A DNA stretch of 64,000 nt, from positions 187,617-251,616 of the forward strand of contig JAFKKH010000012.1 in assembly GCA_017305665.1 (NCBI GenBank), read 5' to 3'. The stretch is from Hyphomicrobiales bacterium. GTDB lineage: Bacteria; Pseudomonadota; Alphaproteobacteria; Rhizobiales; Xanthobacteraceae. The position numbers and the translations under genes were made by a program. Below the pieces are notes generated by a model, which worked only from the letters and a program-made list of their open reading frames with translations, was not told the origin of the DNA and searched no databases. Position 1 is the stretch's first letter. Each line of letters starts with the position of its first letter. Shown one piece after another: positions 1 through 64,000 of the stretch.

Positions 1-31
1 GGGTCAAAAGACAAACGGGAAGCGAACAAAA

Positions 32-937
32 ATGTCCAAACAGCGCGTTGCGGTCATCGGGCTCGGGTCGATGGGATACGGCATGGCGGTCTCCCTCAGG
101 CGCGCCGGCCATGATGTGACCGGTTGCGACGTCGCGGCGGACACGGTGAAGCGGTTTGTTGCCGAAGGCGGTCGCGGTGCAAAATCGCCGGCCGAAGCGG
201 CAAAGGACGCCGATATCGTCGTCAGCGTCGTCGTCAATGCCGTCCAGACAGAAGCCATTCTGTTCGGCGCCGATGGCGTTGCGGAGACCTTGCCCAAGAA
301 CGCGGTGTTCGTGTCGTCGGCGACCATGGACCCGGACGTGGCGCGGCGGCTCGCAAAGCAACTCGAGGCGACGGGCCGTCATTATCTCGACGCGCCGATC
401 TCGGGCGGCGCCCAGCGCGCGGCGCAGGGCGAACTCACCATTCTTGCTTCCGGCAGCGCGGCGGCGTTCGCCAGGGCGCGGCCGGCACTCGATGCCATGG
501 CCGCAAAACTTTATGAACTCGGCGATGCGGCCGGACAGGGTGCCGCCTTCAAGATGATCAACCAGCTTTTGGCCGGCGTACACATCGCGGCTGCCAGCGA
601 GGCGATGTCCTTTGCCGCGAAGCAGGGGCTCGATCTTCGCAAGGTCTATGAGGTGATCACCGCGTCGGCCGGCAACTCCTGGATGTTCGAGAACCGCATG
701 CCGCACGTGCTGGACGGCGACTACACGCCACGCAGCGCGGTCGATATTTTCGTCAAAGACCTCGGCATCATCCAGGACATGGCGCGGACGGCGAAATTCC
801 CGGTACCGGTCTCGGCGGCGGCGTTGCAGATGTTCCTGATGACGTCGGCTGCCGGCATGGGCCGCGACGACGACGCGTCGGTGGCGCGGATGTATGCTCG
901 TGTCACCGGCACAAAACTGCCGGGCGACAACACATAA
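32..937 (+). CDS. ltnD: L-threonate dehydrogenase (3-hydroxyisobutyrate dehydrogenase family)
   Basis: GLGSMG Rossmann motif, LDAPISGG and FKMINQLL motifs of beta-hydroxyacid dehydrogenases; adjacent to otnI- and otnK-like genes. Confidence 0.82.
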   Translation: MSKQRVAVIGLGSMGYGMAVSLRRAGHDVTGCDVAADTVKRFVAEGGRGAKSPAEAAKDADIVVSVVVNAVQTEAILFGADGVAETLPKNAVFVSSATMDPDVARRLAKQLEATGRHYLDAPISGGAQRAAQGELTILASGSAAAFARARPALDAMAAKLYELGDAAGQGAAFKMINQLLAGVHIAAASEAMSFAAKQGLDLRKVYEVITASAGNSWMFENRMPHVLDGDYTPRSAVDIFVKDLGIIQDMARTAKFPVPVSAAALQMFLMTSAAGMGRDDDASVARMYARVTGTKLPGDNT

Positions 938-961
938 CGCAACGACAAGCCGTCAGGACGC

Positions 962-1747
962 ATGATGCCTCGCTTCGCCGCCAATCTCAGCATGATGTTC
1001 ACCGAGGCGCCGTTCCTCGACCGTTTCGACGCGGCGGCCAAAGCCGGCTTCACGGCGGTGGAGTTCCTGTTTCCCTATGATCATCCGGCGGAGGCGATCG
1101 GCGAGCGGCTGCATCGGAACGGTCTGACGCAGGCCCTGTTCAATCTGCCACCGGGCAATTGGGATGCCGGCGAGAAGGGCTTTGCTGCGCGGCCGGACAA
1201 GTTCGATGAATTGAAGCAGAGCCTGACCACTGCGCTGCCCTATGCCAGGGCGACCGGCGTCAAGCGGTTGCATCTGATGTCGGGCCTCGCCGACCGTCAC
1301 GATCCGAAAGCGCTCGCCGCCTTCCGCAAGTCGGTGACTTATGCTGCCGAATTCTTCGCGCCGCATGGCATCGATGTCGTGCTTGAGCCATTGAACATGC
1401 GCAACGTGCCCGGCTACTTCCTCAACGACTTTGGCTTTGCGCGCGATCAGATCGTCGATCTCGGGATTCCGAACCTGAAGCTGCAGTTCGATCTCTATCA
1501 CTGCCAGATCCTGCATGGCGACGTGACCATGCGGCTGCGCGAGATGATGCCTGTCATCGGCCATATCCAGATCGCCAGCATCCCCTCGCGCAACGAGCCG
1601 GATACCGAGGAACTGAACTACGCGTTCCTGTTCGAGGAACTGGACCGGCTCGGCTATGCCGGCTTTGTCGGCTGCGAATACAATCCGCGCGGCAAGACCG
1701 AGGACGGTCTCGGCTGGTTCAAGCCCTATGCGGGAGTGAAGTCATGA
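962..1747 (+). CDS. otnI: 2-oxo-tetronate isomerase (hydroxypyruvate isomerase family); start may be 965
   Basis: MPRFAANLSMMFTE N-terminus, VEFLFPY, QFDLYHCQI, HIQIA and VGCEY motifs of the Hyi/YgbM TIM barrel; stop overlaps otnK start (ATGA). Confidence 0.82.
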   Translation: MMPRFAANLSMMFTEAPFLDRFDAAAKAGFTAVEFLFPYDHPAEAIGERLHRNGLTQALFNLPPGNWDAGEKGFAARPDKFDELKQSLTTALPYARATGVKRLHLMSGLADRHDPKALAAFRKSVTYAAEFFAPHGIDVVLEPLNMRNVPGYFLNDFGFARDQIVDLGIPNLKLQFDLYHCQILHGDVTMRLREMMPVIGHIQIASIPSRNEPDTEELNYAFLFEELDRLGYAGFVGCEYNPRGKTEDGLGWFKPYAGVKS

Positions 1748-3018
1748 CACTGGCGCTCGGCTGCATCGCCGACGACTACACCGGCGCATCCGACCTTGCC
1801 AACACACTGACTCGCTGCGGGTTGCGCACCGTGCAGACCATCGGTGTGCCCTCGGACGATCTCAAGCTGCCCGAGATCGATGCCGTGGTGGTGTCGCTGA
1901 AAAGCCGTTCGATCGCCGCTGCCGATGCGGTGGCGAAATCGTGCGCGGCCGAAAAATGGATGCGCAGCCGCGGCGCGGAGCACGTGCTGTTCAAGATCTG
2001 CTCGACGTTCGATTCCACGGATGCCGGTAATATCGGCCCGGTGATGGATGCGCTGCGCGCAGAGTCCGGCGATGCTGTCGTGCTGGTGACGCCCGCATTC
2101 CCTGAAACCGGTCGCACGGTCTATCAGGGCAACCTGTTCGTCGGCGCTGTGCCGTTGAACGAAAGCCCATTGAAAGATCATCCGCTGAACCCGATGCACG
2201 ACTCCAATCTGGTTCGCGTGCTGACGAGACAGAGCAAGACGGCAATCGGTCTCGTCGATCTCGCCGCCGTTGCGCGCGGCCCTGAGGCAGTGCGCGGCCG
2301 GCTTGCCGATCTTGCGAAGCAGGGCGTTGGCGCGGCGATCATCGATGCGGTGTTCGATCGTGATCTCGAAACCATCGGCACGGTTGCCATCGGCCACAAG
2401 CTCTCCGTCGGCGCATCCGGCATCGGGCTCGGGCTTGCGCGCGCGCTGGTCGCCTCTGGCCGCGTGACCGCTTCGACCGGTGTGGATACCGGCAACGCGG
2501 TCGGCGGCCCGGCGGCATGTCTCGCCGGCAGTTGTTCGCAGGCGACGCTTGGCCAGATCGCGCGAGCCGAACAGGTTATGCCGGTGCTGCATCTCGATCC
2601 GGAACAAGTGATCGCGGGTTCGGATGAAACCCAGCGCGCGCTCGCATGGGCCACGGAGCGCATCGGCAAGGGGCCGGTTCTGATCGCCTCAAGCTCGACG
2701 CCGGATCAGGTCGCGGCGTTGCAGGCCCGTCATGGCCGGGATGCGGCCGGCCACGCCATCGAGCGGGCGATGGCCGACCTGGCGGAGGGGCTGGTTCAGG
2801 CTGGGGTCCGCCGGCTGGTCGTCGCCGGGGGTGAGACATCAGGGGCAGCGGTCGATCGCCTCGGAATTCCCGGCTTCCTGGTGGGCGCGGAGATCGCTGC
2901 CGGGGTGCCGGTGTTGCGTGCGGTCGGCGCCAGGGAAGGAGACATGCTTTTGGCGCTGAAATCGGGCAATTTCGGCGGTCCCGACTTCTTCAGCGACGCG
3001 CTGAGGCTGATGCCCTGA
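1744..3018 (+). CDS. otnK: 3-oxo-tetronate kinase (four-carbon acid sugar kinase family)
   Basis: IADDYTGASD, FKICSTFDST, PAFPETGR, GGETSG and LKSGNFG motifs of the DUF1537/YgbK family. Confidence 0.85.
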   Translation: MTLALGCIADDYTGASDLANTLTRCGLRTVQTIGVPSDDLKLPEIDAVVVSLKSRSIAAADAVAKSCAAEKWMRSRGAEHVLFKICSTFDSTDAGNIGPVMDALRAESGDAVVLVTPAFPETGRTVYQGNLFVGAVPLNESPLKDHPLNPMHDSNLVRVLTRQSKTAIGLVDLAAVARGPEAVRGRLADLAKQGVGAAIIDAVFDRDLETIGTVAIGHKLSVGASGIGLGLARALVASGRVTASTGVDTGNAVGGPAACLAGSCSQATLGQIARAEQVMPVLHLDPEQVIAGSDETQRALAWATERIGKGPVLIASSSTPDQVAALQARHGRDAAGHAIERAMADLAEGLVQAGVRRLVVAGGETSGAAVDRLGIPGFLVGAEIAAGVPVLRAVGAREGDMLLALKSGNFGGPDFFSDALRLMP

Positions 3019-3063
3019 CGTCATTCAGGGTGCCGGATGGTTCCGCCATGGCCGGACGGCAGT

Positions 3064-3079
3064 TTAACCAACTGGTCAA
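3064..3079. promoter_or_regulatory. Candidate operator (imperfect palindrome) upstream of the RND operon
   Basis: TTAACCA-AC-TGGTCAA, 7-bp arms with one mismatch, AT-rich, ~180 bp before the RND start; the cognate regulator is unknown. Confidence 0.3.
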
Positions 3080-3256
3080 TCCGGCGAACTTCCCCCTGTG
3101 CAGACGCGCGATTCGTGCTTTAACCCTGCTCAACGCATCGTGATGGGGCTGTCACGGGACTTCGGGAGGCACAGACCATACCGGTCTGATAAGGAGTTGC
3201 CGCGCGTTGGCGGGTTTTGATCCGCCTGCGACAACAGGGGTCGGATAAACAAGAAA

Positions 3257-6200
3257 ATGGTATCGCTCGTCCGCATTGCGCTGAGCCGCCCTTACACGTT
3301 CGTGGTTCTGGCGCTGCTGCTGCTGATCGTCGGTCCGCTGGCAGCGCTGCGGACACCGACGGATATTTTTCCCAATATCGGCATCCCCGTCATTGGCGTG
3401 GTCTGGAAATACACCGGGCTGCCGCCCGATGGCATGGCGGGGCGCATCACGACGCCATTTCAGCAGGCCCTGACCACAACCGTCAATGACATCGACCACA
3501 TCGTGGCGAATTCGTACAACGGCGTCAGCATCATCAAGATTTTCTTTCAACCGAACGTCAACATCCAGACCGCCAATGCGCAGGTTACTGCGATCGCGCA
3601 GACCATGATCAAGCAGTTGCCGCAAGGTGCGACGCCGCCGTTGATCCTCAACTACAGCGCGTCGACGGTCCCGATCATCCAGGTGGCGCTGGCGGGCGAG
3701 GGGCTGACCGAGCAGAACCTGTTCGACATCGCGACCAATCAACTGCGTACGCCGCTCGTGACCGTGCCCGGCGCCGCGATCCCGTGGCCGTATGGCGGCA
3801 AGCAGCGGCAGATCCAGATCGATCTCGATCCAGCCGCGCTGCAGGCACGCGGCCTGTCGGCGCAGGATGTCGCCAATGCGCTGGCGGCCCAAAATCTCAT
3901 CACGCCGGTCGGTACGCAAAAGATCGGCCAGTTCGAATACACCATCAACCTGAACAATTCGCCCCTGACGATCGAGGGTCTGGGCAATTTGCCGATCAGG
4001 GTCGCCGATGGCGCCATGGTCTATGTTCATGATGTCGCGCATGTCCGGGACGGAAATCCGCCGCAGACCAACATCGTTCACGTCGACGGCGGCCGGTCGG
4101 TGCTGATGATGGTGCTGAAGGCGGGATCGGTGTCCACGCTGGACATCATCAATGGCGTCAAGAAGAAGATCGCCGAGGTCCGCGATGCGCTGCCCGAGGC
4201 GCTCAAGATCGGGTTGATCGGCGATCAATCCATCTTCGTGCGCAACGCCATTGCCGGCGTCGCGATCGAAGGCGTGATCGCGGCCGTCCTGACCAGCCTG
4301 ATGATCCTTCTCTTTCTTGGAAGCTGGCGATCCACGCTGATCATTGCGATCTCGATCCCGTTGTCCGTGCTCGGCGCCATCATCATGCTGGCGCTGACCG
4401 GCGAGACGCTGAACATCATGACGCTCGGCGGCCTTGCGCTCGCGGTCGGTATTCTCGTTGACGACGCGACGGTGACGATCGAGAACATCAACTGGCATCT
4501 CGAGCAAGGCAAGCAGGTCGAGCCCGCGATCCTCGATGGCGCGAACCAGATCGTGACACCGGCATTCGTCTCGCTGCTGTGCATCTGTATCGTGTTCGTG
4601 CCGATGTTTTTCCTCACCGGAGTTTCGCGGTTCCTGTTCGTGCCGATGGCGATGGCCGTGATGTTTGCCATGGTCTGGTCGTTCATCCTGTCGCGCACGC
4701 TGGTGCCGACCATGGCGAAGTATTTGCTCAAGCCGCACATCCATCACGAGGAAAGACCGTCGTCGCGTAATCCGCTGGTCTGGTTCCAGCGCGCCTTCGA
4801 GGCGCGATTTGAAGGCCTTCGTGGCGGTTACCACAGCGTGCTGGAACTCGCGCTCAATCATCGCAAGGTGTTCGTGACCGGGTTCCTGGGCTGCGTCGCG
4901 CTGTCGTTCCTGCTGGTGCCGTTCCTCGGCCGGAACTTCTTTCCGTCGGTGGACGCCGGTCAGATGCTGATTCACGTTCGCCAGCAGATCGGAACGCGGG
5001 TGGAGGAAACCGCGAACCGGCTGGCCGGCGTTGAGCGGGAGATTCGCCGGATCATTCCGCCGGACCAGATTGATACCATCGCCGACAACATCGGCATGCC
5101 GGTGTCAGGCATCAACATGACCTACAACAACACCGGCGTGATCGGTCCGCAGGACGGCGACATCCAGATCAAGCTGAAGGAAGATCATCGGCCCACCGCG
5201 GAATATGTCAAACTCCTGCGTGAGAAGCTGCCGCGCGCGTTTCCGGGCATGTCGTTTGCGTTCCTGCCGGCCGACATCGTCAGCCAGATCCTGAACTTCG
5301 GCGCACCGGCGCCGATCGACCTGCAGGTGCGCGGCGCCGATGCGGACGCGAATTTCAAATATGCCAATGCGCTCCTGCGTCGCATTCGTCTCATTCCGGG
5401 AATTGCCGATGCGCGAATCCAGCAGTCGCCGAACAGTCCGGGATTCGACGTCGATATCGATCGCACGCGCGCGCAATATGTCGGCGTCACGGCGCGCGAC
5501 GTGACCAACAGCCTGGTCGTCAATCTGGCCGGAAGCTCGCAAGTCGCGCCGACCTTCTTCCTCAGCCCCGAAAACGGCGTGTCGTACTCCATCGTGATGC
5601 AGACGCCCGAATACGAGATGGATTCCCTGAACAAGCTGGAAACGCTCCCGATCTCGACCGCGAAAACGCAATCGCCTCCCATCCTCGGCGGCATCGCCAA
5701 CATCAAGCGGACGCGCGGGAGCGCGGTGGTGTCGCAATACGACATTAAACCGCTGGTCCAGATTTACGCGACGACGCAAGGACGCGATCTCGGTGCGGTG
5801 GCTGCCGACATCCAAAAGCTGGTCGCCGAAACCGCAAAGGATGTGCCTCGCGGCAGTTCGGTGGCGCTGCTCGGGCAGGTCGACACGATGAACAAGGCGT
5901 TTGCGGGATTGCTGTTCGGTCTGCTCGGCGCGGTCGTGCTGATCTATCTTCTGATCGTGGTCAATTTCCAGTCATGGTCGGATCCGTTCGTGATCATCAT
6001 GGCGCTGCCTGCGGCGCTCGCGGGTATCATCTGGATGCTGTTCACGACGCATACGACCCTGTCGGTGCCTGCGTTGACCGGAGCGATCATGTGCATGGGC
6101 GTTGCAACCGCGAACAGCGTGCTGGTCATCAGCTTCGCGCGCGAGCGCTATGAGATAACCGGGGATCCGGTGCAGGCGGCGCTCGAAGCCGGTTTCGTCC

Positions 6201-6433
6201 GCTTCCGCCCCGTTCTGATGACGGCGCTCGCCATGATCATCGGCATGACGCCCATGGCACTCAGCCTCGGCGAGGGCGGTGAACAGAACGCGCCGCTCGG
6301 CCGCGCCGTGGTGGGCGGCCTGATCTTTGCGACTTTCGCGACACTGATGTTTGTCCCGGTGGTTTTCAGCATGGTACATAAGAAACGGACCGCGCAAGGC
6401 GCGGTGACGTCGGAGCCCGCGCATGCCCATTGA
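3257..6433 (+). CDS. RND efflux transporter permease subunit (AcrB/CusA/CzcA superfamily)
   Basis: 1058 aa, two repeats of TM plus large periplasmic loop, GILVDDATVTIENI proton-relay motif, RFRPVLMT and PLGRAVVGG C-terminal motifs. Confidence 0.95.
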   Translation: MVSLVRIALSRPYTFVVLALLLLIVGPLAALRTPTDIFPNIGIPVIGVVWKYTGLPPDGMAGRITTPFQQALTTTVNDIDHIVANSYNGVSIIKIFFQPNVNIQTANAQVTAIAQTMIKQLPQGATPPLILNYSASTVPIIQVALAGEGLTEQNLFDIATNQLRTPLVTVPGAAIPWPYGGKQRQIQIDLDPAALQARGLSAQDVANALAAQNLITPVGTQKIGQFEYTINLNNSPLTIEGLGNLPIRVADGAMVYVHDVAHVRDGNPPQTNIVHVDGGRSVLMMVLKAGSVSTLDIINGVKKKIAEVRDALPEALKIGLIGDQSIFVRNAIAGVAIEGVIAAVLTSLMILLFLGSWRSTLIIAISIPLSVLGAIIMLALTGETLNIMTLGGLALAVGILVDDATVTIENINWHLEQGKQVEPAILDGANQIVTPAFVSLLCICIVFVPMFFLTGVSRFLFVPMAMAVMFAMVWSFILSRTLVPTMAKYLLKPHIHHEERPSSRNPLVWFQRAFEARFEGLRGGYHSVLELALNHRKVFVTGFLGCVALSFLLVPFLGRNFFPSVDAGQMLIHVRQQIGTRVEETANRLAGVEREIRRIIPPDQIDTIADNIGMPVSGINMTYNNTGVIGPQDGDIQIKLKEDHRPTAEYVKLLREKLPRAFPGMSFAFLPADIVSQILNFGAPAPIDLQVRGADADANFKYANALLRRIRLIPGIADARIQQSPNSPGFDVDIDRTRAQYVGVTARDVTNSLVVNLAGSSQVAPTFFLSPENGVSYSIVMQTPEYEMDSLNKLETLPISTAKTQSPPILGGIANIKRTRGSAVVSQYDIKPLVQIYATTQGRDLGAVAADIQKLVAETAKDVPRGSSVALLGQVDTMNKAFAGLLFGLLGAVVLIYLLIVVNFQSWSDPFVIIMALPAALAGIIWMLFTTHTTLSVPALTGAIMCMGVATANSVLVISFARERYEITGDPVQAALEAGFVRFRPVLMTALAMIIGMTPMALSLGEGGEQNAPLGRAVVGGLIFATFATLMFVPVVFSMVHKKRTAQGAVTSEPAHAH

Positions 6434-7616
6434 TCAAAACCCTCGGGTCTCTCCGAAAAAGCTCGGGCTGTTCGGCGCTGCTGGCGTCTGTGTGGCCGCT
6501 TTCATCGTCGTGACGGGGGTGGCGTCACGCGAGAAAAGTAGCGCCGATTTGCGCACCTGGACCGACGAGCAGGCGACCCCGTCGGTCGCCGTCATGCATC
6601 CGGATGCGCGGCCGCTCAGTCCGACGCTGGAATTGCCAGGACGGCTGGAGGCCTATTCCCGCGCCCCGATCTACGCGCGCGTCAGCGGCTATGTGAAAAA
6701 CTGGAAGGCCGATATCGGCGCGCAGGTGAAGGCGGGGCAAATGCTTGCCCAGATCGATGCGCCCGACCTCGATCAGCAGCTTCTGCAGGCGCGGGCCGAT
6801 CTGCTCAGCGCTCAGGCGAGCGCCGAACTGTCCGCCGCGACGCTGGAACGCCGCAAGACACTCTTAAGCTCCAACTTCGTGTCGCATCAGGAAATCGACG
6901 AACGGACCGCAGATCTGGCGAACAAGCAGGCGGCGGTGAAGGCCGGGCAGGCCAATGTCGACCGTCTCGAAGCCCTGTCCAGCTACAAGAACATCACCGC
7001 GCCGTTTGACGGCGTGGTGACGGCGCGCAACACCGATGTTGGTGCCCTGATCAATGCCGGCGCTTCGACCGCACCGGCCATGTTCGTGGTTTCCGACATC
7101 CGCAAGCTGCGTGTCTACGTCAACGCCCCGCAGAATTATGTTCCCTCGATCCGGGTCGGCGGGTCTGCGAAGGTCTCAGTTCCTGGATATGGCGACGAGA
7201 CGTTTCCGGCGACGGTAGACTCGTCCTCGCATTCCGTCGATGCCAACACCGGCACGACGCGCATCCAGCTCACGCTCGACAATCCGAAGCACCGGCTGAT
7301 GCCGGGCAGCTACGCCACTGTGCGGCTCGATCTCGTCCGCGACAAGGCGCCGCTCTATATCCCGGCGAGCGCGCTGCTGTTCAACAGCAATGGTCTTCGC
7401 GTCGCCACCGTCGATGCCGACAGCCGAATCCGGTTCAAGACCGTGACGATCGCGCGTGACCTCGGCAAGGAGATCGAGCTCGGTTCGGGACTGGCTGCGG
7501 ACGATCGAGTCATCGTGGCGCCGCCGGACGGCATGGTGGATGGCGATCGGGTGCGTGTCGCCGGCGCCGACAAGGATTCCAAGCCCGAGAAGGTTTCGGC
7601 GAACGTTAAGGGTTAG
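6423..7616 (+). CDS. RND periplasmic adaptor (membrane fusion protein)
   Basis: N-terminal TM anchor, ARVSGYV...VKAGQMLAQI lipoyl half, coiled-coil hairpin, ITAPFDGVV; overlaps the permease stop. Confidence 0.92.
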   Translation: MPIDQNPRVSPKKLGLFGAAGVCVAAFIVVTGVASREKSSADLRTWTDEQATPSVAVMHPDARPLSPTLELPGRLEAYSRAPIYARVSGYVKNWKADIGAQVKAGQMLAQIDAPDLDQQLLQARADLLSAQASAELSAATLERRKTLLSSNFVSHQEIDERTADLANKQAAVKAGQANVDRLEALSSYKNITAPFDGVVTARNTDVGALINAGASTAPAMFVVSDIRKLRVYVNAPQNYVPSIRVGGSAKVSVPGYGDETFPATVDSSSHSVDANTGTTRIQLTLDNPKHRLMPGSYATVRLDLVRDKAPLYIPASALLFNSNGLRVATVDADSRIRFKTVTIARDLGKEIELGSGLAADDRVIVAPPDGMVDGDRVRVAGADKDSKPEKVSANVKG

Positions 7617-7628
7617 GCTAGCTGCCGG

Positions 7629-8513
7629 TCATGGCCGGAAGATCGCGCGCTGCGCCGTGACTTCCTCGATGATGAAATCGGAAATCGCCCGAACGCGGCT
7701 CAGCCTGCGCAAGTCGACGTGGGTGATGATCCAGTAACTGCGCTCGAATACGATGTCGGGCATTACCATCTGCAAGCGGGTGTCGTGACTTCCGGCATAG
7801 TCGTGCAGGATGCCGATGCCGACGCCGTTCCGTACGGCCTCGAGTTGACCGACCGCGCTGGCGCATTCGAGCCGGCTGTAGCCGGGACTGTAAAGCTCCG
7901 GCATGAAATTGAGCTGATCGGCGAACACCAGGTCCTGCACGTAGGTCACGAGGTTGTGGCGCGTGAGATCCGCTGCGGTCTGTGGTGTGCCGTTGGCGGC
8001 GAGATAGTCCTTCGCGGCATAGAAATGCAGGGAGTAGTCCACCAGCTTGCGCACCGCGAGCCGGCCTTCCTCCGGCCGCTCGATGGTGATGGCGAGATCG
8101 GCCTCGCGCTTCGACAATGAGAACGTGCGCGACATCGGCACGAGCTGGATGGTCAGCGACGGATATTTCGCCTTCAGCTTGCCGAGGCGTGAACACAGAA
8201 ACAGCGTGGTGAAGCCGTCGGGCGCCGCGATGCGCACGGTGCCGGAGAGTTCGACATCGGACTGCGAGAGATCGCCCTGCGCGCGCAGCAACTGCGCCTC
8301 GACCTCTTCGGCGGATTCAAGCAGCCGCTCGCCGGCGGCGGTCAGCACGCAGCCGGTGGTCTGGCGGTCGAACAGGCGTACGCCGAGCGAGGTTTCCAGC
8401 GCGCCGATCCTGCGGCTGACCGTGCCGTGGTCGACCCTGAGCTGCCGTGCGGCGGCCAGAAACTGTCCCGCGCGTGCCACGCTGAGGAAGACGCGGATGT
8501 TGTCCCAGTCCAT
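7629..8513 (-). CDS. LysR-family transcriptional regulator
   Basis: MDWDNIRVFLSVARAGQFLAAARQLRVDHGTVSRRI HTH plus substrate-binding domain; start placed at MDWD (8513), not 8537. Confidence 0.93.
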   Translation of the reverse strand: MDWDNIRVFLSVARAGQFLAAARQLRVDHGTVSRRIGALETSLGVRLFDRQTTGCVLTAAGERLLESAEEVEAQLLRAQGDLSQSDVELSGTVRIAAPDGFTTLFLCSRLGKLKAKYPSLTIQLVPMSRTFSLSKREADLAITIERPEEGRLAVRKLVDYSLHFYAAKDYLAANGTPQTAADLTRHNLVTYVQDLVFADQLNFMPELYSPGYSRLECASAVGQLEAVRNGVGIGILHDYAGSHDTRLQMVMPDIVFERSYWIITHVDLRRLSRVRAISDFIIEEVTAQRAIFRP

Positions 8514-8534
8514 GCAAATACCGGTGTTTTTGCA
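8513..8534. promoter_or_regulatory. Inverted repeat over the LysR start, possible autoregulatory site
   Basis: TGCAAA-N10-TTTGCA overlapping the initiation codon. Confidence 0.3.
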
Positions 8535-8613
8535 CAAGAGATGGGGCGTTATTGCATCGTGTGTGCCGAAATACCAGCCTTGGGCGAAGGATCATTCCAT
8601 CCGCCCAAAAACC

Positions 8614-10137
8614 TCACGAGATGGCCTGCCATTCTAGCATGCCGTCGGCGGCGGTCGAAATCGCGCCGGATGATCCGACCGGCGTCCGGTCCATGTCGAG
8701 TAGCCGCGCCAAGGTCGCCGTGTCCGATACCGGCACCCGCGCCAGCGTCCGCGCATCCTCGGCCGTCCGCAGCATGACGACGCCGTGCTGGGCTTCCCCC
8801 TTGCCGCCGTAGATCACGGTGAAGCTTTCGACGGTGCCGCGTCCCTTGGCGTCGGTGACAAAGGACGGCGCCGGCTTGCGATGGCGATCGGCCTCCGCCT
8901 GCACGCTGGTCTCCTGCGCGATGGCGCCGTCCGGCGCGCGCCGCGACAGCACCAGCCCGTGATGCTTGGTGACGAAGCCGCCCTGACCGTAGAGCAGGCC
9001 GAGCTTGGTGCCGCCGCGCAGCTTGCGGACCATCGCACAAGCTGCGTGCGTCATGTAGGTATTGAGCGGTGCGCCGAAGAAGGTGAGGCCGCCGTTCACG
9101 GTCGGCTGCACGTCGGACCCGAACCCGAGCGTGCGCCGCGCCATCTTCGGCACGCACGGGAAGCAGCTATAGAGCTCGACGGCGTCGAACGCCTTGCCGT
9201 CGCCGCCGACCAGCGCCATGACAGCTTTCAGCACGGCATTCTGCGCGTGGCTTTCGTGGAACTGGTCGCGCTCGAGATAGTCGCGTGGCTCCTCGGCCGA
9301 TGCGCCACCCCAGACATGGATCATGCGATCCTCCGGGATTCCTGCGGCGCGCGCCTTCGCCAGACTGGTCATCAGCAGCGCCGCGCCTTGATTGACCGAC
9401 GGATTGGCCACCATCAGCTTGGTGTAGGGCCACGCGATCAGCCGGTTGTCGGCGGTCGGTGTCGTGATGTCGTCGGGCGCGAACTCGCGCTTCAGCCAGG
9501 CGTTCGGATTACCGGCGGCCACCTTGGAATATTTCGACCAGAGGTCGCCGGATTCCTGCAGCGCCTCGCGCGGCGTCAGTCCCCAATGCGCCGCGGTCGC
9601 CGCCTCATAGAGCGGATAGACTGTGATCGGTCTGAATACGCCGAGCTTCACCGCCGTCGGCTTCTGGTAACTCGCGCCGCGCAACGGCTCCGGCGCATCA
9701 TGCGCGAACGGCGTCCATGGCAGCGTCACGCCGGCGCGTTCGGCCTTGGTGGCCGTGCTCTGCGCTTCGGCACCGCAGACCGCGGCGACGCTGCTTTCGC
9801 CGCGCGCAATCCGCTGCGCCGCCTCGTGCAGGTAGCGGATCGGGCTCTCGCCGCCGACCGGGCCGTAATAGGCGTGCTTCGGCTTGATGTTCAGCTTGGC
9901 GCTGAGTTGCGCTACGGGGTCCTGGTAGCGCCAGCTCAGGAAGTTGACGATGTCGAGCGAGTCGATGTCGCGGAGCAGGGAAGCGCCGCTGTCCTGTTCG
10001 GCGCGCTTCAGCGCGGCTTCCAGCAGCGCCAACGGTTCGAGACCGTCTGCGATGTTTGCCGGGTGATCGGAGATTTCGCCGATCCCGACGATGACGGGGA
10101 TGCGGTCGTCGGACACGGGAGATTTGGCTTCAGTCAT
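8614..10137 (-). CDS. Thiolase-like protein (TLP1 type) with extra C-terminal domain
   Basis: Thiolase fold motifs VIVGIGE, MVANPSVNQGAA, LYSCFP, NGGLTFFGAP; GGESP where the nucleophilic Cys normally lies; ~100-aa C-terminal extension starting GTVESFTV. Confidence 0.75.
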   Translation of the reverse strand: MTEAKSPVSDDRIPVIVGIGEISDHPANIADGLEPLALLEAALKRAEQDSGASLLRDIDSLDIVNFLSWRYQDPVAQLSAKLNIKPKHAYYGPVGGESPIRYLHEAAQRIARGESSVAAVCGAEAQSTATKAERAGVTLPWTPFAHDAPEPLRGASYQKPTAVKLGVFRPITVYPLYEAATAAHWGLTPREALQESGDLWSKYSKVAAGNPNAWLKREFAPDDITTPTADNRLIAWPYTKLMVANPSVNQGAALLMTSLAKARAAGIPEDRMIHVWGGASAEEPRDYLERDQFHESHAQNAVLKAVMALVGGDGKAFDAVELYSCFPCVPKMARRTLGFGSDVQPTVNGGLTFFGAPLNTYMTHAACAMVRKLRGGTKLGLLYGQGGFVTKHHGLVLSRRAPDGAIAQETSVQAEADRHRKPAPSFVTDAKGRGTVESFTVIYGGKGEAQHGVVMLRTAEDARTLARVPVSDTATLARLLDMDRTPVGSSGAISTAADGMLEWQAIS

Positions 10138-10154
10138 TGTCTTGCGTTTCTTTC

Positions 10155-11288
10155 TTATTCGGAGACCAGATTCTCAAGATGCTCGATCGCGTCGGCAAAA
10201 TCTTCCTTGAATTCCTGCACGACGGCGCCAGCCGATTTGACGCTGTCGATCAGACCGACGCCCTGGCCGACGAAATAGCTGACGAGATCGCGCGCGGCTG
10301 CGTTGCCGGCCGCGGCCGAGCGGTCGATGGAGGCAAAGGCGTCGCGACTGATGATGCTTTGCAGCGGCATCGGCAGGGCACCTGGACTGTCCGGGCCGCG
10401 ATCCCACGCGTCGGTCCAGACCGAGCGCAACTGTCGCGCCGGCTTGCCGGTGCGGCCCTTGGAGCGGATCGCGTCGCGCGAGGAGGCCGCGATCATCTTC
10501 TCGCGGAAGATTTCGGTGGTTTCGGATTCGACCGTCGCGAGCCAGATCGAGCCCGTCCAGGCGCCGGCCGCGCCCATTGCCATGCAGGCCGCCATCTGCC
10601 GCCCGGTCATGATGCCGCCGGCGGCCAGCACCGGCACGTCGCGCATCGGTTTGACGGCTTTGATGACCTCGGGCACCAGCACCATGGTCGAGACCTCGCC
10701 GCAGTGGCCACCGGCCTCGGTGCCCTGCGCGACGAGAATATCAACGCCCGCCGCGACCTGCCGCACGGCATGTTCCTTGGCCCCGACCAGCGCCGCGACC
10801 GGCACGTCGTGCGCCTTGCCCATCTCGATCATGGTTTTGGGCGGCACGCCGAGCGCGTTGGCGATCAGGCGGATCGGGTGCTGGAAGGCGGCATCGAGCA
10901 CGTCGAGCGCGCGCTGGGCGTCGAAGGGCTGCGGCTGGTTGTCGGCGACGTTACGCGTCGTCAGTTCGATGCCGTATTTTTTCAGGAGGTTGCGGGTGAA
11001 ATCCCGATGCTCCGGCGTGATGCGAGCCTCTAAGCTTTTCCAGGTGACGTCCTTTTCACCGGCTGTCGAAATGTTCTCCGGGATCAATACGTCGAGGCCG
11101 TAGGGCTTGCCATCGGCGTGATCGTCGATCCACTTCAGTTCCTGCTCGATGGTCTCGGGAGAGTGCGTGGTCGCGCCGAGCACACCGAAACCGCCGGCGC
11201 GGCTGACGGCTGCGACTACGTCGCGGCAGTGGCTAAACGCCAGCAGCGGGAATTCGATTCCCAGCATGTCGCAGATCGGTGACTTCAT
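10155..11288 (-). CDS. Nitronate monooxygenase / FabK-like FMN-dependent oxidoreductase
   Basis: AQGTEAGGHCG, PVLAAGGI and GAWTGS motifs of the NMO family. Confidence 0.85.
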   Translation of the reverse strand: MKSPICDMLGIEFPLLAFSHCRDVVAAVSRAGGFGVLGATTHSPETIEQELKWIDDHADGKPYGLDVLIPENISTAGEKDVTWKSLEARITPEHRDFTRNLLKKYGIELTTRNVADNQPQPFDAQRALDVLDAAFQHPIRLIANALGVPPKTMIEMGKAHDVPVAALVGAKEHAVRQVAAGVDILVAQGTEAGGHCGEVSTMVLVPEVIKAVKPMRDVPVLAAGGIMTGRQMAACMAMGAAGAWTGSIWLATVESETTEIFREKMIAASSRDAIRSKGRTGKPARQLRSVWTDAWDRGPDSPGALPMPLQSIISRDAFASIDRSAAAGNAAARDLVSYFVGQGVGLIDSVKSAGAVVQEFKEDFADAIEHLENLVSE

Positions 11289-11527
11289 TGCTGTTCCGCT
11301 CCCGAATGCCCGTCTCGATCGGCGGGATATGATCCGGACGCTAGCTCATCGGTGGTACCCTCGCCAAGCTTGAGTTGGCGCCGGACAATGCGCCGGCGGG
11401 CTTGCATTTCCGTGACGCAAAATATGCACGCGTATGCGGCGCCTTTGCCTCTTGCGCTTTTATCGCGTGGGTTGAATGCTGCGCTTGAAGCGTTCGGCGA
11501 AACGTGATCGATCGGGAGACCAGCTTG

Positions 11528-13201
11528 ATGTCGGTGCCACAGCCACATTCCGCGAAACATGGCGATGCCAGCCGTAATTCTTACGATGTCGTGATCGTCG
11601 GCGCGGGTTTTGCCGGGATGTATATGCTGCATCGGCTGCGCGGGCTCGGACTCTCCGCACGGGTGTTCGAGCAGGGCAGCGATGTCGGCGGTACCTGGTA
11701 CTGGAATCGCTACCCCGGCGCGCGCTGCGATGTCGAGAGCATGCAATATTCCTATTCGTTCGACGATAAGCTGCAGCAGGAATGGGATTGGAGCGAGCGT
11801 TATGCGCCGCAGCCCGAAATCCTGAAATATGCCCAGCATGTGGCGGACCGTTTCAATCTCCGGTCCGACATCGCGTTCAATATCCGTGTCGAGTCCGCGA
11901 CGTTCGACGAGATCGCCAACACGTGGTCGGTCACGACCTCCGACGAAAAAACAGTCACGGCGAAATACGTGGTCCTCGCCACCGGCTGCCTGTCCAATGC
12001 GCGAATGCCTGACTTCAAGGGCCTGAAGGACTTCAAGGGCGAGGTCTATCACACCGGACACTGGCCGCATCATCCGGTCGATTTCACCGGCAAGCGCGTT
12101 GGCGTGATCGGGACGGGCTCGTCTGCGATCCAGTCGATTCCGGTGATTGCGGAAAAGGCGAAGCACGTCACCGTGTTCCAGCGCACGGCGAATTTCAGCA
12201 TCCCGGCGCGCAACGGTTTATTGACCGCCGAGGAACGGCAATCGTTTCGGCACAACTACCCGGAGATCCGTCGCAAGGCGCGCGAGGAGATGCGCAACGG
12301 CATCTGGCAGGAATTACCCGATCGCGGCGCGCTCGACGATGGCGACAACGAGCGCCGGGCGAAATACGAAACGCGATGGACCAAAGGTGGTCTGACATTC
12401 ACCGCCACCTACAACAATATCGCGCTGGACAAGGCCGCCAACGATACCGCTGCTGATTTTGTGCGCGACAAGATCGCCGAGATCGTCAAGGACCCGGCGA
12501 CCGCCCGGTTGCTGCAGCCGAACGATCACCCGATCGGTTCGAAGCGGATATGTGTCGATACGGAGTACTACGCGACGTTCAATCGGCCCAACGTGACGCT
12601 GGTCGATGTGAAGTCCGCGCCGATCGAGGAGATCCTGCCGAACGGCTTGCGCACGGGTGGCAAGGTGTATGAGTTCGACACGCTGGTGCTGGCGACCGGT
12701 TTCGATGCCATGACCGGATCGGTCGCGAAAATCGACATCAGGGGCCGGGACGGGCAGACGCTCAATGACAAGTGGGCCGCCGGTCCGCGCACCTATCTCG
12801 GCCTGATGAGCGAGGGTTTTCCGAATCTGTTCGTCATCACCGGCCCCGGCAGTCCGTCGGTGCTGAGCAACATGATCGTGTCGATCGAGCAGCACGTCGA
12901 CTGGATCGCTGATTGCCTCGGCTACATGCGGGATCGCGGCTTTGAGGTTATGGAGGCGAAGAGGGATGCCGAGGATAAATGGGTCGATCACGTCAACGAG
13001 GTGGCCCACGGCACGCTCTATCCGCAGGCCAATTCCTGGTACATGGGCGCGAACATTCCCGGCAAGCCGCGCATTTTCATGCCCTATATCGGAGGCGTCG
13101 GCGCCTACCGGCAGATTTGCAACGACGTCGCCGCCAAGGGCTATGAGGGGTTTGTGCTAGCGGCGACGGAGAGGCCGCGAGTGGCGGCGTCCAGCGTATA
13201 G
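11528..13201 (+). CDS. Type I Baeyer-Villiger monooxygenase (CHMO/PAMO-like)
   Basis: GAGFAG, GGTWYWNRYPGARCD, FKGEVYHTGHWP fingerprint (FxGxxxHxxxWP), second Rossmann GTGSS, catalytic Arg in KRIC; RBS GGGAGA before 11528. Confidence 0.93.
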   Translation: MSVPQPHSAKHGDASRNSYDVVIVGAGFAGMYMLHRLRGLGLSARVFEQGSDVGGTWYWNRYPGARCDVESMQYSYSFDDKLQQEWDWSERYAPQPEILKYAQHVADRFNLRSDIAFNIRVESATFDEIANTWSVTTSDEKTVTAKYVVLATGCLSNARMPDFKGLKDFKGEVYHTGHWPHHPVDFTGKRVGVIGTGSSAIQSIPVIAEKAKHVTVFQRTANFSIPARNGLLTAEERQSFRHNYPEIRRKAREEMRNGIWQELPDRGALDDGDNERRAKYETRWTKGGLTFTATYNNIALDKAANDTAADFVRDKIAEIVKDPATARLLQPNDHPIGSKRICVDTEYYATFNRPNVTLVDVKSAPIEEILPNGLRTGGKVYEFDTLVLATGFDAMTGSVAKIDIRGRDGQTLNDKWAAGPRTYLGLMSEGFPNLFVITGPGSPSVLSNMIVSIEQHVDWIADCLGYMRDRGFEVMEAKRDAEDKWVDHVNEVAHGTLYPQANSWYMGANIPGKPRIFMPYIGGVGAYRQICNDVAAKGYEGFVLAATERPRVAASSV

Positions 13202-13218
13202 CCATCCACGTGCAATGG

Positions 13219-13353
13219 CGTCATCCTGAGGTGCCGTCGCTCTTGCGGCAGCCTTGAAGGATGGCCGCAAGCGATGAACATGCATCCTTCGACGCTCGCC
13301 GAAGCCGGCGAGCGCCTCCAGCGACAACGGCAAGCCGTTGCGCGAGGATGACG
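13219..13353. repeat. CGTC-tagged REP/MITE-like palindromic element, family A
   Basis: CGTCATCCTGAGG...GAGGATGACG termini, internal GAAGGATG/CATCCTTCGA pair and an extra CAACGG-CAAG-CCGTTG hairpin; between convergent genes; similar copies at 17108 and 25387. Confidence 0.85.
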
Positions 13354-13371
13354 ATCTGGTCGAGGCGAGCC

Positions 13372-14151
13372 TCAAAACGCCGTATAGCCGCCGTCGATCA
13401 CGAAGGTATCGGCGGTGTGATAGGACGACGCCTTGCTCATGAGATAGACGGCGATACCACCGAAATCCGCCGGGTCGCCGAAACGGCGCATCGGAATGCG
13501 CGGCATGACATTGGCGACGAACTTGTCGTTGGCCATGATGCCGGCCGTCATTTCGCTCTTGATCCAGCCCGGCAGGATGGCGTTCGCGGTAACGCCATGG
13601 CGCGCGAGCTCCACCGCGAGCGCGCGGACCAGCGCATTGATCGCGGCCTTGGTTGCGGCATAGTGCTCGTTGCGGGCGGTGCCGAACAGCGAGGCGAGGC
13701 TGGAGGTCGCGACGAGGCGGCCGAACGCATCGCCCGCATTGGCGCGCTCGGTCATGTGGCGCGCGGCGGCTTGAAAGACGTGAAACACGCCGTCGAGATT
13801 GGTCGCAAACATCGTGCGCCATTGCTCTTCGGTGCGGTCGATGAAGGCGTGCCGGCCTCCGCCGCCGATCCCGGCATTGGCAAAGCAGCCGTCGATCCGG
13901 CCGAAGGTATCGAGCGTCGCCGCCATCGCCGCCTTGACGGAGGCAGCGTCGCTGACGTCGCAAATCCGCGTGTCCACCTTGCCCGGCGCGCCCGCCATGG
14001 TCGCCGCGGCGGCCTTGTTCTTGTCGGCGTTGCGGCCCCAGATCGAGACGTTGCAGCCGGCTGTTGCGAGAGCCTGCGCGATGCCGAGGCCGATGCCGCC
14101 GTTGCCGCCGGTGATGACTGCCGTGCGGCCGCTGAGGTCGAAAATGCTCAT
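13372..14151 (-). CDS. Short-chain dehydrogenase/reductase (3-oxoacyl reductase-like)
   Basis: TGGNGGIG, ANAG, YAATK catalytic motif, NAILPGWI; start MSIFDLSG at 14151. Confidence 0.92.
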   Translation of the reverse strand: MSIFDLSGRTAVITGGNGGIGLGIAQALATAGCNVSIWGRNADKNKAAAATMAGAPGKVDTRICDVSDAASVKAAMAATLDTFGRIDGCFANAGIGGGGRHAFIDRTEEQWRTMFATNLDGVFHVFQAAARHMTERANAGDAFGRLVATSSLASLFGTARNEHYAATKAAINALVRALAVELARHGVTANAILPGWIKSEMTAGIMANDKFVANVMPRIPMRRFGDPADFGGIAVYLMSKASSYHTADTFVIDGGYTAF

Positions 14152-14197
14152 GAGATGCTGTCCCGTCGTTTGCCTGAGAATGACCTTGGCCAACCGG

Positions 14198-14211
14198 TTG
14201 AGAAAAATCAA
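14198..14211. promoter_or_regulatory. FNR/FixK-like box candidate
   Basis: TTGAGAAAAATCAA fits TTGA-N6-TCAA; between the divergent SDR and PaaI genes. Confidence 0.35.
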
Positions 14212-14299
14212 CGTAGGCCGGGATGGGCCTTTCGCGATCTGAACTTTTGAACTAGGTCGAAGCGAAACGTCGCCGGGCAGGGCAGGCCTTCCGGCGGAT

Positions 14300-14803
14300 A
14301 TGGACGGAGACGATGTGATGGGGAAAGTCCCGGACGGCGGACAAGGCGAGCCCGATCTCAAACCGGCCGATCCCGCCTTCGAGCAGCGCGTTCGTGACAG
14401 CTTCGCACGGCAGACGGCGATGGCGACGCTCGGAATCCGGCTCGAAAGCGTTGAGCCGGGCGTAGTCGAGATGACGATGCCGTTCGATCCGGCGCTGACG
14501 CAGCAGCACGGCTTTATCCATGCAGGAATCCTGACGGCGGGAATGGATAGCGCGTGCGGCTATGCGGCATTTTCCCTCATGCCGGCTGACGCGGCCGTCC
14601 TGACGGTCGAGTTCAAGACCAATTTGCTGGCTCCTGCGAAGGGCGACCGCTTCCTGTTTCGGGGGCGTGTTCTGAAGCCGGGACGGACCCTGACGGTTTG
14701 CGAGGGGCAGGCCTTTGCAATGACGGGGAGCAGCCGAAGGCTCGTTGCAACCATGACCGGCACGCTGATGGCGCTGTTCGACCGCGGAGGCATCGCGCAC
14801 TGA
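14300..14803 (+). CDS. PaaI-family (hotdog fold) thioesterase; start may be 14315 or 14318
   Basis: QQHGFIHAGILTAGMDSACGYA and VLTVEFKTNLLAPA motifs. Confidence 0.88.
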   Translation: MDGDDVMGKVPDGGQGEPDLKPADPAFEQRVRDSFARQTAMATLGIRLESVEPGVVEMTMPFDPALTQQHGFIHAGILTAGMDSACGYAAFSLMPADAAVLTVEFKTNLLAPAKGDRFLFRGRVLKPGRTLTVCEGQAFAMTGSSRRLVATMTGTLMALFDRGGIAH

Positions 14804-14907
14804 ATGCCCCGATGACCTCCAACGAGGTTGACGGCGGAAGGAGGAGTCTGAGAATAGGGCCGACAACAGCCGCCGTCCCGCGCGGCCAACAACATAAGAG
14901 GACGTCC

Positions 14908-15699
14908 ATGCAGTTCAAACACGTCACGCTTGATATCGACGGTGCCGTCGCCGTCCTGAAGCTCGACCATCAGGAAGTGATGAACGCGGTCTCCATGGAC
15001 ATGCTCGGCGGTCTCAGCGAGGCGCTGGATGCGATCGAGGACCGCCGCGACGAGGTACGCTGCCTGGTGTTGACCGGCGCGGGGCGGGCGTTCTGCACCG
15101 GCGCCAACCTGCAGGGCCGCAACAACCAGACACCCGGCAAGAGCAATGCGGGTCAATCGCTCGAAGTCGGATTTCATCCGTTCCTGCGCCGCCTGCGCAA
15201 CCTGCATTGTCCGATCGTCACCGCCGTGAATGGACCCGCGGCCGGCGCCGGAATGAGCTTTGCGCTGATGGGCGACATGATCCTGTGCGCGCGTTCGTCG
15301 TATTTTCTGCAGGCGTTCCGCCGTATCGGCCTCGTGCCGGACTGCGGCTCCACGTGGCTGCTGCCGCGCATGGTCGGCAAGGCGCGCTCGGTTGAGCTGT
15401 CGCTGATGGGCGAGCGGCTTCCGGCCGAGAAGGCGCTGGAATGGGGACTCGTCAACCGAGTATACGACGACGCCGCGCTGATGAACGAGGCGATGAAGCT
15501 CGCGCACGAGCTCGCCAACGGTCCGACCGTGGCGCTGTCGCTGATCCGGAAGCTCTACTGGGACAGCTCCGAGAACACGTTCGAGGATCAGCTCAACCTT
15601 GAATTCCAGTCGCAGCGTCTGGCCGGCCGGACATCGGACTTCAAGGAAGGCGTGACGGCCTTCCTCGAAAAGCGCCCTGCAAAGTTCACGGGCAAATAA
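14908..15699 (+). CDS. Crotonase-family protein, PaaG-like isomerase type
   Basis: AFCTGANL, AVNGPAAGAG; both canonical hydratase Glu positions replaced (GMSF, QAF) and Asp present in GLVPDCG; RBS GAGG. Confidence 0.85.
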   Translation: MQFKHVTLDIDGAVAVLKLDHQEVMNAVSMDMLGGLSEALDAIEDRRDEVRCLVLTGAGRAFCTGANLQGRNNQTPGKSNAGQSLEVGFHPFLRRLRNLHCPIVTAVNGPAAGAGMSFALMGDMILCARSSYFLQAFRRIGLVPDCGSTWLLPRMVGKARSVELSLMGERLPAEKALEWGLVNRVYDDAALMNEAMKLAHELANGPTVALSLIRKLYWDSSENTFEDQLNLEFQSQRLAGRTSDFKEGVTAFLEKRPAKFTGK

Positions 15700-15705
15700 G
15701 CCGCG

Positions 15706-16692
15706 ATGACGACGGAGGAACGGCTCGGCCATTGTGTCGGCACGTGGTTTCCGGGCGCGACCGGCATCGAGAACGCGAGGCGGTTATCCGGCGGCGCGAG
15801 CCAGGAGACCTGGTCGTTCGATATCGTGCATCCCGACGGCGTGACCGGCGCGATCCTGCGCCGCGCGCCGGAAGGTTATGGCGCCGCGCCCGAGCGCGCG
15901 GCAGGATTGCCTGCCGAAGCCGTGCTGATGCAGCGCGCGTATGAGGCCGGCGTGCCGTCGCCGCGCGTGCTGCACGTGCTGGTTCCCGAGGATGGCCTCG
16001 CGACTGGCTTCATCATGGATCGTGTCGCGGGCGAAACCATCCCGCGCAAGATTCTTCGCGATGACGAGTTCGCCACCGCGCGGCCCAAGCTGGCGCGACA
16101 GCTCGGCAAGGTGCTGGCTGACATCCACGGTTTGCCGCTGGCGCAACTGCCTGAACTTCGCCGCATGACTGCGGCGGCCGAAATCGCCGAACTGGACCGC
16201 GACTATCGCGCCTTCAGCGGGCCGCGACCGGTGTTCGAGCTGGCGCTGAAATGGTTGCGCGACAACGATCCCGGTCCATCCGCGGAAGTTACCTTGGTGC
16301 ATGGCGACTTCCGCCACGGCAATCTCATCATCGGTTCCGATGGCATCCGCGCGGTGCTGGACTGGGAGCTCGCGCATCTTGGCGATCCCATGGAAGACCT
16401 CGGCTGGATCTGCGTGAACTCGTGGCGGTTCGGTGAGATTGACAAGCCGGTCGGCGGCTTTGGCACGCGCGAGGAGTTGTTCGCAGGCTACGAAGCGGCG
16501 GGCCGTCGCGCTGATCCAGCGCGAGTGATGTTCTGGGAGGTGATGGGCACGCTGCGCTGGGGCGTGATGTGCTGCGGAATGATGCAGCGTTTCCGTACCT
16601 CGCCGGAGCGTTCGATCGAACGCGCGATGATCGGGCGGCGCTCATCGGAAACCGAAATCGATCTGCTGCGCCTGCTGGCGCCGCGAACCTGA
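15706..16692 (+). CDS. lvaA: APH-family phosphotransferase, LvaA-like (4-hydroxyacyl-CoA kinase candidate)
   Basis: RLSGGASQETW, HGDFRHGN catalytic loop, LDWELAHLGDPMEDLGW, WRF, FWEVMGTLRW, resembling P. putida LvaA as I recall it; followed by a DUF6285 gene. Confidence 0.72.
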   Translation: MTTEERLGHCVGTWFPGATGIENARRLSGGASQETWSFDIVHPDGVTGAILRRAPEGYGAAPERAAGLPAEAVLMQRAYEAGVPSPRVLHVLVPEDGLATGFIMDRVAGETIPRKILRDDEFATARPKLARQLGKVLADIHGLPLAQLPELRRMTAAAEIAELDRDYRAFSGPRPVFELALKWLRDNDPGPSAEVTLVHGDFRHGNLIIGSDGIRAVLDWELAHLGDPMEDLGWICVNSWRFGEIDKPVGGFGTREELFAGYEAAGRRADPARVMFWEVMGTLRWGVMCCGMMQRFRTSPERSIERAMIGRRSSETEIDLLRLLAPRT

Positions 16693-16716
16693 GACCGGGC
16701 AGGGAAGGAGAATGCC

Positions 16717-17118
16717 ATGCAGGATGATCCGACACCTCGCGAATTGATCGGAGCGGCCGCGGATTTCCTGCGCAATGAGATCATGCCGCAGATGAAGGGA
16801 CACAGCGCCTTCAAGTTGCGGGTGAGCATCAATGCATTGGATCTGGTCGCGCGGCAATTAGCTCTCGAGCCTGCGAGCGATGCGGCCGAAGCCGCGCGTC
16901 TCACAAAATTGCTTGGCCGCGATGGATCGCTCGCCGATCTCAACCGCGCGCTGGCCGAAGGCATCGCAAAAGGCAAGCTTGATCTCGAGACGTTAGGCGT
17001 CCGCGATCACTTGTGGCAGACCACGCTGGACAAACTCGCGATCGATCAGCCGAACTACGGAAGCTATAAAAGGGAGATGGAGGAAGCGAACGTTTCTGCA
17101 AAGGCACCGTCATCCTGA
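16717..17118 (+). CDS. lvaB: DUF6285 / LvaB-like small helical partner of the phosphotransferase
   Basis: PTPRELI, EAARLTKLL, LADLNRALA, TTLDKLAIDQP pattern; directly downstream of the LvaA-like gene; RBS GGAG. Confidence 0.7.
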   Translation: MQDDPTPRELIGAAADFLRNEIMPQMKGHSAFKLRVSINALDLVARQLALEPASDAAEAARLTKLLGRDGSLADLNRALAEGIAKGKLDLETLGVRDHLWQTTLDKLAIDQPNYGSYKREMEEANVSAKAPSS

Positions 17119-17209
17119 GGTGCGAGTGATCGCGCGCCTCGACGGATGGCGACGAGGAAACTGTCATCCTTCGAGGCTCGCCCAAATGGGCTCGCACCTC
17201 AGGATGACG
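17108..17209. repeat. CGTC-tagged REP/MITE-like element, family A
   Basis: CGTCATCCTGAGGTGCGAG...CTCGCACCTCAGGATGACG long terminal inverted repeat; contains the TGA stop of the DUF6285 gene. Confidence 0.88.
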
Positions 17210-17227
17210 AACGCGGTTGGAGATAAC

Positions 17228-18007
17228 TCACTTCCCCAGCCACTTCGGCGGGCGCTTCTCGGAAAACGCCTTCGGGCCCTCGATGTAGTCCTGCGAGGCG
17301 GCCATGGCCGTCACTGCCGGATAGTCGCGCTGCTCGGTGATCGCCTGTTCCAGTGACACCGCCATGCCCATCCGGATCGCCTGCTTGGAAGCGCGGATCG
17401 ACATCGGGCTGTTCTGGCAGATCGTCTCGGCCCAACGCTCTGCCGCGGCGAGCGCTTCACCTTGCGGCACCACTTCGTTGACGAAGCCGAGCTCGAGTCC
17501 CTCGCGCGCTTTCACATGTCGCGCGGTCAGGATCATGCCCATCGCGCGCTTCAGTCCGATCTGGCGTGGCAGCCGCTGCAGGCCGCCGGCAAGCGCGGCA
17601 AGGCCGACGTGCGGCTCGGGCAGGGCGAAGGTGGCGTTCTCCGAGGCGATGATGAGATCGCAGGCCAGCGCGATCTCGAACCCGCCGCCCATGGCGACGC
17701 CGTTGACCGCGGCGATGATCGGCTTGTCACAATCGAAACGCGAGGTGAGCCCCGCGAAGCCGCCCTTGTCCCAGCCCTTCTTGCCGCCGGCGGCCTGCCA
17801 CTTCAGGTCGTTGCCGGCACAGAACGCCTTGTCACCTGCGCCGGTGACGATGGCCACCCACTGGTCCGGGTCGGCAGTGAACTCGTCGAATACCTTGTTG
17901 AGCTCGAAATGCGCGTCGATATGCAGCGCGTTGTAGACCTCCGGGCGCGACAGCGTCACGATTGTGATTGGGCCCTTGCGTGTAACCTTGGAGAATTGCA
18001 GCGCCAT
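17228..18007 (-). CDS. Enoyl-CoA hydratase (CaiD-like)
   Basis: AFCAGNDL, GGGFEIAL and LPEPHVG with both catalytic Glu retained. Confidence 0.9.
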   Translation of the reverse strand: MALQFSKVTRKGPITIVTLSRPEVYNALHIDAHFELNKVFDEFTADPDQWVAIVTGAGDKAFCAGNDLKWQAAGGKKGWDKGGFAGLTSRFDCDKPIIAAVNGVAMGGGFEIALACDLIIASENATFALPEPHVGLAALAGGLQRLPRQIGLKRAMGMILTARHVKAREGLELGFVNEVVPQGEALAAAERWAETICQNSPMSIRASKQAIRMGMAVSLEQAITEQRDYPAVTAMAASQDYIEGPKAFSEKRPPKWLGK

Positions 18008-18202
18008 GTTCGCTCCCGTTGGTGTTGTTTTCGCGACGAGGAATATCCGGATTTGATCCTAGCGGACGCGACCCGGATGTTGCCATCCAAATACGCAGGT
18101 CACCGCTGTCGGGCAAGGGCCATCCGCTTGCTTGACTCGCTATGAGCTTGCCACCTTAATCGCGACAGCGACCGTAAAAACCATAATATCGGGAGTCTCG
18201 CC

Positions 18203-19477
18203 TTGGATTTTTCCCTGCCCGCCGATCTTGTCGCGTATCTCGCCGAGCTGGACCGCTTCATCGCCACGACGATCAAGCCGCTTGAAGAGCAGGACGACAA
18301 CATCCGCTTCTTCGATCACCGGCGCGAATGGGCGCGCACGGATTTCGACAACGGCGGCCTGCCGCGCCATGAATGGGAAGCGTTGCTGCGTAAGGTCAAG
18401 GATCTCGCTGACGCCGCCGGCCATCTGCGCTTCGCGATCCCGAAGCGCTATGGCGGGAAGGATGGCTCCAATCTCTGGATGGCCGTGATCCGCGAACATT
18501 TTGCGACCAAGGGCCTCGGCCTGCACAACGATTTGCAGAACGAGCATTCGATCGTCGGAAATCTCCCGATCGTCACCATGCTTGATCGTTACGGCCGCGA
18601 CGACCAGAAGGCGATGATCGAGGGATCGATCACCGGCAAATACCGCATCACCTTCGGACTGACCGAACCGGACCATGGTTCCGATGCCACCCATATGGAA
18701 ACTCGTGCGGTGCAGGCGACCCGCGACGGCAAGTCCGGCTGGGTCATCAATGGCGAGAAGATGTGGACCACCGGCATGCATATCGCATCCCACTGCGCGC
18801 TGTTCGCGCGTACCTCGGGCAACGACGGCGATGCGCGCGGCATCACCTGTTTTCTCGTGCCGGCGAACAGCAAGGGTGTGAAGGTCGAGGAATATATGTG
18901 GACCTTCAACATGCCGACCGACCATCCTCGCGTCAGTTTCACCGATGTGTTCGTGCCTGATGATGCGCTGTTCGGTGAGATCGGGCGGGGCCTGTCGCTC
19001 GCGCAGTGCTTTGTGCATGAGAACCGCATCCGGCAGGCGGCGAGTTCGCTCGGCGCCGCCGTCTATTGCATCAATGAGAGCGTGAAATATGCGCGCGAGC
19101 GAAAGCCGTTCGGCGAGGAACTGGCGCGCAATCAGGGCATTCAGTTTCCGCTTGTCGAACTCGCGACGCAGGCCGAGATGCTGCGGCTCCTGATCCGCAA
19201 GACCGCCTGGGAAATGGATCAGCTCACCCAGGCGCAGGTCGAACACACGCTGTCGGACAAGGTCTCAATGTGCAACTACTGGGCGAACCGGCTGTGCTGC
19301 GAGGCGGCCGACCGCGCGATGCAGGTGCACGGCGGTATGGGCTATTCGCGCCACAAGCCGTTCGAACACATCTACCGCCACCATCGCCGCTATCGCATCA
19401 CCGAAGGCAGCGAGGAAATCCAGAAGCGCAAGGTCGCCGGATTCCTGTTCGGCTACATGGGGGCGGGGAAGCATTGA
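18203..19477 (+). CDS. Acyl-CoA dehydrogenase (TTG start)
   Basis: FGLTEPDHGSD, INGEKMWTTG, QVHGGMGY, RITEGSEEI motifs. Confidence 0.92.
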   Translation: MDFSLPADLVAYLAELDRFIATTIKPLEEQDDNIRFFDHRREWARTDFDNGGLPRHEWEALLRKVKDLADAAGHLRFAIPKRYGGKDGSNLWMAVIREHFATKGLGLHNDLQNEHSIVGNLPIVTMLDRYGRDDQKAMIEGSITGKYRITFGLTEPDHGSDATHMETRAVQATRDGKSGWVINGEKMWTTGMHIASHCALFARTSGNDGDARGITCFLVPANSKGVKVEEYMWTFNMPTDHPRVSFTDVFVPDDALFGEIGRGLSLAQCFVHENRIRQAASSLGAAVYCINESVKYARERKPFGEELARNQGIQFPLVELATQAEMLRLLIRKTAWEMDQLTQAQVEHTLSDKVSMCNYWANRLCCEAADRAMQVHGGMGYSRHKPFEHIYRHHRRYRITEGSEEIQKRKVAGFLFGYMGAGKH

Positions 19478-20340
19478 TGGAGCATCTGGACGTTCACGCC
19501 AACGGGTCCCGCTTTCACGTCGCGCGGATCGGGCAGGGACGTCCGCTGCTTTTGCTGCACGGCTGGCCGGAGTTCTGGTTGACGTGGGAACCGGTCATGC
19601 AGCGGCTCGCCGACAGGTTTCAACTGATCGCGCCGGACCTGCACGGCTTCGGCGACAGCGACAAGCCGGATGGTCCCTATGGGCCGGATCGTCATGCGCG
19701 GGACATGCTGGCGTTGCTCGATGCCCTCAAGCTGGATCGCGTCGGCGTTGTCGGCCATGACGTTGGCGGCGCGGTGATGCAGCCGATGGCGCGGCAAGCG
19801 CCGGAACGATTGGCCGGCCTGTTCTTCTTTGGTTTCGTTTATCCCGGCATTGGTGCGCGGATGGGTGCGCCGGATCGTCTCAACGAGATCTGGTATCAGT
19901 CGTTCAACCAGATGCCGATGGCGCCGGAAATGGTCGGTGCGACACGTGACACATGCCGCGCTTATATCGGGCACTTCCTGCGCCACTGGGCGCATCGCAA
20001 GGACGCCTTCGATGACGTGCTGGAGGTGTTCGTCGACAATTTCATGAAGCCGGGAAATCTCGCCGGTGGCTTCGCGCACTATCGCGCCTCGCATGCCGGG
20101 CGCATGGCCATGTTGAGAGGCGATGCGCCAGCCTTGCCGCCGATCACGGTGCCGACCTGCGTGCGCTGGGCCGAGCACGATCCGATCTTTCCCTATGCGT
20201 GGACCGACCGGCTTAGCGGGACATTCGGCAACCTCGACCTCGCGCCGTTTCCCGGCGCCGGCCACTTCGCGCATCGCGAAACGCCGGATCGCGCGGCGGC
20301 CGAGGTCGCGAAATTCTTCGATCGCATTTGGTCGGGCTAG
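19477..20340 (+). CDS. Alpha/beta hydrolase, epoxide hydrolase/dehalogenase class
   Basis: HGWP oxyanion motif, GHDVGG Asp nucleophile, WYQ and HYR tyrosines, GHF; TGATG coupling to the ACAD. Confidence 0.88.
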   Translation: MEHLDVHANGSRFHVARIGQGRPLLLLHGWPEFWLTWEPVMQRLADRFQLIAPDLHGFGDSDKPDGPYGPDRHARDMLALLDALKLDRVGVVGHDVGGAVMQPMARQAPERLAGLFFFGFVYPGIGARMGAPDRLNEIWYQSFNQMPMAPEMVGATRDTCRAYIGHFLRHWAHRKDAFDDVLEVFVDNFMKPGNLAGGFAHYRASHAGRMAMLRGDAPALPPITVPTCVRWAEHDPIFPYAWTDRLSGTFGNLDLAPFPGAGHFAHRETPDRAAAEVAKFFDRIWSG

Positions 20341-20349
20341 GCCGATGCC

Positions 20350-21930
20350 CTAGTTCACCTGCCGATCCTTGCCCGCCCAATAGGGATCGCGCAGGTTGCG
20401 GCGGAGAATCTTGCCGGATGCGTTGCGCGGTAGCGCCGGAATGAAGTCGACCGTCTTCGGCGTCTTGAATGCGGCGATCCGTTCACGGGCGAACTTGATG
20501 ATGTCGACGGCGGTCGCATCCTTGCCCGGCTTCATCACCACGACGGCCTTGACGGCCTCGCCCCACTGGTCGTCCGGCACGCCGATGACGGCGGCCTCGG
20601 CGACATCGGGATGATCGCAGATCGCGCTCTCCACTTCGGCGGGATAGATGTTTTCGCCGCCGGAGATGATCATGTCCTTGATGCGGTCGTGAATGTAGAG
20701 ATAGCCGTCCTCGTCGAGATAGCCGGCGTCGCCGGTGCGTAGCCAGTTGTCCTTGTCGAGCGTCTTTGCGGTCGCCTCCGGCAGATTCCAGTAGCCGACC
20801 ATGTTGGAGCCCGAGCGCGTCGCGATCTCGCCGACTTCGCGGGGCGGCAGGCGATTGCCGTCGGCATCGAGAATGGCGATCTCGACGCCGGGCAGCGGCT
20901 TGCCGGCCGAGCGCATCCGCTCCAGCCCCTCAACATGATCCTCCGGTGGCAGCGCGACGATGGTGCCGGTGGTCTCGGTCATGCCGTAGAGTTGGACGAA
21001 GCCGCACTTGAAGACGTCGATACATTCCTTCAGCAGCGCGGCCGGGATCGGCGAAGCGCCGTACAGCATGTAGCGCAACCGCGAGAAGTCGATCTCTCGG
21101 GCGCGCGGCTGCCGCACCACGAACTGCATCGCGGCGGGCACCATGAATAGCTTCGAGATCTTCGAATTTTCGAAGAAGTCCAGGATCTTTGTGGGGTCAA
21201 ACTCACGCGCGATGACGCCCTTGGCGCCGTGGTAGATGCCGACCGCGCCCCAGCCGGAACCGCCGATGTGAAAGATCGGCATCGCCACCAGCGACACGTC
21301 GCTTTCCATCCATTTGTTCCAGTCCGGCGCGTCGCCGCCGCGGCCCGCGCGCACCAGCGACAGGAAATTGTAGTGCGACAGCATCGCGCCTTTCGGCTTG
21401 CCGGTCGTGCCTGATGTATAGAGCTGGATCGCGACGTTGTTCTCGTCGACGGGCACCTTCGGATCGTCGCTTGGCTGCGCATCGCGCCACGCGGCAAAAT
21501 CCTTCCACTCCGGTGCGCCGCCTTCGGTGGTCATGATCGCGCGCACGCTCTTGAGTTGTGGCTGGATGGCGCGGGCCTGCTCGATGAATTCGGGACCGAC
21601 GAACAGGATCGCCGCCTTGCAGTCCTCGACGATATAGGCGATCTCCGGACCCGCAAGTCGCCAGTTCACCGGCGCCATGACGACGCCGGCTTTCATCGCG
21701 CCGAACAGCAGCTCGAAATAGTAGTCGCTGTTCTTGCCAAGGTAGGCGATGTGCTCGTTCGGCTTGACGCCGGCCGCGATCAGCGCGCGGGCGACGCGGT
21801 TGGTGTTGCGGTCGAAGTCGGCAAAGCTGGTGACGCGGCCTTCGAATTCGAAGGCCGTAGCATTGCCTCGCGCCTTGCCCTGAACGCGAACCACGTCGGC
21901 AAGTGTCGAGGCTTCCTCGATGGCAGGCAT
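20350..21930 (-). CDS. Long-chain fatty acid-CoA ligase
   Basis: [51 protein letters not shown]; start MPAIEE at 21930. Confidence 0.93.
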
Positions 21931-22082
21931 GTTTCCCCTCACGTGTTCTTGTTTGCCGCAGTGTGAGGCCAACCTTTCGGGAAAACAATAGCGGTTGCCG
22001 TTCGCCGCATTGCAACCCGCTCGCGATTTCCCCGTTGTATTTGGGATCGGCTCGGGCAGGATCGGCGGTGTGGGGCAAATCC

Positions 22083-23582
22083 ATGACGGACATCTGGGCA
22101 CGAAAGTCGCTGACGGTTCTGACTGCGGAAGGCGCGGCGGAAGATGGGGATGCAGCCGCCCGGCCGATGCGGCGAACACTGACGGCCCTCAATCTGGTGA
22201 CACTCGGCATTGGCGGTATCGTGGGTGCCGGCATCTTTGTCCTGACCGGGCACGCGGCTGCCGCTAACGCCGGCCCCGCGGTCACCTTGTCTTTCATTTT
22301 CGGTGCAACGGCATGTGCATTTGCGGCCCTCTGCTACGCCGAGATGGCCTCGATGGTCCCGATCTCGGGCAGCGCCTATACCTACGCTTATGCGACGCTC
22401 GGCGAACTCATCGCGTGGATCATCGGCTGGGACCTGATCCTCGAATATGCCGTCGGTGCCATTGCCGTCGCGATCGGCTGGTCCGGTTATGCCGTCAGCT
22501 TCCTTCGCGATTTGGGTATCGTCATCCCGAGCCGTTTCGCGTCTGCGCCGCTGGCCTTTGACGCCACGAAGCATGTGTGGTCGGTGACCGGCGCAATTAT
22601 CAACCTGCCGGCGATGGCCGTCATCGTCGCCATCACGGCGTTGCTGGTGGTCGGCATTCGCGAGTCGGCCCGATTCAATAACGTCATTGTTGCGGTGAAG
22701 CTGACCGTCATTGTCTTGTTCATCATCTTCTGCACCCATGCGTTCAGCACCGCGAACTGGGTTACGGCCAGCAATCCCCAGGGCGCTTTCATCCCGCCAA
22801 ACAAGGCACCGGGCGTGTTCGGCTGGAGCGGGGTGATCCGCGGCGCGGCGGTGGTGTTCTTCGCTTACATCGGATTCGATGCAGTCTCGACCGCGGCGCA
22901 AGAGACCAAAGTGCCCAGCCGCGACGTGCCCATTGGAATCCTGTTGTCGCTGGTGATCTGCACGCTGCTCTACGTTGCAGTCGGTCTGGTTCTGACCGGC
23001 ATCGTGCCGTTCGATCGGCTCAATGTTGCAGACCCGATCGCAGTGGGAATCGATAACGCGGGAGTCGGCTGGCTGTCGCCATTCATCAAGCTCGGGATTG
23101 TTGCCGGCCTGACGTCGGTCATCCTCGTCATGCTGCTGGCGCAGCCGCGCATCTTCCGCGCCATGGCGCACGATGGTCTGCTGCCGAAAGGCGCTGCCGC
23201 GATTCATCCGCGGTTTCAGACGCCCTATGTGGCGACGATTGCGACCGGGCTCGTCACCACGCCGCTTGCCGGTCTGCTGCCGATCGGTCTCGTGGGTGAA
23301 CTCGTCAGCATCGGAACGCTGTTCGCGTTCGCAATCGTCTGCTGTGGCGTTCTCGTGCTGCGCATCCGTCACCCCAACGAAAAGCGACCCTTCCGGGCGC
23401 CGGCGATCTGGTTTGTGGCGCCTGCCGGCGTCGTGACGTCGTGCTTCCTGATGTTCGGCCTGCCGCTTGATACCTGGATTAGGCTGGTGGTCTGGCTCGC
23501 GATCGGACTTGTCATTTATGCGGCATACGGTGCACGCCACTCCCGCATCGCTGCCTACGGCAATGCGGATAGCCGTGGCTAA
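22083..23582 (+). CDS. APC-family amino acid permease (cationic amino acid transporter-like)
   Basis: [44 protein letters not shown]; multiple TM segments. Confidence 0.92.
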
Positions 23583-24454
23583 CCGCGCTTGGCGCGATCC
23601 TTCTCGTTCTGTGCCTTGATGGCGTCGCGGGCCTGCTCCCAGTCGGCGTCCTTCCAGTCCCGTAACTGATAGAAGTTGCCGCCCATGGCGAGCGCCTGGC
23701 CGCCGTCCATGGCGATGGTCTCGCCGTTGATCCAGTCGCAGCCGCCGGAAATCAGGAAGGTCGCGAGGTTCTGCAATTCCTCCATGGTGCCGACGCGGCC
23801 CATCGGGTTCATCGCCTTGGTGCGTGCGCCGGCTTCATCGCCCGGCTTGATGCGCTTGCTCATGCCCTCGGTCGGAATTTCGCCCGGCGCGATGGTGTTG
23901 AGGCGGATGCCGTATTTGCCCCACTCGGTCGCGAGCGACATGGTCATGGCGTGGATCGCCGACTTGCTCATGGCCGACGGCACCACATAGGGGCTGCCGT
24001 TGCGTACCCATGTCACGGTGATCGAGACGACATTCCCCGGCAACTTGGCGGCGATCCATCGCTTGCCGACTGCGTGGGTCACATAGAACGTGCCATGCAT
24101 GACGATGTTGGCGACGGCGTCGAAGCCGCGCGGTGTCAGGTCCTCGCTGCGCGAGATGAAGTTGCCCGCCGCGTTGTTGATGAGATCGGTGAGAGGGCCT
24201 TCGGCCGTGAAGATCGCTTCGATCATGTGATCGACCGCGGCGGCGTCGCGGATATCGACGCCATGGCTGACGACGCGGCCGCCATATTCGGCCATCAGTT
24301 CGGTCGCGGTCTCGTCGCAGACGATCTTGCGGCGGCCGCAGATGTGCACCATGGCGCCGAGGCTGAGAAATCGCGCGGCCATCGCCTTGCCCAGGCCGGT
24401 GCCGCCGCCCGTGACAAGAATATTTCGGCCCGCAAGAAGCTGTGGGTTGAACAT
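23579..24454 (-). CDS. SDR, 2,4-dienoyl-CoA reductase-like
   Basis: [16 protein letters not shown], no canonical YxxxK (PSAMSK), NTIAPGEI, typical of the DECR subgroup. Confidence 0.78.
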
Positions 24455-24490
24455 GGATGGTCCATGATTTTGGAGGAAGAGTCTTCTTAA

Positions 24491-24506
24491 TTAGTTGATT
24501 GACTAA
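24491..24506. promoter_or_regulatory. Candidate operator between the divergent SDR and crotonase genes
   Basis: TTAGTT-GATT-GACTAA near-palindrome in an AT-rich divergent promoter region. Confidence 0.35.
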
Positions 24507-24565
24507 AACCGGAGAACGGCTTTCTGTAAAGCTGAAAACAGGTAAAAACCTCAGGAGATGTCTTT

Positions 24566-25378
24566 ATGAATGATCGCGTGTCGGTATCGATGTCTGACGG
24601 CGTGGCGGATGTCCGCCTGGTCCGTGCGGACAAGATGAATGCGCTCGATGCCGCGATGTTCGAGGCTCTTGTGGACACCAGCGATCGGCTCAGCCGCGAG
24701 AAGGGCCTGCGTGCCGTCGTGCTCTCGGGCGAGGGCAAGGCGTTTTGTGCTGGCCTCGACATGGGGCGTTTTGCTGCCATGAAGGAAAATGGCGGTAACG
24801 GGATAGCGGGCGGCGAGAAGCGCGACCTTACGGCGCGGACCTATGGCAAGGCGAATTTCCCGCAACAGGCGGTGTGGGGCTGGCGGCAATTGCCGGTACC
24901 GGTGATCGCCGCCATCCACGGCGTGGCGTTCGGCGGCGGCTTCCAGCTCGCACTCGGCGCCGACATGCGTTACCTCGCGCCGGACGCGCGCATGTCGATC
25001 ATGGAGATCAAGTGGGGTCTCGTGCCCGACATGGCGGGAACGCCGATCCTCGCGAGCCTCGTGCGCGACGATATCCTGCGCGAATTGACCTACACCGGCC
25101 GCATCTTCTCGGCGCAGGAGGCCATGAGCTACGGCCTGGCGACGCAGATTTGCGACGATCCGCGTAGCGTTGCGCTTAGTGTGGCGCTGGAGATCGCGAA
25201 CAAAAGTCCGCATGCGATTCGTGCCGCCAAGCGGATGCTGAACAAGCTGTCGGGCGATCCAGGTCCCGCGCTGCTCGCGGAGTCCGTCGAGCAGCAGGCG
25301 CTGATCGGCGCGCCGAACCAGACCGAGGCGGTCCGCGCCAATCTGGAAAAGCGTGCACCGAAGTTTGCCGAGGTGTGA
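24566..25378 (+). CDS. Enoyl-CoA hydratase/isomerase family protein
   Basis: AFCAGLDM, GGGFQLAL, MEIKWGLVPDM; RBS AGGAG. Confidence 0.9.
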   Translation: MNDRVSVSMSDGVADVRLVRADKMNALDAAMFEALVDTSDRLSREKGLRAVVLSGEGKAFCAGLDMGRFAAMKENGGNGIAGGEKRDLTARTYGKANFPQQAVWGWRQLPVPVIAAIHGVAFGGGFQLALGADMRYLAPDARMSIMEIKWGLVPDMAGTPILASLVRDDILRELTYTGRIFSAQEAMSYGLATQICDDPRSVALSVALEIANKSPHAIRAAKRMLNKLSGDPGPALLAESVEQQALIGAPNQTEAVRANLEKRAPKFAEV

Positions 25379-25386
25379 GGGCAAAT

Positions 25387-25491
25387 CATCATCCTGAGGT
25401 GCGAGTCCTTGCGCGCCTCGAAAGAGGCGCACTAACTTGATTTCGTCATCCTTCGAGGCTCGCTGAATTCGGCTCGCTCCTTGGAATGACG
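25387..25491. repeat. Degenerate family A CGTC-type element
   Basis: CATCATCCTGAGGTGCGAG...CATCCTTCGAGGCTCG...GGAATGACG, clearly homologous to 17108-17209. Confidence 0.8.
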
Positions 25492-25511
25492 GTCAAACAA
25501 GAACAAAAGCG

Positions 25512-27059
25512 ATGACGGAAACTCCCATGCTCTTCCACGGCATCATCTCCGGCGAGCGCCGCCGCAGTTTCCCTGAGGTAACCGACCGCGTCAGCCGTCT
25601 TGCCGGCGGGTTGCAGACTCTCGGCGTCGGGCCCGGCGACAGCGTCTGCGTCGTCATGCGCAACGACATCGCCTTCATCGAGGCCGCCTACGCGGTGATG
25701 ACGCTCGGCGCCTATGCGGTGCCGGTGAACTGGCACTTCAAGCCGGAGGAGGTGAACTACGTCATCAAGGATTCCGGCACGCGCGTCGTGATCGGCCACG
25801 CCGACATGCTCAATCTGCTTGGCGATGCGATCCCCGCCGGCGTCACGGTGCTGAGCGTGCCGACGCCACCGGAGATTCTCGCGAGCTACAAGATCGATCG
25901 CGACCTGCTGGGAGCGCCGCGCGGCGCGCTCGATCTCGAGACATGGTTGGCGGCGCAGAAGCCTTACGCCGGCCCGGCCCGGCCGCAGCCGCAGAACATG
26001 ATCTACACCTCGGGCACCACAGGCCACCCCAAGGGCGTACGCCGTACCACGCCGACGCCCGACCAGGCGAAATCGCAGGAAGCCATGCGTGCCATGATCT
26101 ACGGCCTCAAGCCCGGCATTCGCGGCCTGCTGCCGGGACCGCTTTATCATTCGGCACCGAACTCGTTCGGGTTGCGGGCAGGGCGGCTCGGCGGCGCGCT
26201 GGTGCTGATGCCGCGGTTCGATGCGGAAGTATTTTTGCAACTGGTCGAGCGCGAAAAGATCGACACCGTCTTCATGGTGCCGACCATGTTCATCCGCCTG
26301 ATGAAACTGCCGGAAGCGGTGCGCGCAAAATATGATGTATCGTCGCTGCGCCATATCATTCATGCGGCCGCTCCGTGTCCCGCCGATGTCAAGGGCGCCA
26401 TGATCGAGTGGTGGGGGCCGGTGATCTATGAATTCTACGGCTCGACCGAGTCCGGGGCCGTTACCTTCGCCAATTCCGAGGATGCGCTGAAGAAGCCCGG
26501 CACCGTCGGCAAGATCTCGCCCGGCGCGGAGCTGAAATTCATCGGCGATGACGGGCGCGAACTGCCGCAGGGCGAGATCGGCGAAATCTATTCGCGGATC
26601 AAGAGCCATCCGGACTTCACCTATCACAACAAGCCGGAGAAGCGCGCCGAGATCGAGCGCGAAGGCTTCATCACGTCCGGCGATGTCGGTTACATCGACG
26701 CCGACGGTTATGTGTTCATCTGCGACCGCAAGCGCGACATGGTGATTTCAGGCGGCGTCAACATCTATCCGGCGGAGATCGAGGCCGCGCTGCATGCCGT
26801 GCCGGGCGTCCACGACTGCGCCGTGTTCGGCATTCCCGACGATGAATTCGGCGAGGCGCTGATGGCGGTGGTCGAGCCGCAGCCGAGCGTCCGGCTCGAT
26901 GAAGACCACATTCGCAGGCAATTGAAGCGATCGCTCGCGGACTACAAGGTGCCAAAGCACATCGAGATCGGTACCAATCTGCCGCGCGAGGATTCCGGAA
27001 AGATCTTCAAGCGGCGCCTGCGCGATCCCTATTGGGAGCGGGCGGGGCGAAGGATTTAG
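25512..27059 (+). CDS. Acyl-CoA synthetase (AMP-forming)
   Basis: YTSGTTGHPKG, YGSTESG, SGDVG, DRKRDMVISGGVNIYPAEIE, PREDSGKI. Confidence 0.93.
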   Translation: MTETPMLFHGIISGERRRSFPEVTDRVSRLAGGLQTLGVGPGDSVCVVMRNDIAFIEAAYAVMTLGAYAVPVNWHFKPEEVNYVIKDSGTRVVIGHADMLNLLGDAIPAGVTVLSVPTPPEILASYKIDRDLLGAPRGALDLETWLAAQKPYAGPARPQPQNMIYTSGTTGHPKGVRRTTPTPDQAKSQEAMRAMIYGLKPGIRGLLPGPLYHSAPNSFGLRAGRLGGALVLMPRFDAEVFLQLVEREKIDTVFMVPTMFIRLMKLPEAVRAKYDVSSLRHIIHAAAPCPADVKGAMIEWWGPVIYEFYGSTESGAVTFANSEDALKKPGTVGKISPGAELKFIGDDGRELPQGEIGEIYSRIKSHPDFTYHNKPEKRAEIEREGFITSGDVGYIDADGYVFICDRKRDMVISGGVNIYPAEIEAALHAVPGVHDCAVFGIPDDEFGEALMAVVEPQPSVRLDEDHIRRQLKRSLADYKVPKHIEIGTNLPREDSGKIFKRRLRDPYWERAGRRI

Positions 27060-27100
27060 TTTCACGCCCACTTTTGTGCGTGTTGGCTGCGCAGCTTTCT

Positions 27101-27109
27101 TGCGCTGCA
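27101..27109. promoter_or_regulatory. PhaR-like box candidate upstream of ppc
   Basis: TGCGCTGCA matches the TGCRNYGCA core I recall for Bradyrhizobium PhaR. Confidence 0.35.
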
Positions 27110-27158
27110 ACCAAAAACTTGCGACTGGAGAGTCGTGGAGTTCCTGGGAGCCAGCGCC

Positions 27159-29945
27159 ATGCCCGGTCAAACGATCCTGTCGCCGAATGTGGGTCAATCC
27201 GAACGGGATCTCGCGGCGCTCGATGCGCGCCTGCGTGACGACATCCGGCTGCTCGGCCGCATCCTCGGGGATACCGTGCGGGACCAGGAAGGCGAGGCGG
27301 TATTCGATCTGGTCGAGCGCATCCGCCAGACCTCGATCCGTTTCCATCGCGACAATGACGTGCCGGCGCGGCGCGAACTCGAAACCATCCTCGACGGCAT
27401 GTCGATTGCGGAGACGGTACGCATCGTTCGGGCCTTCAGCTATTTCTCGCACCTCGCCAATATCGCCGAGGACCACAACAACATCCGTCAGATGCGCCAT
27501 CAAAGTCTTGCGGGCGCCGCGCCGCAGGAGGGCACGCTGGCGCGAACGCTCGATCGGGCCCGCGGGGCCGGTTTCAGCGGCAAGGCATTGCGGGCGTTCT
27601 TCGATGGTGCGCTGGTCAGTCCGGTGTTGACCGCGCATCCGACCGAGGTCCGCCGCAAGAGCACCATGGATCGGGAAATGGAGGTCGCCGCGCTGCTCGA
27701 CCGGCGCGACCGCACACAGCTCACGCCCGACGAATTCAAGGCCAGCGAGGAGCAGTTGCGCCGCGCGGTGCTGACCCTGTGGCAAACCAACCTGTTACGG
27801 CGGACCAAGCTGACGGTTCTGGATGAAGTCGCCAACGGATTGTCGTTCTACGACTATACCTTCCTGCGTGAGGTGCCGAGGCTGCATTGCGCGCTGGAGG
27901 ACCGTCTGCAGGACGGTACCGGCAGCGAACCGAAGGAGATCGCGTCGTTCCTGCGGATGGGAAGCTGGATCGGCGGCGACCGCGACGGCAATCCATTCGT
28001 CACCGCCGATGTCATGCGCGGCACGCTGCGGATGCAGTGCGCGCGTGTGTTGCGCTACTACCTCGACGAGTTGCATGAACTCGGCGGTGAACTGTCGCTG
28101 GCGGCGAACCTCGCCGACGTCTCCCCGGAATTACGAACTTTGGCGGAACGGTCGCCCGATACGTCGCCGCATCGCAGCGGCGAGCCGTATCGTCTCGCGG
28201 TGTCCGGCATCTATGCGCGGCTGGCGGCGACCGCGCTGAAGCTGAATGTGGAAACCCTGCGTCCGCCCGTCGGCGAGGCCGCGCCTTACGCCAGCGCAGC
28301 CGAGTTCAGCGCCGACCTCGACATCCTCGATCGCTCGCTGATCCTCAACCATTCGGAAGTGATCGCACGCGGGCGGTTGCGCCAGTTGCGCCGTGCCGCC
28401 GATTGCTTCGGCTTTCATCTCGCCTGTCTCGATATGCGGCAGAATTCCGCCGTGCACGAACGCACCATCGCAGAACTGATCGACGCAGCGACACCTGGTA
28501 CGTCATATCTGGCGCTGGATGAGGCGGCTCGGATCGAACTGCTGGCGCGAGAATTACGTAACGCGCGGCCGCTGGCCTCGCCGTTCGTCAGATACAGCGA
28601 GGAAGTCCTCGGCGAACTCGCGGTGTTTCATGCCGCGGCGGAAGCGCATGCTACGTTCGGTGCCGCCGCGATCCCCCAATGCATCATCTCCATGTGCAAG
28701 GGCATCTCCGACCTGCTCGAGGTTGCACTCCTGCTGAAGGAGGCCGGCCTCATTGGTCCCGCAGGCCGCAGCGCCATCAATATCGTACCGCTGTTCGAGA
28801 CCATCGAGGATCTGCAGGCCTGCGCGGGCATCATGGACCGGCTGCTGTCGCTGCCGGAATACCGGGCGCTGGTCGACAGCCGCGGCGGTGTGCAGGAGGT
28901 GATGCTCGGCTATTCCGACAGCAACAAGGACGGCGGCTTCGTCACGTCGGGCTGGGAGCTCTACAAGGCCGAGATCGATCTCGTTCGCGTGTTCGAGCGG
29001 CACCATGTGCGATTGCGGCTGTTCCACGGCCGTGGCGGCTCGGTCGGCCGGGGCGGCGGGCCGAGCTACGACGCCATCCTCGCGCAGCCCGGCGGCGCGG
29101 TGAACGGGCAGATACGCATCACCGAACAGGGCGAAATCATCTCCAGCAAATATTCCAACGCCGAGGTCGGCCGCGCCAATCTGGAAATCCTCGCAGCCGC
29201 GACGCTGGAAGCGAGCCTGTTGCAGCCGCAGCAAAGCGCGCCGCGTCCTGATTATCTTGACGCCATGGAGGACCTGTCGTCGCGCGCCTTCGCAGCCTAT
29301 CGCAACCTTGTCTATGAGACGCCGGGGTTCGAGGATTATTTCTGGGCTTCGACCGTCATCAACGAAATCGCGACGCTCAACATCGGCAGCCGCCCGGCGT
29401 CACGCAAGAAGACACGTCGGATCGAAGACCTTCGCGCGATTCCGTGGGTGTTTAGTTGGGCGCAGTGCCGTCTCATGCTGCCGGGCTGGTACGGTTTCGG
29501 CAGCGCCGTGGAGGCCTGGATCAAGGATCATCCCGACAGGGGCATGGCGCTGTTGCAGGAGCTTTACCGCGAGTGGCCGTTCTTTCGCATGCTGCTCTCC
29601 AACATGGATATGGTGCTGGCGAAGAGCTCGATCGCGATCGCATCGCGCTATGCGGATCTCGTGCCCGATGCTGAATTGCGCAAAGCGATCTTCGATCGCA
29701 TCCAGCGCGAGTGGCATCTCACCATCGAGACGCTGTCGGCGATCATGGGGCAGGATCGGCTCCTGAGCAGCAATCCGCTGCTCGATCGCTCGATTCGCAA
29801 CCGCTTTCCCTATCTCGATCCGCTCAACCACGTGCAGGTGGAATTACTCAAAGCGCACCGCGCGCAGTCGACCGACGAGCAGGTGCTGCGCGGCATCCAG
29901 ATCACCATCAACGGCATTTCAGCGGGATTGCGGAACAGCGGGTGA
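27159..29945 (+). CDS. ppc: Phosphoenolpyruvate carboxylase
   Basis: [54 protein letters not shown] and C-terminal RNSG. Confidence 0.97.
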
Positions 29946-29954
29946 GCTTGTCGA

Positions 29955-29977
29955 TCCCTCCCCGCAAGGGGGAGGGA
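29955..29977. repeat. Isolated hairpin of repeat family C, probably acting as a terminator between ppc and the SDR
   Basis: TCCCTCCCC-GCAA-GGGGGAGGGA, nearly identical to the right end of the 47751-47884 element. Confidence 0.6.
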
Positions 29978-29988
29978 AAAGAAATCCC

Positions 29989-30909
29989 TTACACCGGATC
30001 CCAATTGAAAATGTCAGCGGAGCGATCGAGCTTGTAGAACGATCCCTTCAGCGCCGGCATGCCGTGCTCGGCAATGCTCTGCGGCGTCCAGCCCTCGCTT
30101 CGCTGCACCGAGCGGATCGGACGCGATTGGCCCATCAGGAAGATTTCGTTCATGCGCACGGCAAAGATCTGTCCGGTCACGTCCTTTGCGGCGTCGCCGA
30201 GCAGATAGGCGCAGATCGGCGCGATCTTGTCGGCGGTCATGCGCTGCATGCGTTCGACGCGCGCCTTTTCTTCGGGCGTCTCGGTCGGAATGGTGCCGAT
30301 CAGGCGGCTCCACGCGAATGGCGAGATGCAGTTCGAACGCACGTTGAAGCGGTTCATATCGAGCGCAATCGACTTCGACAGGCCGACGATGCCGAGCTTG
30401 GCGGCGGCGTAATTGGCCTGGCCGAAATTGCCGATCAGGCCCGAGGTCGAGGTGAAGTGCACGAACGAGCCGCTTTCCTGCTCGCGGAACAGGCGCGCCG
30501 CGGCGTGCGAGACGTAGAAAGAGCCCATCAGGTGCACCTTGATGACGGACTCGAACGCGTCGATGCTCATGCGGTGGAAGATCGCATCGCGCAGGATGCC
30601 GGCGTTGTTCACGACACCGTCGAGCTTGCCGTAGGTGTCGACGGCCTGCTTGACGATCTTGCTGGCGGGAATCGCTTCCGCCACGGTCTCGAAGTTGGCG
30701 ACGGCAGTGCCGCCGCGCTTCTTGATCTCTTCGACGACCTGTTCGGCAGGCGCCGCATCGTTGCCGGCGCCGTCGGCCGCACCGCCTGGATCGTTGACGA
30801 CGACCCTTGCACCTTCCGCCGCGCACAGCAGCGCGATCTCGCGGCCGATGCCGCGGCCCGCGCCGGTGACGATGACGACTTTTCCGTCGAGTGATTTTGC
30901 GTTTGCCAT
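29989..30909 (-). CDS. SDR (3-hydroxyacyl-CoA dehydrogenase / MFE-2 N-domain-like)
   Basis: TGAGRGIG, VVVND, NNAGILRD, GNFGQANYAAAK; start MANAKS at 30909. Confidence 0.9.
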   Translation of the reverse strand: MANAKSLDGKVVIVTGAGRGIGREIALLCAAEGARVVVNDPGGAADGAGNDAAPAEQVVEEIKKRGGTAVANFETVAEAIPASKIVKQAVDTYGKLDGVVNNAGILRDAIFHRMSIDAFESVIKVHLMGSFYVSHAAARLFREQESGSFVHFTSTSGLIGNFGQANYAAAKLGIVGLSKSIALDMNRFNVRSNCISPFAWSRLIGTIPTETPEEKARVERMQRMTADKIAPICAYLLGDAAKDVTGQIFAVRMNEIFLMGQSRPIRSVQRSEGWTPQSIAEHGMPALKGSFYKLDRSADIFNWDPV

Positions 30910-30928
30910 GATGCTCTCGTGGGGTTCG

Positions 30929-32068
30929 TTATTTTTCGTTCGTGAAGATGATGGTGCCTGATGCCGCGAACATGCCGCCGACGCCGTGGCAGACCGAAAT
31001 TTTCGCGTCCTTGACCTGTGCCGGCGCGATGCCGCGCATCTGCCGCACGCTCTCCTGCAGCGCATACATGCCGTACATGCCCGAATGCATGTAGCTCAGG
31101 CCGCCGCCGTTGGTGTTGAGCGGCAGCTTGCCGCCCGGCCGCGTGTTGCCGTCGGCGATGAACTTGCCGGTTTCCTCATACGGCATGAAGCCGAGGTCGC
31201 CGAGCCCGAACAGCGGCAGGTGCGCGAAGGCGTCGTAGATCATCAGATGGTCGACGTCCTTGTGGGTGATGCCGGCCTCCTTGAAGGCGAGGGGGCCGGC
31301 GACCTTGAAGGCGCGCGAGGAATTGAAGGTCTCCATTTGGCTGACCATCGGCGTTTCCACGCTTTCGCCGGTGCCGAGGATATAGACCGGCTTCTTCGGA
31401 AAATCCTTGGCACGGTCGGCGGAGGTGAGGATCAGCGCGCCGCCGCCGTCGGTGACGAGGCAGCACTGCAGCAGGCGGAACGGGTAGGCGATCATGCGCG
31501 AGTTCAGCACGTCCTCGACCGTGATCGGATCCTTCATGGTCGCGCGCGGGTTCTTCGCGGCCCACTCGCGCTGCACCACCGCGACCGAGGCGATCTGCTC
31601 GTGGGTGATGCCGTAGGTCTTCATGAAGCGCAGCACCGGAATTGGGAACATGCTCGGCGGGCCGTAGACGCCGAACGGCGCCTCGAACTGGCCGTTCAGG
31701 CTGTCCGGCGGCGTGAAGCGCGGCTGTTTGCCGATCATCGACTTGCCGCTCTCGGCATGGGTGATGAGCACGGTCTTGCACAGCCCGGCCTCGATCGCAG
31801 CCGCCGCATGGCGGACGTGCAGCATGAACGAGCAGCCGCCCACCGAGGTGCCGTCGACCCAGGTCGGGGTGATGCCGAGATAGTGCGCGATCTGCTGCGG
31901 CGTCTCGACCGCGGTGGCGATGCCGTCGATATCCGACAGCTTCAGCCCGGCGTCGGCGATGGCATTGAGCGCCGCATCCGCATGCAACTGGATCTGCGAC
32001 ATGTCGGGGATGACGCCGAGCTTGGTGGTTTCGGCTGCGCCGACGACAGCGACTTGATTCCTGCGCAT
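30929..32068 (-). CDS. SCP2-type thiolase-like protein
   Basis: VGGCS, CCLVTDGGGA, IYDAF, NTNGGGLSYMHSG, HGVGG; start MRRNQV at 32068. Confidence 0.88.
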   Translation of the reverse strand: MRRNQVAVVGAAETTKLGVIPDMSQIQLHADAALNAIADAGLKLSDIDGIATAVETPQQIAHYLGITPTWVDGTSVGGCSFMLHVRHAAAAIEAGLCKTVLITHAESGKSMIGKQPRFTPPDSLNGQFEAPFGVYGPPSMFPIPVLRFMKTYGITHEQIASVAVVQREWAAKNPRATMKDPITVEDVLNSRMIAYPFRLLQCCLVTDGGGALILTSADRAKDFPKKPVYILGTGESVETPMVSQMETFNSSRAFKVAGPLAFKEAGITHKDVDHLMIYDAFAHLPLFGLGDLGFMPYEETGKFIADGNTRPGGKLPLNTNGGGLSYMHSGMYGMYALQESVRQMRGIAPAQVKDAKISVCHGVGGMFAASGTIIFTNEK

Positions 32069-32070
32069 AT

Positions 32071-32146
32071 TCAGTGTCCCGAATCCGAAGTTCGCTTGAT
32101 CTTGCAGCATCCTCCGGAGCGAACTTCGGATTCGAAAGGACACTGA
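32071..32146. repeat. Hairpin element, family D (AGTG...CACT termini)
   Basis: TCAGTGTCC-C-GAATCCGAAGTTCGCT / AGCGAACTTCGGATTC-GAAA-GGACACTGA long inverted repeat with a 3-nt AAA bulge. Confidence 0.85.
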
Positions 32147-32160
32147 GCTAAATATAACTG

Positions 32161-32236
32161 TAGTGTGGCTTTGGTTCAGGCGTCCGCAAACAGAATTCGC
32201 TTCAAGGACGGTGCGGACGCTCGAACCGCCACACTA
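32161..32236. repeat. Hairpin element, family D, inverted relative to 32071-32146
   Basis: TAGTGTGGC-TTT-GGTTCAGGCGTCCGCA / TGCGGACGCTCGAACC-GCCACACTA; abuts the DUF35 stop codon. Confidence 0.85.
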
Positions 32237-32650
32237 TTACCCCTTCGCCGGACGGAACATGGGGAGGGTGATCTTGTCGTCGAGCTTCTCGAACTTGACC
32301 TCGAGTTTCATGTCGAGTTCGAGCGCCTCCGGCGTTTGCGGGCAATCGACGATGTTGCTCATCATGCGCGGGCCTTCGTCGAGTTCGACCACTGCGATGG
32401 CATAGGGTGGCGTGAAGCCCGGCGCCGCGGGGCGATGATTGATGACGTAGCTGTAGAGCTTGCCCTTGCCCGACGATTTGAAGATGCTGACCTTGCGCGA
32501 CGCGCATTTCGGGCAGAACGGACGCGGCGGAAAGTAGACATGGTCGCAGGCGTCGCAACGCTGCAGGCGCAACTCGCCGGCCTGCGTACCGTCCCAGAAA
32601 TGTTGTGTCTCGGGCGTCGGTTTGGGGCGTGCGCGCTGGGCTTCGGCCAT
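32237..32650 (-). CDS. Zn-ribbon/OB-fold (DUF35) protein, thiolase partner
   Basis: CDAC...CPKC Zn ribbon, GKLYSY, PYAIAVVELDEGPRMMSNIV. Confidence 0.92.
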   Translation of the reverse strand: MAEAQRARPKPTPETQHFWDGTQAGELRLQRCDACDHVYFPPRPFCPKCASRKVSIFKSSGKGKLYSYVINHRPAAPGFTPPYAIAVVELDEGPRMMSNIVDCPQTPEALELDMKLEVKFEKLDDKITLPMFRPAKG

Positions 32651-32800
32651 AACGATGTCTCTCCCTGAATGTGGGCGCTGGTGGCCCGGGCGTTGCAATC
32701 TTGATGCGCCATTGGCCGGGAAGCGTCAACGGCCGCAGCGCATGGCGGTATTCCGTCTCGCGCAAAACGGATCGGTGACCGCGCGGACAAGATCGGAAAT

Positions 32801-33727
32801 TCAGATGTGGGCGTTGTCGCGCTCGATGGTATTCAGGCGCTCTGCGTGATCGCTGCGCAAATAGTCGGCGAACGCCTTGCTGAGCGGCGGCAGCGTGCGA
32901 TCTTTTTTCTTGATAAGGGCGATCTGGCGCGAAAAGTGCGGATCGCTGATGCGTCGCGACCGCAGGCTCGGAATCGCCGCCACTTCGCGGCAGGAAGCCG
33001 GCAGGATGGTGATGCCGAGACCGGCGCGCACCATGCCTAGCGCCGTCATGATGTAAGTCACTTCGGCAACCGGCTTCGGCATCAGCTTGGCATTGCTGAA
33101 CGCGCTGTCGGTGACTGAACGGACGCTGGTGTGCGTGTTCATCATGATGAGCGGAAATTGCGCCAGGCGCTCGGCGTTGATGCGGGAGAATTTTCCGATC
33201 GGATGTCCGTCGGGGTACACCACGTTCATCTCGTCGCCGGAGCGGAACAAGACATCGATATCCGGGAAATCGACTGCGCCGCCGGTCAGGCCGAGATCGA
33301 CATCGTCGGAACGGACCAGGTCGATCAGGGAGCCCGCGACGCAGTCGCTCACGGCGAAGGAGGCGCCCGGATTTTGCCTCCGGAATTGCCGGATCGCGTC
33401 GGGTAGCAGGCTGGCTGCGAGCGAGGGAAGCACGGAAATCCGGACCACGCCGTGCAGCGCCGTCGAGGTATTTCGCGCGCTGTGCAGCATGGAATCGAGA
33501 TCCTGCAACGTGCGCTCGAAGGTGGGGAGCAGGTCGCGACCCATCCGTGTGAGATTTACAGCGCGGGGATTGCGGTCGAACAGCTTGAGCCCGAGCGTTT
33601 CTTCCAGATGCTTGATGTGGACGGTGAGCGTCGGCTGGGAGACGTGAAGGAATTCGGCGGCGCGGGTGAAGTTACCGAGACGCGCAACGGCAATAAAGGA
33701 ACGCATCTGCCGCAAATTGACATCCAT
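32801..33727 (-). CDS. LysR-family regulator, divergent from the ABC operon
   Basis: MDVNLRQMRSFIAVARLGNFTRAAEFLHVSQPTLT HTH. Confidence 0.93.
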   Translation of the reverse strand: MDVNLRQMRSFIAVARLGNFTRAAEFLHVSQPTLTVHIKHLEETLGLKLFDRNPRAVNLTRMGRDLLPTFERTLQDLDSMLHSARNTSTALHGVVRISVLPSLAASLLPDAIRQFRRQNPGASFAVSDCVAGSLIDLVRSDDVDLGLTGGAVDFPDIDVLFRSGDEMNVVYPDGHPIGKFSRINAERLAQFPLIMMNTHTSVRSVTDSAFSNAKLMPKPVAEVTYIMTALGMVRAGLGITILPASCREVAAIPSLRSRRISDPHFSRQIALIKKKDRTLPPLSKAFADYLRSDHAERLNTIERDNAHI

Positions 33728-33763
33728 AGGGAAATCGTATTGCTGAGATTGAAATATTTCAAT
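33726..33763. promoter_or_regulatory. LysR-type binding sites in the divergent promoter
   Basis: ATA-N9-TAT at 33726-33740 and the perfect 16-bp palindrome ATTGAAATATTTCAAT at 33748-33763 containing T-N11-A. Confidence 0.55.
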
Positions 33764-33846
33764 AGCCGTATAGTTGATTTGCTCCCCCAGACGCGCCAAA
33801 AGGGGACCGCAGAACGACAACACCCCCAAATCGGAGAGGAAACGCG

Positions 33847-35094
33847 ATGATAAGAAAAGCATCGATCGCGCTTGCGGCGGCTTTGACACTCGGAACGCAG
33901 GCGTTTGCCGCTGATGCACCGGCGGAAATCAAGATCGGTACGCTGTACGCCTCGTCGGGCCGCTATGCATCGATCTCGATGCCGGTTCACAGCGCATTGA
34001 AGCTCTGGGTCGAGCAGAAGAACGCCGAAGGCGGCGTCTACGTGAAGGCCTTCGACAAGAAGATCCCGATCAAGCTCGTGGCCTATGATGACCAGAGCAA
34101 CACGGCGACGGCCGCGACGCTCTACAATCAGCTCGTCACTCAGGACAAGGTGGACATGCTGGTGGCGGATTCCGGCTCGGTGCTGACCGCGCCTGCCGTG
34201 ACCATCGCGCGCGACCACAAGATGTTCCTGTTCGACCAGACCGGAACCGGTGCGAGCTTCTTCTCCAAGGACAATCCCTACATCGCGCTGATGGCCGACC
34301 CGGTCTCGACGATCTGGCCGAAGCCGGTCGCGGACTTCATCACCCATGACGGGCCGGGCCTCGGCATCAAGAAGGTCGCGATCCTGTACTCGACCAACGA
34401 ATTCACGGGAACGCAGGCCAACGCGGTGCGCAAGTTCATCAAGGACTCGGGCGCGCCGATCGAGATCGTTTACGATCAGGGCATTCCGACCGAGACCACG
34501 AACTACACCGTCATCATCAACAACATCCTGGCCAAGGAGCCGGATGCGGTGATCCATCTCGGCTACGCGCCGAACGACATCGCGTTCCTGCGTAACGTCC
34601 AGGACGTCGGTGCCAAGTTCAAGATGCTGTTCTGCATCTATCCTGGCCTCGAGACCGAATTGCTCGAGAAGAACGTCGGCGCCAAGGGCCTGCAGCACGT
34701 CTTCACTTACGTTCCGCCGCAGGAGCTGGAATATCCGGTCAACTTCGGAATGAAGATGTCGGACTTCAAGAAGGCCTGGGACGCGAAGTACAAGGACGGC
34801 AAGATCGAGTTCGGCTTCAACTCGGTGGCCGGCTACACCACCGCGCTCGTCCTCGAGAAGACGCTGTCGGTTGCGACCAGCCTCGACCGGATGGAGCTGC
34901 GCAAGGCCGTGTTCAGCCTCTCCGGCAAACTCAAGACGCTGGACGGCACCTTCGCGCTCGACGAGATGGGCGGCCAGATCGGCGAACTGACGCCGCTCGG
35001 CCAGCTCGAGCTCAACGAGCACGGACACATCAAGTTCGTGTCGATCTATCCGCACGAGACGGCGACCGGCAAGCCGGTCTATCCGCGCCCGTGA
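33847..35094 (+). CDS. HAAT (branched-chain amino acid type) ABC substrate-binding protein
   Basis: Signal peptide ending AFA, EIKIG, YDDQS motifs of periplasmic binding protein type 1. Confidence 0.9.
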   Translation: MIRKASIALAAALTLGTQAFAADAPAEIKIGTLYASSGRYASISMPVHSALKLWVEQKNAEGGVYVKAFDKKIPIKLVAYDDQSNTATAATLYNQLVTQDKVDMLVADSGSVLTAPAVTIARDHKMFLFDQTGTGASFFSKDNPYIALMADPVSTIWPKPVADFITHDGPGLGIKKVAILYSTNEFTGTQANAVRKFIKDSGAPIEIVYDQGIPTETTNYTVIINNILAKEPDAVIHLGYAPNDIAFLRNVQDVGAKFKMLFCIYPGLETELLEKNVGAKGLQHVFTYVPPQELEYPVNFGMKMSDFKKAWDAKYKDGKIEFGFNSVAGYTTALVLEKTLSVATSLDRMELRKAVFSLSGKLKTLDGTFALDEMGGQIGELTPLGQLELNEHGHIKFVSIYPHETATGKPVYPRP

Positions 35095-35137
35095 TCGATA
35101 ACGTCCCCATGGTGGATCAGCATCGGAGTTCGCTCTG

Positions 35138-36058
35138 ATGCTGTATCCCTTGGTCGCCGGTGTCCTGTTCGGGCTTTACTTCAGCCTGGTCGGCATTGGC
35201 CTCAACCTCGTGTTCGGCGTCATGCGCATCGTCAACCTTGCGCATGGCGACTTCCTGATGCTGGGCGCGTTCGTCGCGTTCGGCATCTACACCGCTGCCG
35301 GCCTCGATCCGCTGGTCGGCATTCCCGTCGCATTCGCGCTGTTTTGTGTGGCGGGGCTTCTGCTCTACTGGGTTCTGGTGCCGCGGCTGCAGCGCGCCCG
35401 TGATCCGGAGATGCTGTCCTTCATCTTGTTCTTCGGCTTTTCCCAGGTGATCGAGGCGTTGACCACGATCGTCTTCGGCACCAGCGAACGTTCGATTCCG
35501 AGCCGCCAACTGGCGAGCTCGCTCGCGGGTATCCGCGCATCGCTGTTCGGCGGTGAGGCGACCAACGGCCCCTTCCGGATATTCGGTCTGTCGTTTCCGG
35601 CCTCGTGGGTGGTGGCGGCGACCGTGAGCGTCATCGCCATCATCTGCGTTTATCTTTATTTGTATCGCACCCGGCTCGGCACGCTGACGCGCGCGGTGAT
35701 GTCGCGCCGTGACGAGGCGGTGGCGACCGGCATCAACGTCGATCGCGTGTCTGCCGCGGCCTTTGGTATTGGTCTTGGCCTTGCCGCCGTCGCGGGCGTA
35801 TTCGCGCCCTTCATGTTCGGCTCGTTCACGCCGGCCTTCGGCATCGACGCAACGGTCACTTCGTTCGTGGTGGTGGTGCTGGGGTCGCTCGGCAATCCAC
35901 TCGGCACGGCGCTCGGCGGCGTCGTCTACGGCGTCTCCTACATGCTGGTGCAGACCTATCTCAGCTCGTGGGCCGACCTGCTGCCCTACGTGCTGCTGAT
36001 CGCGATCCTGCTGCTGCGGCCGAGCGGTCTGCTTGGAAGGAGGGTGCGCGTTGCCTGA
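35138..36058 (+). CDS. HAAT ABC permease (LivH-like)
   Basis: GLNLVFGVMRIVNLAHGDF; hydrophobic segments. Confidence 0.92.
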   Translation: MLYPLVAGVLFGLYFSLVGIGLNLVFGVMRIVNLAHGDFLMLGAFVAFGIYTAAGLDPLVGIPVAFALFCVAGLLLYWVLVPRLQRARDPEMLSFILFFGFSQVIEALTTIVFGTSERSIPSRQLASSLAGIRASLFGGEATNGPFRIFGLSFPASWVVAATVSVIAIICVYLYLYRTRLGTLTRAVMSRRDEAVATGINVDRVSAAAFGIGLGLAAVAGVFAPFMFGSFTPAFGIDATVTSFVVVVLGSLGNPLGTALGGVVYGVSYMLVQTYLSSWADLLPYVLLIAILLLRPSGLLGRRVRVA

Positions 36059-36971
36059 TACGTTGCGCCATTATCTCATCATCGCAGTGCCGTTGCTGAT
36101 CGTCATGGCCGTGCTGCCATCGGTCTACAGCAACCATCTGCTGCTGTTCAATTTCGTGATCTTCTTCATCCTGGCCCAGGGTGTGAACATCATCTACGGA
36201 TTCACCGGCTATCTGCCGTTCGGCTATGTCGGCTTCTTCGGTGCCGGAGCCTACGGCTTCGCCATCATGGTGATGCATCTGAACGCGCCGGCGCCGCTCG
36301 CGGTTCTGGTCGGCGGCGCCGTGGCGGTGGTGCTCGGATTGATCCTGACACCGCTATTGCGGCTGGCGGGTGCGTATTTCTCCATCGCCAATCTCGCCGC
36401 GGCGCTCGCGGTGCTGCACCTCGTCGCCAATCCGGCGCTGGAACAGATCACCAAGGGGCCTTACGGCGTCGCGCTCAACGGCACCTTCAATCCGACGATG
36501 GCTTATGCCGGCGGCATCCTGATCCTCGCGCTGACGCTCGGCATCGTGGTGTATCTGAAGAATTCCAGTTTCGGACTGGCGCTGCAGGCGGTGCGTGAGG
36601 ATTCGTTCAGCGCATCGATGTCCGGCGTCAATGTGGTGAAGATGCGAACGGTCGCGTGGCTGGCCTCGGCGCTGGTTGCCGGCCTCGCGGGCGGCGTGTT
36701 CGCCTGGTACGTGTCGGTATTCTATCCGGACAACGTGTTCAGTGCCGACTTCAGCATCTTCGCCATCGTGTTCGCGCTGTTCGGCGGCGTCGCCACCATT
36801 TCGGGCCCGCTGATCGGCGTCATCATTCTCTATGGCATCTACAATCTGATCGGCTTCACGACGCCGCAATATTTCCAGTTGATCTACGGTCTCCTGATCA
36901 TGGCGCTGGTGCTGTTCCTTCCGGCGGGACTGGTCTCGCTTGCGACACGGCGGGGGTGGTATGTCCCCTGA
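36051..36971 (+). CDS. HAAT ABC permease (LivM-like; TTG start)
   Basis: GFTGYLPFGYVGFFG, LAGAYFSIA, FGLALQAVRED. Confidence 0.9.
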   Translation: MPDTLRHYLIIAVPLLIVMAVLPSVYSNHLLLFNFVIFFILAQGVNIIYGFTGYLPFGYVGFFGAGAYGFAIMVMHLNAPAPLAVLVGGAVAVVLGLILTPLLRLAGAYFSIANLAAALAVLHLVANPALEQITKGPYGVALNGTFNPTMAYAGGILILALTLGIVVYLKNSSFGLALQAVREDSFSASMSGVNVVKMRTVAWLASALVAGLAGGVFAWYVSVFYPDNVFSADFSIFAIVFALFGGVATISGPLIGVIILYGIYNLIGFTTPQYFQLIYGLLIMALVLFLPAGLVSLATRRGWYVP

Positions 36972-37692
36972 ACCGGAGCGCCTTCTCGAAGTCAGCGGTG
37001 TAGTCAAGCGCTTCGGCGGATTCCATGCGCTCGACGGCCTGAGCTTTCACGTCTCGCCGGGTGAAATCCTGGGTCTCGTCGGTCCCAACGGATCGGGCAA
37101 GACCACGGCGATCAACGTCATCTCCGGCCTCTATGCGCCTGATGCCGGCAGCGTCAGTTTCCTGCGGTCGCCGGTCGGCGGCATGGCATCGCACAAGCTG
37201 GTGCACCTCGGCATCAACCGCACGTTCCAGGTGCCGAAGCCGTTCATGTCGCTCACGGTCAAGCAGAACGTCGAGGTCGCGCACACCTATGGCAACGCCA
37301 GCGACAAGGCCCTGCCGATGGCCGATCTACTGGAGCGTTTCCATCTGGCTGAAGTCGCCAACCGCCCGGCAAGCGATCTGACCAACGTGCAGCAGAAGAC
37401 GCTCGATCTGGTGCGCGCACTTGCGACGCAGCCGAAATTGTTGCTGCTCGACGAACTGGCCGCGGGCCTCAATCCGACCGAGCTCGACTGGATCGCCGGC
37501 GAGATCAAGACGCTGGCGCAAAGCGGCCTTGCCATCATCGTGGTCGAGCATCTGATGGGATTCATCGAGCAGATCACCGACCGCGTCATCGTCATGAATG
37601 CCGGCAAGGAAATCTTCGAAGGTACGCTCGCGGTAGCTGTAACCGTGCCCGAGGTGGTCGAAGTGTTTTTGGGAGGCGAGCATGCCGCCTGA
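36961..37692 (+). CDS. HAAT ABC ATP-binding protein (LivG-like)
   Basis: GPNGSGKTT Walker A, LLLLDE Walker B, VEH switch. Confidence 0.93.
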   Translation: MSPEPERLLEVSGVVKRFGGFHALDGLSFHVSPGEILGLVGPNGSGKTTAINVISGLYAPDAGSVSFLRSPVGGMASHKLVHLGINRTFQVPKPFMSLTVKQNVEVAHTYGNASDKALPMADLLERFHLAEVANRPASDLTNVQQKTLDLVRALATQPKLLLLDELAAGLNPTELDWIAGEIKTLAQSGLAIIVVEHLMGFIEQITDRVIVMNAGKEIFEGTLAVAVTVPEVVEVFLGGEHAA

Positions 37693-38401
37693 GACATCAT
37701 CGCTGCTCCACGTCACGGGCGTCGACGCAGGCTACGGCAGCATGCAGGTGCTGTGGGGCGTCGATCTCGACGTGCGTCCCGGCGAGACGGTGCTGCTGCT
37801 CGGTGCCAACGGGGCCGGCAAGACCACCTTCCTGAAGACACTGGTCGGATTGATCGAGACGCGGCAGGGGCACATCACGCTTGGTGGCAAGGACGTCACG
37901 CGGATGCGTTCCAGCGACCGCATGCGACTCGGCATGACCTACATGTCCGAACTCGCGGTGTTCCCCGATCTGTCCATCGAGGAGAACCTGCGCGTCGGCG
38001 CACAGGCGCTCGGGCACGCCAACCCCAATGCGCGCGCGGAAGAGCTCTACGGCATCTTCCCGGTGCTGCGCGACAAGCGGCGCAATCCGGCATCGAGTCT
38101 CTCGGGCGGCCAGCGCAAGATGCTCGGCATCGCCAAAGCTCTCGCGGCGGAGCCGAAATTGCTTGTCATGGACGAGCCATCGGCCGGCCTGTCGCCGCTG
38201 TTCGTCAAGGAAGTCATCCGTGTTCTCACCGATCTGCGCGGACACGGCCTCGCGCTTTTGATCGCCGAGCAGAACATCGGCTTCCTCGAAGTCGCGACTC
38301 GTGTGTTCGTGCTGGAGGGCGGACGCATCCGCTTCTCGGGCACTGTCGCAGAGATGACCGATAACGAGGCGCTGCGGCGCGCCTATTTCGGATTGAAGTA
38401 G
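37682..38401 (+). CDS. HAAT ABC ATP-binding protein (LivF-like)
   Basis: GANGAGKTT, LSGGQ, VMDEPS, AEQN. Confidence 0.93.
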   Translation: MPPETSSLLHVTGVDAGYGSMQVLWGVDLDVRPGETVLLLGANGAGKTTFLKTLVGLIETRQGHITLGGKDVTRMRSSDRMRLGMTYMSELAVFPDLSIEENLRVGAQALGHANPNARAEELYGIFPVLRDKRRNPASSLSGGQRKMLGIAKALAAEPKLLVMDEPSAGLSPLFVKEVIRVLTDLRGHGLALLIAEQNIGFLEVATRVFVLEGGRIRFSGTVAEMTDNEALRRAYFGLK

Positions 38402-38436
38402 CCCTTCGTCGCCAAAAAACAAAAAGGATATCTCCG

Positions 38437-39831
38437 ATGACCGCTTCGAACGATTTAACGTCGCTTACGGTTGCGGAATTGGCGGCAATGCTTGCCGCGC
38501 GCCGCGTTTCAGCGGTGGAGATTACCGATGCGTGTCTCGATCGTATCGCGACGTATAACGATGCGCTGCATGCTTTTATCGACCTTTATCCGGAAGAAGC
38601 CCGCGCGGCGGCCAAGGCCGCGGACCTTGCGCGCGGGGCCGGCTATGCGCTCAGCCCGTTGCACGGCATTCCGTTCGGGCTGAAAGACCTCGTCGATATC
38701 GAGGGCAAGGTGACGACCGGCGGCTCGAAAGTATGGGCCAAGCGGATTTCACCCTCGACCGGTTCGCTGGTTCGCCGGCTGGTGGGATCGGGCATGATTG
38801 TCGCCGGCAAGACCCACACCGTCGAATTCGCTTTCGGCGCGTGGGGAACCAATCAGCACATGGGCGCGCCGCGCAATCCATGGGACATGCGCGAGCCGCG
38901 CACGCCGGGCGGTTCGAGCAGCGGGTCCGGTGTGGCGGTGGCGGCACGGATGGTGCCGTGGGCGGTGGGCACCGATACCGGCGGGTCAGTCCGTAGCCCC
39001 TCGGCGTTGTGTGGACTCACCGGTCTCAAGACTACGGTCGGACAGATCGCGACCGACGGTATCCTGCCGCTGAGTACGACGCTGGACACGCCGGGACCCC
39101 TAGCACGCAGCGCGACCGATGCCGCTATTCTGTTCGAGGCCATGCGGGGCGGCAGCCTCGCTTCCATGAATGCGATCCTCTCCGGTCCCGCGCCGCGCGA
39201 CGTCAAAGGCCTGCGGTTGGCGCGCCTGCCCGATCATGAGCGCGATGTCGTCGAACCCGCGGTGCTGTCTGCCTACGATCAATCGCTGGCGCAGCTCGCC
39301 GATATGGGCGCTGAGATCGTGTCGGTCACACTGCCGTTCCGCTTCGCCGACTTCAAAATCCCGTCGGGCAATTTGATTGCGGCTGAAGGCTATTCGTTCG
39401 TCAAGGAGATCATCGACGATCCCGCCGCGCCCGTCGACGAGGATGTGCGCGCGCGTTTTGCGGTCGCACGTACGATGTCAGTGACGGACTATCTGCGCAT
39501 GATGCGCGAGCGCGAGGAGATCACCGCAAAGACCACCGCCGCGCTGGCGGGCGTTGACGCGCTGCTGACACCGACCACGCCGATGACGGCGCATCCGCTG
39601 GCTACCGCCGAGAGGGAAAAGATCATCCCCTCGCACTTTACGCGCATGGCCAATTTCTTCGGACGTTGCGCGTTGGCGGTGCCGAACGGTTTCTCGCCAA
39701 CGGGCCTGCCGACATCGCTGCAGATCATCTGCGCGCCGAACGATGAATCGATGGCGCTGCGCATCGGGCGAAACTATCAGGCCATCACCGATTGGCATCG
39801 GCGTGCGCCGGCGTTGGAAGGCGCCGCCTAG
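38437..39831 (+). CDS. Amidase-signature family amidase
   Basis: GLKDL (Lys), GGSSSGS (cis-Ser), GTDTGGSVR (nucleophile Ser). Confidence 0.93.
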   Translation: MTASNDLTSLTVAELAAMLAARRVSAVEITDACLDRIATYNDALHAFIDLYPEEARAAAKAADLARGAGYALSPLHGIPFGLKDLVDIEGKVTTGGSKVWAKRISPSTGSLVRRLVGSGMIVAGKTHTVEFAFGAWGTNQHMGAPRNPWDMREPRTPGGSSSGSGVAVAARMVPWAVGTDTGGSVRSPSALCGLTGLKTTVGQIATDGILPLSTTLDTPGPLARSATDAAILFEAMRGGSLASMNAILSGPAPRDVKGLRLARLPDHERDVVEPAVLSAYDQSLAQLADMGAEIVSVTLPFRFADFKIPSGNLIAAEGYSFVKEIIDDPAAPVDEDVRARFAVARTMSVTDYLRMMREREEITAKTTAALAGVDALLTPTTPMTAHPLATAEREKIIPSHFTRMANFFGRCALAVPNGFSPTGLPTSLQIICAPNDESMALRIGRNYQAITDWHRRAPALEGAA

Positions 39832-41175
39832 ATGACGCGCACCATCAGGATCGGCTCCGGCGCAGGTTATTCCGGGGATCGCATCGAGCCGGCGCTGGAA
39901 CTCGCCGAAAAGGGTGGCATCCAGTATCTCGTGTTCGAATGTCTCGGCGAGCGCACCGTCGCGCTGGCGCAGCAGGCGCGCATGAAGGACCCTCAGAGCG
40001 GCTACGATCCGCTGCTGGAGGAGCGGATGCGTGCGGTACTGCCGACCTGCGCCGCCAAGGGCATCAAGATCGTCACCAATATGGGTGCGGCCAATCCCGA
40101 AGCGGCCGCGCGAAGAACCGCCGAGATCGCAAAATCCCTCGGCTTGCGCGGGCTCAAGGTCGCAGCCGTGGTGGGCGACGATGTGCTCGATGCGTGCAAG
40201 GCGAGCAATCTTCCTATCATGGAGTTCGAGGGCACGATCGGCGACTTTGGCAACCGTCTGCTGTCGGCCAATGCCTATCTCGGTGCTGCGCCGATGGCCG
40301 AGGCGCTGAAGGGCGGCGCGGATGTGGTCATCACCGGTCGCGCGTCTGATCCTGCCTTGTTTCTGGCGCCCATGATCGATGCGTTCGGCTGGGCGATGGA
40401 CGATTGGGATCTGCTCGGCAAGGGCACGGTGGCCGGTCATCTGCTCGAATGTGCGGGCCAGATCACTGGAGGCTACTTCGCCGACCCCGGCTTCAAGGAT
40501 GTCGAGGGGCTGGCGCGTCTCGGCTTTCCGATCGGGGAAGTCGGCGAGGACGGATCGCTGGTCATCACAAAAGTCGAGGGCTCGGGTGGTGCCGTCACGG
40601 CGCGAACCTGCAAGGAGCAATTGCTCTATGAGGTTCACGATCCCAGGCGCTATCTGCAGCCCGACGTCGTCGCGGATTTCTCCGAAGTCACCGTGGAGGA
40701 GATCGGTCCCGACCGCGTTCGCGTGCAGGGCGGACGTGGCACGCGCCGGCCCGACACGCTGAAGATATCGGTCGGCTATATCGACAGCTATATCGGCGAG
40801 GGCCAGATCTCCTATGCCGGTCCGGGCGCGGCGGCCCGGGGACGGCTGGCGCTTGATATCGTGCGCGAGCGTCTGCGGCTCACGGGCGTGCAGACGAGCG
40901 AACTGCGCTTCGATCTGGTTGGAGTCGATTCCTTGCACGGTCCTCAACTCGCAGCGCAGGGCAGCGAGCCTTACGAGGTCCGTGTTCGTGTCGTCGGCCG
41001 CACCGACAACCTTCGTGAGGCGGTCCGCATCGGCAACGAGGTCGAGACGCTTTACACTAACGGTCCGGCAGGCGGCGGCGGCGCGACAAAATCCGCGCGG
41101 GATGTGGTCGCGGTGGCATCGGTGCTGTTGCCGCGCGAATTGGCCAAGCCGGCTGTCCGTTTCGTGGAGGCATGA
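39832..41175 (+). CDS. AtuA-family (DUF1446) protein, N-terminal-domain form
   Basis: IRIGSGAGYSGDR, ECLGERT, TNMGAANP, ITGRASDPAL, GHLLECAGQITGG, YLQPDV. Confidence 0.88.
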   Translation: MTRTIRIGSGAGYSGDRIEPALELAEKGGIQYLVFECLGERTVALAQQARMKDPQSGYDPLLEERMRAVLPTCAAKGIKIVTNMGAANPEAAARRTAEIAKSLGLRGLKVAAVVGDDVLDACKASNLPIMEFEGTIGDFGNRLLSANAYLGAAPMAEALKGGADVVITGRASDPALFLAPMIDAFGWAMDDWDLLGKGTVAGHLLECAGQITGGYFADPGFKDVEGLARLGFPIGEVGEDGSLVITKVEGSGGAVTARTCKEQLLYEVHDPRRYLQPDVVADFSEVTVEEIGPDRVRVQGGRGTRRPDTLKISVGYIDSYIGEGQISYAGPGAAARGRLALDIVRERLRLTGVQTSELRFDLVGVDSLHGPQLAAQGSEPYEVRVRVVGRTDNLREAVRIGNEVETLYTNGPAGGGGATKSARDVVAVASVLLPRELAKPAVRFVEA

Positions 41176-41176
41176 G

Positions 41177-41503
41177 GTGAAACTGCGCGAGATCGCTCAT
41201 TCCCGTACCGGCGACAAGGGCAACACGTCGAACATCTCCGTCATCGCCTATGACGCGCGGCATTATCCGTTGCTTGTGGCTCAGGTGACGAGCGAGCGCG
41301 TCAGGGCGCATTTTGCCGGTGTGGTCGAGGGCGAAGTGACCCGCTTTGAGCTGCCGAACATCGCGGCGCTGAATTTCGTCATGACCGGTGCCCTTGGTGG
41401 CGGCGTCACGCGCTCGCTGGCGCTGGATGCGCATGGAAAATCGCTCAGCTCGGCGCTGCTCGATCTGGAAATTGACGACCGTTTGGGCGATACCTTGTCC
41501 TGA
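41177..41503 (+). CDS. Small AtuA-related protein (separate C-terminal-type domain; GTG start)
   Basis: KLREIAHSRTGDKGNTSNI...LNFV...GGG...DAHGKS; starts 1 nt after the AtuA stop; the ORF track merged it into a 229-aa ORF. Confidence 0.85.
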   Translation: MKLREIAHSRTGDKGNTSNISVIAYDARHYPLLVAQVTSERVRAHFAGVVEGEVTRFELPNIAALNFVMTGALGGGVTRSLALDAHGKSLSSALLDLEIDDRLGDTLS

Positions 41504-41544
41504 TCCGTCTCCCAATTCGGCCCGAACAAGCGAGTTGCTCATCA

Positions 41545-42894
41545 ATGGCTCAACATCCGACCCTTGCAACGCTCGCCGCTGATCTGGCCAATGGTCGCAC
41601 GACCGCGCGCAAGCTCGTTGACGAATGCCTTGCCAGGATCGCAGACAAGGCGGGCGAGGGCGCCCGCGTCTTCATCCAGGTCGATGCCGAGGGTGCCGCC
41701 TCCGCAGCCGATGCGATGGACAAGTTGCGCAAGGCCAACGCCGCGCCGTCGCCTTTTGCGGGCATTCCCATTTCGATCAAGGATCTGTTCGACATCAAGG
41801 GACAGGTATCGCGCGCCGGCTCCCGCGCGCTCGACGATGCGCCGTCGGCAGCGGAGGACGCGCCTGTGGTGGCACGGTTGCGTCGCGCCGGCTTTGTGGT
41901 GGTCGGCCGCACCAACATGACCGAGTTCGCTTATTCGGGTCTCGGCATCAATCCGCATTACGGCACGCCAAAGAACCGCTGGCATCGTGAGGTCGGCCAT
42001 GTGCCCGGCGGATCGTCGTCGGGCGCCGCGGTGTCGATCACCGACGGCATGGCCTATGCCGCGCTTGGCACCGATACCGGCGGCTCGTGCCGGATTCCGG
42101 CGGCCTATAACGGGATCGTCGGCTATAAGCCGACCGCGCGCCGCATTCCGCTCGACGGCGGCGTGCCGCTGTCGTTCACGCTGGACAGCTATGGGCCGAT
42201 CGCCCGCTCGGTCGGCTGCTGCGCCGTGATCGATGCGGTGCTGGCGGACGAGCCGGTCGCAGCGGTCACGCCGCGGCCCGTGAAGGGGATGCGGCTCGCG
42301 GTGCCGACCACAGTGATGCTGGATGACCTCGATCCTGCGGTCGCGCAGGCCTTCGATCGCGCCCTTGATGTGCTCTCGCGCGCCGGCGCCATCATCGAGC
42401 GCATCGCTGTTCCCGAATTTGCCGAGGCCGGCACGCTGAACGCGAACGGCGGTTTCTCCGCGGCGGAAAGCTGGGCCTGGCATCGCGCGCTGATCGCGAA
42501 GAAAGCCGATGTCTACGATCCCCGTGTCGTCAGCCGCATTCGCCGTGGCGAAGCGCTCAGCGCCGCCGATTATGTCGATCTGCTCGCCATGCGGCGCGCC
42601 ATGATCGATGGCTTCGAGCGCCGCGTTACACCGTATGACGCGCTGATCGCGCCGACCATCGCCATCACGCCGCCGGTGATCGCCGACCTCGCCGACGATG
42701 CCGCCTATACCAAGGCGAACCTGCTCTCGTTGCGCAACTGCACCCTGATCAACACCATCGACGGCTGCGCGATCTCGTTGCCGTGTCATCGCGAGGGCGA
42801 TGCACCGGTCGGGCTGATGCTGGCGGCGGCAGGCGGCTCGGATCGGCGAATCTTCGAACTGGCAGCGGCCATCGAACCGCTGGTCCGCGGGTGA
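41545..42894 (+). CDS. Amidase-signature family amidase (second)
   Basis: SIKDLF, GGSSSG, GTDTGGSCR. Confidence 0.92.
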   Translation: MAQHPTLATLAADLANGRTTARKLVDECLARIADKAGEGARVFIQVDAEGAASAADAMDKLRKANAAPSPFAGIPISIKDLFDIKGQVSRAGSRALDDAPSAAEDAPVVARLRRAGFVVVGRTNMTEFAYSGLGINPHYGTPKNRWHREVGHVPGGSSSGAAVSITDGMAYAALGTDTGGSCRIPAAYNGIVGYKPTARRIPLDGGVPLSFTLDSYGPIARSVGCCAVIDAVLADEPVAAVTPRPVKGMRLAVPTTVMLDDLDPAVAQAFDRALDVLSRAGAIIERIAVPEFAEAGTLNANGGFSAAESWAWHRALIAKKADVYDPRVVSRIRRGEALSAADYVDLLAMRRAMIDGFERRVTPYDALIAPTIAITPPVIADLADDAAYTKANLLSLRNCTLINTIDGCAISLPCHREGDAPVGLMLAAAGGSDRRIFELAAAIEPLVRG

Positions 42895-42898
42895 AATC

Positions 42899-43591
42899 AT
42901 GAGCGCATGCGAACTCGCACTCACCCTTGAATCCAAAAGCGGTCGGTCGCCGCTCACACTGACCATCACCCAGGCCGTGATCGCGGGCTGGACGGGGCGC
43001 GATCCCGTGGCACGCGACAAACATATCGCCGAACTTGAAGCGATCGGCATTGCGCGCCCGGCCTCCACGCCGATCTACTATCGCGTCGCCGCGCGGCGGC
43101 TGACCACCGCCACGAGCATCGAGGTGAGCGGCGGCGACTCCAGCGGCGAGGTCGAGTTCGTTCTGCTCGCCTCCGGCGGCAAGACCTATGTCGCTGTCGG
43201 CTCCGACCATACCGACCGCAAGGTCGAAACCTATGGCGTCACCGTCTCCAAGCAGATGTGCGACAAGCCGATCGCGCCGGTGGTGTGGGCGCTCGATGAC
43301 GTGATCGGCCACTGGGACCAGATTGTGCTGCGGTCGTTCGCCACTATCGGCGGCGCGCGCGTGCTCTATCAGGAAGGCAAGCTCGACGGCATGTTGCCGG
43401 TTGCCGATCTCATCGCGCGCGGGTTCGGCGGGTCGGCGCTGCCGGACGGCTGCGCCATGTTCGGCGGTACCTTCGCGGCGAAGGGCGGCATCCGCCCGGC
43501 CAGCCGGTTCGATTTTGAAATCGAGGATCCCGTGCTGAAACGCACCATCCGCCACGGTTATGATGTGGTCGAACTGCCGGTGCTGGGCTGA
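42899..43591 (+). CDS. DUF2848 protein (FAH-like fold)
   Basis: AGWTGRD, SGEVE, GSDHTDR, SKQMCDKP, MFGGT conserved blocks. Confidence 0.82.
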   Translation: MSACELALTLESKSGRSPLTLTITQAVIAGWTGRDPVARDKHIAELEAIGIARPASTPIYYRVAARRLTTATSIEVSGGDSSGEVEFVLLASGGKTYVAVGSDHTDRKVETYGVTVSKQMCDKPIAPVVWALDDVIGHWDQIVLRSFATIGGARVLYQEGKLDGMLPVADLIARGFGGSALPDGCAMFGGTFAAKGGIRPASRFDFEIEDPVLKRTIRHGYDVVELPVLG

Positions 43592-43660
43592 GGTCGCTGC
43601 CGGTGGAACCGGCCGGAAATCGGGTGGCCGGAACTGGCGCGATCTGCGAGGATCGTCCGC

Positions 43661-44410
43661 ATGACATCAGCCGTGAAGACCATCGTCCGTTCCGCGCCTC
43701 CCGCCAATATGGCGGCGCGCGTTGCCGCGCTCGACTGGCAGCACATCGCTGACGATCTCGACGCGCAGGGGTGTGCGGTTCTTCCAAGTCTGCTGTCCGC
43801 GGGCGAATGCGAGGCGCTGGCGGCGCTCTACGATACAGACGAAAAATTCCGCAGCCGCATCGTGATGGGCCGTCACGGTTTTGGCCGTGGCGAATACAAG
43901 TACTTCGCCTATCCGTTGCCTGAGCCGATCGCATCGCTGCGTCCGGCGCTGTATCCGCCGCTGAGCAGAATTGCGAACCGCTGGAATGAGGCGATGGGCA
44001 TCGCGATCCGCTATCCCGATGATCACGCCGCGTTCTTGAAACGCTGTCATGACGCCGGCCAGACCCGGCCGACGCCGCTGCTGTTGCGCTACGAGGCCGG
44101 CGATTACAACTGTCTGCATCAGGATCTCTATGGTGAGCACGTGTTCCCGTTGCAGGTGGCGATCCTGCTGTCGCAGCCGGGCGACGAATTCACCGGCGGC
44201 GAATTCGTGCTGACCGAGCAGCGACCGCGCATGCAGTCGCGTGCCGAGGTGGTGCCGCTGCGGCAGGGCGATGCGGTCGCGTTTGCCGTGCATCACCGGC
44301 CGGTGCAAGGTACGCGCGGTGTCTACCGCGTCAATTTGCGCCACGGCGTTAGCCGCCTGCGCTCCGGCCGCCGCCACACAGCCGGCGTGATCTTCCACGA
44401 TGCGACCTGA
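43661..44410 (+). CDS. 2OG-Fe(II) oxygenase (DUF2086 type)
   Basis: GRGEYKYF, LHQD (HxD), GGEFVL, RHGVS (distal His) and Arg for 2-oxoglutarate binding. Confidence 0.85.
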   Translation: MTSAVKTIVRSAPPANMAARVAALDWQHIADDLDAQGCAVLPSLLSAGECEALAALYDTDEKFRSRIVMGRHGFGRGEYKYFAYPLPEPIASLRPALYPPLSRIANRWNEAMGIAIRYPDDHAAFLKRCHDAGQTRPTPLLLRYEAGDYNCLHQDLYGEHVFPLQVAILLSQPGDEFTGGEFVLTEQRPRMQSRAEVVPLRQGDAVAFAVHHRPVQGTRGVYRVNLRHGVSRLRSGRRHTAGVIFHDAT

Positions 44411-44433
44411 GAGACTGACGTGCAGAGACTTGC

Positions 44434-45084
44434 GTGACCGCGGATTTGTTCGACGCCGTTCCCGATGCGCCGTCGCAGGAAGCGATCGGCGAGGGCGCCG
44501 TGCTGCTGCGCGGTTTCGCGCGCGATAACGAGAGCGATCTGATCGCGGATTTGCGCGCGGTGATCGCGCAAGCTCCGTTCCGCCACATGGTCACGCCCGG
44601 CGGGCATACCATGTCGGTGGCGATGACCAATTGCGGCGCGGTCGGCTGGGTCACGGACCAGAGCGGCTATCGCTATTCACCGACCGACCCCAGGACGAAC
44701 CAGCCGTGGCCGGCAATGCCGCGATCGTTTCATCAACTCGCGAAGTTGGCGGCGACGCGCGCTGGCTTTGCCGATTTCGTGCCCGATGCCTGCCTGATCA
44801 ACCGCTATACGCCCGGCGCGAAGATGTCGCTGCATCAGGACAAGGATGAGACCGATTTCGGCGCGCCGATCGTCTCGGTGTCATGGGGTTTGCCGGCGAC
44901 GTTTCTGTTCGGCGGATTGAAGCGCAGCGATCCGTCGCGCCGCCTTCGTCTCGCCCACGGTGATGTGGTGGTGTTGGGCGGGCCGTCGCGGCTCGCCTAT
45001 CACGGCATCGCGCCCCTGGCAGACGGTGAGCACCCCGTGCTCAAGCGTCAGCGGATCAACCTGACATTCCGGAAGGCCCGCTGA
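44434..45084 (+). CDS. alkB: DNA oxidative demethylase AlkB
   Basis: TPGGHTMSVAMTNCG, GYRY, CLINRY, LHQDKDE, HGI, RINLTFR. Confidence 0.95.
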   Translation: MTADLFDAVPDAPSQEAIGEGAVLLRGFARDNESDLIADLRAVIAQAPFRHMVTPGGHTMSVAMTNCGAVGWVTDQSGYRYSPTDPRTNQPWPAMPRSFHQLAKLAATRAGFADFVPDACLINRYTPGAKMSLHQDKDETDFGAPIVSVSWGLPATFLFGGLKRSDPSRRLRLAHGDVVVLGGPSRLAYHGIAPLADGEHPVLKRQRINLTFRKAR

Positions 45085-45108
45085 AGCGTTCGCGGTAGCC
45101 GTGAACCG

Positions 45109-46734
45109 TCAGGGTTTTGCCGGGTGGATGAAGGTCCACGGCGTAACTTCGGAATCCCGGGGCACTTCGACGTCGATCAGATACGGCCCGCCGTGCGCCA
45201 GCGCCTTTTCCAGCGCCGGACGGAAGCCGTCGGGTGACGTCACGCGCGATGCCGCGACCCCGAACGATTCCGCAAGCTTCACAAAATCCGGATTGACCAG
45301 GTCGGAGGCGACGACCCGGCCGTCGAAACGCTGGAGCTGGTCGCGGCGGACATTGCCATAGGCATTGTTGTTGAACACCAGCGTCACCACGCCGATGTTG
45401 AACTGTACTGCGGTGGCGAGCTCCTGCACGCCGAACATGAAGCCGCCGTCGCCGGTGATGGCGACCACGGGTTTATCCGGGTTTGCGATCTTGGCGCCAA
45501 GCGCGGTCGGAAAGCCGGAGCCGAGCGTACCCTGATAGCCCGAGGTGACGAAGGTGCGCGGCTCGTAGACCGGGAAGCCGTACCACGCCGCAAAACCGAC
45601 TTGAGACAATTCGTCGGTGACGATGGCATTCGCGGGCAGCACCTCGCGCAAAATGTTCAGGTACGCCATCTGCGGCTGCACCGCCTGAATCTCCTTCAGC
45701 GCGGCGGCGGAGGCGGCGCGGATCGCATCGCGGCGCCCCTTGGTCTTGGTATAGCCGCGTTTGCGCACCGCCGCGAGCAACTCGCGCGTGCCAGCCTGCG
45801 CATCGGCGACAACAGGCGCGTCCGGCGCATAGCGCCGCATCTCGGCCGGATCGATGTCGATGCGGATCGATTTCAGCCCGTCCGGCCGATAGGGCCAGCG
45901 GAACGAAGTCGCGAGCTCCATGCGGGTCCCGATGCCGATCATCAGATCGGTCGTGCCCCAGAGCTTGTAGGCCGCGGCCATGGTGAGGCCGAGCTCGTGC
46001 GCGTTGCTGACGATACCGCGTCCGCTGCGGAAGGCGACCACGGGCGCGTCAATCAGTTCGGCGAGTTCGAGAATGTCCTCGCGGGCGTCGACCGCGCCGC
46101 TGCCGACGAAGATCATCGGTGTCTTGCTGGATGCGATCAGCGATGCGGCGGCCTTGATCCGGTCCGGATCGGGCAGGGGCGAGGGAAACCGGTCGAATGG
46201 TTTGACCTCGCCGATCTCCGCGCGCTGGGTGAAAACATCCCACGGCATTTCCAGTGCCACGGGGCCGCGCCGGCCCGACATCATCTCCTGGAATGCACGC
46301 GCAACCGCCGCCGGGGCCGCGTCGGGATATTCCATCCGCTCGGCCCATTTCACGAAGGTGCGCAAGGTGGCGAGCTGATCCGGCATCTCGTGCAGGTGGC
46401 CGCGGCCCTTGTCGAGAAATTCGGTAGGCACCTGGCCCGTCAGGCACAGCACCGGCTCGTTCGATCCGAATGCGGTGAGCATTGCCGCGCCGGCATTGAG
46501 CACGCCGGGACCGGGCACCACGCTGAACACGCCGGGCTTGCCGCTGGAACGCGCGTAGCCATAGGCCATGTAGCCGCAGGCCTGTTCATGCCGCGCGCCG
46601 ATGACACGAAGTTGCGCCTGCTGAAAGGCGTCGAACAGCCCATAGATCTGCGCGCCGGGCAGGCCGAATACCGTATCGACGCCATGCGCCACCAGACCGC
46701 TGACGATCGCTTCGCCGCCTGTCAGAGAACTCAT
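45109..46734 (-). CDS. Thiamine diphosphate-dependent enzyme (acetolactate synthase-like superfamily), function unknown
   Basis: FGLPG, RHEQ catalytic Glu, GDGGF...NN ThDP-binding motif; co-oriented downstream of the hpa genes. Confidence 0.88.
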   Translation of the reverse strand: MSSLTGGEAIVSGLVAHGVDTVFGLPGAQIYGLFDAFQQAQLRVIGARHEQACGYMAYGYARSSGKPGVFSVVPGPGVLNAGAAMLTAFGSNEPVLCLTGQVPTEFLDKGRGHLHEMPDQLATLRTFVKWAERMEYPDAAPAAVARAFQEMMSGRRGPVALEMPWDVFTQRAEIGEVKPFDRFPSPLPDPDRIKAAASLIASSKTPMIFVGSGAVDAREDILELAELIDAPVVAFRSGRGIVSNAHELGLTMAAAYKLWGTTDLMIGIGTRMELATSFRWPYRPDGLKSIRIDIDPAEMRRYAPDAPVVADAQAGTRELLAAVRKRGYTKTKGRRDAIRAASAAALKEIQAVQPQMAYLNILREVLPANAIVTDELSQVGFAAWYGFPVYEPRTFVTSGYQGTLGSGFPTALGAKIANPDKPVVAITGDGGFMFGVQELATAVQFNIGVVTLVFNNNAYGNVRRDQLQRFDGRVVASDLVNPDFVKLAESFGVAASRVTSPDGFRPALEKALAHGGPYLIDVEVPRDSEVTPWTFIHPAKP

Positions 46735-46750
46735 GTCAAACTGTCCTTTC

Positions 46751-46838
46751 CGTCACGCCCGGCCTTGTTGCCGGGCATCCACGTCTTTGTCGACCAACAA
46801 GTAAGACGCGGAGGGCGGGGTCAAGCCCGGCCATGACG
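46751..46838. repeat. CGTC-tagged REP-like element, family B
   Basis: CGTCACGCCCGGCCTTG...CATCCACGTCTT...AAGACGCGGA...AAGCCCGGCCATGACG; homologous to 54552-54639. Confidence 0.85.
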
Positions 46839-46845
46839 TTTTCTG

Positions 46846-47718
46846 CTATGCGACCTCATCCACCACGCCGTTGCGCAACCGGCCAATGCCTTCCGCCTCC
46901 ACTTCGATCACGTCGCCGGGCTTGAGGAAGCGCGGCGGATCGAAGCGTGCGCCGGCGCCGGTCGGCGTGCCCGTCACGATGATATCGCCCGGCACCAGCG
47001 TGGTGAAGGTCGAGATATAGCTGATGAGATAGCGGAAGCCGAAGATCAGGCGGCCGGTGCGGTCATCCTGCCGCATCTCGCCGTTGACGCGCGTAGTCAG
47101 CCGGATGTCGGCGATTTGCGATTCATCGGTGTAGGGAACCAGCCACGGGCCGAGACTGCCGGTGGAATCGAAATTCTTGCCCTGGGTCACGTTGAACTTT
47201 GCGTGCCGGACCCAGTCGCGGATCGTACCCTCATTGCAGAGCGTCACCGCTGCGATGTGATCGAGCGCGTTTGCTTCCGCAATATGCCTGCCGGCCTTGC
47301 CGATCACCAGGACGACTTCGCCTTCGTAGTCGAGCTGCTCCGAGATGCGCGGGCGCACCAGCGGCGCGTTGTGGCCGACGAACGAGCGCGGCGTCCGCAT
47401 GAACATGCTCGGATATTTCGGCGCGTCCGAGCCGTCCTTGTATTCGGCGTTACGGTCCGGGTAGTTCACGCCGATGCAGATGATCTTTTCCGGCGCAGGG
47501 ATCGGCGGCTGCCAGGCGATGGCGTCGAGGGTGAAATCGGGCGCATGTTTCGCGCCAGCCTCGCCGAGCTTGTCCAGCGCGCGATCGGCGATCGCCTCGC
47601 GCAGCGTCGGATAGTCTTGTCCGAACCGTGCCGAGAGATCGACGATGCCTTGGTCGGTCACGGCGCCGTACTTTGTGATGCCGTTGACGGTGAAGGTGGC
47701 GAGGCGGGGAAGAGTCAT
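46846..47718 (-). CDS. Fumarylacetoacetate-hydrolase family protein (single-domain HpaG-like decarboxylase/isomerase candidate)
   Basis: ICIGVNY, DYEGE, GKNFD, PGDIIVTGTP; start MTLPRL at 47718. Confidence 0.88.
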   Translation of the reverse strand: MTLPRLATFTVNGITKYGAVTDQGIVDLSARFGQDYPTLREAIADRALDKLGEAGAKHAPDFTLDAIAWQPPIPAPEKIICIGVNYPDRNAEYKDGSDAPKYPSMFMRTPRSFVGHNAPLVRPRISEQLDYEGEVVLVIGKAGRHIAEANALDHIAAVTLCNEGTIRDWVRHAKFNVTQGKNFDSTGSLGPWLVPYTDESQIADIRLTTRVNGEMRQDDRTGRLIFGFRYLISYISTFTTLVPGDIIVTGTPTGAGARFDPPRFLKPGDVIEVEAEGIGRLRNGVVDEVA

Positions 47719-47750
47719 CTCAATTCCGATCGAACGATGGCTATTTGTTT

Positions 47751-47884
47751 TCCCTCCCCCTTGTGGGGAGGGTGGCTGGCCGAAGGCCAGTCGGGTGGGG
47801 GGCGATGATCTTGCTATATACCCCCACCCCGGCCTCCGCACGCCGATAGCGTGCTCGGCCGACCCTCCCCACAAGGGGGAGGGA
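47751..47884. repeat. Palindromic element, family C
   Basis: TCCCTCCCCCTTGTGGGGAGGG...CCCTCCCCACAAGGGGGAGGGA terminal inverted repeats, inner GGGTGGGGG/CCCCCACCCC pair. Confidence 0.85.
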
Positions 47885-47910
47885 TTCAGTGGAGTTGCCG
47901 ACGAACAGCA

Positions 47911-48894
47911 TCAATCCGCGATCACGACGTCGGCGACGAATGCTGGCTCTCGCAGCGGCTGGTTGGGGAACGGTGAGCCCTGCTCGAACCAGGAGCGCGG
48001 CGCCGGCGCGCCCCACAGGGTCTGACGCCGCGGATCGCGCAGCGACCAGCGCAGCGGCTCGTGATCGTGGTCCATGGTGTTGTAGTCGCTGGTGTAGATC
48101 TCCAGCCGGTGGCCGTCGGGATCGCGGACGTAAAGGAAGAACGCGTTGGAGATGCCGTGCCGGCCGGGGCCGCGTTCGATGTTCTTCAGATAGCCGCTCG
48201 ATGCCATCACGTCGCAGAGATGGATGATGTTCATGGCGGTCGGCACCCAGTACGCGAAATGGTGCAGGCGCGGGCCCTTGCCATTGGTGATGGCGAAGTC
48301 GTGCACGTTGCCCTTGCGATGCATCCAGGCGGCCGCGATGCGCCCGTTCTCACCGTCTTCCTCGGCGTATTCGGTCAGGCGGAAGCCGAGCCGCGCGTAG
48401 AAATCGACGGTGCCCTGCACCTCGGGCGCGAACACGTTGAAATGATCGAGCCGCTGCGGATGACATCCCCGGTAGAGATCGTAACGGCGCAACAGGTGCG
48501 GCCGCTTCTCCATGGTGGCGTAGAGTTCGAGCTGAAAGCCGAACGGATCGGTGAATTGCAGCGTGCGGCCCTGGAACGGCTGTTCGGCGAACGCGTAGCT
48601 AACGCCGTTCTCGGAGAAGAATGACGCGGCCTTGTCGAGATCGGTATCATTGGCAACCTTGAATCCGAGCCGGTTGGCAGCCGGGGCGGCGGCTTTCCGC
48701 AGCACCAGCGAGTGATGCTGACGCTCTTCGCTGCCGCGGAGGAAGACGGCCTTGTCGTCGACATCTTCGACATGCAGGCCGATGACGCTCTCGTAGAATT
48801 TTCGGCTGGCCTCAAGATTGGTGACGTCGAGCACCGCATGGCTGCTGCGGATGATGTTGAACGGCGGATCGAAGACGTGGGTAGGGACGGGCAT
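47911..48894 (-). CDS. hpaD: 3,4-dihydroxyphenylacetate (homoprotocatechuate) 2,3-dioxygenase, VOC-fold type
   Basis: RLDHFN, KGNVHD, RLHH, GRHG, YVRDPDGHRLEIY (His/His/Glu metal triad). Confidence 0.92.
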   Translation of the reverse strand: MPVPTHVFDPPFNIIRSSHAVLDVTNLEASRKFYESVIGLHVEDVDDKAVFLRGSEERQHHSLVLRKAAAPAANRLGFKVANDTDLDKAASFFSENGVSYAFAEQPFQGRTLQFTDPFGFQLELYATMEKRPHLLRRYDLYRGCHPQRLDHFNVFAPEVQGTVDFYARLGFRLTEYAEEDGENGRIAAAWMHRKGNVHDFAITNGKGPRLHHFAYWVPTAMNIIHLCDVMASSGYLKNIERGPGRHGISNAFFLYVRDPDGHRLEIYTSDYNTMDHDHEPLRWSLRDPRRQTLWGAPAPRSWFEQGSPFPNQPLREPAFVADVVIAD

Positions 48895-48913
48895 GGTCGT
48901 TTCCTGAAAGCGG

Positions 48914-50452
48914 CTAGAGGCCGAGTCGCTGAATCTTGTGCGTCCCTCGGGCGAGAGAGACGTGCTTGGTTTCCATATAGAACTCGAACGAGTAGTCGCC
49001 GCCGTCGCGGCCGATGCCCGACGCCTTCATGCCGCCGAACGGAGTCGGCAGGTGGCGGACGTTTTCCGAATTCAGCCAGATCATGCCGGCTTCCAGCGCA
49101 TCGGCGACGCGCAGCGCACGGCCCATGTCGCCGGTCCAGACATAGCCGGTGAGGCCGTAGCGCACGGAATTGGCGATCTCGATGGCGTCGGTCTCGTCCT
49201 TGAACGGAATGACCGTGAGGAAAGGTCCGAACACCTCATCCTGCGCGACCCGCATGTCGGCGCGCGCGCCGGTGACAAGCGTCGGCTGCACGTAGTGTCC
49301 GCCGCCGGGGCCGTCATACGGCTTGCCGCCGACGGCAACCGTCGCGCCGTCCTTCCGGGCCACGTCGAAATAGGAGCAGACCTTGTCGAGGTGGCGCTCA
49401 TGGATCAGCGGGCCGACTTCCGTGGCGGGATCGAGGGGATGACCAACCTTAAGTGCTTTTACGCGTGCCGTGAGCTTTTCGATGAATTTGTCCGCGACGC
49501 TGCTCTGGATCAGGAGTCGGCTCGATGACGTGCAGCGCTCGCCGTTCAGCGAGTAGATCATGAACACAACGGCATCGAGCGCGCGGTCGAGATCGGCGTC
49601 GTCGAACACGATCACCGGATTCTTGCCGCCGAGCTCGAAGTGCACGCGCTTCAGGGTCGGTGCGCCCTGCGCCATGATCGCGGCGCCGGTCGCGGTTTCG
49701 CCGACAAAGGCGATCGCCTTGATCGCGGGATGTTCGGTCAGCGCCTTACCGGCTTCCTCGCCAAAGCCGTGCACGGTGTTGAGCACCCCGTCGGGGACAC
49801 CGGCTTCCTTCACCAGTTTGGCGAGGAGGTCGGCCGTCACCGGCGACCATTCCGCCGGCTTGTGCACGACGGTGCAGCCGGCGGCGAGTGCCGGCGCGAT
49901 CTTCCAGGTCGACAGCATGAACGGCGTGTTCCACGGCGTGATGACGCCGACCGGGCCGATCGGCACCCGCGTCGAAACATTCCAGTGTTCGTCGCTCGGA
50001 GTATTGAGACCGTCCCGCGCCTCGGTGCACTTGTCGGCGAAGAAGCGGAAGTTTTCCGCTGCGCGGATCGCGGCCTTGGCCATGAAGCGATACGCCTGTC
50101 CGGTGTCGATGCATTCAAGCACGGCGATGTCGTCGGCGCGCGCCTCGATGGCGTCGGCGACGCGATGCAGCAGCTTCTTGCGCTTCGCCGCCGGCATATC
50201 GCGCCAGGCGGGGAAAGCGCGCTGTGCCGCTTTGGCGGCGTGGTCGATATCGTTGGCGTTGCCCCGTGCGACATAGGCCAGCACGCTGTTGTCGATGGGA
50301 GAGGCGGTATCGAAGGTTTCTCCGGACGAGGCGGGAACGGTTTCGCCGCCGATCATGTGGCCGATGCCATCGGCCTTGAGCTGTTTCAGAAGCGGTGCGG
50401 CGCGATCGCGGTTCGCTTGAAAGACGTCGGGTTTGGGTGTGGCCTTATCCAT
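48914..50452 (-). CDS. hpaE: 5-carboxymethyl-2-hydroxymuconate semialdehyde dehydrogenase
   Basis: ITPWNTPFML, FVGET, ELGGKNP, NGERCT, RHLPTPFGG; hpa context. Confidence 0.92.
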   Translation of the reverse strand: MDKATPKPDVFQANRDRAAPLLKQLKADGIGHMIGGETVPASSGETFDTASPIDNSVLAYVARGNANDIDHAAKAAQRAFPAWRDMPAAKRKKLLHRVADAIEARADDIAVLECIDTGQAYRFMAKAAIRAAENFRFFADKCTEARDGLNTPSDEHWNVSTRVPIGPVGVITPWNTPFMLSTWKIAPALAAGCTVVHKPAEWSPVTADLLAKLVKEAGVPDGVLNTVHGFGEEAGKALTEHPAIKAIAFVGETATGAAIMAQGAPTLKRVHFELGGKNPVIVFDDADLDRALDAVVFMIYSLNGERCTSSSRLLIQSSVADKFIEKLTARVKALKVGHPLDPATEVGPLIHERHLDKVCSYFDVARKDGATVAVGGKPYDGPGGGHYVQPTLVTGARADMRVAQDEVFGPFLTVIPFKDETDAIEIANSVRYGLTGYVWTGDMGRALRVADALEAGMIWLNSENVRHLPTPFGGMKASGIGRDGGDYSFEFYMETKHVSLARGTHKIQRLGL

Positions 50453-50843
50453 GGCTTGCCTCCGCCTTCAGCGCCTCGTGGATGTTGTTGCGCTTCCAGC
50501 TCGTGTTCTTGTCGTTGATCTGCATGTCGAACGAGAGTGCGAATTTGCTGCCCGCGAACACCGGATCGAGGTGGGCCGACAGCGCCTTGAAAATGTGCTC
50601 GCCGGCTTTTTGCCGGGTCGCGAGGTCGCGGCCTTCGCCGAGTCGGAGCACCATGTCGAGAAAGCCGAAAGACGGATCGCCGTCGGCGATCGCATAGTGC
50701 TCGCACCTGAGAGCGCGGACACGGATGCCGCCGAGCGGAAAGATTCCGGTTTCGACGGCGGCGCGGCGGACCACCTCCACGACCGCAGCCATGTCGACGC
50801 GAGGTTCGATGTTGGCGGAGTATTCGATGGTGAAATGCGGCAT
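50445..50843 (-). CDS. hpaF: 5-carboxymethyl-2-hydroxymuconate isomerase
   Basis: N-terminal Pro (MPHFTIEYS) of the tautomerase superfamily, FPLGGIRVR; start 50843. Confidence 0.9.
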   Translation of the reverse strand: MPHFTIEYSANIEPRVDMAAVVEVVRRAAVETGIFPLGGIRVRALRCEHYAIADGDPSFGFLDMVLRLGEGRDLATRQKAGEHIFKALSAHLDPVFAGSKFALSFDMQINDKNTSWKRNNIHEALKAEASHG

Positions 50844-50862
50844 GTTCCTGGTCGCTCCGTTC

Positions 50863-51669
50863 TCAGGCGAAGTAGCAACTGACCGAGCCGTAAGGCCCAT
50901 AGTCAGCCTGAATCGTGTCGCCTTTGCGGGTTTCGATGGGGCGGATGAACGATCCTGCCAGCACCACCTGACCTGGCTCCAGCGCAAGGCCATGCGGCGC
51001 GATCTTGTTGGCGAGCCAGGCGACGGATGTCGCGGGATGATTGAGGACGCCGGCGGCGAGCCCGGTTTCCTCGAGCTGGCCGTTCTTGAAGCACAGCGCG
51101 CCGATCCAGCGCAGGTCGGCATCGAGCGGACGTATCGGCCGCCCGCCCAGCACGATGCCGGCATTGGCCGCATTGTCGGCAATGGTGTCGAAGATCTTCC
51201 GCGTCGCTTTCGTTGTCGGATCGACGCGCTCGATTCGGGTATCCAGGATTTCCAGTGCGGGGACCACGAAGTCGGTCGCGTTCAGCACATCGAACATGGT
51301 GCAGTCGGGACCGGTGAGGCGATGCTTCATGATGAAGGCGAGTTCGGCCTCAACGCGGGTGGCGATAAAGCGGTCCGATGGCACGAGCCCGCCGTCGGCA
51401 AAGAACATGTCGTCGAACAGGATGCCGGAGTCCGGCTCGTCGATGTTGAGCGCGCTCTGCATCGCCTTCGACGTCAGGCCGATCTTGTGACCCTTGATGA
51501 CCCTGCCTTCTGCGACCTTGATCCCGATCCAGGCCTTCTGAATGGCGTAGGCGTCGGCGATGGTGATGTCCGCGTGGTCCTGCGACAACTGCCGGATCTG
51601 GATCCGGGTCTGCTCTGCCCGGTGAAGCTGTTCCGCCGCACGCCGAATCTGGTCTGCCGTCATTGCCAT
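50863..51669 (-). CDS. hpaH: 2-oxo-hept-4-ene-1,7-dioate hydratase
   Basis: GHKIGLTS, RVEAE, LEILD, ADNAANAG, LAGSF. Confidence 0.93.
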   Translation of the reverse strand: MAMTADQIRRAAEQLHRAEQTRIQIRQLSQDHADITIADAYAIQKAWIGIKVAEGRVIKGHKIGLTSKAMQSALNIDEPDSGILFDDMFFADGGLVPSDRFIATRVEAELAFIMKHRLTGPDCTMFDVLNATDFVVPALEILDTRIERVDPTTKATRKIFDTIADNAANAGIVLGGRPIRPLDADLRWIGALCFKNGQLEETGLAAGVLNHPATSVAWLANKIAPHGLALEPGQVVLAGSFIRPIETRKGDTIQADYGPYGSVSCYFA

Positions 51670-51710
51670 GAGTTTGCCGCATCAAATGAAACGTCGAAAA
51701 CGGGAGATGA

Positions 51711-51722
51711 TTAACATGTTAA
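51711..51722. promoter_or_regulatory. Probable HpaR operator
   Basis: Perfect palindrome TTAACATGTTAA in the hpaH/hpaR divergent promoter, MarR-type architecture. Confidence 0.6.
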
Positions 51723-51839
51723 ATGAAATGGTTCAACCCGTGCCGCGGCCGACTTTTCGTTGTGCGGTGCACTAGCGCCGGCTTGTGTTATGAAGGCCGG
51801 CGCGCCGAGTCAGGTCTCGCGCGGAAACGGAATTGAACC

Positions 51840-52412
51840 ATGGGTCTGAAGACACCTGCAAGGGACGGCGCCGCGAACCGGACAAGCGAATCCGCATCTG
51901 CTGCCGGCCGCAAGATGAGCGCTGGGCAGGCGCCGATGCGCGAGTTTTCGCGCTCGCTGCCGATGTCCCTGATGCGCGCGCGGGAAGCGGTGATGCGGCA
52001 TTTCCGCCCGTCACTGCGGGCGCACGGGCTCACCGAGCAGCAATGGCGTATCCTGCGGGCACTGTCGTCGATCGACGCCATCGAGGTGACTGATCTTGCC
52101 CACGTCGCCTTCCTGCTGGGGCCGAGCTTGTCGCGAATCCTTCGCGATCTCGAAGGACGGCGCCTGATCGAGCGCAAAACCGTGAAATCCGATCTACGCC
52201 GCGGCACCGTTTCGATCACGGCGAAGGGCCTGAAGCTGATCGAGGCGGTGGCGCCGCACTCCGAGGCGATCTATGCCGAGATGACCCGGCGCTATGGCGC
52301 GCAGAAACTGGCCGAACTTCAGGACATGCTGCATATGCTGGAAAACAGCCTGCTGGCGATGCCCGTTCGCGGCGGTTCTGGCGATGCCGATGAGGGCGAC
52401 GACGGAAAGTAG
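51840..52412 (+). CDS. hpaR: Homoprotocatechuate operon regulator (MarR family); start uncertain
   Basis: SLPMSLMRAREAVM, GLTEQQWRILR, PSLSRIL; divergent from hpaH. Confidence 0.9.
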   Translation: MGLKTPARDGAANRTSESASAAGRKMSAGQAPMREFSRSLPMSLMRAREAVMRHFRPSLRAHGLTEQQWRILRALSSIDAIEVTDLAHVAFLLGPSLSRILRDLEGRRLIERKTVKSDLRRGTVSITAKGLKLIEAVAPHSEAIYAEMTRRYGAQKLAELQDMLHMLENSLLAMPVRGGSGDADEGDDGK

Positions 52413-52626
52413 CGGCAAAATTGCATGATGGTGCGGATCGTTGCCAATGCAGCGCATAGCGGGCGCCGGAATCTGCGCAACCTGGTGCGGCCGACCTCAG
52501 AGGCCATAGACACGCCTGCATTTTTTCGCTCAAACTGGCCGGCATAACAATATCGGGCGGCCACGCTCGGTTTCGCTCCGCCAGTCCAGGCGGCAGCAGT
52601 AAAAATCACGGGATGAACGTTCGGTC

Positions 52627-53712
52627 ATGGTGACAATTCAGGTTCAGAAGCTGATCGATTTCGTCGCGGACGTTTTCGTTCATACCGGCTCGTCCGCTGC
52701 CGAAGCCAAGCGGATTGCAACCTATCTCACGACCGCCAATCTCACCGGGCACGACAGCCATGGCGTGATCCGGGTGCCGACCTATGTGCGGCACCAGAAG
52801 GTTGGCAACGTTTTTCCCGATCAGACCGTCGATGTGGTCGTCGATACGCCATCGCTCGCCGTTGTCGACGGCAAATACGGTTTTGGCCAGACCGTGGGAC
52901 CGCAGGCGGTCCGCATCGGTATCGACAAGTGCAAGAAGGTTGGTCTCGCGGCGGTCGCGCTGCGCAACGCCGGGCACATCGGCCGCATCGGCGACTGGGC
53001 CGAGATGGCCGCGGCCGAAGGGCTGGTATCGATCCATTTCGTCAATGCCGCCGGCTCAATTCTGGTCGCGCCCTTTGGCGGCACTGAGCGGCGGCTCTCG
53101 ACCGCGCCGTACTGCGTCGGCATTCCGCGTAAAGGGCAGGGGCCGATCGTGCTGGATTTCGCCACCTCGATCGTCGCCGAGGGCAAGGTGCTGGTCGCGA
53201 GCCGCGGCGGCAAGAAACTGCCGAAGGGCGCGCTGGTTAATCTTGACGGTACGCTGACCGAAGACCCGACCGCCCTCTACGGCCCGCACACCGCCGATGG
53301 CCCGCGCGACCATTCGCAGGGCAAGGGCGCGATCCGCGCGTTCGGCGAGCATAAGGGCTCGGGGCTTGCGCTGATCTGCGAACTGCTCGGCGGCGCGCTG
53401 ACGGGCACCGGCGCGACCTCGATGCCGCGCCGTTTCGCCAATGGCATGTTTGCGATCTATGTCGATCCCGCCGTGGTCGATCCGGCCAATTTCTTCGATG
53501 GCGAGATCGCCCGCTACATCACCTATTTCAAGGACACCAAGACGGTCGCCGGCATCGACGAGGTTCTGGTGCCCGGCGAACCGGAAGCGCGGACGCGCGC
53601 CGAGCGGACCAGGAACGGCGTGCCGCTGCCGGACGAAACCTGGGCGGCGATCGTCAACACGGCGCGCGAGGTCGGCGTGAGCGAGGCAAAGATTCAAAGC
53701 GTTGGGAACTAA
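52627..53712 (+). CDS. Ldh_2-family (malate/lactate/ureidoglycolate) dehydrogenase, YbiC/HcxB-like
   Basis: GHDSHG, GHIGRIG, LDFATS, HKGSGL, PGEPE. Confidence 0.85.
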   Translation: MVTIQVQKLIDFVADVFVHTGSSAAEAKRIATYLTTANLTGHDSHGVIRVPTYVRHQKVGNVFPDQTVDVVVDTPSLAVVDGKYGFGQTVGPQAVRIGIDKCKKVGLAAVALRNAGHIGRIGDWAEMAAAEGLVSIHFVNAAGSILVAPFGGTERRLSTAPYCVGIPRKGQGPIVLDFATSIVAEGKVLVASRGGKKLPKGALVNLDGTLTEDPTALYGPHTADGPRDHSQGKGAIRAFGEHKGSGLALICELLGGALTGTGATSMPRRFANGMFAIYVDPAVVDPANFFDGEIARYITYFKDTKTVAGIDEVLVPGEPEARTRAERTRNGVPLPDETWAAIVNTAREVGVSEAKIQSVGN

Positions 53713-53755
53713 CAAGCCTGACGGCTTGGTTGAAATTCAAAAGAAGGGTCCAAGA

Positions 53756-54532
53756 ATGCCAAACAAGGTCAAGGAAATCTGGAAGTCCGGTAAGGCCGTC
53801 GTCAACGGATGGCTCGCAATTCCGTCGGGATTCTCCGCCGAAGTCATCGCGCAGTGCGGCTTCGACAGCGTCACCGTGGACATGCAGCACGGCGTGCAGG
53901 ACTATCAGTCGATGGTGCAATGCTTCCAGGCGATGCACGGCCATCCGGTGACGCCGATGGTTCGCGTGCCCTGGAACGAACCTGGCATCGTCGGCAAGGT
54001 GCTCGATGGCGGCGCCTACGGTGTGATCTGCCCGATGATCAATACGCCGCAGGAAGCAAAGAATTTGGTGCAGTACGCGAAGTATCCGCCGAAGGGGACG
54101 CGCTCCAACGGTCCGATCCGTTCCGGCATGTACGGCTCGGCTGGCTCCTACCAGCAGACGGCAAACGATGAGATCGTGCTGCTGCCGATGATGGAGACCA
54201 AGACCGCGGTCGAGAACATGGAAGCTATTCTCGATGTCGAAGGCATCGATGGTGTCTATATCGGGCCGTCCGATCTCGGCTTTTCGTATGGTCTCGTGCC
54301 GAAGCTGGATCGCGAGGAGCCGGAAATCCTGAAGATCTACGACAAGATCATCAAGGAGTGCGACAAGCGCAAGCTGTATCCGGGCATCCATTGCTCGGGC
54401 CCGGTCGGCGCCGCCAAGAACATCGGCATGGGCTTCAAACTGGTGACGCTTGCCAACGACAGCGGCATCATGGCGACCGCGGCCCGGCAGTGGATCGACC
54501 AGACGCGCAAGGATTCCAAGGGTAAGGCGTAA
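53756..54532 (+). CDS. HpcH/HpaI-family aldolase (probable 4-hydroxy-2-oxoheptanedioate aldolase)
   Basis: DMQHG, VRVP, PMMET, YIGPSDL; near the hpa cluster. Confidence 0.8.
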   Translation: MPNKVKEIWKSGKAVVNGWLAIPSGFSAEVIAQCGFDSVTVDMQHGVQDYQSMVQCFQAMHGHPVTPMVRVPWNEPGIVGKVLDGGAYGVICPMINTPQEAKNLVQYAKYPPKGTRSNGPIRSGMYGSAGSYQQTANDEIVLLPMMETKTAVENMEAILDVEGIDGVYIGPSDLGFSYGLVPKLDREEPEILKIYDKIIKECDKRKLYPGIHCSGPVGAAKNIGMGFKLVTLANDSGIMATAARQWIDQTRKDSKGKA

Positions 54533-54551
54533 GCCGGTTAACGGGGCGGTT

Positions 54552-54639
54552 CGTCATGCCCGGGCTTGTCCCGGGCACCCACGTCTTTCTTGTGATAGAA
54601 GGTAAGACGTGGATGGCCGGAACAGGTTCGGCCATGACG
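54552..54639. repeat. CGTC-tagged REP-like element, family B
   Basis: CGTCATGCCCGGGCTTGTCCCGGGCA-CCCACGTCTT...AAGACGTGGATGGCCGG...GGCCATGACG. Confidence 0.88.
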
Positions 54640-54680
54640 CAAAAGTTTCTTACGTTGTAAGAGCGTTGGAGATTCCGACC

Positions 54681-56204
54681 ATGGCTCCGTCCCCTGTGAT
54701 CCGGCTTCATCCCGATGATGGCGTGCTGATCGCGCGCACCACACTGATGCCGGGTGTCGCCGTCACCGACGGCGTGACAACCACCGACCGCATTCCCGCC
54801 GGGCACAAGGTCGCGATCCGCGCCATCGCCGTGGGCGAACCGATCCGGCGCTACGGGCAGATCATCGGCTTCGCGACCGCGCCGATCGCGCCCGGCCAGC
54901 ACGTGCACACGCAGAACTGCGGCATGGGCGACTTTGCCCGCGATTATGCCTATGGCGTGGACGTGCAACCGACGCCGAATTTCGATCTGCCGGCAACATT
55001 CATGGGCATCCGTCGCGACGACGGTCGTGTCGCGACGCGCAACTATATCGGTATTCTCACTTCGGTGAATTGCAGCGCTCACGTGGCCAGCATGGTCGCC
55101 GATGTCTTCAAGAAGAATCCGTTTACCGGCGACAATCCGCTGGCGGATTTCCCCAATGTCGATGGCGTGGTCGCGCTGACGCACAAGACCGGCTGCGGCA
55201 TGACGCAGAACGAGCCACTCACGCTGCTTCGGCGCACGCTTGGCGGTTATGCGCGTCACGTCAACTTCTCCACCGTCGTGGTGCTCGGCTTGGGCTGCGA
55301 GATCAACCAGATCGGCGGCTTGATGAAGGAACAGAAACTCGCCGGCCGTCTGCGCGAAATGGAAATCCAGGAGATGGGCGGCACGCGCAAGACCACGGAG
55401 GCCGGCGTTGCCTTCGTCAAGGAAGCACTCGTGGACGCCAACAAGGTCAAGCGCGAGGAAGTGTCGGCGAGCCATCTCACCGTGGCACTGCAATGCGGTG
55501 GATCGGACGGCTATTCTGGCATCTCGGCCAATCCCGCGCTCGGCGCGGCGAGCGATCTGCTCGTGCGTCACGGCGGCACCGTCATTCTATCTGAAACGCC
55601 GGAAACCTATGGCGCCGAGCATCTTCTCACGCGTCGCGCGGTCAGCCGCGAGGTCGGCGAGAAGCTGGTCGGGCTGATGCGCTGGTGGGAAGCCTATTGC
55701 GAGCGCGAGGGCGCCGAGATGAATGCCAACCCGAGCCCCGGCAACAAGGCCGGTGGTCTCACCACCATTCTGGAAAAATCGCTCGGCGCCATGGCCAAGG
55801 CTGGCAGCACCAACCTCGTCGATGTAGTGAACTATGCCGAAGCCGTCACCAAGAAGGGTTTCGTGTTCATGGATACGCCGGGCTACGACCCCGTCGCGGC
55901 CACGGGGCAGGTCGCTGGCGGCGCCAACATGGTGTGCTTCACTACCGGCCGCGGCAGCGTGTTCGGCTGCAAGCCTGCGCCCTCGATCAAGCTTGCCACC
56001 AACACGCCGATGTATCGCCGCATGGAAGACGACATGGATATCAACTGCGGCACGATTCTGGACGGCGACGAGACTGTGCAGGACTGCGGCCAGCGCATCT
56101 TCAACCTGATGCTGGAAACCGCATCGGGCAAGCCGACCAAGAGCGAAAGCTTCGATTTCGGCGGCGCCGAGTTCGCGCCCTGGGTGCTCGGCGCGACCAT
56201 GTGA
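54681..56204 (+). CDS. UxaA/GarD-family acid-sugar dehydratase with N-terminal SAF domain
   Basis: IPAGHKVA, RYGQIIG, HTQN, TSVNCS, LQCGGSD, NPSPGNKAGG, FTTGRGS; start MAPSP at 54681. Confidence 0.88.
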   Translation: MAPSPVIRLHPDDGVLIARTTLMPGVAVTDGVTTTDRIPAGHKVAIRAIAVGEPIRRYGQIIGFATAPIAPGQHVHTQNCGMGDFARDYAYGVDVQPTPNFDLPATFMGIRRDDGRVATRNYIGILTSVNCSAHVASMVADVFKKNPFTGDNPLADFPNVDGVVALTHKTGCGMTQNEPLTLLRRTLGGYARHVNFSTVVVLGLGCEINQIGGLMKEQKLAGRLREMEIQEMGGTRKTTEAGVAFVKEALVDANKVKREEVSASHLTVALQCGGSDGYSGISANPALGAASDLLVRHGGTVILSETPETYGAEHLLTRRAVSREVGEKLVGLMRWWEAYCEREGAEMNANPSPGNKAGGLTTILEKSLGAMAKAGSTNLVDVVNYAEAVTKKGFVFMDTPGYDPVAATGQVAGGANMVCFTTGRGSVFGCKPAPSIKLATNTPMYRRMEDDMDINCGTILDGDETVQDCGQRIFNLMLETASGKPTKSESFDFGGAEFAPWVLGATM

Positions 56205-56210
56205 TAGCGC

Positions 56211-56234
56211 GCGTCGCCTGGTGAGCGACGCTTT
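56211..56234 (+). terminator. Possible intrinsic terminator after the dehydratase
   Basis: GCGTCGC-N7-GCGACGC followed by TTT. Confidence 0.4.
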
Positions 56235-56300
56235 GGGCGCGGATGTTGCGTCGTTTGCCGATCGGCCTGACAATGTATGCAGGTCGAGCCCGGAGCCGCC

Positions 56301-57683
56301 ATGACCTATCGCCATGTCATCGATCGTCATGCTTATATCTTTGACGATCTGCGGGCGTTGCTGGCCAAGGCAACGCCGCTCCGTTCGGGCGACCGTCTCG
56401 CCGGCGTGGCCGCCGGGAGCGCCGAGGAGATGGTCGCAGCGCGGATGGCGCTCGCCGACATTCCGCTAAAACAGTTTCTGCAAGAAGTTGTCGTTCCCTA
56501 CGAGAGCGACGAGGTCACCCGGCTCATCATCGATACCCATGACGCGACGGCATTTGCTCCCGTCGCAGCGCTGACCGTCGGCGCGTTTCGCGATTGGTTG
56601 CTATCGGATGCCGCGACACCTGATGTGCTGAAGGCGCTCGCGCCCGGAATCACGCCGGAAATGGCCGCGGCCGTCTCGAAACTGATGCGCAATCAGGATC
56701 TGATTCTGGTTGCCAAAAAGTGCGGCGTCGTGACCCGGTTTCGCAACACCATCGGGCTGACTGGCCGGATGAGCACCCGGCTGCAGCCCAACCATCCTCT
56801 GGATGACCGCAAGGGAATTTTCGCCTCGATCCTTGACGGATTGCTGTTGGGGTCTGGTGATGCCTGCATCGGCGTCAATCCCGCGAGCGACGATCCGGCG
56901 GTGCTGGGCGATCTGGTCCGGCTGCTCGACGATATCATCGCGCGGCTGGCCATCCCGACGCAGAGCTGCGTGCTGACACACGTCACGACCACTCTCGATT
57001 TGATCGGGAAAGGCTGTCCGGTCGATCTGGTGTTTCAGTCGATTGCCGGCACGGAAGCGGCCAACCGCAGCTTTGGCGTCGAACTCACGATCCTGAAGGA
57101 AGCTCGCGACGCCGGCCTGTCGCTGCGGCGGGGCACGGTCGGAAACAACGTGATGTATTTCGAGACCGGGCAGGGCTCCGCGCTGTCGGCGAACGCGCAT
57201 CATGGCGTCGACCAGCAGACCTGCGAGGCCAGGGCCTATGCGGTGGCGCGCGCTTTCGATCCGCTGTTGGTCAATAGCGTCGTCGGCTTCATCGGTCCGG
57301 AATATCTGTATGACGGCAAGGAGATCATCCGCGCCGGGCTTGAGGACCATTTCTGCGGCAAGCTGCTCGGTCTGCCGCTCGGTGTCGATGTCTGCTACAC
57401 CAACCATGCCGCGGCTGATCAGGACGATATGGACAACCTGCTGACGCTGCTGGCGGCTGCCGGCGTCACGTTCGTCATGGGAGTGCCCGGCGCCGATGAC
57501 GTGATGCTGAACTATCAATCGACGTCATATCACGACGCGCTCTATGTCCGCGAACTGTTCGGTCTCGCGCGTGCGCCGGAGTTCGACGATTGGCTGCACC
57601 GCTCGGGTCTCGCGGACGCGGGTTTCCGGCTTACCGGGCAGAACAATTTGCTCCCGGATTTTGCGGCCCGCATGATCGAATAG
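56301..57683 (+). CDS. eutB: Ethanolamine ammonia-lyase large subunit
   Basis: RSGDRLAG, RLQPNHP, YFETGQGS, VVGFIGPEYL, GVDVCYTNH, LNYQSTS; RBS GGAG before 56301. Confidence 0.96.
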   Translation: MTYRHVIDRHAYIFDDLRALLAKATPLRSGDRLAGVAAGSAEEMVAARMALADIPLKQFLQEVVVPYESDEVTRLIIDTHDATAFAPVAALTVGAFRDWLLSDAATPDVLKALAPGITPEMAAAVSKLMRNQDLILVAKKCGVVTRFRNTIGLTGRMSTRLQPNHPLDDRKGIFASILDGLLLGSGDACIGVNPASDDPAVLGDLVRLLDDIIARLAIPTQSCVLTHVTTTLDLIGKGCPVDLVFQSIAGTEAANRSFGVELTILKEARDAGLSLRRGTVGNNVMYFETGQGSALSANAHHGVDQQTCEARAYAVARAFDPLLVNSVVGFIGPEYLYDGKEIIRAGLEDHFCGKLLGLPLGVDVCYTNHAAADQDDMDNLLTLLAAAGVTFVMGVPGADDVMLNYQSTSYHDALYVRELFGLARAPEFDDWLHRSGLADAGFRLTGQNNLLPDFAARMIE

Positions 57684-57817
57684 CAAACGGGGCATAATCC
57701 CACGATGCGTTTTGTCGCAATGCCGTCATGTCGGCGGCATCTTCGCGCCTTTTGCCACAATGTTGAGGAAATTGTAGCCCAACTTTTTTGACCATGCTTT
57801 AGTGGTTCGCGCGATCT

Positions 57818-57842
57818 GGAACGATTGCGAGCGCCAACGGTT
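57818..57842 (+). promoter_or_regulatory. EcfG (general stress sigma) type promoter of hpnP
   Basis: GGAAC(57818-22)-N16-GGTT(57839-42), i.e. GGAAC-N18-TT, ~45 bp before the hpnP start; hpnP is known to be EcfG-controlled in R. palustris. Confidence 0.7.
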
Positions 57843-57861
57843 TTGGAAGTGTTTCGGTTCC

Positions 57862-57875
57862 GTGTAAGTTTACAC
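57862..57875. promoter_or_regulatory. Palindrome between the hpnP promoter and RBS
   Basis: GTGTAA-GT-TTACAC; same GTAA-N2-TTAC core as 60365-60376. Confidence 0.4.
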
Positions 57876-57886
57876 ATGGAGGTGCG

Positions 57887-59470
57887 ATGAGGGGCGTGGG
57901 TCAATACGGTGTTCGGCGCATTCTTTGCGTATTTCCCCGCTACACGTCGTCGTTCGGCACGTTCGAGTATGCCTATCCTCTGACTGCTGGTGTGCAGGCG
58001 TTCATGCCGCCGCAGGGACTTCTGGTCATTGCGGCCTATCTGCCGGCCGATTGGAAGGTTCGCTTCATCGACGAGAATATTCGCGCGGCCACGGACGAGG
58101 ATTTCGCGTGGGCGGAAGCCGTGCTTGTCAGTGGCATGCACATCCAGCGCCAGCAGATGAACGACATCTGCAACCGCGCTCATGCTTTCAACCTTCCCGT
58201 TGCGATCGGTGGCCCCTCGGTCAGCGCCTGTCCGGACTACTATCCGTCGTTCGACTATCTTCACGTCGGCGAACTCGGCGATGCCACCGACGAATTGATC
58301 GCGCGGCTGGCGCGCGATCCCTCGCGTCCGGCTCGTCAGATCGTGCTCACCACCGCCGACCGGCTGGACATGGACAAGTTTCCGATCCCTGCCTACGAGC
58401 TTGCCGACATCAGCCATTATTTTCTCGGCAGCATCCAGTATTCCAGCGGCTGCCCATACCAGTGTGAATTCTGCGATATTCCAGGTCTCTACGGACGCAA
58501 TCCGCGCCTCAAGACACCTGAACAGATCACGCGCGAGCTCGACAAGCTGCTGGAGTGCGGAATTTCCGGCTCGGTCTATTTTGTCGACGATAACTTCATC
58601 GGCAATCGCAAGGCGGCACTGGATCTCCTGCCGCATTTGGTCGAGTGGCAGAAAAAGACCGGCTATGTGCTGCGCTTTTCCTGCGAGGCGACGCTGAATA
58701 TCGCAAAGCGCCCGGAAATCCTGGAGAAGATGCGCGAAGCCTTCTTCGCCACCATCTTCTGCGGTATCGAGACGCCGGATCCAGTCGCGCTGAAAGCGAT
58801 GCACAAGGATCACAACATGATGGTTCCCATCATGGAAGCGATCAAGACGTTGAACGACTTTGGCATGGAGGTCGTGTCGGGAATCATCCTCGGGCTCGAT
58901 ACCGACAAGCCGGAAACCGGAAGCCATCTGCTCAATTTCATCGATCAGTCGCAGATTCCGCTTCTGACCATCAATCTGCTGCAGGCTTTGCCGAAGACAC
59001 CATTGTGGGACCGCCTGAAGCGCGAAAACCGTCTGATCGAAGACGAGGATCGTGATTCCAACGTCGATTTCCGACTGCCTTACGAGCAGGTGGTGACGAC
59101 GTGGCGCAATTGCATGGGAAGCGCCTACCAGCCCGACAAACTGCTCGAGCGCTTCGAATACCAGATCCGCAATACCTATCCGAACCGGATTCAGCCGCGC
59201 ACCCGGGAGCAGATGTCATGGCGCTATATCAAGCTCGGGCTGACCATGCTGCGCAATATTATCTGGAAGGTCGGCGTGCGCGGTGACTACAAGCGCGCGT
59301 TCTGGGCATTTGCGCTGCGGCGGCTCATGCGGGGCGAGATCGAATATCTCATCAGTTCGATCATGGTGGCGCATCACCTGATCATGTTCGCGCGCTCGGC
59401 CTCGCGCGGCAAAACCAATGCTTCCTACTACTCCCTGAAATTGCAGCAGGCATCCGTTCCCGCCGAATAG
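57887..59470 (+). CDS. hpnP: Hopanoid C-2 methylase (cobalamin-binding class B radical SAM)
   Basis: [33 protein letters not shown] (CxxxCxxC), FVDDNFIGN; strongly resembles R. palustris HpnP as I recall it; RBS GGAGG. Confidence 0.9.
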
Positions 59471-59483
59471 GCGAGAGGCAACC

Positions 59484-60260
59484 ATGCAGACGCAACCGCC
59501 GGGCCGACCGATCGACGACCTGCGCCGCCTGACGCCGGCGCGCGTCGGGCTCGGCCGCGTGGGCGCCGGATTGCCTACGCAGGCGCTGCTGGCGTTCACG
59601 CTCGACCATGCGCGGGCACGTGACGCCGTTCATGCGCCATTCGATTCGGCTGGAGTTCTCGCGGCGATGCAAGCGCTCGGGCTCAGAACCTTCGAGGTTT
59701 CGAGCCGTGCCGGGAGTCGCGACCAGTATCTGCGGCGTCCCGATCTCGGACGACAACTCGACGAGCCGTCGCGGCAGACGTTGCAAGGACAGGTCAGCGA
59801 CAATGCGGCGAAGGTGGTCGTTGTGGTCGGCGACGGCCTTTCGCCGGCAGCGGTCAATACCCATGCGGTGGAATTGGTCCGTCATCTGGTTCCGAAGCTT
59901 GCAACGGAGGGCCTCGAACCGGCTACAGCGGTGGTGGCGTCCGGTGCGCGAGTCGCTTTGGGCGATGAGATCGGTGCGCTGCTTGGGGCGCGTCTCGTGG
60001 TCGTATTGATCGGTGAACGGCCCGGCTTGTCGGCGCCGCAAAGTCTTGGCGCCTATCTGACGTTTGCGCCGAGGCCGGGACTGACCGACGCGGATCGCAA
60101 CTGCATTTCGAACATCCATGCCGCAGGTCTTGGTTATGACGAAGCGTCGACCAAAATCGCCTGGCTGTGTCGCGAGGCCTTGGCGCGTGGGCGTTCGGGT
60201 GTCGGCTTGAAAGACGAAAGCGGCCTGCAATCGGTGGCATCGCTCTTGCCGCCGTCGTGA
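59484..60260 (+). CDS. eutC: Ethanolamine ammonia-lyase small subunit
   Basis: [48 protein letters not shown]. Confidence 0.95.
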
Positions 60261-60364
60261 GGCGACACGTGTTCCCGGTATTTCATTTTGGCGTGAGCGA
60301 TACGGAACGCGCATAATTTGCCCCGGCTTGCGATCTACCGTGGAAACGGGTACACCCTTTGCGT

Positions 60365-60376
60365 CGTAAATTTACG
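60365..60376. promoter_or_regulatory. Perfect palindrome upstream of the MMPL gene
   Basis: CGTAAATTTACG, ~105 bp before the start. Confidence 0.4.
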
Positions 60377-60480
60377 CGTGTTTTCAAGGACTAATGCGGG
60401 TTGCCAGCCGGTTCCGGGCGTCGCTCCAAAGCCCTGCGGAAATCTGCTAGACGATAACCTCACCACGGAATGGACAGGGC

Positions 60481-62847
60481 ATGCTTGAGCGAAACCCGGA
60501 CGCTGCCGATCTGACCGCCCCGGTCAAACGGTCGCCCAGCATCGCCTTCGGGCTCGAGCGGATCGGACTGATTGCGGTCCGCGCGCCGATCCTGTCCTGC
60601 ATCATCCTGCTCGCCATGGTGATCGGCGCGGTATTCGGCATCCACCGCATCAAGATCGACGATTCGCTCAGCCAGCTCTTTCGCTCCGACACCAAGGAGT
60701 ATCATCAGTACGAGGAGGTGACGAAGCGCTTCCCGTCGACGGAGTTCGACGTGCTGGTCGTGGTCGAGGGCAAGACGCTGCTCGAGCGCAACAACCTCGA
60801 AAAGCTGCGCGACATGGTCACCGATCTGCAGCTGATCGACGGTGTGCGCGGGCTGATCTCGCTGTTCTCGGCACGTCAGGCGCCGGAGCCCGGCAAGCTG
60901 CCGGCAGCGCTGTTTCCGTCCGATCTGCCGAAAGGAGCGGACTACGACAAATTCATCGAAACCGTGAAGTCCAACGAGATCATTCGCGGAAAATTGTTGT
61001 CCGATGACGGTACGCTAGCCCTGGTCGTGCTGTCGCTGGAGCCATCCATCGTCGGCGACAGCAGGCTGAATACGGCCATCACGCAGATCCGCAAGGTCAT
61101 GAACGACGATCTTGCCGGCTCCGGGCTTACCAAGGAACTGTCCGGTGTACCGGTGATGCAGCTCGAAATCCGCAACGCGGTGGAGCGCGACGGCATCATC
61201 TATAACGTGGCCGGTATTCTGGCCGGCTGTCTGATCGCGATCGTGTTCTTCCGACGGGTGTCCTTCATGGTTGTCGCGGCGTTCCCGCCGCTGCTCGCGA
61301 TCCTGCTGGCCCTGGGTGTGCTGGGCTGGGCCAACTTCAGCCTCAACATGTTCCTCAACGTGATGACACCGCTCATCATGGTCATCAGTTTCTCCGATTC
61401 CATGCAGTTGACGTTCGCTGCGCGCGATCGCCTGATCGCCGGTGAGGACAAATACACCGCATTCCGTAACGCGGTTCTGGTGGTCGGCCCCGCCTGTGTA
61501 CTGACCCATGCGACCGCTGGAATTTCGTTCATCGCGCTGCAGTTCTCGAACTCGGATCTGATCCGCAGTTTCGGCGAGGCGGGGCTGCTGGCGACCGTGA
61601 TCGCGCTGCTCGCGGTGTTGTCGCTGGTGCCGGTGTTCGGCGTTCTGCTGGTCCGTCATGAAGAGCGCTTCGCCCAGAAATTCAAAACATCGGATGCCGG
61701 GGTGCAGGCGCTCCGCCGCTTCTGCGCCTGGATCGCGGAACGGATGGTGGGGCATCCCGGCTTCTTCAGTTTGCTGGCGCTCGTCGTGGTCGGCGGCTTG
61801 GCGGTGGTCTATGCCAACCTCGAGCCGCGTTACCGGCTGGCCGATCAGGTGCCCGACAAGCAGCAGGCAGTTGCGGCGAGCGGACGCCTCGATGCAAAGT
61901 TGACAGGCGCCAATCCGATCGACGTCTTGATCGAATTCCCCAAAGGCGAAACGCTGTATTCGCCGCAGACGCTTGCCGTCATCGCGGCGGTTCACAAACT
62001 GGTCGAGGAGCAGGCGGGCGTCGGCAACGTCTGGTCGCTGGAAACCCTTCGCCGCTGGCTGGCTGAAAAGGCCCACACCGACGACGTTGCGACGCTCAAG
62101 GAGTATGTCAGCGTCATTCCAAAGCATCTGGTTCGCCGCTTCATCTCCAAAGATCAGACCGCGGTCGTGGTCTCGGGTCGTGTGCCCGATAAGGATTCCA
62201 GCCAGATCCTGCCCGTGGTCGACAAACTCGATCACGCCATGGGTGCCGTCCGGAAGGCGCATCCCGGCTATGAAATCGCCGTCACCGGTCTCTCGGCGAT
62301 CGCTGCGCGCAACAGCGCCAGCATGATCGAAAAGCTGAATCACGGCCTTACGATCGAGTTCGCGCTGGTTGCGATCTTCATCGGACTGGCCTTCCGTTCC
62401 GTCGTCGTGATGTTCGCCTGCATCTTGCCCGGCATCTTCCCGGTCGTGCTGTCCGGTACGGTGCTGTGGGCGTTGGGGGAGGGGCTGCAGTTTGCCTCCG
62501 TCGTGGCGCTCACCGTCTCGTTCGGGCTTGGGCTCAGTGCAACCATCCACTTCCTCAATCGTCTGCGATCCGAAAGCAAACCGGGCGTCGGCGCGGGCGA
62601 AGCGGTCGAACGTGCGACCGTACTGATGGGGCCGGCGCTGATCCTCACCACGGTGGTGCTGGCATGCGGTCTGGTGGTGACGGTGTTCTCGGACCTGCCG
62701 TCGCTGCGCCTGTTCGGCTGGCTCAGCGCCTTCGCCATGGTTGCCGCGCTGGTCGCCGACTTCCTGATCCTGCGTCCGACGGCGATGTGGCTGATTACGT
62801 TTGCCGAGCGGTTACGCGGCGGCAAACAGGCAAAAGCCGCGAAATAG
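60481..62847 (+). CDS. MMPL/RND-family lipid transporter (HpnN-related, shorter paralog type)
   Basis: Duplicated TM + periplasmic loop + 5 TM architecture, LSGVPVM, VTGLSAI, PSLRLFG; adjacent to hpnP. Confidence 0.88.
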   Translation: MLERNPDAADLTAPVKRSPSIAFGLERIGLIAVRAPILSCIILLAMVIGAVFGIHRIKIDDSLSQLFRSDTKEYHQYEEVTKRFPSTEFDVLVVVEGKTLLERNNLEKLRDMVTDLQLIDGVRGLISLFSARQAPEPGKLPAALFPSDLPKGADYDKFIETVKSNEIIRGKLLSDDGTLALVVLSLEPSIVGDSRLNTAITQIRKVMNDDLAGSGLTKELSGVPVMQLEIRNAVERDGIIYNVAGILAGCLIAIVFFRRVSFMVVAAFPPLLAILLALGVLGWANFSLNMFLNVMTPLIMVISFSDSMQLTFAARDRLIAGEDKYTAFRNAVLVVGPACVLTHATAGISFIALQFSNSDLIRSFGEAGLLATVIALLAVLSLVPVFGVLLVRHEERFAQKFKTSDAGVQALRRFCAWIAERMVGHPGFFSLLALVVVGGLAVVYANLEPRYRLADQVPDKQQAVAASGRLDAKLTGANPIDVLIEFPKGETLYSPQTLAVIAAVHKLVEEQAGVGNVWSLETLRRWLAEKAHTDDVATLKEYVSVIPKHLVRRFISKDQTAVVVSGRVPDKDSSQILPVVDKLDHAMGAVRKAHPGYEIAVTGLSAIAARNSASMIEKLNHGLTIEFALVAIFIGLAFRSVVVMFACILPGIFPVVLSGTVLWALGEGLQFASVVALTVSFGLGLSATIHFLNRLRSESKPGVGAGEAVERATVLMGPALILTTVVLACGLVVTVFSDLPSLRLFGWLSAFAMVAALVADFLILRPTAMWLITFAERLRGGKQAKAAK

Positions 62848-62949
62848 AAGTCGCAACCGCCGCGCTGATGTCGCGGCCCGGCCGCAACACGCAAATGCCC
62901 GGCGTGAGGCCGAGCGTGACGATTCAAATCGAATTTTATTCAGTTGCCA

Positions 62950-63048
62950 TAGCGTTTTCGAGCGAAGTGGAGTTCGCGTGAAGAAAACGCGTCAGATCAA
63001 AATCATAGAGTTCCGCTTCTGATTCCATCAGAAACGGAATAGCTCTAG
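62950..63048. repeat. Composite palindromic element, family E (CTAG-ended), degenerate
   Basis: TAGCGTTTTCGAGCGAAGTGG...GTTCGCGTGAAGAAAACGCGTCA module plus TAGAG-TTCCG-CTTCTGAT-TCC-ATCAGAA-ACGGAA-TAG-CTCTA hairpin; I recognise this as a common bradyrhizobial repeat. Confidence 0.7.
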
Positions 63049-63545
63049 CTGCGAACCATCGTGATGGAGACGCCGCGGATTTCACCCTTCGAGGTGATGG
63101 AGACCGATTGCTTGTTGCCATTTGCGCGCACCGTCAGGTTCGCGGCGAAGCCCGCAGCTTCCACGAATACCTGAATCTCGCCGCCGCCGGCGCGGCCGCG
63201 CACGGAGCCGAAGACGTTGCGGCTCGCTTCGCTCCAGTTGCCGGTGATTTCGTCGCCTTCGCTGACGACATCGCTCGAGAGGTCGAATTTGTAGCTGTCG
63301 CTGGCGCAGCGCAGCGATTGCTTGAGGCCTTTACCTGTGCCGTCTACCTTGTAGGAGGCCCTGCACCGGATGTTCTCCTTCGACCCGTCGGATAGCGCGA
63401 CCGTGCCGCTTCCCGACCAGTTTCCGGCAAAGCCGGCGAACGGAGACGATTGCGCGTAACTCGCGGATGCGGACAATGCGACGCCTGCGACAAAGCCGGC
63501 TACCATCATCGTCTTCCGAACCAGTTTGGAGGCAAACAGTTTCAT
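63045..63545 (-). CDS. Conserved hypothetical secreted beta-strand-rich protein
   Basis: Signal peptide ending ASYA, then FAGNWSGSG, IRCRA, LRCASDSYKF, GNWSE; two Cys; coding-like codon usage; alternative start 63563. Confidence 0.75.
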   Translation of the reverse strand: MKLFASKLVRKTMMVAGFVAGVALSASASYAQSSPFAGFAGNWSGSGTVALSDGSKENIRCRASYKVDGTGKGLKQSLRCASDSYKFDLSSDVVSEGDEITGNWSEASRNVFGSVRGRAGGGEIQVFVEAAGFAANLTVRANGNKQSVSITSKGEIRGVSITMVRS

Positions 63546-64000
63546 ATCCGATTTTCCCATCAAAATGATATTCTAGGTAATGACCCTTCGCGGCGCATCA
63601 AGCTTTTAGTCTTGTTGTGCATCGCGAGGTTCAATGTTGGCAGCATGGTTGGTGCCTCTTACATCGAATCGTCCTGCTCCTGCCTCCGTCACTGCGATGA
63701 AATTATCATCAAAGCGCATAAAGTATGTTTGACAGGCCGGTGCCACGCGGGTCCATGGATGGAACACCCGCGGCGCCCTTTTCACCGAAGTATTAGTCAA
63801 TATATTTCAGTTGGTTAGCGAGCCTCCTCGGAAAAACATCTGAGGCCCTCGAACCAACTTGTTCGCCGTCGTAAATTTGGCCGCATTTGCCAGTGCTTTT
63901 GGCCGTTGTGGAATACCGGATCTGCTGGTGCACCAAGACATTGGTCATGTTGACAGCGGCCGGTACTGACCGCATCCGATGGGGTGAGGCGTAAAGTGTG

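Follow-up and report, generated by a model that had tools for sequence, protein, structure and literature searches.

Why does hpnP, the gene for a hopanoid C-2 methylase, separate the genes for the large and small subunits of ethanolamine ammonia-lyase? 2-Methylhopanoids rank among the major biomarkers of the geological record, and a gene that consistently accompanies hpnP could hint at a cellular role. The initial annotation of the 64-kb stretch of DNA analysed here (the window) had proposed that eutC is expressed with hpnP from a stress promoter that bypasses eutB, so that general stress may gate lyase assembly; this would tie ethanolamine turnover to 2-methylhopanoid membrane remodelling, or the genes may share B12 handling. 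No discussion of the eutB-hpnP-eutC arrangement was found in the open-access papers searched.

Gene content of the locus

The layout described in the initial annotation proved exact to the base: eutB (56301-57683, + strand) is followed by a gap of 203 nt (57684-57886), hpnP (57887-59470, +), a gap of 13 nt and eutC (59484-60260, +). Each of the three genes is canonical; their arrangement is not that of a canonical eutBC operon with adjacent genes, as eutB and eutC are separated by 1800 nt with hpnP within. EutB, the large subunit of the AdoCbl-dependent ethanolamine ammonia-lyase, scores 708.7 bits against PF06751 (model positions 1-433 of 435) and 702.2 bits against NF011649 (cutoff 554), and matches PDB entries 2QEZ and 3ABO over its full length. 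The reading frame is open from 56277 and the alignment of relatives begins at about residue 6-9, which places the start at 56301. In a HMMER alignment with 3ABO_A, the window EutB is identical at six of six positions (R160, Q162, N193, E287, D362 and M392, E. coli numbering) that we take to be the substrate-binding residues of the E. coli enzyme. The small subunit, EutC, scores 300.9 bits against PF05985 and 314.3 bits against NF003971 (cutoff 230). Its residues 10-242 align with residues 78-304 of the E. coli chain 3ABO_B, and it represents a short form devoid of the N-terminal microcompartment-targeting extension. Judged by substitution patterns, purifying selection acts on both lyase genes (median dN/dS 0.074 for eutB and 0.18 for eutC).

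Domains, motifs and relatives all point to the intervening gene as encoding a cobalamin-dependent radical SAM hopanoid C-2 methylase. The predicted product combines a B12-binding domain (PF02310), a Radical_SAM domain (PF04055) and DUF4070 (PF13282), and carries the motifs CPYQCEFC (a CxxxCxxC cluster motif) and GMHIQ. It is 79-95% identical to proteins of Nitrobacter, Bradyrhizobium, Tardiphaga and Rhodopseudomonas, several of which are named ‘hopanoid C-2 methylase’ by JGI, and 58% identical to the Methylobacterium protein, versus at most 37% for HpnP-like paralogues. The median dN/dS of hpnP is 0.058.

The next gene 3' of eutC encodes a 788-aa MMPL/HAE3-type RND transporter (60481-62847, +; PF03176), probably the hopanoid transporter of the Nitrobacteraceae. 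Its PDB matches are confined to Burkholderia HpnN (5KHN and 6WU0) and are weak (E 1e-4), and its scores lie far below the HpnN cutoffs (72.1 bits versus 751.85 for TIGR03480; 24.1 versus 1100 for NF052374), placing it in the HAE3/MMPL superfamily and outside the curated HpnN families. Of the 80 loci compared, 71 have the gene, the remaining contigs ending short of its expected position, and it always comes next after eutC, or after hpnP where eutC has been lost (median dN/dS 0.061). It is preceded by a conserved promoter and 5' leader (60327-60397, +) with a -35 element CTTGCG, a -10 element that aligns with TGCTACA of relatives, and the block GTAAATTTACGCGTGTTTTCAAGGACTAATGC; in the alignment of upstream regions these blocks recur whether or not the locus has eutC. 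In one relative (L083) the whole block stands directly 5' of hpnC-hpnD-hpnE-shc and, since hpnCDE-shc come next in relatives, the eutB-hpnP-eutC block forms the edge of a hopanoid island. A 172-aa secreted protein was considered as a candidate HpnT and rejected: HpnT is a DUF2147 protein (bll3009), and the 172-aa protein has no Pfam match.

The genes that the initial annotation had declared absent were so with one exception. When the 50 large ORFs in the window were all scanned against Pfam, no eutA, no eat or other amino-acid permease and no microcompartment shell gene emerged; eutE is likewise missing from the 50 ORFs, and the locus is thus not a long eut operon of the microcompartment type. 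An aldehyde dehydrogenase gene is, however, present (48914-50452, - strand), as part of a homoprotocatechuate-type cluster that also includes a dioxygenase and an FAA hydrolase, apart from the eut genes. No regulator was found near the eut genes in the window.

Origin and loss of the split order

Of 80 species-level genome loci from Nitrobacteraceae, about 52 show the order eutB-hpnP-eutC-MMPL, which also recurs in 21 loci from metagenomes. The EutC tree accounts for the split state by one change on a single branch (SH-aLRT 95.9), and every classifiable locus outside the split clade (51 of 51) has eutB next to eutC. Because the split maps to one branch of this tree, it can be traced to one insertion. 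The survey of hpnP loci called for by the initial annotation thus returned a family-wide conserved order of single origin, and the sporadic insertion that would have undone its proposal is contradicted by both. On the sequences compared, the arrangement is one old insertion common to the whole Bradyrhizobium/Nitrobacter family.

Two other views of the origin were discarded. A dip in G+C content (0.55-0.58 versus 0.63) had suggested recent horizontal transfer of hpnP; the GC3 of hpnP (0.75) nearly equals that of eutB (0.76) and exceeds that of eutC (0.70), and the insertion is ancient. An FAD oxidoreductase gene 5' of eutB was considered as an ancestral neighbour common with Agrobacterium vitis, and the two proteins proved to be unrelated.

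The HpnP tree indicates at least four joint losses of eutB and eutC with retention of hpnP and the MMPL gene. In three loci (L032, L041 and L043) the gene found beside eutB in sister loci directly abuts hpnP. Classical Nitrobacter and three other lineages have hpnP without eutC. In Methylobacterium bullatum, hpnP is flanked by rplA and rplJ-rpoB, and neither an eut nor an MMPL gene lies within 8 kb of it. The nearest outgroup eutBC loci are of the ordinary kind, with no hopanoid genes beside them.

These observations bear on the idea that the lyase was recruited to lipid chemistry, with a head group resembling ethanolamine as its substrate, for instance the CH(OH)-CH2-NH2 terminus of aminobacteriohopanetriol or a compound derived from PE. 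Aminobacteriohopanetriol contains a vicinal amino alcohol, and the eut genes do sit amid hpnP, the hopanoid-island transporter and hpnCDE-shc. We nevertheless find this explanation scarcely credible: EutB exceeds its curated cutoff and keeps all six substrate-binding residues listed above for E. coli, the nearest outgroup loci are ordinary and lack hopanoid neighbours, and eutBC are dispensable in lineages that carry the hopanoid island.

Predicted promoters upstream of hpnP

A promoter motif belonging to hpnP itself had been noted in the gap after eutB, and the comparison with relatives bears this out. The EcfG-type motif GGAAC-N16-GGTT (57818-57842, +) begins 69 nt 5' of the hpnP start codon, lies in a conserved region, agrees with the EcfG regulon promoter pattern GGAAC-N16/17-(C/G)GTT and is strongly enriched at the homologous position in relatives. 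It is the sole + strand match in the window, where about 0.9 would be expected, and alone is not significant. Upstream of hpnP, the strict motif occurs in 20 of 80 loci versus 0.0011 expected per region, and a relaxed motif that allows GCAAC in 41 of 80 versus 0.007 expected per region, the positions forming one class at -50 to -84 and another at -110 to -139. In R. palustris, hpnP is reportedly under EcfG control. A minus-strand GGAAC-N17-CGTT (57861-57836) was treated as a chance match; it is not conserved in the related locus L001.

The same gap holds a second candidate promoter. A conserved element, GCCACAATGTTGAGGAAATTGTAGCCCAAC, which forms an imperfect inverted repeat (57754-57803, +), overlaps a sigma-70-like promoter with a -35 element TTGTAG (57772-57777), a 17-nt spacer and an extended -10 element TGcTTTAGT (57795-57803). 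The block occurs in nearly all loci in the alignment of 80 hpnP upstream regions, whether or not eutB lies upstream, and may well function as a promoter.

Expression of eutC

The hpnP-eutC spacer of 13 nt (59471-59483, +) contains a Shine-Dalgarno sequence, GAGAGG (59473-59478). In about 50 loci of relatives the spacer is most commonly 6 nt (range 3-54 nt), a gap so short that it leaves no room for a eutC promoter. Two root-metatranscriptome contigs (X25) cross the homologous junction in locus L055, and the lack of promoter space together with these contigs suggests that eutC rides on hpnP transcripts. The co-transcription of the two genes postulated in the initial annotation is thereby supported, and eutC is apparently carried on the hpnP mRNA. 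In another relative (L073) the hpnP stop codon has become TCA, giving a genuine in-frame hpnP-eutC fusion ORF. Three HpnP-EutC fusions in the database (P0121-P0123) turned out to be out-of-frame junk of frameshifted assemblies, and a Rosetta-stone link between the two proteins found no support.

The second part of the original proposal, that hpnP-eutC transcription bypasses eutB, fared less well. No terminator or significant structure was found after eutB, where the fold is no better than that of shuffled sequence, and both the bypass and a gated lyase assembly remain conjecture; nor was a terminator or structured RNA found after eutC. Three metatranscriptomes display a coverage gap over the 3' end of eutB and the eutB-hpnP intergenic region, in data that are very sparse, derive from divergent strains and possibly include DNA. 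No RNA data set containing the organism of the window was found, the matches being confined to DNA metagenomes. Should there be no readthrough from eutB, eutC would depend wholly on the hpnP promoters, which would make a gating of the lyase more plausible.

Such a gating could be adaptive. Transcription of eutB would then end before hpnP, and EutC would be made solely from the EcfG-dependent hpnP promoter; active lyase would assemble only under general stress, and catabolism of PE-derived ethanolamine would be coupled to 2-methylhopanoid membrane remodelling. We consider this scheme unlikely. It draws on the EcfG-type motif that precedes hpnP in the window and in half or more of the relatives, on the missing promoter space of eutC, on RNA contigs that cross the hpnP-eutC junction and, in the three metatranscriptomes, never the eutB-hpnP gap, and on a gene order kept over the whole history of the clade. 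It is weakened by the lack of a terminator or significant structure after eutB and by the conserved sigma-70-like promoter, owing to which hpnP-eutC expression need not be restricted to stress. Furthermore, eutBC were lost at least four times with hpnP unchanged, and the RNA coverage is sparse, strain-divergent and possibly DNA-containing. In a more specific form, the split itself would be the adaptation: the stress-driven hpnP-eutC transcript would supply the limiting small subunit, and the lyase would be active only during envelope remodelling. We regard this as rather improbable. If true, PE-derived ethanolamine would be recycled while 2-methylhopanoids are made, and the long-unexplained 2-methylhopanoid response would gain its first physiological partner.

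A shared mRNA could also serve a shared cofactor. Both enzymes are cobalamin-dependent according to their domain matches, and a single mRNA probably serves for the translation of both hpnP and eutC; EutBC and HpnP might therefore be kept together for co-expression when B12 is available or, in a stronger version, EutC might help to load or hold cobalamin for HpnP. This seems very unlikely given that no cobalamin riboswitch was detected in 52000-64000 and no gene for B12 transport, an adenosyltransferase or a reactivase within the window. Classical Nitrobacter and the three other lineages also retain hpnP without eutC, and hpnP of Methylobacterium has no eut neighbour.

A probable historical insertion and its effect on regulation

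The partnership of hpnP and eutBC is real, old and family-wide. It is also dispensable and is absent in Methylobacterium, the sole HpnP-bearing lineage checked outside the family, and the arrangement is for these reasons most reasonably read as a historical insertion that has had a side effect on regulation. The repeated joint losses of eutBC, the location of hpnP in Methylobacterium, the canonical residues of EutB and the lack of a B12 riboswitch or handling gene lead us to favour, as far as genome comparison can tell, linkage by history rather than a functional connection of ethanolamine turnover with 2-methylhopanoids. No sign emerged that either function depends on the other, and stress-gated lyase assembly or a link to lipids or to B12 handling gains no backing from the comparison of genomes. 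We infer that EutBC and HpnP are without adaptive coupling. A strict family-wide order with all genes under selection is compatible with adaptive regulatory coupling too.

The explanation that we hold to be the likeliest, with reasonable though limited confidence, is that a historical insertion created a nested operon in which eutC is expressed on the hpnP transcript and the two enzymes have no need of each other. At the insertion site, a eutBC operon would have adjoined the hopanoid transporter and the hpnCDE-shc island. In the resulting arrangement, eutB would have its own promoter, hpnP would be driven by the conserved sigma-70-like and EcfG-type promoters, and eutC, devoid of a promoter, would share the hpnP transcript and probably be coupled to hpnP in translation, with a possible contribution of readthrough from eutB to its expression. 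EutB and EutC would still form a normal AdoCbl ethanolamine ammonia-lyase serving ethanolamine catabolism, and HpnP would methylate hopanoids independently of the lyase. Being dependent on a transcript through hpnP, eutC would not be easily moved, and the gene order would persist.

The nested arrangement has practical consequences. In R. palustris and Bradyrhizobium, polar mutations in hpnP or changes to its promoter should, on this prediction, affect the expression of eutC and through it the use of ethanolamine, an effect that needs to be controlled for when hpnP phenotypes in these organisms are interpreted. The locus also offers a clean natural case of a two-subunit enzyme operon surviving its split by a foreign gene.

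Comparison with known systems

The lyase genes resemble short eutBC loci of Proteobacteria, for example those of Acinetobacter baumannii (PMC9426561) and of Agrobacterium vitis pAt (L086), in that the subunits are canonical, shell genes are absent, EutC is short without a targeting extension and the active-site residues are conserved. The genes of those loci are adjacent (11 nt apart in A. vitis), whereas those of the window are split by an unrelated 1.6-kb gene with its own promoters and have no eat permease or regulator nearby. The transporter parallels Burkholderia HpnN (5KHN, 6WU0) as an RND/MMPL-type inner-membrane transporter encoded beside hopanoid synthesis genes, but with 788 aa it is shorter than HpnN (~880 aa) and the similarity is very weak.

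The hpnP gene probably belongs to the same orthologous family as that of R. palustris TIE-1, from the same bacterial family, and in a Rhodopseudomonas-labelled MAG locus (L067) eutB lies directly 5' of hpnP. The window derives from an uncultured Nitrobacter-like organism, in which the putative link to EcfG consists of the GGAAC-N16-GGTT motif. In Bradyrhizobium diazoefficiens USDA 110, hpnP is blr2995 and hpnCDEFG are blr3001-3005 (PMC4620461), in a report on the hopanoid cluster that makes no mention of ethanolamine or eut genes. As in L083, hpnP of USDA 110 is found a few genes upstream of hpnC-shc, and the spacing of the locus tags suggests that blr2994 is eutB, blr2996 eutC and blr2997 the transporter gene.

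Identity of the genes at the locus

Re-reading of the window reproduced exactly the three open reading frames and two gaps of the initial annotation, i.e. eutB (56277/56301-57683, forward strand), a gap of 203 nt, a 527-aa ORF (57887-59470, forward strand), a gap of 13 nt with a GAGAGG ribosome-binding site inside it, and eutC (59484-60260, forward strand). A gene for a 788-aa MMPL/HAE3 transporter (60481-62847) lies 3' of eutC. Both lyase subunits scored above curated family cutoffs (EutB: PF06751, 708.7 bits; NF011649, 702 against a cutoff of 554; EutC: PF05985, 300.9 bits; NF003971, 314 against a cutoff of 230). EutB could be aligned over its full length to the Listeria and E. coli enzymes and keeps R160, Q162, N193, E287, D362 and M392 (E. 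coli numbering), the substrate-binding residues of the E. coli enzyme (structure 3ABO). EutC is a short form, with residue 10 matching residue 78 of the E. coli chain, and lacks the microcompartment-targeting extension. The middle ORF encodes B12-binding, radical SAM and DUF4070 domains with a CPYQCEFC cluster motif and a GMHIQ motif. Its product shares 79-95% identity with Nitrobacter, Bradyrhizobium, Tardiphaga and Rhodopseudomonas proteins, several of which carry the JGI name hopanoid C-2 methylase, and 58% with the Methylobacterium protein, with HpnP-like paralogues at 37% or less; on this similarity we accept it as a probable HpnP. Median dN/dS values over 15-17 sister pairs (eutB 0.074, hpnP 0.058, eutC 0.18, transporter 0.061) indicate that all four genes code for functional proteins.

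Surroundings of the locus

Gene order in the close relative L083 is Ldh_2-HpcH-GarD-(MCP)-eutB-hpnP-eutC-MMPL, continued by a 166-aa gene on the reverse strand, a 79-aa gene, hpnC, hpnD, hpnE and shc. The window has the same gene set as far as a 172-aa gene (63045-63563, reverse strand) and stops just short of the expected hpnC, which puts the eut genes on the margin of the hopanoid island. In the PDB, the transporter matches only HpnN, the hopanoid transporter of Burkholderia, and does so very weakly; it also falls below the cutoffs of the NCBIfam HpnN models. The 172-aa protein has a signal-peptide-like N-terminus and no Pfam match, and relatives also carry its gene in the interval from the transporter to hpnC (166 aa in both L081 and L083). 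HpnT, a DUF2147 protein, is a different protein, and the 172-aa one may be an uncharacterized member of the island. A short element at 62950-63050 (GTTTTCGAGCGAAGTGGAGTTCGCGTGAAGAAAACGCGTCA...) has a contig depth raised ~15-fold in the metagenome that is the probable source; other intergenic regions of the Nitrobacter group (L002 and L013) hold similar copies, and it is probably a dispersed repeat. A REP-like palindrome or a terminator probably accounts for the long perfect hairpin at 54552-54639, which separates the gene for the HpcH aldolase from that for GarD and on either strand gives spurious microRNA matches below threshold. The earlier statement that eutA, eat, aldehyde dehydrogenase and microcompartment genes are missing holds in part: among the 50 large ORFs of the window, all scanned against Pfam, neither eutA nor eat, and no shell protein or regulator, turned up, but an aldehyde dehydrogenase does exist (48914-50452, reverse strand), the only one in the window and a member of an aromatic-catabolism cluster.

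Origin and distribution of the split gene order

The genome survey comprised 80 species-representative loci with the closest HpnP relatives, all from Nitrobacteraceae or unnamed relatives. The order eutB-hpnP-eutC-MMPL was found in ~52 of these, and loci seemingly with one eut gene were contig ends or frameshifted long-read assemblies. Metagenome contigs with EutC revealed a sharp boundary. Where EutC was at least 58% identical, hpnP lay directly upstream in all 21 loci (including L097 and L103, left unclassified by the script and assigned by hand from their coordinates), and with more distant EutC all 51 classifiable loci had ordinary adjacent eutB-eutC and no hpnP or MMPL gene nearby. In Agrobacterium vitis, a spacing of 11 nt separates eutB from eutC. 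On the EutC tree (129 sequences) the split state is a single change (SH-aLRT 95.9), which indicates that the order arose by one insertion and was passed on vertically; the sporadic insertion considered in the initial annotation does not agree with this synteny survey.

Outside the family, hpnP of Methylobacterium bullatum (NZ_LR743510.1; L085:4558-15491) sits between rplA plus a GntR-aminotransferase regulator gene and rplJ-(rplL)-rpoB, inside an otherwise highly conserved ribosomal-protein/RNA-polymerase cluster, and neither eut nor MMPL genes lie within 8 kb of it. Thus, on at least two occasions hpnP has inserted between genes that are normally neighbours, as would be expected of a gene that was acquired horizontally and settled in intergenic spacers, and this counts against a general functional link between hpnP and eut genes. 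In one Bradyrhizobium MAG (L073:6500-6620) the hpnP stop codon is replaced by TCA and the spacer is in frame, giving a single 789-codon hpnP-eutC ORF; this sole case is possibly a natural HpnP-EutC fusion, or else a sequencing error.

Loss of the lyase genes

Joint absence of eutB and eutC requires at least four changes on the HpnP tree, in classical Nitrobacter (the sister group of the window and its closest relative, L001), in a group of 11 species with GarD adjacent to hpnP, in L019, and in L032, L041 and L043. A 37-residue eutB remnant is left in L060. In L032, L041 and L043, the HI0933-like gene found 5' of eutB in sister genomes directly abuts hpnP, so that eutB and eutC were lost by two separate deletions sparing hpnP. 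Among loci with full contig coverage, none has kept one intact eut gene while lacking the other. This pattern shows that EutB and EutC still function only as a pair, that hpnP and the transporter are under selection independently of the eut genes, and that hpnP can be retained without need of the lyase. The four lineages with hpnP but without eutC also speak against two proposed ties between the genes. Shared B12 handling, suggested in the initial annotation, finds no support, as no B12 elements were found in the window and no cobalamin riboswitch in 52000-64000, and a lipid-substrate role for the lyase is likewise unsupported, given its canonical active site.

Promoters, spacers and transcripts

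In aligned hpnP upstream regions, GCCACAAT-N8-ATTTGTAGCCCAGC (57754-57783) is a near-universal block, kept whether eutB, GarD or another gene precedes hpnP. It contains a plausible sigma-70 promoter (-35 TTGTAG, 17 nt, extended -10 TGnTTAACT). A strict EcfG-type motif, GGAAC-N16/17-(C/G)GTT, precedes hpnP in 20/80 loci against 0.0011 expected per region, and a relaxed form allowing GCAAC in 41/80 (0.007 expected), in two position classes: -50 to -84 in the window, Nitrobacter and Tardiphaga, and -110 to -139 in Bradyrhizobium. Block and motif together bear out the earlier proposal that hpnP has promoters of its own, as predicted from these elements. The block also forms an imperfect inverted repeat (GCCACAAT-N8-ATTTGTGGC, then CCAGC), strongly conserved family-wide and at the homologous position in ~70 loci; besides being part of a promoter, it could be an operator for some regulator. 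A second EcfG-like match, GGAAC-N17-CGTT (57836-57861, reverse strand), lies partly over the hpnP promoter motif and is directed towards eutB; it is absent in L001 and probably due to chance.

The hpnP-eutC spacer is mostly 6 nt (range 3-54 nt, ~50 loci) and the eutC ribosome-binding site often lies within the final hpnP codons, so that eutC lacks a promoter of its own and its translation is probably coupled to that of hpnP. The transporter gene is preceded by a separate conserved promoter and leader, identical with or without eutC in the locus. Its leader block (60366-60397; AAATTTACCGCATGTTTTCAAGGGCTAGCGC in most loci) lies 3' of a conserved CTTGCG...TGCTACA promoter. Exactly two copies of GTAANNTTAC are present in the 64 kb (0.03 expected), one in this family-wide leader block (60366-60375) and one in the hpnP leader (57864-57873), the latter not conserved even in L001. 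Upstream of eutB, most Bradyrhizobium-type loci (e.g. L026, L053 and L054) carry a conserved extended -10-like TGnTAGnnT and a small GC-rich leader hairpin just 5' of the ribosome-binding site, whatever the gene upstream (window 56230-56300), possibly as a regulatory leader of this gene. Neither a terminator nor significant structure was found 3' of eutB, and eutB transcripts may read through into hpnP-eutC.

The window organism was found in DNA metagenomes only. In three root/rhizosphere metatranscriptomes, short contigs of related Bradyrhizobium strains cover eutB, hpnP and eutC of L055. Two X25 contigs cross the hpnP-eutC junction (L055 6539-6698), and no metatranscriptome contig, even at 80% likeness, covers L055 4774-4875 (eutB 3' end and start of the intergenic region). 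With few-fold coverage, differing strains and possible DNA carry-over, this weakly supports co-transcription of hpnP and eutC, and the same thin contigs are compatible with separate eutB and hpnP transcripts.

A probable nested operon

The evidence best supports one ancient insertion of hpnP that gave rise to a nested operon. In such an operon eutB would be driven by its own promoter, hpnP by a housekeeping-type and a stress-type promoter, and eutC would be carried on any transcript crossing hpnP. The gene order would have been frozen thereafter, because relocating either gene would orphan eutC. Production of EutC whenever HpnP is made would be a real consequence of this layout. The initial annotation went further and proposed that general stress may gate lyase assembly through the hpnP-eutC transcript, which we consider unlikely: surplus small subunit is inert without EutB, and lyase activity is thus more likely limited by eutB expression.

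In the literature searched, outside which the key R. palustris papers lay, no paper mentions hpnP along with eutB or eutC. The terms 'hopanoid' and 'ethanolamine ammonia-lyase' co-occur in Zymomonas metabolic-network and Komagataeibacter genome papers, unrelated by their titles, and hpnP and the lyase name appear as separate entries in a review of B12 enzymes. The split arrangement goes unmentioned in recent work on the synteny and phylogeny of hopanoid genes and, as far as this search reaches, has been visible in published genomes yet uninterpreted. The locus tags of B. diazoefficiens, with hpnP as blr2995 and hpnCDEFG as blr3001-3005 (PMC4620461), fit the layout of the window in that model strain.
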